In this document: piece after piece, positions 1 to 29,639 of the stretch
Position numbering within the stretch: the stretch's first letter is position 1
Layout of the letters: every line of letters starts with the position of its first letter
Assembly: GCA_017853455.1 (NCBI GenBank)
Contig: JAFMJM010000368.1
Span: 1 to 29,639, forward strand
Length of the DNA: 29,639 nucleotides
Direction: 5' to 3'
Origin: Acidimicrobiia bacterium
Lineage (GTDB): Bacteria; Actinomycetota; Acidimicrobiia; IMCC26256; PALSA-555
Notes under the pieces: model-generated
Seen by the model: only the letters and a program-made list of their open reading frames with translations
What the model was told of the DNA's origin: nothing
Database searches by the model: none
Position numbers and translations under genes: made by a program

Positions 1-1385
1 TTGGTCTTGCTGGACTCAATCATCGACTGGCTCATGGAGCAGGTGCCCGTTCCGGCCATTTCAATGATGTAAGTGCCTTGTCCGCTGAACGAAGAGCCGC
101 GAACAATGGCCACCGTCGAGCCGTTGGACATTTTGATAACGCGCGCGGCAGGGTCAAGACCGCTGCGCTCACGAGAGAACTCGGTATTGATGGCCGAGTA
201 CAGAACGCCTTGGGTCAGATCGAGAGCGTGACCTGCGCCGAGCGCTGAGTTCTGAATAACGCAGTCATCAAGGTAGATGCGGGACAGCGTTCCCCAGGTG
301 TTGCCCGAGGTGTTGTTCATGCAGACGGCGCTGTAGCCGGAAGAGTACTGGTACACCTGGCAGTTTTTGAGGTGCAGAATCGTCCGCTGAGAACCCAAGA
401 AGTCAACGGTGTTGAACGCGCCGGACTCGTTGGTAAGGAGACAGTTGCTGATCGAGGAGATGTTCTGAAAGATACCGCCAGCTTCTGCCGTAGCAACTTC
501 GAACTTGATGTTGCCTTTGAGAATGACCGCCTGGATGTTCTTCCGGGGGCTCTGAAGACCGACGATATGGGTGTTCGTGCGGGAGATGGTCAAAGACTGC
601 GTGTACACACCGGGGTGCACGTAGATCACGCAATCAGGAATATCGCCAGCTCCGCCCGCCGGGAGCGAATCCAGAGCAGCTTGCACGCTGGCGAAAGGAG
701 CGGCCATCGAGCCGTTGCCCGTGCTATCCGAACCGTTCTTCGCAACATAGCGGGAGTTGGAAGGAAGGAACTGGATAGCGCCCTTAACCGAAGAAACGGA
801 AGGAGCTTGGTCGAGCTGGCTTCCGGCCATGCTGTCCACGACAGCGGCCGACTTAGCACGCGCGTCCGTGAAGTAGAGGTGGCTGGCTTCGTCGACGTCG
901 TCGGTGGTCAGCGCATCGACGGTGTTGGACAGCGAAGTGATCTGCCCTTGCAGACCTGCATCGGCCAGCGCCGTGCTGCCCGACAAGGCGGTGATCTGTC
1001 CTTGAAGGGCCGCCTCGGCCGCCTCAGCGCGCCCCTGCTCCGCAGCCTGCGCATTGGAGATGTTGGTCGCAACCGTAGTGGCAAAGTTCGGGTCCTGCCC
1101 AAGCGCATCGGCGAGCTCTTTGAGCGTATCGAGCACTGCCGGAGCACTGTTCACAAGCTGCGCGATCTGCGCGTCGGTGTAGTCTTTGGCGTCCACCAAC
1201 GCGCTGGCCACATCGGCAGCCTTTGCGCCAGGAGCCCAGCTCGTTCCATTGAACGTAAAGAGCTGACCCTCGCCAACGACAACAACGTCGCCAACTTGCG
1301 GGCCCGAAATCGAGGCGAGGTCCGCTTCCGTCGCGAATACTGCGAGGCTCAGACCGCTCTTAATCTTGAAAAATGAATTGGCCAT
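1..1385 (-). CDS. Tail fibre/tailspike-like protein, 3'-truncated by the window (>461 aa); fibre N-terminus followed by a probable parallel beta-helix domain
   Basis: Translated by hand; not in the ORF track because there is no stop before base 1. ATG at 1385 with AAGGAAG RBS; starts MANSFFKIKSGLSL. Contains the fibre motif APAVLDTLKELADALGQDPNFATTV, the LTTDDVDEASHLYFTDARA repeat, and YVAKNGSDSTGNGSMAAPFASVQAAL...IYVHPGVY, typical of the start of pectate-lyase-like beta-helices. Confidence 0.85.
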   Translation of the reverse strand, partial: MANSFFKIKSGLSLAVFATEADLASISGPQVGDVVVVGEGQLFTFNGTSWAPGAKAADVASALVDAKDYTDAQIAQLVNSAPAVLDTLKELADALGQDPNFATTVATNISNAQAAEQGRAEAAEAALQGQITALSGSTALADAGLQGQITSLSNTVDALTTDDVDEASHLYFTDARAKSAAVVDSMAGSQLDQAPSVSSVKGAIQFLPSNSRYVAKNGSDSTGNGSMAAPFASVQAALDSLPAGGAGDIPDCVIYVHPGVYTQSLTISRTNTHIVGLQSPRKNIQAVILKGNIKFEVATAEAGGIFQNISSISNCLLTNESGAFNTVDFLGSQRTILHLKNCQVYQYSSGYSAVCMNNTSGNTWGTLSRIYLDDCVIQNSALGAGHALDLTQGVLYSAINTEFSRERSGLDPAARVIKMSNGSTVAIVRGSSFSGQGTYIIEMAGTGTCSMSQSMIESSKT

Positions 1386-1412
1386 CTCGGTCTTCCTTTC
1401 ATGCACACGGCA

Positions 1413-1446
1413 CAACAAAGAAACCCACCGGAAGTACCGAGTGGGT
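1413..1446 (-). terminator. Intrinsic-terminator-like hairpin in the leader of the tailspike gene
   Basis: Minus strand ACCCACTCGG-TACTT-CCGGTGGGT (9 bp with one bulge) followed by TTCTTTGTTG, about 30 nt upstream of the ATG at 1385. Confidence 0.4.
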
Positions 1447-1676
1447 GTACTGCGTGGGAGTTGGCTGGACTCGGAGGAAAATATTTCCCATCTGAGTGGA
1501 CGCTCTTCTGATTGTCGAACTACGGCACGACGAGAGCAATATGGTGCAACCAAGATTTATGCAGACTTCATGCACACACGCACGCGCACAAGAACAGTAG
1601 ATTCCTGTAGGATACACTCATCTCCGTAAATACACGTAGAGCGGACTACTGAACACACGCACGTCAAAATGCCGCA

Positions 1677-3746
1677 CTAAACCGTCAGTGCACTGAACTT
1701 GTACTTCACTGTTTTGTTCTGACCGAGAGCGTCGGCATACGTCAGCGCACCTGCGCTATTGATAGCGAAGTCCACCCCGGTATTGTCTCCTGCCGAGGTC
1801 ACACTAAGCATCCAGTCAGTGCCGTTGTTGGCAGCAATCAAAGAAAACGTTTCGGCTTTGTTAGGAGCACCGCTGACAAAGACCGACACTTGTCCGATAA
1901 AACTACGGAAGGTTGCGGGCGCAAACGTTGCCAAAGTGCCGGCCATAAGGCTCGACGTCAGGCCGCCTTCGCCGGCATGAAGCGCGTCGATTTGCGCCTG
2001 CAAGTCCGCTTCAGCGCCTTCGGCGCGAGTCTGTTCGGCCGCAAGACCTTCTTTGACTGCTCGGACCGACGGAGCTTGATCGGTTTGACTTCCCGCCAAG
2101 CTATCAACGACTGCTGCGCCTTTCGCGCGAGCATCGGTAAAGTAGAGCTGGCTGCCTTCCGCAACGTCGTCCGTTGTTAGGCTGTTAACTTGTGCCTGAA
2201 GAGCCTGAAACTGTTCTTCAGTGATACCGCTGATGGGCCCCGCCACCATGCCCGAGAGAACAAAGTAGACGATGTGATCGCCTGCATTGATTGTCGCGTA
2301 CGGTGTAATCGTCGTTGCGTTGGTTTCTTCGTAGTCATTCCCGTCCAGAATCGCGCCGGGATTCTTGAGAAGGCCGCGCCAAAAAACCCAGAGATTATTT
2401 CCGTTGTTCTGAGCGTCCTGCACATAGGCGAGGCCGCCAGGCAACGTATGCGGCGTGTGCGCTTCAATCGGAGCGGTCACGCGCTCAATGACACGGATAA
2501 GCCCGGCAAGCGTGAACGCTTGGGTGAGGCTTTGCAGCGAATTAGAAAGCGCTTGGAGAGAGCCGGCGACAGATTGGCCGCTGCTCAGGTAAGACCCGGC
2601 GTAGCTTTGATCGCCAATCTGCGCATTCAGGATGTTGAGGGCTTCGACCACCGTCGGGGCCACGCGCAAGCCGCTGAATGCGAAGTTCGGGCCCGTGTTG
2701 GTAAGAAGCCCTTCGAGGCTGGTCGCCTTATCTTCGGAACCAAGCACCGACTGTAGGTCGTTGATGTCTTGCCGAAGATCGCCCGACTCCGTAACGCCAA
2801 GCGTGCGCACCGTACGGAACGCCGAGTCGTCCAACTGGTCGAGGCGCGAGTAGAACCCGTAAAAGAGGTCAATCGTCGCGGGTTGAGTTGCTTCCCAAAC
2901 GTACGGCGTGCTCTGCGAAACCAGGTCTCCGCCGAGGGGAACGGAGAAGAAGCGGACCTCTACCGCATCCGGGCTGCTGGCTGCGCCGGCGTAAGTAAGA
3001 CCGTAGATTTTCTCGCCCTTGCGAGGGCCGAGCTGAACAACAAAGGATGTTCCGTCTTCGCTGTTCTGAACTTCGACGTAACAAGCAACCGGGTCGTTGG
3101 CGTAGAGCCCGAGGTCAAAACACGGAATGCCCGTCTTATCGGTGGCGTCGGAATGTTTTAGATTTCCCGCACTCGATAAAACAACCTGCGTGCTTGTGGC
3201 CGTAACCGACTGGCCTCGAAACGCGCGAGTGACGATAAACCCGCGGGCGTCCGTTGTTTTTCCAGCAATGTTGGCAAGACTTGCCGCAACGTCGGTTCCC
3301 AGGTCCGTAGGCCGCTGGTACGTCGGCACTGGAGCGTCGTACGGCACGCCCTTGATGGCTTGCCGATCTGTCCGCGTAAAGTCCAGATCGTCCTGGAGCG
3401 AGTAGGGAAGCCGCTCTTCCAGCGTAAGAACGCTGCCCTCAAGCACGCCAGCATTCCGGATGGACACTGCCGATCCAGAAACATCCGTAATGAAGAAGAT
3501 CCCGTTGTTCTGCGTATTTCCAGCGCCGGACACCCAAACGAAATTCCCGGCAGTAAACCCAGTGCTCGACGTGTTCAAAACAACCGTGTCACCACTGGCG
3601 CTTGCCATTGTGGCGGTTGCCGATACCCCAGTCAGAGCTCCTAAACTTGACGATTCATCCGACAGTACGCGCTGTGCGGATTGCACAGGAGAGCCAGCGA
3701 TGTCCAAAAGGGGGCGGAGCTTGTTGGGCAGGTAGCTTTGGGACAC
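1677..3746 (-). CDS. Modular tail fibre/virion structural protein (~689 aa)
   Basis: Track ORF 1677..3803. Start moved to GTG at 3746 because GGAGG lies 6 nt upstream (MSQSYLPNKLRPLL). Shares the LTTDDVAEGSQLYFTDARA...DQAPSV and AEQTRAEGAEADLQAQIDAL modules with the 1..1385 protein, and has an LWVFWRG...GNDYEET fibre-type module. Confidence 0.75.
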   Translation of the reverse strand: MSQSYLPNKLRPLLDIAGSPVQSAQRVLSDESSSLGALTGVSATATMASASGDTVVLNTSSTGFTAGNFVWVSGAGNTQNNGIFFITDVSGSAVSIRNAGVLEGSVLTLEERLPYSLQDDLDFTRTDRQAIKGVPYDAPVPTYQRPTDLGTDVAASLANIAGKTTDARGFIVTRAFRGQSVTATSTQVVLSSAGNLKHSDATDKTGIPCFDLGLYANDPVACYVEVQNSEDGTSFVVQLGPRKGEKIYGLTYAGAASSPDAVEVRFFSVPLGGDLVSQSTPYVWEATQPATIDLFYGFYSRLDQLDDSAFRTVRTLGVTESGDLRQDINDLQSVLGSEDKATSLEGLLTNTGPNFAFSGLRVAPTVVEALNILNAQIGDQSYAGSYLSSGQSVAGSLQALSNSLQSLTQAFTLAGLIRVIERVTAPIEAHTPHTLPGGLAYVQDAQNNGNNLWVFWRGLLKNPGAILDGNDYEETNATTITPYATINAGDHIVYFVLSGMVAGPISGITEEQFQALQAQVNSLTTDDVAEGSQLYFTDARAKGAAVVDSLAGSQTDQAPSVRAVKEGLAAEQTRAEGAEADLQAQIDALHAGEGGLTSSLMAGTLATFAPATFRSFIGQVSVFVSGAPNKAETFSLIAANNGTDWMLSVTSAGDNTGVDFAINSAGALTYADALGQNKTVKYKFSALTV

Positions 3747-3873
3747 AGAAACCCTCCATGCACGGTTGGACAGCGGTACTTCTCGAGCACAGCGCAGCAA
3801 CAACGGAGGATGACGAGAGAGCCAAAACTGCCCGATACTTCAGCAGCTTTTCCTGCAGGACCTCACGCAACCT

Positions 3874-4272
3874 TTAGACAGCGACGAAATTGGAGATGAG
3901 ATACGTCGAGGGCGTAGGTGCGGGCACTAAGAAGTAAATGGCATCGAAACCCGTACCCATCCCACCGCTCTCCAGGACGTAGTATTCGCCGTCGAGCACG
4001 TTTGGGGAAGAGGCTTGTGCAAGGCGCCGACCGTTCTGAAACACTTCGATCGTGCGGCCCGTCACCGACGGGTCGTGCACAAACTTCATCGGGGTCTTGA
4101 ACAGGCGATTCACACCGTCGCACACACCTACGAGGCCCACGCCTTTTCTCTCATACGAAACGACACCCGTACCACCCCCGCCGCCGCCTCCACCCCCACC
4201 GCCGTCTCCCGACGGCACGTAGACGGCATCCAGCATTCCTGTAAACGGATTGAAAACATACGTAACAGCCAT
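3874..4272 (-). CDS. Small virion-associated hypothetical protein (132 aa) with an 11-Gly linker
   Basis: FNPFTGMLD N-terminus, poly-Gly written with mixed codons, and an IEVFQNGRR...DGEY module. Adjacent to the next gene (1-nt gap) in the structural block. Confidence 0.7.
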   Translation of the reverse strand: MAVTYVFNPFTGMLDAVYVPSGDGGGGGGGGGGGTGVVSYERKGVGLVGVCDGVNRLFKTPMKFVHDPSVTGRTIEVFQNGRRLAQASSPNVLDGEYYVLESGGMGTGFDAIYFLVPAPTPSTYLISNFVAV

Positions 4273-4273
4273 C

Positions 4274-4540
4274 TCAGGTCCTCGTGACCGATACTAGCTG
4301 ATCGCCCGTATAGCTGAGAGTGAGTGTAGCGACCAAGGTGCCACCTGTGCCTCCTTGGTAGTACTTCGCGGTCGCCACGTGCCCCGCAGGGGTATACGTC
4401 AAGGCGATGGCATCAAAGGCCACAGGAATAAGACTGGCCATGTTGCGTACGGGCCACGGTGTCGATCCCGGCTGCCCCTGATCAGCCCGTACCGAGTCCG
4501 TCGCTGCGCTTAACGTTCTGCCGATTGTAATCGTAGCCAT
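4274..4540 (-). CDS. Small virion-associated hypothetical protein (88 aa)
   Basis: Beta-rich, Thr/Gly-rich sequence (YYQGGTGGTLVATLTLSYTGDQLVSVTRT) resembling phage structural ORFs; GGAGG/GAGG upstream of the ATG at 4540. Confidence 0.7.
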   Translation of the reverse strand: MATITIGRTLSAATDSVRADQGQPGSTPWPVRNMASLIPVAFDAIALTYTPAGHVATAKYYQGGTGGTLVATLTLSYTGDQLVSVTRT

Positions 4541-4572
4541 GTGCCGCCCTCGGCCTCCTGCTTAGCCGCCGC

Positions 4573-4602
4573 AAAAAACAAAGCGCTCATAGCCCGAAGC
4601 GC
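4573..4602 (-). terminator. Weak terminator-like hairpin
   Basis: Minus strand GCGCT...AGCGC 5-bp stem followed by TTTGTTTTTT, in the spacer after the 4613..5086 stop. Confidence 0.3.
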
Positions 4603-4612
4603 AGTCACGACA

Positions 4613-5086
4613 CTACTTCGTCGCGTTGACCAGGGCTGCAGCGCTGAATGCAATAGCTACAGCGGAAACAACCCCCATCACAACCCCGAACTCCGCGGTT
4701 CGATACCAGACGGGGCCATCATTGAGCTGCTGCTGAAGCGTGTCGAGTCGCTGCTGCATATCCGCGGTTGTCCGCGCATACGCTTCTCGCTCCAACTCGA
4801 GTTGCGCCTTTAATCCATCAAATGCCGCCGCGTCGTACTTCTTCTGATACTCCACGTCCGCTTGCAGCCGAAACGAGTACTGCTGCAAGTAGTTCGCCCA
4901 ACGAAGAGCCGTAGATTGATCGAAAAGTTGTCCCGGAAACGGCGCGCTCTCTCCTTTCTTCAAAGCAACGATTACGTCCTCTCCCGGAGGTACTGCCGTA
5001 ACGGGCTCCGGGCCTTCGGCCCGCGCCGCGCGCGGCGACACCAAAAGAAACAAAAGGACGATCAAAAAGTGCCTTGAGTGCTTCAC
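4613..5086 (-). CDS. Exported coiled-coil protein with a C-terminal transmembrane helix (157 aa); spanin-like candidate
   Basis: Sec-type signal peptide (MKHSRHFLIVLLFLLVSPRAARA|EG), heptad-like middle (LKAQLELEREAYARTTADMQQRLDTLQQQL) and hydrophobic tail (FGVVMGVVSAVAIAFSAAALV). No lipobox Cys. The CDS is well supported; the function is inferred. Confidence 0.6.
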   Translation of the reverse strand: MKHSRHFLIVLLFLLVSPRAARAEGPEPVTAVPPGEDVIVALKKGESAPFPGQLFDQSTALRWANYLQQYSFRLQADVEYQKKYDAAAFDGLKAQLELEREAYARTTADMQQRLDTLQQQLNDGPVWYRTAEFGVVMGVVSAVAIAFSAAALVNATK

Positions 5087-5166
5087 AACACCACCACATC
5101 AATAAAGCCAAAACCTCAGAAGTAGGCGGATACTACCCTGGGCTCAAAATGGCGAAAAGAACGGAT

Positions 5167-6018
5167 TTATTCTTTCTGCATCCACGGCTGCGGAAAGAGA
5201 TTTGGCCAGCGACGAACACAAACCTGTCGCCAAGCCTGGGCAAATCGTTGAATTTCTAAATCCGCTGTCTCAGCTTCGCGCTCCCGCACAAACTTCGCAA
5301 TCGCCGCAGGATTCGTCGTCCAAATAAACGAGGTCTCTGCCTGATGCGGGAGCAAGCTCGCCGCCGCTTCATAAATACGCTTTCGCGCAAGACCCTTCGG
5401 CTCCATGCCGTGAGTACTTATGAACTGCTGGATGTCCTGCTCGACCGCCGTGCAATAGAACGTGTACGCCGTCTGCATCGCCTCTTGAAAAAGGGTCTGC
5501 ATTTCGGGGCGCTCTTCGGAATACCGAGGAGGCTCTACAAAGAAGCCGTAGTGATGCGTGAAGCGCGTCGACTCCTGAGAAGGGCTGCCCTCCTCGTTCC
5601 GGTCCGAGCCCACGTAGTTCCGAATAATCTCGTGGCTGACCCGACGAGAAATGCCGGCAAAGAAGAACGTCATCTTGGCGTGGTAAAGCACGCTGGCGTG
5701 GGGGGTCTCGCCCTCCTGCGTATGCGCGATGTACTCGCGATTGCCGCGACGCCCGGCTTTCTGCCCAAAACTGTCATAACATTTTCGGCCCGCCAACTCG
5801 ACGAGAAGCTCGTTGGCCGTGAGGTCTCGATTTGTGACCTCATCAATTCCTCCATGAGGAAAGAGCGCCATCCATTCGCAGCCTTCGGTTGGAAGACACT
5901 CCGGGCGATGGTCTTTCACCCAGTACATCATGTCTTCCACGCCGAGCGTGGATAGTTGCATCTCCGCAATCGGAAAGATGACGGGGCCGTTACGGAGAAT
6001 TTTAACTTCAGACGCCAT
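5167..6018 (-). CDS. thyX: Flavin-dependent thymidylate synthase family protein (ThyX/Thy1), divergent active site
   Basis: Colinear with mycobacterial-type ThyX as I recall it: LVELAGRKCYDSF, PHASVLYH, GISRRVSHEIIR, SQESTR, LLPHQAET, ADLEIQRFA. GGAG RBS upstream. Confidence 0.88.
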   Translation of the reverse strand: MASEVKILRNGPVIFPIAEMQLSTLGVEDMMYWVKDHRPECLPTEGCEWMALFPHGGIDEVTNRDLTANELLVELAGRKCYDSFGQKAGRRGNREYIAHTQEGETPHASVLYHAKMTFFFAGISRRVSHEIIRNYVGSDRNEEGSPSQESTRFTHHYGFFVEPPRYSEERPEMQTLFQEAMQTAYTFYCTAVEQDIQQFISTHGMEPKGLARKRIYEAAASLLPHQAETSFIWTTNPAAIAKFVREREAETADLEIQRFAQAWRQVCVRRWPNLFPQPWMQKE

Positions 6019-6073
6019 GTGCTGCTCCCTGTCGAATCATTGCAAGGCAGCAAAGCACACTCTATGGCGGAGC

Positions 6074-6388
6074 TCAGATACCCTTCAGCTCTTTGCCTAC
6101 TTTTTTTAGATATTCATTGGCGGCGTCAACATCGCCGGCCAAGTCTTTTTCTGTTTTTACTTCTGCCTCCAAAAGCGCTGATAAGTCTTTATCGCGCTGT
6201 TCTTTGGCCTCTTGTTGCTTTTCCGTAGGACCGCTGGACGGCCCTGGCGGTGGAGAAGGCGGAAGCGGCGGATCGTTCTTTCCAGAAAACCGTCCGCTCT
6301 TTTTAAAGAAGAACTCTCCAACCAAGTGAAACAAGCTCGCCAAACTAGCGAACACCCACTGCGGAAGTCTGAGAAAAAGCTCTTTCAT
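6074..6388 (-). CDS. Small membrane-anchored protein (104 aa): N-terminal hydrophobic segment, Pro-rich linker, charged helix; i-spanin-like candidate
   Basis: Overlaps the holin-like stop by 4 nt. Sequence WVFASLASLFHLVGEFFF, then DPPLPPSPPPGP, then a coiled-coil-like EKQQEAKEQRDKDLSALLEAE. Confidence 0.55.
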   Translation of the reverse strand: MKELFLRLPQWVFASLASLFHLVGEFFFKKSGRFSGKNDPPLPPSPPPGPSSGPTEKQQEAKEQRDKDLSALLEAEVKTEKDLAGDVDAANEYLKKVGKELKGI

Positions 6389-6834
6389 TTTAGATTCCTG
6401 GGTACAGGATTTGGCGGTACAACCACGGGCACAAGCTCATCACCTGCAGGCGGAGGAGAGGGGGGCAAAGAATCATCTGGAAACGGGATGTTCCACTTCT
6501 GCTTGAGAACGCCTTTTATGACACGGTAACCCCAAGCCGCAAACCAGCCCGTGCCAAGTCCATAAAGCGCGCGAGAGACCCACGTGGCTTTCACAACTTC
6601 GGGATACGCAAAAAGGGTCGGTGGGCAGGACAGACAGAACACCAAGCCCAGAAGCGCCGGCAGTGTTGGAAGTACAAACTCGTCCCAAACCCGCTCGGCC
6701 CGCGTGAGCGGTGTCTTATCCGACAGGGTCGGCCAGATCGCCTCGCAAAGACGCCGAATCGCGAATGACGTGACGTAAAGCCCAAGGAGTAAAAACGCCG
6801 TGGGCCAAGTAAGGATATCGTCCAGCGTCGGCAT
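6385..6834 (-). CDS. Holin-like multi-pass membrane protein (149 aa)
   Basis: Three hydrophobic segments (AFLLLGLYVTSFAI; FVLPTLPALLGLVFCLSC; ALYGLGTGWFAAWGY) and a hydrophilic Pro-rich C-tail. AAGGAG RBS; directly downstream of the tail fibres. Confidence 0.6.
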   Translation of the reverse strand: MPTLDDILTWPTAFLLLGLYVTSFAIRRLCEAIWPTLSDKTPLTRAERVWDEFVLPTLPALLGLVFCLSCPPTLFAYPEVVKATWVSRALYGLGTGWFAAWGYRVIKGVLKQKWNIPFPDDSLPPSPPPAGDELVPVVVPPNPVPRNLK

Positions 6835-6845
6835 CGCGTAGCTCC

Positions 6846-8981
6846 TTACTTCACGTAATAGATGGTGAGTTTACCAGAACCACCGCGCCCCCCAGCGGGC
6901 TGTTCTCCCCAAGGAGCGGCGCTACCGCCGCCGCCGCCGGCCCCTGTATTGTCTCCAGCGTGCCCTCCTACCCGCCATGCGGCGACCTCGGTGTGCCCGC
7001 CGCTGGCCCCGTCACCGCCCGGGCCACCTCCGCCACCTCCGCCATTGCCGAGTGTTGACGAGGAGTTTCCCACGCCGGTTGCGCCTCCCCGTGTAGGCAC
7101 GCCCGTTTCGGACACGTTTCCCATACCGCGGGCAATATGCCGATTATTCGGACGGCCTCCGGGTGCGCCCGCGCCCAAAACCGGCCACGTCGTTACCGTA
7201 CGCAGCTCCCAAGGCTCTCCAAGTACCGACCCAAGGATTGAGGAGTCGGTCTGCTCGTCGTACGGCTTCGCGATGCCGCCTATCGGCGCCCCAAAATACG
7301 GATTAGTCGGATCGATATCAAACCCATGCGCTCCCGCGCGCGCACCCAAAAAGCGCATAAGCGTAGCACCAGTTGCCGCAAGTAGCGTATCTCCGCCATC
7401 CGCGCCCGGAATGCGATCTCCTGATCCACCACTTGAAGGATCCGACACACCGCCCGCACCAATGGTCACGCTGTACTCCATCCCGGGCACCACGGTAACT
7501 GCACGCCAAGAACCGTGCGAACCGCCACCGCCACCACCACCCGCCGCCTGCGTCCTATTCGCACCCGATCCAACATACGCACCTCGGCCGCCGGCCGAGC
7601 CGCCGCCGTAGCCGAATGCCATGATCCGTGTCACACCTCGCGGACACGTCCAGGTCATTGGCCCCCCGGTAGCGGGATTGACGGACGAGGTGAATACTTC
7701 GCTGCGCATGTAACTACCGCGAGAATGTTGATAAAGACGCCAACCGCCTACATAAAGAAACGTCGCCCACGGCCCATCCGCCGTAGCCCCATTTCCCAGT
7801 ACAAACAACGGATTGCCTGCCTGGTCCTGCACCGTCACCTTGTACGTCAGCGCCGGGTCAACAAACATTGAAATCATTTCATTGCCGACTACGCCTGCGG
7901 TCACGAGTCGGTATGTGCGGTCTCCCGTAAGCGTCGCAGGAATTGAAATCGTCGCATTACCGACACCTGCTGAAATTGGCCAATTGTTAACGTCTTCCCC
8001 GGTACGCACACTAGGCAGGATTCGCCCAGCACCGGAGAGCTGAATTGGTCCTTCAAGCGTGTCGCCTTGAGACGTCTTTCGAAGCCGCTCATCCGACACC
8101 GTTTGTGAAAGAGAATTTGTAGACTGCACAAGGCGCGTAATCTGACTGTGTAACGTGCCGGCAGGAACATTGTACGGCGTACCGCTAACCGCGGCAGAAC
8201 CAATCTTCGCAGCACCGTTGTTGGTCGAGGCGAGGTCCGATACAATTTTATCAAGCTGCGCTTCGACCGTGCTTTGCGGATTGGTCGTACCATCCGCCCA
8301 AGCGCCCGAACCCGCAAACCCAATCAGAGCTGCACCACCTGCGGACAACAAATCTGCCGATACTTCTTGTGCGCCACGAATCGTAATGTTCGTAAACGCA
8401 TCCACCGGCATGGTCGCCAGATTGCCGCGAACGCCGTAGTACACGCGGTACGTCTTGCCCGCCGGAATAGCCGGTGACACCGTCAGCGTGACGCTCCCCT
8501 CACTAAAGCCGCCGCTGCCGACCGTGCCGCCTGACAAGACCGCAACGCGGCAGCGTTGTGTGCCCGTCGCATCGACAATCTCACGGTCGTTCTCATCGAG
8601 AACCTCGAGGAACGTATTGAGTCCTGCCGCCGTGTTCGGAGTCCCCGAAGCACCTAAGAAGATTCCGGGCCCCGTAAGCGTGATGCTGCTGACGGCGGTC
8701 GTCGCCGTAACATCCGACGTGCGAATCGGAACCGCCAAGTCTCGACGAAAGAGGTCGTCGAGGTAATCGCAGTTCTCCGCCAAGGCATGAATCGGCCGGT
8801 TGGTCGACTTGCTCGTTGCGTCTTCGCCGAACGCGACGAAGTAGGTGCCTGCATTCGGACCGCCAGCTTTCTTGCTGTCATGCAGCGCCGGCGTCCCGGA
8901 GGCAGCGTTGTTGATGTAGTCATAGCCGCTCGAAGGAAGACCACCAAAGTAGGTCGGAACACGCAAACGATGGAAGGGCAT
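6846..8981 (-). CDS. Tail fibre protein with glycine-rich C-terminal domain (711 aa), paralogue of 8998..11394
   Basis: The N-terminal ~290 aa align with the upstream paralogue (MPFHRL.[VI]P.YFGGLP, ALAENCDYLDDL.RRDLA, QLDKIVSDLASTNNGAAKIGS). C-terminal domain WTCPRGVTRIMAFGYGGG...GGRGGSGKLTIYYVK. Confidence 0.8.
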   Translation of the reverse strand: MPFHRLRVPTYFGGLPSSGYDYINNAASGTPALHDSKKAGGPNAGTYFVAFGEDATSKSTNRPIHALAENCDYLDDLFRRDLAVPIRTSDVTATTAVSSITLTGPGIFLGASGTPNTAAGLNTFLEVLDENDREIVDATGTQRCRVAVLSGGTVGSGGFSEGSVTLTVSPAIPAGKTYRVYYGVRGNLATMPVDAFTNITIRGAQEVSADLLSAGGAALIGFAGSGAWADGTTNPQSTVEAQLDKIVSDLASTNNGAAKIGSAAVSGTPYNVPAGTLHSQITRLVQSTNSLSQTVSDERLRKTSQGDTLEGPIQLSGAGRILPSVRTGEDVNNWPISAGVGNATISIPATLTGDRTYRLVTAGVVGNEMISMFVDPALTYKVTVQDQAGNPLFVLGNGATADGPWATFLYVGGWRLYQHSRGSYMRSEVFTSSVNPATGGPMTWTCPRGVTRIMAFGYGGGSAGGRGAYVGSGANRTQAAGGGGGGGSHGSWRAVTVVPGMEYSVTIGAGGVSDPSSGGSGDRIPGADGGDTLLAATGATLMRFLGARAGAHGFDIDPTNPYFGAPIGGIAKPYDEQTDSSILGSVLGEPWELRTVTTWPVLGAGAPGGRPNNRHIARGMGNVSETGVPTRGGATGVGNSSSTLGNGGGGGGGPGGDGASGGHTEVAAWRVGGHAGDNTGAGGGGGSAAPWGEQPAGGRGGSGKLTIYYVK

Positions 8982-8997
8982 CGAAAACCTCGAGAGC

Positions 8998-11394
8998 TTA
9001 TTTCATGTAATGAATGACGAGCTTACCGGAACCGCCGCGACCACCCCATTGCGGGGCGCTGTATGAGATGCCACTGCCGAAAACGGCACCGTAGGAACTG
9101 AACGCGTAACCGCCATTGTACGTCCCGCCGCCACCGCCACCACCTGCGCCGCTGTCTGGCGCGGCGTCATGCCCCGCGGTTCCGGCCGAGTAGTACTGCG
9201 CAAAGCTGCCAGTAGTGTGGTACGGCGAGCCGCCGTCGCCACCCGCTCCGCCCATACCACCAGGGCCGCCACCGCCACCGCCACCGCCGCCACTGTACCA
9301 GCCGGCATTCGTGTTATTTGGGTCAATAAGGCCTGGGCGCCCGCCCAGTTCGCCATTGTAGCCTCCGCCTAAAGACGGCAGCCCCGGACCGGCCCAAGCC
9401 CATCGAATACCGCCAAACCCACCACTCCCAGGAGCGCCTGATACGCGCGCCCAAATGGACTTAATGTCCCAGCGCGCATTCTCACCCGCCCAAAGCCAGA
9501 ATGGCCAGCACATGCCCGGCGCCGGTAAGTACTCGACGCCGGGGTCGGCTACGTTGGTGTTAAGGTACGTGTCCCCAACCGCCCCATCGGCGCCCATGGT
9601 TCCTGCAAAAAACCGTGCGCGCTCAACGCGCGTGTTGTCTGGCAAAACTTCCCAAAAAAAGGTGAGCTGGCCGTCTCGCAATCCCGACGGATTGGTGTTG
9701 GCGACATCTGATGCCAAAGATCCATCAGGGTTAATATTTAACAAGCGCGTTCCGGGATAAAGACCCGGGTCGTTCTGGCCGCCGGCGCCAACACCAATGC
9801 AGTAAAGACGGCCCGGAATAACAGGAATGGTTACCCAACCAGGTAAGGCGCCGCCACCGCCACCGCCACCAGCAGCAAGCAAACTACTGTTGCCGTAAGG
9901 TCCTCCGCCAAAATCCGGAGTGTAGTGCCAAAAGGCCGTACTATAAGTGCCCTTCGTATCGGAATGCCCGCCGCGACCACCCGCGCCGCCGCCGCCGTAT
10001 CCGTAAAGAAGGATACTTGTGACTCCCTGAGGGCACGTCCAGAATTGATCTCCCCCTGTGTACAGAAACGTCTCGGTGCGCATCGTACCGCCGCGCGCAT
10101 TCTGATAAATACGCCAGCTTCCCATAAAAATGAGAGTACACCACGCGCCGTCGGCTCCACGCCCATTGCCGATACGAAACAGCTCGGTTGTGCCTGCGCC
10201 CGTGCCGGTCGTCAGAGTGACCGTGTAATTAAACGAATCATCCGCAAAGACCGAAATAACATCACCAGGTACCGCGCCATCGGCACTAAAGTTATATGTG
10301 CGATCGGCGGTTACGGCACTCGTAATTCGAATTGCCGTATTTGTGTTTCCGACCGTAATTACCGTGGCGGCGTTGGGCCCTTGCATAACGCTCGGAATAA
10401 TCCGCCCTTTACCTGACAACTGCACCGGACCAAGAAGTGTGTCTCCGGCGGCTGTCTTGATAAGGCGCTCTTGTGCATGCGCTTCTGCCTCTTGCGCGTG
10501 TGCTTCCGTCTCATCGCGCAAGGCGCGAACAGCGTTTATCGCCGTCATCACCTGCCCAAGCTGGCTGTGCAAGGTGGTGGTCGTCAGACTGTAAACACTG
10601 CCCGTGATACCGAGCGAGCCAATCTTGGCCGCGCCATTATTGGTCGAGGCGAGGTCGGACACGATCTTATCGAGCTGGCCTTCCACTGTCCCTTGTGGGT
10701 TCGTGGTGTTATCGGCCCACGGACCCGATCCAGCGAAACCGACCTTGGCAGCGCCGCCGGCCGCAAGAAGCTCGGCCGGTACTTCCTGCGCTGCGCGGAT
10801 TGTGATGTTGGTCAGCGCGTCGACAGGCAACGTCGCGAGGTTCGTACGCACCGCGTAGTAAATGCGGTACGTCTTTCCTGCAGGAATGGCCGGAGACACG
10901 GTGAGCGTAATGTTCCCCGTGCTGAAGCCCGTACCGACTGCACCGCCCGAAATAGCCGTAACTCGGCACTCTTGCGTGCCTGTCGCATCGACGATCTCGT
11001 TATCGTTCTCATCGAGAATCTGAAAAAGGAGGCTAAGCCCTGCGGGTGTATCAGGTGTAGTCGCCGCACCTAGAAAGATACCAGGACCCGTCAGAACAAT
11101 ACTGCTAACCGCAGCCGAGGCGGTAACATCTCCCGCGCGTGTCGGCGTCGCCAGGTCTCGTCGCAAAAGGTCATCAAGATAATCGCAGTTTTCGGCCAAC
11201 GCCTTAGCCGGCCGATTTGCGTTCGCACTGGTCGCCTCTTCCCCAAACGCGACGAAGTAAGTCCCGACGTTTGAACCGCCGGCACTGGGGCCGTTCGCGA
11301 AAGCCGGTGTGCCGCCCGCACCGTTGTTGATGTAGTCGTATCCCGACGGCAGGCCGCCAAAGTAATTCGGTATCGAAAGTCGATGAAACGGCAT
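8998..11394 (-). CDS. Tail fibre protein with glycine-rich C-terminal domain (798 aa)
   Basis: Same architecture as 6846..8981: FWTCPQGVTSILLYGYGGGGAGGRGG...GGRGGSGKLVIHYMK. Lies directly downstream of the baseplate genes. Confidence 0.8.
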   Translation of the reverse strand: MPFHRLSIPNYFGGLPSGYDYINNGAGGTPAFANGPSAGGSNVGTYFVAFGEEATSANANRPAKALAENCDYLDDLLRRDLATPTRAGDVTASAAVSSIVLTGPGIFLGAATTPDTPAGLSLLFQILDENDNEIVDATGTQECRVTAISGGAVGTGFSTGNITLTVSPAIPAGKTYRIYYAVRTNLATLPVDALTNITIRAAQEVPAELLAAGGAAKVGFAGSGPWADNTTNPQGTVEGQLDKIVSDLASTNNGAAKIGSLGITGSVYSLTTTTLHSQLGQVMTAINAVRALRDETEAHAQEAEAHAQERLIKTAAGDTLLGPVQLSGKGRIIPSVMQGPNAATVITVGNTNTAIRITSAVTADRTYNFSADGAVPGDVISVFADDSFNYTVTLTTGTGAGTTELFRIGNGRGADGAWCTLIFMGSWRIYQNARGGTMRTETFLYTGGDQFWTCPQGVTSILLYGYGGGGAGGRGGHSDTKGTYSTAFWHYTPDFGGGPYGNSSLLAAGGGGGGGALPGWVTIPVIPGRLYCIGVGAGGQNDPGLYPGTRLLNINPDGSLASDVANTNPSGLRDGQLTFFWEVLPDNTRVERARFFAGTMGADGAVGDTYLNTNVADPGVEYLPAPGMCWPFWLWAGENARWDIKSIWARVSGAPGSGGFGGIRWAWAGPGLPSLGGGYNGELGGRPGLIDPNNTNAGWYSGGGGGGGGGPGGMGGAGGDGGSPYHTTGSFAQYYSAGTAGHDAAPDSGAGGGGGGGTYNGGYAFSSYGAVFGSGISYSAPQWGGRGGSGKLVIHYMK

Positions 11395-11395
11395 C

Positions 11396-12049
11396 TTAGA
11401 ACCTCACCGTCCAAGAAATCTCAAGGTCGAAAGACGACGTCTTCGAGATCGTGTCGAACGTGTCATATGCAATTCCTGGATTGTTGTAGCGGTTGGGATC
11501 GGCATTCCCACTAAACAACATGACCTCTGAAAGCGGTACGGTCAGATACGGGCTGTAGCTGATCTCCATGTCCGAAAACAGCCGGCTAAACGTAACTTCC
11601 GTGGGCGTCCGCATTTGTGGAGGCGCCTGAATTTGTCCGAGCCAGACGTCGTTCGCAGGATAGGGCGGCGTTTCATTTGACCCAGATACGCGCACGGGCC
11701 GCTCAAGAACCGTCACACTCGGATCGGTGTCGGTCTGCGTGTTGGTCCCCGGATAGGCCGCAGCGAGCGGTGCGGCGTTTGCGACTCCCAAAGCAAGCTG
11801 TCGCGTGCCGCCGATCCCAAGCCCCATATAACGAATGCGGTCGTTACGCGTCGGAGTTACCGGACTAAAGCTACTGTAAGAAAGGAGCTGCGCGAGGTAC
11901 TCTCGGCCAAGATTAAGCCAGATGTTGTGTCCTTCTCGCCGAGCAACAATCTTACCGCGCTCGCGCGCCGTAAGAACGAGATTGTTCTTCACCTCGATAG
12001 TTTCGCGAAAAGGGACTCCACCCATTGCGTTCTGCCTGCTCTTGGTCAT
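11396..12049 (-). CDS. Baseplate/tail-fibre attachment protein (217 aa)
   Basis: HNIWLNLGREYLAQLL, YMGLGIGG, LSEVMLF and ISKTSSFDLEISWTVRF match the pattern of myophage fibre-anchoring baseplate proteins. Lies between the wedge gene and the fibres. Confidence 0.65.
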   Translation of the reverse strand: MTKSRQNAMGGVPFRETIEVKNNLVLTARERGKIVARREGHNIWLNLGREYLAQLLSYSSFSPVTPTRNDRIRYMGLGIGGTRQLALGVANAAPLAAAYPGTNTQTDTDPSVTVLERPVRVSGSNETPPYPANDVWLGQIQAPPQMRTPTEVTFSRLFSDMEISYSPYLTVPLSEVMLFSGNADPNRYNNPGIAYDTFDTISKTSSFDLEISWTVRF

Positions 12050-12079
12050 TCGAAACTCCGGGCGCTAGGATAGGGCACG

Positions 12080-15000
12080 TCACGTACCTCGATAAACACA
12101 ATAAGAGCCCGCAGGTAGCGTGGAGTCGTAACTCCACGTCACAGCCTGGCCCATACGAATAAAAACACCGCCCCAGTAGATCGGGTTCGCTCGCGCCGTT
12201 GTTGAGCGAATAAAGCAGCGCAACACGTCTCCAGAAGTCACAGCAAACGAGATGGCCTGCTGAAACACAAACGCGCCCTCCGCAAGCGTGAAGGGGATTG
12301 ACGCCGCCTCAGCACCGTTCTTTTCAACAACAAGGCGGTACGTGTTTGGGTTTCCCGTATCTACCGCGGAAATCTCAACATTGACGACAGTGACGGTTCC
12401 CGCAATCTGAATTGTCGAAGGCGTTCCCACCTCAAGGCCTGCGGCCGGCACTACGACTTGGAGTCCGGACACAAAATAAGCAGCCTCGTTTTTGTAGGGG
12501 CTAAGATCGTAGGACAGGACGCTGTCCAGACTCGCCTTGGTACCTGCCGGAAGCGTCGTGCAAAGAGTCCGCACAATGGCGTCTTCGGGGCACAAAGCCG
12601 CGCGGTCATACGCCCAAGCAACGGCGAGCGTTGGGTCCGGAAAAGTCGGGGCCGTCGCTAAGTCCGCGTCGTTATCGTATTGATTGCGCGAACCGCCTCC
12701 GGCGGGACGGTGCTGGTCGTAGATAGGCGCCACGCCCAGTGCGCAAACACCGGTGTCCATGTGCAGAAGCCCGTGCCGATGCACGGCATCGGACGTTGTC
12801 ACCGTTGTATTTCCGAGCTGCGAGCGCACCACAAACAACGGATACGCGTACGTCGGCTTTATCTTCAGGATAAAGCTGCGAACGAAAAGAAGGGCCGACA
12901 AGTTGAACGCGGCGCTATCCACGCGCACCAAAAACTTGAAGAACTTCTCGACTTCGAAGAAGGCGCCTTGCTCCAAGTACCCCTGGAACCATTCTGGGTT
13001 TTTCACCCAGTCGACAACCTCCACGCCCTGCACCAAAGGCGCAAACTGCGTCACAGCGTCGCCTACCGCATACGGCACGCCCGTAGAGGGGTTGGTTTCC
13101 AGAGAGAGCGCGACCGGGAAGGAGTACGACCGGACGATGGTGGTGTCCGCCGCATCCTGAACAAGGATGCGTCCCGTTGTCGCGCTAAAGTCCGTACGAA
13201 TTTCGACAATCGTGCCGGCCTCTTCCGCGAAGGGAAGCCCGAGCAAAATCTGCGTGCCGGCCCGCAAGTTGAACAAGGTCGGTCCGTTGGTGTACGCAAA
13301 CCAAAGCCCTCGAACCGCCGAGAGGTAGTCCACATTGGAAGGCAGCGTGGACAAGTCATCGAGCGTAAATCCGGCAGGAATGCCGAAGTTCGCCTCGATG
13401 CGCGGACGGTTATCGAGGTAACTGGTTTCTGCCCAAAGCTGCGCCGGTGGCAGCTGTCCTTGCCAGATGTCCGGCCCGCCCGTCGCTTCCGGAACAGGGG
13501 TAATAAAACGGAAGCACTTCTGTCCTCGGAACGTATCAATTGCGTAATCGACGTTTCGACGAAGAACCTGCGTGTCGTCTTTCGCGACAATCTTTTCCTG
13601 CAAGAACGGGACATCCGCAATCAATGGATCTAGCGGCACGTACTTCTTGCGGAGCACACCCTTCAAAAAGACAAAGTACCGACTAGAGTCCGATAAGTAC
13701 AAGCCAACGGGCGTTGCGTCCACGGCCAGGCTCAGGGGCGTTGCCGACGAGGCGCCAAGTACACGGCCCGTAACTTCGAGCAGGTTCTGCGTCGCCGTGT
13801 CCAAAACTTCGTACAGGACATAGTCGTCCTGCTCACAGAGACCGTCCCAGAAGTTCAAATCCTTGGACGTCACAGTACCGGCAAGGGACCAGGATGTTCC
13901 TGCGGGAACAGGAAGCGGGTCTAGCAGCGCAAGACGCTGAAAATAAAAAGGATCGGAAGGGTCATCGAGAACACGACCAATCCGATATGCAACGCCGTCA
14001 ATACACAGGAAGTCACCTTGCTTAATGTCGAGGTACTGAAGGCTTCGTTCTGCACGATACGTCTGCGAAGTAACAACGCCTGCTCCCGAAGTGCCTTGAG
14101 GAACGCCATTGACTTGCCCCGCATGAAAGAACGGACAGGTGGTGGTCGACGCAATGCTGAACACGAAAGGCGCATCAATGCGGACGCGTGCGTAATTTCC
14201 GTCCCGCTTGAAAAGCACATGAACCGAAAACCGCTCGTCAATCTGACGCAGGGCTGCCTGTAGCGCATTTTGAAGCGTGTACGGTGTGTGCGTATCCGCT
14301 GGGCCAAGCGCTAGCGTCAAAGGAACATCGAGGCCCACGAGCTGCACATCGACGTGCGTACCGGGCGTAACGGCGGTTCCTGTAAAAAGGATATCTTCCG
14401 ACTCAATACCGCTGTACATCGCGCGGACTGTAGAAAGCTCACGAAGCGCAATGCTCTCTTGCATGAGCAGGTCGTAGTGCATCCAGCGCCGCTGAAACGT
14501 GCGCTGAATATCTCGAAGGCTCTTGGAGTAATCGACCTGCCAGAGCGTTAAGAGTTCGGCAGCAGCAACTTGGGCCAGGCCTTGCCAGAAGGTCGTAATA
14601 CGCTCGGTATCTTCGACGAGCCGCCAAAAGTCCGACAGGTAGTTCCAAATGAACGATACGTCCGGGACAACCCCACGAGCGACGACGGACTCCATACAGT
14701 TTGCCACAAGTTGCGTGGGCTCTGAAAAGAGGACGCCATCGAACACCGTCAGGTCGAATTTAAAGATTCCAGGAACATCGGGATAAAACGTCGGCTTCGG
14801 CGACGTTGGCGTATTGAGTCCGTTCTGCCGAATGTACTTGAACGCCGTATTGCTTGAGAGATTGTCGGGCAGCGTGTAGCTGTCAATACGCACAAAGAAG
14901 CCGTGCGTATCGAGGCCCCTACTCTCAATCCGGTATACTTTGCCGCCGACGACAAGAACGTCGTCCTGCAAGATCGGCTGGATGCCGTCCAAAATACTAA

Positions 15001-16006
15001 GCGAGGTCGAATAGAACCGGTTCGTATACCCAGTCGCAGGATTACCGGGGTACGAGCGGCCATCGACCTCATCGTGAATATACTGGCTTCCTGTGGGCGC
15101 GTCGATAAGGCGCCATTTGTAAAGAAGCGCCGAATCCTGCGGGCTGATGCTCGCCGTGCCATCGAGCTGCAACACGGAGCACATACGCACGGCCTGGTCA
15201 GCACCGGGTTCGGCCTTCGGGGGCAAACCCGGAATGATAAGCCCTGTTCCTAAGTACAGGTGACTTAGCCCCAGGATGCTCGCATCGCCTGGTGTTCCAC
15301 AAACGCTTATCCGTGTCACCGTGTCCGGAGTGACGGCGGCTGCCGACGAGGGAATGACCGGCATGATGTACCGAAGCTGGTGGCCAAGTGCCAAGAGCTC
15401 CGAAGTCTTCGTCACGTAGATGTACACCGCCCCGGTCGTCAAACTGACGGCCAGCCGCACCGTCCAGTACGCGTCTTCGCTAACAAACAGCTGGCTACCA
15501 GGGAGCGTTTGAACCGGCGTGTCTAAGACGAGGTCGCCGCCGGCATCGATGTGGACCGCGCCGCTGTAGGCAATGCCGATTTCGGAAAAGAAAAGACCCG
15601 CACAGGCGCCCATTTCCGAAAACACACCGATGAATGCGTGCCGGTGTTTGATGTCATTGAAATCACTTGGCAGGTCGACAAACTTCGTTGTGACTTCCAG
15701 GGTGAAGTCCGGCGGAACCGGCTTGTCGATATCGAGCGAGGAAACGGTAGGCGAATACTTTGAACCGCCAGAGGCGAGGAATTGGTCGCCCGTATCGTCG
15801 AAATACCGCTGCGCCTCACTCCCCGCTGTTACGACGATTTCCGGATAATTGAAGAGCGCCGCCATCGGGCTTCCGGACTCGATACGATAAATATCGAACG
15901 GCAAAACACCTGAAGGCATCGCGCCGCTGGCAGCTTCGCCGTTGACGCCCCAACGGGAAGTTCCCCACGGCTCGAGCCCGAAGCCTATTGACGCGCTTGT
16001 CGTCAT
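12080..16006 (-). CDS. Large baseplate wedge-like virion protein with a PKD/Ig-like domain (~1308 aa)
   Basis: Track ORF 12080..16105. Start moved to the ATG at 16006 (MTTSASIGFGLEPWG) because it forms a TGATG junction with the upstream gene. Contains PPKAEPGADQ...KWRLIDAPTGS...PTFYPDVPGIFKFDLTVFDG (PKD-like) and a FILKIKPTYAYP wedge-type motif; follows baseplate J. Confidence 0.7.
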   Translation of the reverse strand: MTTSASIGFGLEPWGTSRWGVNGEAASGAMPSGVLPFDIYRIESGSPMAALFNYPEIVVTAGSEAQRYFDDTGDQFLASGGSKYSPTVSSLDIDKPVPPDFTLEVTTKFVDLPSDFNDIKHRHAFIGVFSEMGACAGLFFSEIGIAYSGAVHIDAGGDLVLDTPVQTLPGSQLFVSEDAYWTVRLAVSLTTGAVYIYVTKTSELLALGHQLRYIMPVIPSSAAAVTPDTVTRISVCGTPGDASILGLSHLYLGTGLIIPGLPPKAEPGADQAVRMCSVLQLDGTASISPQDSALLYKWRLIDAPTGSQYIHDEVDGRSYPGNPATGYTNRFYSTSLSILDGIQPILQDDVLVVGGKVYRIESRGLDTHGFFVRIDSYTLPDNLSSNTAFKYIRQNGLNTPTSPKPTFYPDVPGIFKFDLTVFDGVLFSEPTQLVANCMESVVARGVVPDVSFIWNYLSDFWRLVEDTERITTFWQGLAQVAAAELLTLWQVDYSKSLRDIQRTFQRRWMHYDLLMQESIALRELSTVRAMYSGIESEDILFTGTAVTPGTHVDVQLVGLDVPLTLALGPADTHTPYTLQNALQAALRQIDERFSVHVLFKRDGNYARVRIDAPFVFSIASTTTCPFFHAGQVNGVPQGTSGAGVVTSQTYRAERSLQYLDIKQGDFLCIDGVAYRIGRVLDDPSDPFYFQRLALLDPLPVPAGTSWSLAGTVTSKDLNFWDGLCEQDDYVLYEVLDTATQNLLEVTGRVLGASSATPLSLAVDATPVGLYLSDSSRYFVFLKGVLRKKYVPLDPLIADVPFLQEKIVAKDDTQVLRRNVDYAIDTFRGQKCFRFITPVPEATGGPDIWQGQLPPAQLWAETSYLDNRPRIEANFGIPAGFTLDDLSTLPSNVDYLSAVRGLWFAYTNGPTLFNLRAGTQILLGLPFAEEAGTIVEIRTDFSATTGRILVQDAADTTIVRSYSFPVALSLETNPSTGVPYAVGDAVTQFAPLVQGVEVVDWVKNPEWFQGYLEQGAFFEVEKFFKFLVRVDSAAFNLSALLFVRSFILKIKPTYAYPLFVVRSQLGNTTVTTSDAVHRHGLLHMDTGVCALGVAPIYDQHRPAGGGSRNQYDNDADLATAPTFPDPTLAVAWAYDRAALCPEDAIVRTLCTTLPAGTKASLDSVLSYDLSPYKNEAAYFVSGLQVVVPAAGLEVGTPSTIQIAGTVTVVNVEISAVDTGNPNTYRLVVEKNGAEAASIPFTLAEGAFVFQQAISFAVTSGDVLRCFIRSTTARANPIYWGGVFIRMGQAVTWSYDSTLPAGSYCVYRGT

Positions 16007-16353
16007 CAGACGGCCCACTCTCCTACAACAACAAAGCCCGCGTACGCCGGAACTCCGGGAGGTAGTGGCGGCGCTTCTCCAAGATTCGCCGAAGCACTGC
16101 GCCAATACACCGAAATAGGTGACCCGCCGGCGGCCGGCACTACGTACCCCCGAAGAAGATACCGCGGTACGGCGCGTCCCTGGCCAGCACTTGCGCCTAT
16201 GGAAACCGTGGCGGCTACGGAATAGCGGGACGACGTGACCGTAGCAGGCCCCCGAAGATGCGGAATTGTGGCCGCGGCACGTGCAAAGCGAAACGGCGTC
16301 ACCGCTTCCGGAGGAGCCGCATTGGCAATCGAGGTAACGTCAACCGCGGTCAT
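16006..16353 (-). CDS. Hypothetical protein (115 aa), probably virion or fibre-assembly associated
   Basis: Fills the gap between 16361..17305 (7-nt spacer with GAGG) and the wedge gene (TGATG overlap). Confidence 0.6.
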   Translation of the reverse strand: MTAVDVTSIANAAPPEAVTPFRFARAAATIPHLRGPATVTSSRYSVAATVSIGASAGQGRAVPRYLLRGYVVPAAGGSPISVYWRSASANLGEAPPLPPGVPAYAGFVVVGEWAV

Positions 16354-16360
16354 TTAGGCC

Positions 16361-17305
16361 TCACAGAACAGGTGTGACATTAGCAGGCACCCAGAGCGTG
16401 TTACCGACAACCGTGGCAACGACGGCTCCGGAATTAGGCTGCGTTGCTCCGTTGGGCAGGTTACCCAACGCAAAACGGATGTCGGGGATACGCCCCTTGA
16501 TCGACGTCTGGCCAGGCGACGTGACATACAAGTACACCGGCCAGTCCAGGTACTTGTTCTCGACCATATCCATGGTCGCGTGAAGCACGAGTGTGTCCCC
16601 TACCCAGGGAACTACAAGCCCACAAACAATCGGCGCGCCTGCATTGTTGAATCCGCCCCACGCCTGAGTGTTTGTTATTCCGCCGTAGTTGACGTCTTGT
16701 TTATACGAAAAGACGGTCTTGCACGACGTATCTCCGCTGCGCGTTTCAACCAAGTTTGTCACACACAGATACGACGAGAAGTACTCATCGCCATCGGAAC
16801 TCGTTGCTTGGAAGAACGACCCGTCAGCCGCAATTGCAATGTGAGCACGCATGGACGTGCGGTAGTAAGAAACAGATTCCGGCACCGCGACATGGTAGTC
16901 GGTAAGTACGGGGTCGTCCGTTTCCGATCCCCCCGTCGGCAGCGTGTGCGTGTACAAAACGTTAAAACTTGGATTGTAACCAACTCGGTTAAAGGTCAAC
17001 GTCAGGTACACAGGACCAAGACCGTCCGGCGACTTGAGGGCTACCCAAGAGTGTGCGGAGCCGTGGTCGTTACCCACAACGAACTTTGAAACGTCAAACG
17101 TTCCGCCCCACCGGTCAACGCCGTCCATGCCCCCGGTAGCGCCGTCGCTTGAACCGACAACAGTCCAGCGTCCCGACTGCGGGACCGAGGAGCGAGTCAG
17201 ACTATCTTTAATCCAAAAAGCCCAATGCTTGTACCGTACCCACATATCAGAGTCCGTGAACAGGCTGTCGTTCCAAGACGTCGTCCAAGTCTTCTCAAAT
17301 GCCAT
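16361..17305 (-). CDS. Virion structural/fibre-like protein (314 aa)
   Basis: Aromatic, beta-rich ORF (WTVVGSSDG...SWVALKSP) with a GAGGAA RBS, co-oriented in the structural block. Confidence 0.65.
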   Translation of the reverse strand: MAFEKTWTTSWNDSLFTDSDMWVRYKHWAFWIKDSLTRSSVPQSGRWTVVGSSDGATGGMDGVDRWGGTFDVSKFVVGNDHGSAHSWVALKSPDGLGPVYLTLTFNRVGYNPSFNVLYTHTLPTGGSETDDPVLTDYHVAVPESVSYYRTSMRAHIAIAADGSFFQATSSDGDEYFSSYLCVTNLVETRSGDTSCKTVFSYKQDVNYGGITNTQAWGGFNNAGAPIVCGLVVPWVGDTLVLHATMDMVENKYLDWPVYLYVTSPGQTSIKGRIPDIRFALGNLPNGATQPNSGAVVATVVGNTLWVPANVTPVL

Positions 17306-17332
17306 AACGCGTTCCTCGTTCTTTTTCTAAAG

Positions 17333-18244
17333 TCATTGATACGAGACAACGAGCTTTGCTGAGAAGCAAAAGGCTCGGTCTTGAAGTGCATCCGTTCCGT
17401 TACTCTTCAGCGTGACCTCCAAACGGCATGGTGCGTTTGGGATTCCGGCCATGCCCGGAGGGCCAACGATTGCGATGACCTTTTCTTCGCTTCCGGCCGC
17501 TGTCGTGGTCGCGGTTGCCCAGATAGCGGGCGGAACCGCCGACGTGGCGTCTTGCAACTGCGCCACCGCCGCCTGCGCCGGATTCGACGTGGCGATAATA
17601 ACGTGCAGGTCTACGTGCCGCGTAAATCCGTTTCGTGTAGCCGGAAACTGGTTCTGAAAGTCCACGTACGTCGCCGCAATCAACCGGGGCGCATTGGTGC
17701 CGGCATCCTGCAGCCCCGCCACCAAAGCCACTTCCACAGGCAGCGGCGCCACAGGCACCGGCGGAGGGGGAGGCGGTGGGGGAGTTGCAATCTGCTCGGC
17801 CAACGCCAACAAGTCGCTAAAAACAAAGTCGAACGCTTCCGACCAACTGCGTAATTGACCGCCAAAGTTGTTTTCGCCCGGGCCTTCGCCAAGCGCGGGC
17901 AACCGCCAGCCGCGCTGCACAAGGACTCCGGTGCTGTCGTAGCGAACAGCCGCAATCAGGATTTGCACATTCCCCGGACCGCCCCCATTGGTCACAAGGC
18001 GGATGCGGTAGGAACCGGGTACATCCGGTGTAAATGTCGCTGTCGGCGTAAGCGCGTTGGCCAGCGATGCGCCGCTGCCTGCCGGTGCGTCCAAAAGCGT
18101 CCACTCATGAAGAGTGTTATTTGCCAGCGTTGAACGGCAAGTGATCGCACGCCCCGCCCACAAATCATTGCGTGCGCGGTCGGGAGAACCATACGAGGTG
18201 CCTGACGGCCTTACTTGGTCAAACGCAATACTGGCGCCCGGCAT
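17333..18244 (-). CDS. PKD/Ig-like domain virion protein with a poly-Pro hinge (303 aa)
   Basis: HEWTLLDAPAGSGASLANALTPTATFTPDVPGSYRIRLV is an intact PKD-like motif, followed by PPPPPPPPVPVAP and a beta-rich C-domain. GGAGG RBS. Confidence 0.7.
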   Translation of the reverse strand: MPGASIAFDQVRPSGTSYGSPDRARNDLWAGRAITCRSTLANNTLHEWTLLDAPAGSGASLANALTPTATFTPDVPGSYRIRLVTNGGGPGNVQILIAAVRYDSTGVLVQRGWRLPALGEGPGENNFGGQLRSWSEAFDFVFSDLLALAEQIATPPPPPPPPVPVAPLPVEVALVAGLQDAGTNAPRLIAATYVDFQNQFPATRNGFTRHVDLHVIIATSNPAQAAVAQLQDATSAVPPAIWATATTTAAGSEEKVIAIVGPPGMAGIPNAPCRLEVTLKSNGTDALQDRAFCFSAKLVVSYQ

Positions 18245-18281
18245 TCTTGTTCTCCTCCAACAGTTGCTCTACTCTTTACGC

Positions 18282-18572
18282 ATGCACTTCAAGACGATGG
18301 ACCCTGCCCTTATCCTGAAGGCCATCGAAGGGTATCAAAATGAGCTGGCCCCAGAGAGCAAAGCCCTTGAAGCTTTCTACCGGCAATTTCGATGCAAGCG
18401 GTGCGGAAATCGCTGTCGAAAAGAAACGGTCGACGGACACGTGTTTAGTGACCCCGACACCTTGGTTCCTCGAGCCTGCCTTCGCTGCCTTCAATGCAAC
18501 TGTCTTTTCGATCCACACAGCGGCCTCCTCGTGGAACCGGGGAATCCAGGCGTCAACCTAGAAACCCCCTAA
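18282..18572 (+). CDS. Small zinc-ribbon protein (~96 aa), the only plus-strand gene in the structural block
   Basis: Track ORF 18114..18572 trimmed to the ATG at 18282 (alternative ATG 18297) so that it exactly fills the gap between 18244 and 18575. Contains CKRC...CLQC Cys pairs plus additional Cys. Confidence 0.65.
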   Translation: MHFKTMDPALILKAIEGYQNELAPESKALEAFYRQFRCKRCGNRCRKETVDGHVFSDPDTLVPRACLRCLQCNCLFDPHSGLLVEPGNPGVNLETP

Positions 18573-18574
18573 AC

Positions 18575-21500
18575 CTACGCAAGTCGGCGAGTCACCGACA
18601 AGACATCCGGAATAAACGCCGCCAGCGTACCTAGATTTAAATAATCTTGGCTACGCTCAATTGTGATGGACCGGTCAAAGTTATGAATGACGGCTACAAG
18701 GTCAATGGGACTGTCCACCGACCGGGCGCCGCGATTCATCACAAGCCGTACAAGCTCGCTCGAGTACAAAGAGTCGGTCGGATAAAGTTCCTGAATAAAC
18801 TTTTCGAGGTCAGGAAAAACAACATTTTCCGCCGAGCCGCCTGAGTATGTCAGGGCGAAGCGAACAAAGTAAGGAATCAAGTGCCGCGCCAAGGGGCTGG
18901 AGTTAATGACGCGCTCGGACTCGCTTCGAATGTAATTATCAACGCTCGCCGTAAGGCTGCTTCGAGAATAGCTAAGCTGGATGTTCTGCCCAGAGAGCTG
19001 CGTTGCGTTGGCCGGATCGTCGCTGACACCCACCTCGAGAATGGAGCGAGACAGGTGCAGCTTCGGGCGCTCGACAGGAGAAAACGTCAGGTTCGAGTCT
19101 TCGGTCGTTAGGTAGTAACCGTCCGAGCGGTAGCCCGTGGCGGTCATCTGAAGGTCGGAAGTGATGTTGTATTGGTCGCCCGTGCCTTCTGAAACGAGCT
19201 GCACGTCAAAGTAATACAAGCTCGGAGCCACCGTCTGTTTCGCCATGTCAGTGGAAACAATCCGCTGAAGCCCGGCACGGAGGACTTTGAACTGCTGGTT
19301 GTCGATGCGTGTTGTACCTGAAGGAAACGAGGGCGTGACCTCGATATGCGCAGGATTGGCGTCCAGACCTACGGCCGTAATCGTGTAGGTGCCCTTGTTC
19401 GGCGAATCGTTGTCTTGGTCAATGCCGTTGACCGTCGAAAAACCGAGCAAGCCGTTGGCGCTTGTTGCTGCGCTAGAGCCCCGCACAATGACCGACGCAT
19501 CGGGCGTAAATTGAAGACGGTTCTGCGTATCGAGTGAGCAAATCGTCTGCCCAATGGTCTTGTTGATACGGTCAACCAGCCCTGCACGAGAGATTGCCGT
19601 CGGCGCAACATCGACGACATCGTGCGCAAAGATGATGGTTTTATCGACGCCGCCATTGACACTCAAAACAAGCGTACGTGTCGCAACCGTACTTCCCGCT
19701 ATCTTAAGGTCAATTTGGTCGCCAAGAACCTGCGTACCAACAAGGGGAACGTAATCCACGACGAGAAGGTCCCCTGGCTGAATCCCCTTCTGGATAAAGT
19801 CCGTGGAGCGCGACTCAAACACAACATGCCCAGTCACCGTCGAAAGACCGCCGCCCGTACTTCCGTCTTTGGGCTTCGTACCGCCCGAAACTGCCGGAAT
19901 GCGCTGGTAGCTGTTCGTAGGATCGGGAAAATACCGAAGCACCGAACCGTCGTCTGAAGTGACGGTAAAGCGCGCACCCTTATCCACCTCAAAGCTGGTG
20001 GGGTCTAGGAAGTAACAACGCGCCGTGCCAATCGAGCGGGCGCCTACCTGGATGTGCCGCCCAAACTCCGGATTGAAGTCGTGGGTCGTCCGAAGCGGAT
20101 CGTACTTCGCTTCGTCCCCTGGCGCTGTTCGCTTGTTCGGGAAAACAAGGTCGCCATAAAACCCGACCTGAAGACCGTCGAGAATCTGCACGACGTCAAA
20201 AACCGAATCGAGCGCGGGGCGAAGCGCCGCCCAGCCCCCCGTCGCCGCGACGTTCTCCGAGCGGATGTCCCGGCTGGTCACGTCCCGGTCGTTGTACCCG
20301 AAGAGGTCCAGCATCGCCGTGCTGCCCGTGGCGTACACGGTCACGCGCGGGCCAAGGGGCAAAAGCCCAACGCGCCGGTCGTTGTCCAGCAGAACCGCGA
20401 ACCGCGCTACCGCGCCCGCCGAAGCCAGGTACACGGCGTCGTTGATCTCTTTGACCACGCCCGCCGCACTGAGCGTCCCAGAGAACGTGACCGTGAACGG
20501 AGTCTGGCCTTCCCACCCCAGTTTGAGGGTCTTACCCGCCAAGGCGACCGGGGCCGGAAGCAACTTCGTTATCGCTCCGGTCAGGCCATCTGTAAAATCG
20601 GCTTTCACGCCGCTCGCCGGATTGGCAAAGCTCTGGGACTGGATGTCGACCGGCCGCGCGTAAGGAATCGTCGTTCCCACGGTCTGTCCCGACGTGTCGA
20701 GCAGCTCCACCCGGTCAAGACGGGCAAATGGCAGGGTAAGGCCGCCCTCCTTGTTCAGACGGAAGATGCTGTAGCGCAGCCCATTGGCCGTCGCCGGCAA
20801 CGCACGGTCGACCTGTACCTTTGTAAAGAGCGGCGACGCCACCTGCCGGACGGTGTAATCCCCCTCCACCAAGTCCCCGCCCGAGATGCGCAGCACATCT
20901 CCGACGCTCACGCCGTAAGTGTCGAAGTCCACCCCCGAAGCAGTCTCGACGGTATCCCGGCCCTGCACCGTACGGAGGTCCGACCCAGAAATCTTGGTTT
21001 CCTTGGGCTCATTCAGGTCAATGAGCAGCGTATCTGTGATGCGCCACCGGAAGGTCCCCGGTACTTCCGTGAGGGCTGGCGTGATGGTGAGCACAGGGGA
21101 AATGCCATTCACCTGCTCCACCTTCAGAATCCGGTACGCCCCTGCTATCGGCGGGTCTTGAATTTGAATCGACAAATTCTCGGTCGCCGCATGCTGCAGA
21201 ACAGCGTACGTCGTGTCGCCGACCGAGTAGTCCGTTCCCAAAATGAAGTCGAGGAGCTGGATCGTGGTCGTGCTCTCCGTCCGAAGGCCCGTGCCTTGAA
21301 GAAGGGGGGCGTCATCCACCACCGAGCCCAGGAGTAAGGTATCGGCGTCGAAGTCCGTCCCGCGCACGAACACATCCACCGCGCCACCGACATGCACCTG
21401 GCCATCAGGAATGGCGACCGTCCCCTCCGCCGTGTCCGGATACAGAATGCCTCCGGGAATCCCCGACAGCGTCAGCGTCTTCCGGCGCAACATCCACACG

Positions 21501-22630
21501 GCTTGGGTAACGTCGTAGCTGAACACCTGCTCATGAACGTCCAGCGTGTTCGGCGACACCACCGAACGCACGGTCAGGTCCCGCACAAGAGGCAGCGACC
21601 CAACAGGGTACGCGTTGACGACCGTGAGGACGTACTCGCCCGTGACCGGACCGATGGCGCCAATGATGGCCGTGAAGTCGACCGGGTCCGCGACCTGAAA
21701 CCGCCTCGAGAGAATCTTGCTCTCCCCGTCGGCGAGAACACCGCCTGCTGTGCCCGATGCCAGAAGAGGGCCAAGGCCCCCGCCCGTGAGCACGTCCCGC
21801 TGCATCTGCGTGTCCCCGTACCCAATGACATTGAGGCGGGTGACTTCAGGAAAGTCGCGGGTGATTTTGGCGCCGACGCCGCGGCTTGTAACTAAACTCC
21901 GCTCTGTGAGCTCCTGCTCAACTCGGCCAATAAAGGTAACCGCGTCTTCGTCGGCGACCCCGGACCGAAAGCGGGTCTTGTTGGTAATGCGCGTGGCGCT
22001 CGCCACGTTGGCGATGGTGACCACGCTATCCGGGTCGATGTTGTACTGGTCTCCGGCCGCTTCGGCGACCACGTTGACATCGAAGTAGTAGAGCGCGCCC
22101 TCAAGGTTGAGGAGCATCTCCTCGGTACGGATGCTCTGCACCTCGGTTGGAAAGAAGTGCAGGCCGTCGCGGGACGTGACGAAGTTGGCGGGCGACAGAG
22201 AGATGTTCTGAGGCTGCGCGAAGTACACCCGCACAATTCCTCGAGCGAACTGCCCGACGTTTCGGGTGGCAAAGAGATTGGCCCCCAGCGCGTCGGCTTC
22301 ATCGGTTGTCAGGATGGTCGGATCTTTGAACGACATCCCATTGGACACCCGGTTAATTTCACGAACCACCGGATTCCACAGAAGAATCCCCGCCTTGATC
22401 AACAGGTCGGTAATGGCGTCGCCTTCTTTGGTCGCCATATCCGGAAACTGTTGATTCAGCAGCGTCTGAACAAAGACGCCGATGTCGACCGTGAAGGGGT
22501 CCGTTCCGAGCCTTCGCAAAAGGGGCTGAACAACCTGCACGTCGTACGGCGACCCGGGCGACAGGTCCAACGTAGGGTCGGCTTGCTGAAGGCGCTGAAC
22601 GATAAAAGCCTGAAGGTCTGCAAGAGCCAT
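18575..22630 (-). CDS. Baseplate J-like protein (1351 aa), greatly expanded
   Basis: N-terminal DLSPGS/KEGDAITDLLIKAG, ARGIVRVYF, FDVNVVAEAAGDQYNI, VADEDAVTFIGR and LNVIGYGDTQMQRD are baseplate-J-type motifs. Follows the gp25-like gene. Confidence 0.8.
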   Translation of the reverse strand: MALADLQAFIVQRLQQADPTLDLSPGSPYDVQVVQPLLRRLGTDPFTVDIGVFVQTLLNQQFPDMATKEGDAITDLLIKAGILLWNPVVREINRVSNGMSFKDPTILTTDEADALGANLFATRNVGQFARGIVRVYFAQPQNISLSPANFVTSRDGLHFFPTEVQSIRTEEMLLNLEGALYYFDVNVVAEAAGDQYNIDPDSVVTIANVASATRITNKTRFRSGVADEDAVTFIGRVEQELTERSLVTSRGVGAKITRDFPEVTRLNVIGYGDTQMQRDVLTGGGLGPLLASGTAGGVLADGESKILSRRFQVADPVDFTAIIGAIGPVTGEYVLTVVNAYPVGSLPLVRDLTVRSVVSPNTLDVHEQVFSYDVTQAVWMLRRKTLTLSGIPGGILYPDTAEGTVAIPDGQVHVGGAVDVFVRGTDFDADTLLLGSVVDDAPLLQGTGLRTESTTTIQLLDFILGTDYSVGDTTYAVLQHAATENLSIQIQDPPIAGAYRILKVEQVNGISPVLTITPALTEVPGTFRWRITDTLLIDLNEPKETKISGSDLRTVQGRDTVETASGVDFDTYGVSVGDVLRISGGDLVEGDYTVRQVASPLFTKVQVDRALPATANGLRYSIFRLNKEGGLTLPFARLDRVELLDTSGQTVGTTIPYARPVDIQSQSFANPASGVKADFTDGLTGAITKLLPAPVALAGKTLKLGWEGQTPFTVTFSGTLSAAGVVKEINDAVYLASAGAVARFAVLLDNDRRVGLLPLGPRVTVYATGSTAMLDLFGYNDRDVTSRDIRSENVAATGGWAALRPALDSVFDVVQILDGLQVGFYGDLVFPNKRTAPGDEAKYDPLRTTHDFNPEFGRHIQVGARSIGTARCYFLDPTSFEVDKGARFTVTSDDGSVLRYFPDPTNSYQRIPAVSGGTKPKDGSTGGGLSTVTGHVVFESRSTDFIQKGIQPGDLLVVDYVPLVGTQVLGDQIDLKIAGSTVATRTLVLSVNGGVDKTIIFAHDVVDVAPTAISRAGLVDRINKTIGQTICSLDTQNRLQFTPDASVIVRGSSAATSANGLLGFSTVNGIDQDNDSPNKGTYTITAVGLDANPAHIEVTPSFPSGTTRIDNQQFKVLRAGLQRIVSTDMAKQTVAPSLYYFDVQLVSEGTGDQYNITSDLQMTATGYRSDGYYLTTEDSNLTFSPVERPKLHLSRSILEVGVSDDPANATQLSGQNIQLSYSRSSLTASVDNYIRSESERVINSSPLARHLIPYFVRFALTYSGGSAENVVFPDLEKFIQELYPTDSLYSSELVRLVMNRGARSVDSPIDLVAVIHNFDRSITIERSQDYLNLGTLAAFIPDVLSVTRRLA

Positions 22631-22635
22631 AGGGT

Positions 22636-23292
22636 CTAAACCATAATGTTTGCGGTTGCGGCACGGCCAGCGTGCGAAGTGAGTTCAATCGCCACAACGA
22701 GGGCGGCCTCGACCTTGTTGTACGCCGCCGACGTAACCGTTGCGGCCAAAAGACGCTCGTCCCGAGGAATCGAGGGGTCCTGCCCTTGAATGGTGATGAT
22801 CTGCCGACGCGTTCGGTCGACAGCTAAAATAATGTCGCTAACAATCCCGCCGCTCTCGTCTTTGCCAAACGTGGTGCCGATGTCTTTGAGCACATTGCCC
22901 CCAAGACGCGGCGCAAAGATGTCCCGTCCTGGCGTGGTCAGAAGAAGTTTCAAAAAGACCTGCACAAGACGCAGAATCCCAGAGACCTTGCTCGCCACAT
23001 GCCCCACGCGAAACTTGATGACGCTCTTGGGGCTAATCGTAAGTTCCCTCGAGATGGCCGTTACCGACGTTACGGTCACGTACTTCAGCGTCGGTGGAAC
23101 TTGCGCCAGAAGGCGCGTCTTCGACAAGATCACCACATCGGGCGACGGAATGTCGTTGATGAGAATCTCATCCACAGCCGAAAAGTCTTCGCCAAGAATG
23201 TCGAGCGACCGCGGGTTCATGCCCCGTAAGATCGTGACACTGTTGAGCGGGATAATCTGCTGAGGGAATACGACTTGGAAGTCGACCGCCAA
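22636..23292 (-). CDS. gp25/gpW-like baseplate wedge protein with an N-terminal Ig/IPT-like extension (218 aa)
   Basis: KVSGILRLVQVFLKLLLTTPGRDIFAPRLGG resembles the gp25 Q...LL.T.PG...P..G motif. TTG start with AAGGAGG RBS; first gene of the structural block. Confidence 0.7.
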   Translation of the reverse strand: MAVDFQVVFPQQIIPLNSVTILRGMNPRSLDILGEDFSAVDEILINDIPSPDVVILSKTRLLAQVPPTLKYVTVTSVTAISRELTISPKSVIKFRVGHVASKVSGILRLVQVFLKLLLTTPGRDIFAPRLGGNVLKDIGTTFGKDESGGIVSDIILAVDRTRRQIITIQGQDPSIPRDERLLAATVTSAAYNKVEAALVVAIELTSHAGRAATANIMV

Positions 23293-23348
23293 GACCTGCC
23301 TCCTTAGTCGTAAGGGATACGACGCCGGCGGCCAGTCTACAGCGAGAG

Positions 23349-23403
23349 GCTAAAAAAACAGAAGGCAGAAGAGCAGAGGTCCCGTACCCACTGCTCTTCT
23401 GCC
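23349..23403 (-). terminator. Intrinsic terminator separating non-structural from structural genes
   Basis: Perfect 13-bp stem GGCAGAAGAGCAG/CTGCTCTTCTGCC (23364-23376/23391-23403) followed on the minus strand by TTCTGTTTTTTTAGC. Confidence 0.75.
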
Positions 23404-23457
23404 GTTCACACAGGAGTCCGCCAGGCAGCATACCTACATGCCGAAGCCTGGCAAGAC

Positions 23458-24279
23458 TTACCGTGCATTCTGTAAGAACTCAGCCGCCGGCCCCAAAGGT
23501 GTATCGAGCGTCAATACATGCACACGTTTCGGGTCTTTGCTAGGGTACGTCTCCTGACGATGCGGAGGCGGCGTGTCCGCAAGCGACACGCGCTCAAACG
23601 TCGGCGCAAACGTACGCAGAAACTCCTCGCGCACGTTGTCACTTGCCCAATAGCTTTGCTCAGGCCACACAACGGGAACGTTCTTTTGAAGCTCGTCAAA
23701 GCGCGAGCCTGGGTAAACCCAGTACGCACGCCCCTTGTGGGACGGCTTTTCCACTTGGATGAGCACACCGTTCTCCGTAAGTGCCCAGAGAATCGCCCGC
23801 GATGCGCGGGTGCCAACGCCTCTGGTCGCGAGGTGCTCGCTAACGTCCGCCACAAGTAAGCCGATTGGAGGGGCCGTACATGGACGCTTTAAATGCTGCA
23901 GCAGTAAACTTCGTACCCTGCGGCACTTACGGGGGTACGTCGTAAATCCGGCCACGTAGTGTCCGTATGCACGTTCTTTTTCCGGCGCGCGCATCACGAA
24001 GAAGGACTGCCCCGTCGCCGGAAACCGCAGCCGGTCTCCAGAGCGCTTGGGTTTTTGCGCAACCAGCGGCGGATTTGGAGAAATCTCCAAAACCGGAGGT
24101 GCCGGCTCGGTTGTTTCTTCTTCGTACACCACCTCCGGAAACTGCGCTGGAGGCGGTTCTTTAACCTCAGGCTCTTGCAACGACGCCAAGAACTGCTGCA
24201 AAAGCTTGTTGGTCGTTTCATTGTAATCAGCCCAGACGGCTTTTAGGGCCGTCAAGACTTCGGGGTTGTTTTTCGGCAT
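23458..24279 (-). CDS. Hypothetical protein (273 aa), possible winged-helix segment
   Basis: GGAG RBS, acidic/Pro linker, then VADVSEHLATRGVGTRASRAILWALTENGVLIQVEKPSHKGRAYWVY (helix-helix-helix-wing-like by eye). Confidence 0.65.
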   Translation of the reverse strand: MPKNNPEVLTALKAVWADYNETTNKLLQQFLASLQEPEVKEPPPAQFPEVVYEEETTEPAPPVLEISPNPPLVAQKPKRSGDRLRFPATGQSFFVMRAPEKERAYGHYVAGFTTYPRKCRRVRSLLLQHLKRPCTAPPIGLLVADVSEHLATRGVGTRASRAILWALTENGVLIQVEKPSHKGRAYWVYPGSRFDELQKNVPVVWPEQSYWASDNVREEFLRTFAPTFERVSLADTPPPHRQETYPSKDPKRVHVLTLDTPLGPAAEFLQNAR

Positions 24280-24329
24280 GAGAACTCCTGCAAAAGTAAC
24301 CGTACTGTAATTCTTATCTCGTTACTTTG
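24280..24329 (-). promoter_or_regulatory. Conserved leader element, copy B
   Basis: Minus strand CAAAGTAAC-GAGATAAGAATTAC-AGTACG-GTTACTTTTG-CAGGAGTTCTC-ATG; 34/50 identical, ungapped, to 27782-27831. Confidence 0.7.
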
Positions 24330-24424
24330 TACGCTTTTGAAGAGGCTCAACTGCCACGAACCAAACGTGATTATCCATAAATCGCGCCTTTAGCTGCGCA
24401 GCAAATGGCGGATTAACCGTAACG

Positions 24425-25069
24425 TTAGGGACTGATTCCGGCACGTCGGCGAGAACGGGTTTCTTTGACTTGTTGCTCTTGCGCATACTTTTGAATGGGC
24501 CTGTAAGAGTGTCTGTGCAAAGGGCAGACGCCATAGCGCGCCAAGCCCGCTTCGTGCGCCTTGGTGCCGTACCCCACATTTCGGTCGAACCCGTAGTTCG
24601 GAAAATGCTGGTGGTACTGCTTCATAATAAAGTCGCGGTTTACCTTCGCGATCACACTGGCCGCACTGACGGCCGGTACAAGGCTATCGGCCTTCGGAAC
24701 AATCTGAGCCTGCGGCAATTCCGGCAGCGACAAGGCGCCGTCGACAATGACCTCGGCATCCGGGTAACGGGTCAGCATGGATTGAATCGCCGCCGTGTGC
24801 GCCTGCACAAGGGCCGTGGCAACGCCCACCCGGTCAATCTCCGCCGAGCCGGCGGACATCAATGCAAAAGGAACTTGTTGAAGCTCCTTGTAGAGCGCCA
24901 AGCGCGCTTTTGGCGAAAGGGCCTTCGAGTCGGTCAGCCCCTTGGGCGGCTTCCACGAAGAGGGAACCGCCACCGCGCAAACGAGAAGGGGACCGGCCCA
25001 GGCGCCGTATCCCACTTCGTCAGTACCAATGATGTATGTATCTTCTTTTTTAGGCCGGCGTGTTGACAT
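24425..25069 (-). CDS. rnhB: Ribonuclease HII
   Basis: IIGTDEVGYGAWAGP, LTDSKALS, VIVDG, KADSLVPAVSAASVIAKVNRD, YGFDRNVGYGT and GVCPLHRHSY are all hallmark RNase HII blocks. Confidence 0.93.
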   Translation of the reverse strand: MSTRRPKKEDTYIIGTDEVGYGAWAGPLLVCAVAVPSSWKPPKGLTDSKALSPKARLALYKELQQVPFALMSAGSAEIDRVGVATALVQAHTAAIQSMLTRYPDAEVIVDGALSLPELPQAQIVPKADSLVPAVSAASVIAKVNRDFIMKQYHQHFPNYGFDRNVGYGTKAHEAGLARYGVCPLHRHSYRPIQKYAQEQQVKETRSRRRAGISP

Positions 25070-25370
25070 CGCGTTCAGGGTCGCTCTTTTGGAACGCCTC
25101 GGGCGGCATAGATTTTATCTTGGCAACCGCCTGCGTGACTTTATCGAGTACACGCTTAATGCGGTTGAGTTCGTTGGGGCGCTCTTGGGTATCAGGTCCC
25201 GCGATGCGCAGTATCTGAGCGTTGGCCAGTTCTTCGAACGTAAGCGCACTAAACGACTGAACGGCCTTGTAGCCCTCAATCGCTGAGTACGCATCGCTAA
25301 TGGCAATGCGAAGCTCTAAGTTCTGTTCTTGAAGCTGCGCATCCTCCTTGTCCTTGTTCGCCATGCTCAC
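25050..25370 (-). CDS. Hypothetical helical protein (106 aa; alternative ATG at 25364)
   Basis: GTGA coupling with the upstream gene and a 20-nt overlap with the rnhB start. Confidence 0.65.
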   Translation of the reverse strand: MSMANKDKEDAQLQEQNLELRIAISDAYSAIEGYKAVQSFSALTFEELANAQILRIAGPDTQERPNELNRIKRVLDKVTQAVAKIKSMPPEAFQKSDPERDVNTPA

Positions 25371-25900
25371 TCCACAGGTTTGGTCTTTCGAGACTCTTCA
25401 GGAAACGAACGGAGAAGGGTCGAAAAGTCCTCGGCCTCATACCGGCGTACCGAAATGTCGGCCATGGCAATGGGAACCACGTCTTCGGTCTGACCGAGGT
25501 GCTCCCGCAAAAGCTGGACGGCGTCCTCGAGCGCGGGGAAGGTGCGCTGCATCTGCTGCCCTCCCTGCATGAAGTAGTACGTCACTTCGCGTGTGCGCGG
25601 GTTGCGTATTGTTCCGTCATTGGACGGTTTGGTCATCTCGACAACATACGTTCGCGAAGAGTCCGAGGCAGGCAGAAGGGGCGTCTCGGTTGAATCCACG
25701 CGCTGTCCGGTAATGATGATCGCACTGTTCCGGGTGATTTGATTGATGACGTTGTAGCCCTCGTTTGCCATCTCCTGAAGAGCCGCGGCAAAGGCTGCCG
25801 CAAATTCATGCGGATCCTCATTGGCAACCGCCAGGCTCTTCCACTCTACTTTTCCGGTATTTCGCATGCGTGGCCTCGGGTACATTCTATCCCCATTCAT
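25367..25900 (-). CDS. Hypothetical protein (~177 aa)
   Basis: Track ORF 25367..25939 trimmed to MNGDRMYP (ATG 25900), which follows a G-rich RBS-like stretch and avoids overlap with the upstream gene. Confidence 0.65.
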   Translation of the reverse strand: MNGDRMYPRPRMRNTGKVEWKSLAVANEDPHEFAAAFAAALQEMANEGYNVINQITRNSAIIITGQRVDSTETPLLPASDSSRTYVVEMTKPSNDGTIRNPRTREVTYYFMQGGQQMQRTFPALEDAVQLLREHLGQTEDVVPIAMADISVRRYEAEDFSTLLRSFPEESRKTKPVE

Positions 25901-25916
25901 TTCATCCCCCCGTGAC

Positions 25917-26141
25917 TCATGGGCGACTGCGCAGAACAATCAGCTCAGCTTCCTGCAGCTGGTTCTGACTTTCAAGGGCTCGTATCCGGCTATCGGCTTG
26001 TTCCAGTAGACCATTGATGGTCTGCATATTTCTTGTCGCCGCCTCTTGTGCCTGAAGAGCCACAATGAGCAGCTCAATGGCCTGCTCCTTTGTAAGCGCT
26101 TCAAACTGCTCGGGGCGTAATGTTGTCACTTCTGTGGTCAT
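25917..26141 (-). CDS. Small coiled-coil hypothetical protein (74 aa)
   Basis: ATG 26141 preceded by GGAGGAGG; sequence MTTEVTTLRPEQFEALTKEQAIELL... with a heptad pattern. Confidence 0.7.
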   Translation of the reverse strand: MTTEVTTLRPEQFEALTKEQAIELLIVALQAQEAATRNMQTINGLLEQADSRIRALESQNQLQEAELIVLRSRP

Positions 26142-26175
26142 GGTCCTCCTCCAGGGGCCAAGAAGCCCGTTCAAG

Positions 26176-26185
26176 AACTTATCCC
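26176..26185 (-). promoter_or_regulatory. GRRATAAG core motif (GGGATAAGTT) upstream of 25917..26141
   Basis: Lies just after a terminator, 36 nt from the end of ATAAG to the ATG; same core as in three other leaders. Confidence 0.45.
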
Positions 26186-26213
26186 GACGTTGTTCGAAAA
26201 GTTGTACGAGAAC

Positions 26214-26248
26214 AAAAAGAAAAAGGCCCTGAGTAAAAACTCAAGGCC
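26214..26248 (-). terminator. Intrinsic terminator after the endolysin unit
   Basis: Minus strand GGCCTTGAGT-TTTT-ACTCAGGGCC (10-bp stem, one G-U) followed by TTTTTCTTTTT. Confidence 0.75.
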
Positions 26249-26273
26249 CTCGAACCCAGACAATAAAAAGAAG

Positions 26274-26471
26274 CTAGTTGCTGCCGGACACGCGAGGAGC
26301 AGAGGCGCGGGCCTCGATGAATTGCTCAAGTTCCTGCACACGTTCTTCGTGCTGCGCTTCTAACTCAACCGCGAGGAACACAAGTTCGAAGGTCTGCGTC
26401 TCAGTCAGACCTTTGGTCGAACGTCGCCGCAGGTCGAGTAGCTTGTCTACGTGCCGGTCAACAATGTTCAT
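26274..26471 (-). CDS. Small hypothetical protein (65 aa)
   Basis: Starts 4 nt after the amidase stop and ends just before the terminator. Confidence 0.6.
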   Translation of the reverse strand: MNIVDRHVDKLLDLRRRSTKGLTETQTFELVFLAVELEAQHEERVQELEQFIEARASAPRVSGSN

Positions 26472-26475
26472 GGAC

Positions 26476-27243
26476 TTACACCATCAAGTACGGGTTTTGA
26501 CTGAAGTAATCCGAAACATCTGCTGCCAAGACTCCCTGCGCACGGCGCTTTGCTTCTTCGTACGCCGTCTGCGGGTCGAGCCCAGGCTCCAGACGTAACC
26601 ATGCATAGAGCACAAGCCACGCGCCGTCACCATGACCAAAATACATATGGGCGAGCACCCCCGGATCGGGAGGTGTCTTACATGCCTCCACGCGCGAAAG
26701 CGCGAGCGTTACTTTCTCCCCGCTTTGTGCCAGCCCCGGCCACTTCTGAGGAATCGTCAGGGGGTTGGCCGCCGCACTTGTCAACCAATTGATTAACTGA
26801 CAAGTGGCTTCCGCTTGTTCAGGTGTGGGCAAAAGATACTTCTTGGCCGGACGTTGCGATGCCGACCAAGGCACGTTGTCCAAGATACCGGTCCACGGAC
26901 CGCCCGGATGAGCCAGTCCAGGCTCGTAGGGATTTACAACTTCAATGCCCACGCTCACGCCGTTGTGCTGTGAGGCGTGCCACATCTCGTCCGATTGCAA
27001 ATCGGCGTGCTGGTAAATTGTTCCGTCCGCATCGGCGATGAAGTGCACGCCAAGACCGCGCTGACGAAGAACATCGACCGTGTCGGACCAAGAGCGCGTC
27101 ACGGTTTCATGCACGACAACTTCGGTGACCGCGCGGTTTGGCTTTACTTGGTTTTTGAAACGAAAGACGCCAGGGTCTTTGAAGTTTCGAATCGCCACGC
27201 CAGCAGGACCCTCAAGTTCTTGTCCACCAACAATGATGCCCAT
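26476..27243 (-). CDS. N-acetylmuramoyl-L-alanine amidase (Amidase_2-type endolysin, 255 aa)
   Basis: VVVHET (Zn His), GVHFIADADGTIYQ, WHA...NGVSVGIEVVN (catalytic Glu), VLAH...GD (Zn His/Asp). GGAGG RBS. Confidence 0.85.
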   Translation of the reverse strand: MGIIVGGQELEGPAGVAIRNFKDPGVFRFKNQVKPNRAVTEVVVHETVTRSWSDTVDVLRQRGLGVHFIADADGTIYQHADLQSDEMWHASQHNGVSVGIEVVNPYEPGLAHPGGPWTGILDNVPWSASQRPAKKYLLPTPEQAEATCQLINWLTSAAANPLTIPQKWPGLAQSGEKVTLALSRVEACKTPPDPGVLAHMYFGHGDGAWLVLYAWLRLEPGLDPQTAYEEAKRRAQGVLAADVSDYFSQNPYLMV

Positions 27244-27743
27244 CAGGGTTTGCCTCCTATCGAGCGGGCGACTTGGAGTGCGTGTGCAAGGTCTTGCAGC
27301 CGCTCGCTCTGTTCGGGTGACACCTTGTAAGCCGAAGAGAATCGTTGTTTTTCTAAGAGGCCCTGGACCTGTTCGCAGCTCTCGGTAACACCTTGAATCA
27401 ATCCGGGAAGCGCCGAGAACTGCGTGTCACGAGCCACAGAGGCGTAATGCAGCGCATCCACCAGAGTGACAAGTTTACGAGTAACAACAAGAACAAGGCC
27501 ACGGTATTTCGCATCAATATCTGCCACGACATCGACAGGAAGAATTGGGCGAAGACCCGCCCAGACCACCTGGCTCATCTGTAGAAATGTCTGGATGCTC
27601 TGCACAAATGACTGCGTCTGCGCCGCAGGGTTTTCTCGAAACGATGTCCACCAGGCGCTCGAGCAGCCCATGGGGGTTCCCGTTCCAAGCGCAATCAACA
27701 GAAGTCCAATCAGCACGCCAATACGATGCGGCAGCTTCATCAC
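27243..27743 (-). CDS. Predicted lipoprotein (166 aa), translationally coupled to the endolysin
   Basis: Basic N-region, hydrophobic core IGVLIGLLLIALG, lipobox-like PMG-C, helical mature part. TGATG overlap with the amidase; GAGGAGG RBS. Confidence 0.65.
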   Translation of the reverse strand: MMKLPHRIGVLIGLLLIALGTGTPMGCSSAWWTSFRENPAAQTQSFVQSIQTFLQMSQVVWAGLRPILPVDVVADIDAKYRGLVLVVTRKLVTLVDALHYASVARDTQFSALPGLIQGVTESCEQVQGLLEKQRFSSAYKVSPEQSERLQDLAHALQVARSIGGKP

Positions 27744-27781
27744 GTAGCCCTCCTCGGAAAAAGAGAGCCGGCAATGGCCGG

Positions 27782-27831
27782 AAAAGTAAAGGAATAAGAA
27801 TTACGACACCTTTACTTTTTATGGAGGAGAC
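27782..27831 (+). promoter_or_regulatory. Conserved leader element, copy A
   Basis: AAAAGTAAA-GGAATAAGAATTAC-GACACC-TTTACTTTTT-ATGGAGGAGAC-ATG, with a perfect 11-bp inverted repeat at 27782-27792/27809-27819. Confidence 0.7.
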
Positions 27832-28557
27832 ATGGACATTGGCGTGACGGAACTTGAAACGCTGATGCGGGTACACCACCGCATCAACCGGCTTGATATG
27901 GGTCGGATTTACGCGAACCTGCACATCAAGGAGAGTCTCTCGGCCGACGAGAAGCTCGAAGCGGCGTTGCCGCTCCTGCAGGTGCTCAATGCCTGCGGAC
28001 AGCTCCGTATGTTCTGGCAGGAATCGACGTTGCGAGAGCTCGCTCGCAACGGAACCATGCACGGCCTGGAATGGCGTGTGTACCCAGGAGGGGTTCTCCG
28101 CATCGCGGAAGTGCACCCAATTCATGAGACACCGTGGGTGCTTCACGTCGCAAAGACCGATTGGTCGCCGGACGGAATTGAGTTGATGGAAGCGGGCGGC
28201 GAAGGAACGTTCGCGCGCTTTATGAAAAAGCAGCAGAACGCGTACCACAGCGACAACTGGACGGAAGCGTCCGAGTGTTTGAACACACTCGCGCAGCTCG
28301 CGAGTCTCTGGAGCATCAGCCGCTGGAATGCGCTGCTGGCGGAGTGTCGCGACGAAGACATTCTGCGGGAGTGGCGCATCGCGCCTCCGCAGATTCCTAC
28401 CCAGATGCTTCTGCCCGCCGAGAAGGCGGCAAAGCTCATCGACCATCTGAGGGACATCCTCTATCCAGGGGATGACCCGAACACAGAGTGGAACTCGGAC
28501 ACGCTCCAAGAGATTGGGCATGTCTTCTACAAATACGGCTTGAAGCCGCGGGAGTAA
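27832..28557 (+). CDS. Hypothetical protein (241 aa)
   Basis: GGAGG RBS, long ORF, followed 2 nt later by the next ATG. Confidence 0.75.
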   Translation: MDIGVTELETLMRVHHRINRLDMGRIYANLHIKESLSADEKLEAALPLLQVLNACGQLRMFWQESTLRELARNGTMHGLEWRVYPGGVLRIAEVHPIHETPWVLHVAKTDWSPDGIELMEAGGEGTFARFMKKQQNAYHSDNWTEASECLNTLAQLASLWSISRWNALLAECRDEDILREWRIAPPQIPTQMLLPAEKAAKLIDHLRDILYPGDDPNTEWNSDTLQEIGHVFYKYGLKPRE

Positions 28558-28559
28558 GT

Positions 28560-29144
28560 ATGGACAACGAAGTCAGCAAACAGGCCCGCACCGCGGCTCG
28601 GCTTGAGAAGGCAACGGGGCTGTATTCCGGTACCTGGGACAATTGTGTCATCGCCGAGCACGTTTGGACACGAGCGCGATTTACCTGGAAAGTCACGCCT
28701 AGCGGACGCGTGCACTTGCGCGCTACCCGTACGCTACTCGTCCCCGACGACCAATGGGAAAACCAGGAGTCGCTTGATGTCGACTACGACCCGAAAACCG
28801 ATCGCATCTCCGTATCGGAAGACGCGCTCTTAGGGGCCATGTGGCACCTATTGCAGAGTCGCGAGACCGAGCGGAGGTACATGCGGACGTACGAGAGAGC
28901 ACTCGGATTACTCGCCCGCTCAATCACAGAGCTTCGTGAGGAGCGCTCTAACGCCGCGTGGACAGACCTCTTCACCAAAAGCACGGACGACCGTCTACGT
29001 ATGCTCCGAAACGAGGCATACACAATTCTGGTGTATGCGATGAAACCGTGGCCTTGGTCGTATAAACCGTTTAAAGGCAGGAACCGCGCAGAAGTGCTCG
29101 AAGAGCGTTTACTCGAAGAGCGTCGTCTTGCCGAACGCGGCTGA
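28560..29144 (+). CDS. Hypothetical protein (~194 aa)
   Basis: Track ORF 28488..29144 trimmed to the ATG at 28560 (GGAG-TAAGT-ATG, directly after the previous stop). Confidence 0.7.
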   Translation: MDNEVSKQARTAARLEKATGLYSGTWDNCVIAEHVWTRARFTWKVTPSGRVHLRATRTLLVPDDQWENQESLDVDYDPKTDRISVSEDALLGAMWHLLQSRETERRYMRTYERALGLLARSITELREERSNAAWTDLFTKSTDDRLRMLRNEAYTILVYAMKPWPWSYKPFKGRNRAEVLEERLLEERRLAERG

Positions 29145-29192
29145 CCATCGCTCTGAGCTCCGTTGTCTCGGTGTACCAAGTACGCTGAACAC

Positions 29193-29249
29193 GGGAAGTA
29201 GCTAAAAAGGCAGCGCCCTAACCAGGCGCTGCCTTTTTAGCTACTTCCC
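29193..29249. repeat. Perfect 25-bp inverted repeat with a 7-nt loop (bidirectional terminator-like hairpin H1)
   Basis: GGGAAGTAGCTAAAAAGGCAGCGCC-CTAACCA-GGCGCTGCCTTTTTAGCTACTTCCC. Confidence 0.9.
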
Positions 29250-29270
29250 TGCAATTTACACCCGTTTTCG

Positions 29271-29280
29271 GGAATAAGAA
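29271..29280 (+). promoter_or_regulatory. GRRATAAG core motif (GGAATAAGAA) upstream of 29299..29502
   Basis: Identical 10-mer to 27791-27800, located between hairpin H1 and the RBS. Confidence 0.5.
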
Positions 29281-29298
29281 GGATGGGAGGTACTAATC

Positions 29299-29502
29299 AT
29301 GGAAAACATTAACGTGGAACGGCTTCAAGCCGACGATGCACGCCGTATGCGCATGCTTGATGAGGCGTTTCCAACGTCCGAGAGCCGTCGGGCGAAGGAC
29401 GTACCGAAGAAAGTAGCCGCGATCAACGCGGCGTTCGCCGAGTCCGACTTGCCGAAACTTGTATGCGACTGGACCGGAGCCTTCTGGCACATCCACGAAT
29501 AG
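29299..29502 (+). CDS. Small hypothetical protein (67 aa) flanked by two related hairpins
   Basis: Strong GGGAGG RBS 8 nt before the ATG; stop 2 nt before hairpin H2. Confidence 0.7.
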   Translation: MENINVERLQADDARRMRMLDEAFPTSESRRAKDVPKKVAAINAAFAESDLPKLVCDWTGAFWHIHE

Positions 29503-29504
29503 TG

Positions 29505-29559
29505 GTGAACGGCTGAAAAAGCAGCGTCCAATCCAGGACCTGCTTTTTTAGCCGTTCAC
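29505..29559. repeat. Long inverted repeat H2, same family as H1
   Basis: GTGAACGGCTGAAAAAGCAG-C-GTCC-AATCCA-GGAC-CTGCTTTTTTAGCCGTTCAC: 20-bp outer stem with one G-U, plus a 4-bp inner stem. Confidence 0.85.
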
Positions 29560-29639
29560 TAATGTAATAGTTTTTACGCTACTTCGCCGACGTGCGTTTT
29601 GCCTTGGAAGTCCGCACACTTCGGGATGTTTTTTTAGCT

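Follow-up and report, generated by a model that had tools for sequence, protein, structure and literature searches.

A mostly phage-borne branch of the Thy1 family with substitutions at the FAD- and dUMP-phosphate-binding positions of ThyX

The thyX-like gene described here lies at 5167..6018 on the minus strand of a window of 29,639 nucleotides, and alignment and phylogeny place it in a large, undescribed, monophyletic branch of the Thy1 family. We infer that its product is probably an active dUMP C5-methylase of the ThyX type in which the pockets for the FAD phosphates and the dUMP phosphate are remodelled. The residues that touch the flavin ring and the uracil are retained throughout the branch, and most of those that hold the phosphates in canonical ThyX are consistently replaced. 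No description of this clade was found in the literature on ThyX-like proteins, phage ThyX paralogs, or divergent or FMN-dependent ThyX.

The thyX-like protein and its altered motifs

The gene encodes 283 amino acids, with an ATG start and a stop codon at 5167-5169. A Shine-Dalgarno-like GGGAG (6025..6029, minus strand) can be read from the sequence 6 nt ahead of the ATG. The preliminary description had held that the intact frame and good ribosome-binding site do not look like those of a decayed gene, a view borne out by the 283-residue open frame, the GGGAG and the conservation across the clade. Thy1 (PF02511) is the sole Pfam match of the protein (E 1.3e-27, 97.2 bits vs a gathering score of 24.8), and a Thymidylat_synt (PF00303) domain is absent; the protein also matches PHROG 85, 'thymidylate synthase'. 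Against the NCBIfam thyX equivalog TIGR02170 its score, 72.5 bits, falls short of the curated threshold (87.9). The closest solved relatives by sequence are the ThyX proteins of C. glutamicum (Cg; E 2.9e-20) and M. tuberculosis (Mtb; E 7e-18). An AF2 model, built on an alignment of 140 sequences, has a mean pLDDT of 95 with lower values (67-85) only at residues ~131-150, and its top Foldseek match is Mtb ThyX (probability 1.00, target-normalised TM-score ~0.8). The ThyX (Thy1) fold of the protein is secure.

Ahead of the Thy1 core there is an N-terminal insert specific to the crown of the clade (residues 37-55, HRPECLP...LFPH; 5854..5910, minus strand). H37, R38, P39, C41, P43, L52, P54 and H55 are invariant in an alignment of 24 close homologues; positions P39, C41, L52 and P54 are gaps in most canonical sequences, and the insert is missing from the basal clade members P0146 and P0171. 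It would lie roughly where canonical ThyX has its folate loop. On the 3' side of the next downstream gene (4613-5086), a consensus scan picked out a terminator-like hairpin followed by a T-run (4583..4602, minus strand), which may, weakly, mark the end of a transcription unit; promoter and terminator scans of the locus gave nothing above chance (3 terminators found vs 4.1 expected).

ThyX is defined in textbooks and annotation rules by the signature RHR-x7-S-x-R. A residue map was made through HMMER alignments to Mtb ThyX, using native chain numbering that was checked against the residue numbers of PMC6514825; canonical positions are given here as T. maritima (Tm)/Mtb. It shows, first, that H53/H69 (H107 in the present protein), R78/R95 (R133), S88/S105 (S150), R90/R107 (R152), R174/R199 (R247), N163/N188 (N236), T55/S71 (S109), R74/R87 (R125) and E86/Q103 (Q148) are kept. 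Secondly, E58/E74 is changed to Y112, H79/H96 to N134, R80/R97 to Y135, R147/R172 to A220, R165/R190 to A238 and Y91/Y108 to F153. After Y135 there is an insert, which counts 7 residues relative to Mtb and Cg ThyX and 6 relative to the majority of the nearest canonical proteins. The signature is not matched: the protein reads R-N-Y, then an 11-residue loop (4-5 residues in canonical sequences) before S-Q, then S-T-R, so that the first Arg and S-x-R are the parts retained.

The changes fall in conserved segments of the minus strand. HASVLYH (residues 107-113; 5680..5700) keeps H53 and the FAD-binding Ser, with Tyr in place of E58. The altered signature, SRRVSHEIIRNYVGSDRNEEGSPSQESTRF (residues 124-153; 5560..5649), keeps R78 and S88-x-R90, has RNY for RHR, carries the acidic insert of 6-7 residues with R140, and places the new R126 next to the dUMP-phosphate Arg R125. 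In KRIYEAAASLLP (residues 213-224; 5347..5382) the dUMP-phosphate Arg R147(Tm)/R172(Mtb) has become A220 and Mtb R168 has become Y216. Finally, TTNPAAIAKFVREREAETADLEI (residues 234-256; 5251..5319) keeps N163 and R174 (R247), with A238 at the site of the FAD-phosphate Arg R165, A241 for Mtb R193, K242 for Mtb H194, and a new E246. Outside or beside these sites, K/R182 of Mtb is replaced by S230 and Q106 by T151. The gains specific to the clade are R126 (canonical S/A), R140, E143, G144, E149, T151 (canonical Q), H156, G158, K242 (canonical H/N) and E246, of which R140, E143 and G144 sit inside the insert. On balance, six cationic residues are lost (Mtb R97, R168, R172, K/R182, R190 and R193) vs three gained, and several acidic residues are added. 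The pocket may in truth accommodate ligands less anionic than FAD plus NADPH, a point against the reading favoured here.

The preliminary description had drawn attention to four peptides, all of which were recovered: HASVLYH (107-113), IIRNYVGSDRNEEGSPSQESTRF (131-153), EAAASLLP (217-224) and TNPAAIAKFVRER (235-247). Its assignment of the equivalents of H53, R78, S88, R90 and R174 as retained, and of E58 (now Y), RHR (now RNY), R147 (now A) and NxR (now NPA) as changed, agreed with the alignment to Mtb ThyX, and the insertion of ~7 residues that it placed before the Ser corresponds to the lengths measured above. The change of Y91 to F, to which it had also pointed, is real but uninformative, since 16/82 canonical sequences, C. 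glutamicum ThyX among them, and 33/58 clade representatives have F at this position.

In canonical ThyX, the ribityl of FAD and its AMP and FMN phosphates are hydrogen-bonded by the RHR residues together with Mtb S71 and R190, and the first Arg of RHR binds the isoalloxazine (PMC6514825). In reduced ThyX, R78 faces the flavin N1/C2=O and H53 stacks on flavin or folate (PMC11940539); R174 activates dUMP, and S88, R90 and Y91 help in the transfer (PMC8316439). The ligands of the dUMP phosphate are R87, Q106, R107 and R172 of Mtb ThyX (PMC9571937). When these roles are projected onto the present protein, the FAD phosphate and ribityl ligands H79, R80 and R165 are replaced (N134, Y135 and A238) and only S109 remains; among the ligands of the dUMP 5'-phosphate, R87 and R107 are kept as R125 and R152, and Q106 and R172 are replaced by T151 and A220. 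Q103, another residue in contact with dUMP, is retained as Q148. The contacts to the isoalloxazine and the uracil are thus all retained in the clade; what has been exchanged is the clamp on the FAD phosphates (H79, R80, R165) and one half of that on the dUMP phosphate (R147, Q106). Because the literature puts the binding of FAD and of the dUMP phosphate on the changed residues, an altered cofactor and phosphate pocket can fairly be deduced.

A monophyletic clade and its conserved substitutions

A search of 5.8 billion proteins gave 832 matches to the thyX-like protein, the best 120 of which are 55-72% identical to it; more than 100 clusters at 90% identity fall in the same range of 55-72%. In an exhaustive search of 50%-identity clusters, 46 representatives matched at E <= 1e-30, and canonical ThyX appeared only from ~1e-23 and weaker. 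Among 24 close homologues the altered signature (residues 124-158) is near-invariant, being variable only at positions 131, 138, 141, 145 and 153. For a wider comparison, 58 clade representatives (<=50% identity) were aligned with the 82 nearest canonical representatives, giving 140 sequences. The core residues H53, R78, S88, R90 and R174 are retained in 58/58 clade representatives, some of them only ~35% identical. E58, R80, R147 and R165 are jointly lost in 55 of the 58, the other three retaining only R147, and all four are present in 72/82 of the nearest canonical ThyX. Position 112 is Y in every clade representative and E in 76/82 canonical sequences. At position 220 all 82 canonical sequences have R, and 52/58 of the clade have S or A; at position 238, the site of R165, the clade carries a small hydrophobic residue (V/A/M). 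The residues that are new are likewise fixed or nearly so: Y135 in 54/58, K242 in 57/58, E246 in 58/58 and R140 in 46/58. The equivalent of Mtb S71 is retained in 57/58. The conservation of these substitutions across the clade argues that they are fixed, neither drifting nor due to chance.

In a FastTree phylogeny the 58 clade members fell on one side of a single branch with a support of 99, the stem of which measures ~0.85 substitutions per site. The basal members show only parts of the pattern (P0171 is without the insert, and P0146, P0163 and P0165 keep R147), from which it follows that the signature of the clade was assembled stepwise. The preliminary description had proposed counting how often the substitutions occur in the Thy1 family, and the count sets them apart from ordinary variation among phage ThyX proteins: the canonical relatives, as well as the ThyX of phages Pan1 and R5C, keep E58, R80, R147 and R165.

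None of the 140 sequences has a cationic residue both at position 126, next to the retained phosphate ligand R125, and at position 220, the R147 site: 85 have one only at 220, 51 only at 126 and four at neither, and the three clade members with R147 have N or G at 126. The pattern looks like a relocation of the phosphate-binding charge, a hint that on the tree amounts to one well-supported independent contrast, or to three if unsupported branches are included. R140 and K242 could, in a similar way, be substitutes for R80 and R165.

An alternative would be that the chemistry from dUMP to dTMP is the same but the cofactor is changed, that is, that the FAD-phosphate clamp has been abandoned and not compensated. 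The enzyme might then use a flavin without the ADP handle (at the level of FMN or riboflavin), another pose of FAD, and/or electrons from a source different from NADPH. We regard this sub-variant of our favoured explanation as possible but rather doubtful. It would account for the fact that the replaced residues are those (RHR and Mtb R190) reported as ligands of the ribityl and of the AMP and FMN phosphates (PMC6514825), that two of them have become Tyr (Y112, Y135) and R165 a small hydrophobic residue, that positive charge is lost and acidic charge gained around the pocket, and that the isoalloxazine-binding R78 is untouched. However, the other FAD-phosphate ligand, S71 of Mtb, is still there in nearly all members, the newly conserved R140 and K242 could assume the phosphate contacts, and no flavin-related or dedicated reductase gene was seen among the 120 neighbouring proteins scanned. 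The reading that we carry forward is a remodelled phosphate-binding pocket.

Genomic company of the clade

The window is one whole contig of a 2.65-Mb metagenome-assembled genome (MAG) of 370 contigs. It is phage DNA, with genes for tail-fibre proteins, a Gly-rich tail protein, an Amidase_2 protein and RNase HII. Its GC content is 57.6%, vs 73.3% for the contig of the same MAG that carries a canonical tandem ThyX, a mismatch that makes the binning or the host assignment doubtful. In IMG/VR, 39 clade loci were found on contigs of ~6.5-266 kb, mostly 70-200 kb, whereas 185,579 species genomes scanned for the pattern yielded six clade loci, all of them in MAGs. Among cultured phages in GenBank, none has a protein of more than 33% identity to the thyX-like protein and none was found with the variant signature. 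The clade is almost entirely phage-borne and uncultured.

To see what accompanies the gene, 29 viral records from IMG/VR were examined, 17 of them at >=90% completeness. The variant is the sole Thy1 match in all 29, and ThyA (PF00303) is absent from all 29. A dCTP-deaminase-like gene is present in 8/29 and a dCMP-deaminase-like gene in 13/29, so that one or the other occurs in 18/29 records. A dNMP kinase of the T4-gp1 type was found in 13/29, lying within ~3 kb of the variant in 8 of these, and one record has a contiguous kinase-dcd-thyX-like block. Canonical thymidylate kinase is near-absent (2/29 records, with weak matches), a deficit as compatible with dTMP as it is with a modified product. 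Neither PRA-PH/MazG-like genes (only 4/29 records) nor dUTPase (only 3/29, at the same loci as dcd) are consistent companions. All-against-all BLAST of ~980 ORFs from 46 loci showed no neighbour gene common to more than seven loci, and a Pfam census of 120 neighbour representatives returned only scattered DNA-metabolism families.

Inteins were found in the clade at three sites, K79/C80, A108/S109 and P146/S147; the last is within the altered loop and coincides with the insertion site of an intein in a canonical ThyX. Inteins typically occupy conserved, functionally important motifs, and their presence in the conserved motifs of the clade is a sign that the protein works. Two explanations of unusually long members were discarded along the way: all 29 long forms (>=497 aa) are intein insertions and not domain fusions, and genomic open frames of 374-504 aa that resembled MazG fusions are in-frame upstream read-through in high-GC DNA. 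A PRA-PH/Thy1 fusion cluster, which is present in the protein atlas, was not seen among the close relatives.

A cellular copy, the most informative single case, was found in an 11.4-Mb bacterial MAG (locus L008), in an ordinary chromosomal setting. It has the full signature of the clade (HSSVLYH, RHYVGADRTEEGSPSQESTRY, RKRIYEAAAQLLP and NPMA), and its neighbours are genes for a hybrid histidine kinase, an ECF sigma factor, an acyl-CoA dehydrogenase and HtpG, whose GC3 is like that of the copy. A search of that MAG detected no ThyA and no canonical or other Thy1. Among 60 relatives of the MAG, 47 have exactly one thymidylate synthase (35 ThyA, 12 ThyX, never both) and 13 show neither, by which ~20% of such absences would be due to incomplete assembly. 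The bacterium, a single MAG, appears to rely on the clade enzyme alone for thymidylate, and with such sole dependence the cell would obtain its dTMP from this enzyme. In other cells the gene is very rare, being found in 1/401 genomes of the phylum of this MAG and 1/301 of the family of a Polyangiaceae carrier.

These observations bear on whether the protein is a catalyst at all. The preliminary description had considered a non-catalytic derivative. Such a pseudo-enzyme might bind a nucleotide or act as a regulator of the thymidylate synthase of the host. The broken signature, the loss of several ligand-binding arginines and the score under the equivalog cut-off would be in keeping with it. However, the five core catalytic positions are retained in every clade representative down to the most divergent, the conserved motifs host inteins, the gene is the sole thymidylate-synthase-like one of complete phage genomes in which dUMP-producing enzymes are encoded as well, and the chromosomal copy is in a bacterium where no other thymidylate synthase was found. 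A non-catalytic protein thus seems highly improbable.

It is also conceivable, but in our opinion unlikely, that the enzyme makes a different product or acts on another pyrimidine (UMP, dCMP), feeding a modified base into the phage DNA. In the route to 5-hydroxymethyl-dUMP, water would attack the exocyclic methylene intermediate in place of its reduction; 5-hydroxymethyl-dUMP can be trapped from the ThyX reaction, so that this chemistry is accessible. The active-site loop and the N-terminal region near the folate site are remodelled clade-wide, and the frequent linkage to the T4-gp1-type kinase, with canonical thymidylate kinase near-absent, would suit such a product, although kinases of this type are also found in phages with ordinary DNA. 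Furthermore, the carriers belong to the large phages (80-265 kb), among which modified bases occur often (PMC7824862). Against this, R174 and R90, which read O2, N3 and O4 of the uracil, are invariant, which makes dCMP unlikely; the linked deaminases yield dUMP or dUTP; a cell needs dTMP, and neither the 29 phage records nor the bacterial MAG has another thymidylate synthase; and no glycosyltransferase, hmU-kinase-like or other hypermodification family is among the neighbourhood families listed (25/36). The link to base modification that the preliminary description had raised is not borne out by anything found here, the linked genes being dUMP-producing deaminases and a dNMP kinase. As for its suggestion of altered cofactor or substrate specificity, the part concerning the phosphate and cofactor pocket stands as a fair deduction, and the part concerning the substrate finds no support: the deaminases, the dNMP kinase, the reliance of the MAG on the enzyme and the invariant R174 and R90 give no pointer to a different nucleobase.

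Proposed mechanism and comparison with known systems

Taken together, the above results favour an active enzyme for which we infer dUMP as substrate, dTMP as product and compensation by R126, R140 and K242. In this mechanism the reduced flavin would still stack on dUMP, take the methylene onto its N5 and pass it to C5 of the uracil, and the resulting dTMP would supply phage DNA synthesis. It is the periphery of the active site that departs from textbook ThyX: the clamps on the pyrophosphate, ribityl and AMP of FAD (H79, R80, R165 and probably E58) and R147, an arginine of the pair anchoring the dUMP 5'-phosphate, are replaced, and the active-site loop is six residues longer. Newly conserved charged residues are R126, next to the phosphate Arg that is left, R140, within the insert, K242 and E246. 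Of these, R126, R140 and K242 may have taken over phosphate contacts, and the phosphate-binding pocket would be remodelled, not lost. A bolder proposal, which we put forward only tentatively and hold to be the less likely outcome, is that the clade gave up the canonical FAD-ADP clamp and one dUMP-phosphate arginine because it works unlike every studied ThyX, either with a different flavin or reductant or with a non-thymine C5 product such as 5-hydroxymethyl-dUMP.

ThyX is a target for drugs, and its pocket for FAD and dUMP is regarded as invariant. In the clade described here, which is natural and large, the ThyX signature is broken and the residues kept are only those in contact with the isoalloxazine and the uracil. 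If active, it would be a natural experiment on which contacts are dispensable for flavin-mediated methylene transfer, and would present a second mode of holding the cofactor. If the cofactor or the product differs, it would be a new enzyme activity in phage nucleotide metabolism; if the product is indeed not thymine, it would be a flavin-dependent route to modified phage DNA, a route that we know so far only for ThyA-type enzymes. Annotation pipelines label the genes of the clade 'thymidylate synthase (FAD)', leaving the difference unflagged.

The best matches in both sequence and structure are Mtb ThyX (PDB 2AF6, 3GWC) and C. glutamicum ThyX (3FNN, 3GE9), at ~25% identity. Like the thyX-like protein they are of the long form, with a helical insert that follows the signature loop and precedes the R147 helix, and they have in common with it H53, R78, S88, R90, R174, R74(Tm)/R87(Mtb) and N163. 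In contrast, in Mtb numbering, E74 is Y, R95-H96-R97 is R-N-Y, seven residues are inserted before S102, R172, R190, R168, R182 and R193 are lost, R126, R140, K242 and E246 are gained, and the insert at residues 37-55 is extra.

Canonical phage ThyX, such as the mycobacteriophage 'ThyX-like thymidylate synthase' and those of Pan1 and R5C, is likewise phage-encoded, in DNA-metabolism modules, and likewise hosts inteins, but all are <33% identical to the thyX-like protein. The ThyX proteins of Pseudanabaena phage Pan1 and Dinoroseobacter phage R5C are the best two cultured-phage matches and align over near full length including the N-terminus; they carry the canonical HGSVLEH, RHRVG...SQESQRY, AAR..LP and N-x-R.

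PolB of polyoxin biosynthesis (PDB 4P5A/4P5B) is a neofunctionalised paralogue of the Thy1 fold that methylates UMP and dUMP. FAD binding and the RHR motif are retained in PolB, which matches the thyX-like protein much more weakly (E 1.2e-15 with a mixed profile) and sits in a Streptomyces antibiotic cluster, whereas the thyX-like gene is on a phage contig and the related loci are phage DNA-metabolism modules. PolB is an earlier case showing that the choice of substrate can be retuned by loops surrounding the active site of ThyX (PMC5954106). Lastly, the dCMP hydroxymethylase of T4 and the SPO1-type dUMP hydroxymethylase, both of the ThyA family, offer a functional analogy only, that of a thymidylate synthase homologue repurposed for base modification; their fold is unrelated to that of the thyX-like protein, and the 29 phage records contain no match to their family, PF00303.

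Genes surrounding the thyX-like gene

The thyX-like gene is flanked on both sides by ORFs for small proteins (window 4613-5086 and 6074-6834, minus strand). They comprise a 157-aa protein with a hydrophobic segment at its N-terminus, a 104-aa protein, and a 149-aa protein that is multi-hydrophobic and contains PPSPPP runs; no family match was obtained for any of the three. Since the thyX-like gene and these small neighbours are in turn surrounded by tail-fibre genes, the locus is not a DNA-metabolism module. In contrast, most related phages carry the variant thyX, in which the RHR signature is replaced, within such a module.

Of the other genes considered here, all on the minus strand, two encode very large proteins of 1341 aa (12080-16105) and 1351 aa (18575-22630). 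For this pair only sub-threshold Pfam hints (Phage_attach and Baseplate_J) and no PHROG match were obtained; both probably represent new parts of the tail or baseplate. A 711-aa protein (6846-8981) carries long Gly runs and a C-terminal Gly_rich_2 domain (PF21722), and was matched weakly by a tail-fibre-assembly PHROG. No family match was found for a 132-aa ORF (3874-4272) with 13 glycines in an unbroken run. The phage also encodes, on the same strand, an RNase HII (24425-25069, E 2.8e-34). A candidate endolysin of the Amidase_2 type (26476-27243, again minus strand) is separated by some 20 kb from the lysis-like genes beside thyX.

Base composition of the phage contig and its MAG

The GC content of the phage contig is 57.6%, versus 73.3% for contig G000:C342 of the MAG, which encodes a host-type tandem ThyX of 551 aa with the canonical RHR in its second half (locus L002). 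Either the phage contig was possibly assigned to the wrong bin, or the phage may have a far lower GC content than the MAG host.

Related loci and the Thy1 fusion of other phages

At L010, a locus with variant ThyX, the IMG/VR record (G001:C1:43709-45983) shows one 468-aa open frame in which the dCMP-deaminase match is in two pieces, adjoining a dNMP kinase; this deaminase, too, probably carries an intein or another insertion. In the Gemmatimonadaceae MAG containing L005, a second, shorter Thy1 match (G030:C12:41695-42210; model positions 43-190, frame of 203 aa) is found on the same contig as the variant copy, about 10 kb apart, and canonical ThyX is also present elsewhere in this MAG.

A PRA-PH/MazG-like pyrophosphohydrolase fused to a Thy1 domain was looked for among close relatives of the variant clade and was not found there. 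In the protein atlas, one cluster has this architecture; its 276 members are viral and about 504 aa long. In those other phages, the fusion ties ThyX directly to the conversion of dNTP to dNMP.

Follow-up and report, generated by a model that had tools for sequence, protein, structure and literature searches.

A duplicated 50-nt leader ahead of two unrelated orphan genes in a probable freshwater phage contig

The window, by which we mean the entire 29,639-nucleotide stretch analyzed here (contig C8), carries two similar 50-nt leader elements on opposite strands, each ending at the start codon of an orphan gene. Copy A (27782 to 27831, plus strand) lies immediately 5' of the ATG of P0002, and copy B (24280 to 24329, minus strand) lies immediately 5' of that of P0001. 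We read the two, with moderate confidence, as a duplicated, portable promoter-leader cassette that heads acquired orphan genes and is built like the promoter-early stem-loop (PeSL) cassettes of T4-type phages; it resembles the known promoter and stem-loop cassettes of large phages, in a low-copy form, and does not look like a new kind of element. The mechanism, which we infer from sequence, rests on two copies. If the reading is true, promoter and stem-loop cassettes for new orphan genes also occur in an uncultured group of freshwater phages far from T4, here with a promoter box unlike that of sigma-70, and this would add to the view that in large phages short regulatory leaders are used again and again to bring in new genes. 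RATAAG, found as CGGGATAAGT in a relative, would then be a concrete motif for annotating early and accessory units of this phage group; the finding raises no new question by itself.

Origin of the contig and its relatives

The window is probably a fragment of a novel freshwater myovirus-like phage that was misbinned into a bacterial metagenome-assembled genome (MAG). Genes for a tail fiber, a baseplate-like protein, ThyX, RNase HII, and an amidase are present on the contig, which is thus phage derived, and its GC content is 57.6% versus 72.5% for the MAG that holds it, a difference of 15 points that makes the MAG unsafe as a host assignment. Probably the contig was placed there on the basis of coverage, and its motifs were not found on any other contig of the 2.65-Mb MAG. 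Neither phage genomes searched by blastn nor 40 genomes related to the MAG yielded a match. The same sequence recurs at 100% identity on more than 12 contigs from freshwater metagenomes (13 or more contigs from at least five studies), and the element is 100% identical in all same-sequence contigs compared. One run from another study, X4 (a freshwater metagenome of 2022), contains a strain about 6% divergent beside the reference strain, other X4 contigs being identical to the window.

Relatives, whose genomes are 146 to 195 kb, were recovered through the RNase HII gene, namely, a 16-kb contig (L058), a 158-kb scaffold (L061), L063, and a 146-kb IMG/VR record (L060); a 314-aa structural protein reached only phages with that single gene in common. 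The window phage and these relatives have in common a 1351-aa protein (47 to 64% identity), a 218-aa protein (48 to 76%), RNase HII (61 to 63%), and the amidase (66 to 67%), in the conserved order 1351-aa protein, 218-aa protein, RNase HII, 104-aa protein, and amidase, and one relative has the Pfam family Phage_phiTE_072. P0001, P0002, and the 194-aa and 67-aa genes described below are absent from all four (L058, L061, L063, and L060).

Many independent contigs break exactly at position 29639, within ATGTTTTTTTAGCT (29610 to 29639), where two alternative 326-nt contigs attach. This is an assembly break at a repeated terminator motif, with strain variants possibly lying beyond it.

Two matching leaders and the units that they head

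Copy A occupies part of a 91-nt divergent intergenic region, common to P0002 and to the operon of a 165-aa gene and the amidase, and copy B forms the final 50 nt of a 145-nt spacer downstream of RNase HII. The preliminary description had reported a duplicated 50-bp leader, and its sequences read as quoted: the copies align without gaps at 34 of 50 positions, with the ATG in the same register. The 435 possible pairs of 50-nt leaders in front of the window's genes have a mean score of 12.7 (standard deviation, 3.1), with the runner-up at 25, which places this pair about 6.9 standard deviations above the mean. Similarity falls off abruptly at both ends of the element, and an independent repeat search of the right-hand 7 kb found no inverted repeat longer than this pair (44 nt, 75% complementary). 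The pattern AAAGTAA-N22-TTACTTT occurs exactly twice, at A and B, whether one counts the window or all 2.65 Mb of the MAG; shuffled sequences lead one to expect none of this gapped pattern. The same count of two holds for the 11-mer ATAAGAATTAC, whose identity in both copies had also been described before and which is found nowhere else in the MAG; it is invariant, lies at 27794 to 27804 (plus strand) in copy A and at 24307 to 24317 (minus strand) in copy B, is the same in the divergent X4 strain, and includes an ATAAG box, at 27794 to 27798 in A and 24313 to 24317 in B, that we propose as a -10-like element. The element is about 35% GC, AT-rich as first described, whereas the "GC-rich genome" of that description is a contig of just moderately high GC content.

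No third copy was detected. A covariance model, R1, built from copies A and B (72 bits at copy A) and run with filters off on the window and two further contigs of the phage, about 31 kb in all, found as its sole extra match the reverse strand of A; exact and degenerate scans of the window and the whole MAG found none, and R1 had no match in 57 kb from four relatives. Pattern matches in IMG/VR, JGI metagenomes, and GTDB genomes fell in unrelated, mostly AT-rich DNA with no proteins in common and were treated as chance, and no Rfam family matched at A or B (E value of ≤1). A lack of further copies or conservation had been named in the preliminary description as counting against a regulatory element, and as far as these data reach, such copies are lacking.

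The genes behind the two leaders are unrelated. P0001 (273 aa; 23458 to 24279, minus strand) and P0002 (241 aa; 27832 to 28557, plus strand) have a best mutual BLASTP E value of 1.3, which excludes paralogy; the dissimilarity of the two proteins noted earlier holds up, and the possibility that their leaders were simply duplicated along with the genes falls away. Because the downstream genes are unrelated, the element is better regarded as a gene-expression leader than as a co-duplicated gene start. Among 5.8 billion proteins, both match only themselves; IMG/VR contains no homologues, and sequence searches of Pfam, PHROGs, and the PDB gave nothing as to function. An exhaustive HMMER search of 1.8 billion representatives with P0001 returned one other protein, P0003, as a weak, partial match (E value of 1.4e-4). 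P0003 (3108 aa) has six stretches that resemble the putative winged-helix segment of P0001 (residues 134 to 193). The C-terminal half of P0001 (about residues 110 to 230) gave weak winged-helix-like structural leads in the Atlas (FUR, GntR, and MarR; TM by query of <0.3), and its single-sequence AlphaFold model is unusable (pLDDT of 42).

P0002 is the first gene of the only plus-strand module in the window, which runs P0002, a 194-aa orphan gene (28560 to 29144, plus strand) that is the second gene of the unit headed by copy A, hairpin H1 (29193 to 29249; perfect 25-bp arms), and a 67-aa gene between H1 and a further hairpin, H2. H1 forms a bidirectional, terminator-like end to the P0002 unit. 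The module lies upstream of the 165-aa gene and amidase pair, which in L061 stands within a uniformly oriented row of genes. The P0001 unit ends in a terminator, a hairpin with TTTTTTTAGCC after it (23364 to 23403, minus strand), which in relatives is found directly 3' of RNase HII or of their own inserts. Both units are thus closed by hairpin and T-tract terminators, and the small regulon proposed at the outset persists in the sense that the element defines two short units, each ended by a terminator.

The slot that P0001 occupies, with RNase HII on one side and the 218-aa gene on the other, is a hot spot of gene gain and loss that holds from zero to four unrelated small genes per phage: in five relatives (L058, L061, L063, and two records without DNA) it contains nothing (L058), a 184-aa gene, genes of 61 and 139 aa, genes of 62, 222, and 53 aa, and four genes. 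DNA 3' of the P0001 stop codon aligns with L058 DNA directly 3' of the RNase HII stop, from which it follows that the segment 23458 to 24424, missing from L058 and comprising P0001, copy B, and the 95-nt spacer from the RNase HII stop to copy B (24330 to 24424, minus strand), is a single indel that makes use of the resident terminator. The left edge of this indel coincides with the RNase HII stop and falls 95 nt short of the element, which is at most a putative recombination joint. A terminator ending in TTTTTYTAGCC precedes the 218-aa gene and is kept in four related phages (window 23293 to 23457, minus strand; L058:5895-6060; L061:11184-11331; L063:7299-7373), and in the window phage and L058 it is followed by a TGTAGACTGGC block; terminator and block may mark the boundary and promoter of the structural-gene block.

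Being inverted and 3,454 nt apart, the two copies might instead be recombination sites at the ends of an invertible or mobile segment, from RNase HII to the 165-aa gene, whose inversion would change the outer gene that is read from the inner operon. The copies are the best inverted-repeat pair of the region and, judging from the gene map, inversion would put P0002 rather than P0001 downstream of the inner operon. We nevertheless find this account scarcely credible, given that the same arrangement is present in all 13 or more contigs from at least five studies, with no strand-changing joint (although these are contigs, from which rare forms could escape), that no recombinase or transposase family was found in the window, that relatives lacking the element have the inner genes in unchanged order and orientation, and that the fixed register of Shine-Dalgarno (SD) sequence and ATG would be left unexplained.

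The ATAAG box and the repeat around it

The ATAAG box at the center of the element is most likely a promoter element, judging from its distribution and its conservation. GRRATAAG occurs six times in the window, counting both strands, and gene-ward intergenic DNA, 1,449 nt in total, contains four of these sites, versus 0.085 expected; none of 20,000 shuffles reached four, a P value that is optimistic because the motif was defined after the sites had been seen and because A and B do not count as independent sites. A terminator directly precedes two of the four, at positions where a new promoter is needed, and the three occurrences of ATAAGAA in the window are each in a leader. Outside the two copies, the box recurs at 29271 to 29280 (plus strand) as GGAATAAGAA, in the same form as in copy A and without the AAAGTAA and TTACTTT arms, 20 nt 5' of the ATG of the 67-aa gene; with just those 20 or so nucleotides between box and ATG, it must be a start-proximal element there. 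It recurs also as GGGATAAGTT at 26176 to 26185 (minus strand), downstream of a terminator at 26222 to 26251. The counterpart of the latter in L058, CGGGATAAGT, is better conserved than any other block of the homologous intergenic region, 3' of the terminator of a 65-aa gene, and L061 carries GGGCATAAGG at the corresponding site; a pattern based on CGGGATAAGT had no match in IMG/VR.

RATAAG matches four of the six positions of a -10 element. A scan for a consensus sigma-70 pair of -35 and -10 elements found none at A or B, with the reservation that this consensus may not fit the host of the phage. Two other candidate signals were discarded: CAA 17 nt upstream of RATAAG, considered as a -35 element, is present at all four local sites and is not kept in L058, and TACGAC in copy A, which recalls T7 promoters, is absent from B.

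Under the cassette reading, the element would serve the expression of two accessory orphan units, P0001 alone and P0002 with the 194-aa gene, in a phage whose relatives lack both. RATAAG(AAT) would be its -10-like element, of a class common to at least two other short units of the phage; transcription would start a few bases downstream of the box, inside TTAC-N3-AC, and yield a leader of perhaps 20 to 25 nt that consists of the right arm, the T tract, and an SD sequence 5 to 7 nt before the ATG. The inverted repeat would bracket the -10-like box much as PeSL stem-loops do, with its 11 bp intact in A and a decaying form in B, and its arms would have a secondary role, either in read-through RNA, as an attenuator or insulator hairpin, or as the site of a regulator.

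The arms of both copies enclose the ATAAG box. In copy A, the left arm AAAAGTAAAGG (27782 to 27792, plus strand) pairs with the right arm CCTTTACTTTT (27809 to 27819, plus strand) in a perfect repeat of 11 bp, significant when its intergenic region is shuffled (P < 5e-4); the right arm is followed by a T tract and then by the SD sequence GGAGGAG at 27823 to 27829. In copy B, the left arm AAAGTAAC (24321 to 24328, minus strand) and right arm GTTACTTT (24293 to 24300, minus strand) form a repeat of 8 bp with P = 0.04 in the shuffle test. As RNA, copy A folds into an 11-bp stem of -9.2 kcal/mol (z score of -2.8) that ends 4 nt 5' of the SD sequence, and copy B folds at -5.8 kcal/mol (z score of 0.0), equal to shuffled sequence. 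Both hairpins have AT-rich stems with 1 to 3 G-C pairs each and loops of 16 to 20 nt; neither copy was called by a terminator scan, and neither combines the GC-rich stem, short loop, and T tract of an intrinsic terminator. Between A and B, one pair is altered on both sides, from A-T to C-G, and B leaves three of the pairs of A open. The compensatory change pointed out in the preliminary description is thus real, but as a single event, with three other pairs open in B, it lends weak support to covariation.

The X4 strain bears directly on copy B. A 778-nt X4 contig (depth of <5) covers it (window 24230 to 25007) and has two uncompensated substitutions in the left arm, G>A and A>G, at 24325 and 24322, with the right arm intact and unchanged. 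No change affects the 33-nt block that reaches from the box to the right arm (CGAGATAAG to TTACTTTTGCA), an observation that alone is not significant (P of about 0.12 at 6.3% divergence); the SD region and spacer are altered and retain their purine richness. The predicted fold of this variant no longer contains the hairpin, and the two uncompensated changes argue that B requires neither a hairpin nor a symmetric operator. The inverted repeat is accordingly significant in A and marginal in B, and a hairpin or operator role for B is not supported. Of the promoter joined to an operator or hairpin that was first suggested, the promoter-like box survives, with its excess in gene-ward DNA and its CGGGATAAGT counterpart in L058; the hairpin is not supported for B, which folds no better than shuffled sequence and has lost the structure in X4.

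These data also weigh on a purely RNA-based alternative, in which the whole element is transcribed and a stem-loop beside the ribosome-binding site (RBS) stabilizes the message, attenuates read-through, or modulates translation. The stable fold of A close to its SD sequence and the one compensatory pair would agree with this, as would the fact that no terminator lies between RNase HII and B, so that read-through RNA would carry the full hairpin; the stem-loops of PeSL cassettes, too, affect upstream transcription (PMC2839356). We rate it as distinctly unlikely, since B folds no better than its shuffles, with three of the pairs of A open, and its X4 variant lacks the hairpin; since the most conserved part, the 11-mer, sits in the 16- to 20-nt loop, where a plain hairpin needs no conservation; since the AT-rich, large-loop stems were not called terminator-like and matched no Rfam family; and since the 91 nt between the divergent genes at A leave little space for an upstream promoter.

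A further alternative takes the AAAGTAA and TTACTTT arms, perhaps together with an internal TTAC box, as half-sites of a phage regulator that controls a two-member regulon of P0001 and the P0002 unit, with P0001 maybe the autoregulating binder. In keeping with this, A and B carry the same 7-nt arms, which the rest of the 2.65 Mb lacks, the arms flank the putative -10 box and start site in the classical position for repression, and P0001 has the weak winged-helix-like leads at residues 110 to 230 mentioned above; L058 has a different inverted repeat around its AATAAAAG box, as would be expected if operator and regulator co-vary. The half-site centers, however, are 29 bp apart, about 2.8 helical turns, and are hence not on the same face of the helix and out of phase for a simple dimer; X4 changes two of the seven half-site positions in the left arm of B and retains the gene; no DNA-binding family was found in any neighboring protein; and the model of P0001 offers nothing usable. 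We regard this alternative as unlikely. A broader version, in which RATAAG represents an undescribed promoter class that a phage-encoded or phage-modified polymerase reads in a little-known group of large myoviruses from freshwater and soil, and the arms are the operator of a regulator, possibly the winged-helix-like P0001 acting on its own gene, so that the two acquired units would form a small autoregulated regulon, we consider very unlikely.

Three smaller features were seen in the divergent regions. The L058 repeat just mentioned (L058:1560-1610, minus strand) is a hairpin of -10.6 kcal/mol (z score of -3.3) around AATAAAAG, upstream of a reverse-strand 101-aa gene; its layout is that of copy A with different arms, and it fits either a structural role or co-varying operators. 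In the window, the interval from copy A to the RBS of the 165-aa gene contains a small GC hairpin, CCGGCCATTGCCGG, followed by CTCTCTTTTT (27768 to 27781, minus strand). A further sequence of that strand, CATAAAAAG, overlaps the start of P0002 and is a candidate promoter for the operon of the 165-aa gene and the amidase.

Comparison with known phage elements

The units headed by the element invite comparison with phage morons, which are units of promoter, gene, and terminator inserted between conserved genes. Like a moron, P0001 has its own leader, is closed by a terminator, and stands between genes that are adjacent in L058. Unlike in a moron, its terminator is resident and conserved in relatives rather than brought by the insert, and the leader is reused for a second, unrelated unit.

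The preliminary description held that the element matches nothing recognizable, a view that does not stand, as the layout is that of PeSL cassettes (PMC2839356). These have been described in the T4-type phages RB49/phi1, T4/PST, and KVP40/nt-1 (Arbiol, Comeau, and Krisch 2010, PMC2839356; Comeau et al. 2014, PMC4122927) and consist of an AT-rich early-promoter motif, a stem-loop that mostly lies between -35 and -10 or over -10, and an SD sequence and ATG at the 3' end (PMC2839356). They favor ORFans in hyperplastic regions and act as joints for gene shuffling (PMC2839356; PMC4122927). The element described here resembles them in several respects: it is an AT-rich intergenic composite motif that ends in an SD sequence and start codon (about 35% GC and the same register in A and B); its stem-loop (11 bp in A, 8 bp in B) encloses the -10 box and is gone from the X4 variant of B; it precedes unrelated ORFans in hyperplastic regions whose makeup varies among relatives, as that of the slot does in five of them; and cargo and regulatory element are inserted or deleted as a unit.

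The differences are equally concrete. There are two copies here in about 31 kb of phage, versus tens in PeSL-bearing genomes; the strong sigma-70 consensus -35 and -10 elements of PeSL cassettes are missing; the stems are AT-rich, with loops of 16 to 20 nt, and not terminator-like, whereas PeSL stems are GC-rich and terminate; and the phage is not of the T4 type. Because A and B are inverted, no excision of a mini-circle is possible, and with respect to PeSL-type recombination, the contigs examined contain no joints, and one edge of the P0001 indel lies 95 nt from the element. With layout and setting the same and copy number, promoter, stem, and phage group different, the element would work like a PeSL cassette and is not a member of that family.

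For the box, the nearest parallel is the early promoter of the jumbo phage AR9, a single AT-rich element of the form AAATATATATTAT-(6N)-G+1 (PMC5312081). In both cases an extended, conserved AT-rich box lacks a recognizable -35 element, and the AR9 transcript begins a few bases downstream of it; the sequence is another one, the likeness is one of design only, and no phage RNA polymerase gene was seen in the 31 kb of phage.

Two other arrangements come to mind for the repeats, neither of them close. N4-type hairpin promoters, used by the virion RNA polymerase, have a stem of 5 to 7 bp and a 3-nt loop just upstream of the start, unlike A and B, with their stems of 8 to 11 bp and loops of 16 to 20 nt. 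The half-sites of the C repressor of phage P2 flank the -10 element of Pe, and so likewise place two short repeats on either side of a promoter core; the repeats of the present element, however, are in inverted orientation at a distance of 29 bp, and their binder is only hypothetical.

The arm sequence also turned up in a 59-kb phage record from IMG/VR (G041; 44% GC), where five direct AAAGTAAC(TATAGC) repeats, spaced at 42 to 57 bp, occupy positions 14221 to 14430. They lie upstream of a gene with a helix-turn-helix-looking product, in a phage that has no proteins in common with the window, and constitute an iteron-like or operator array.
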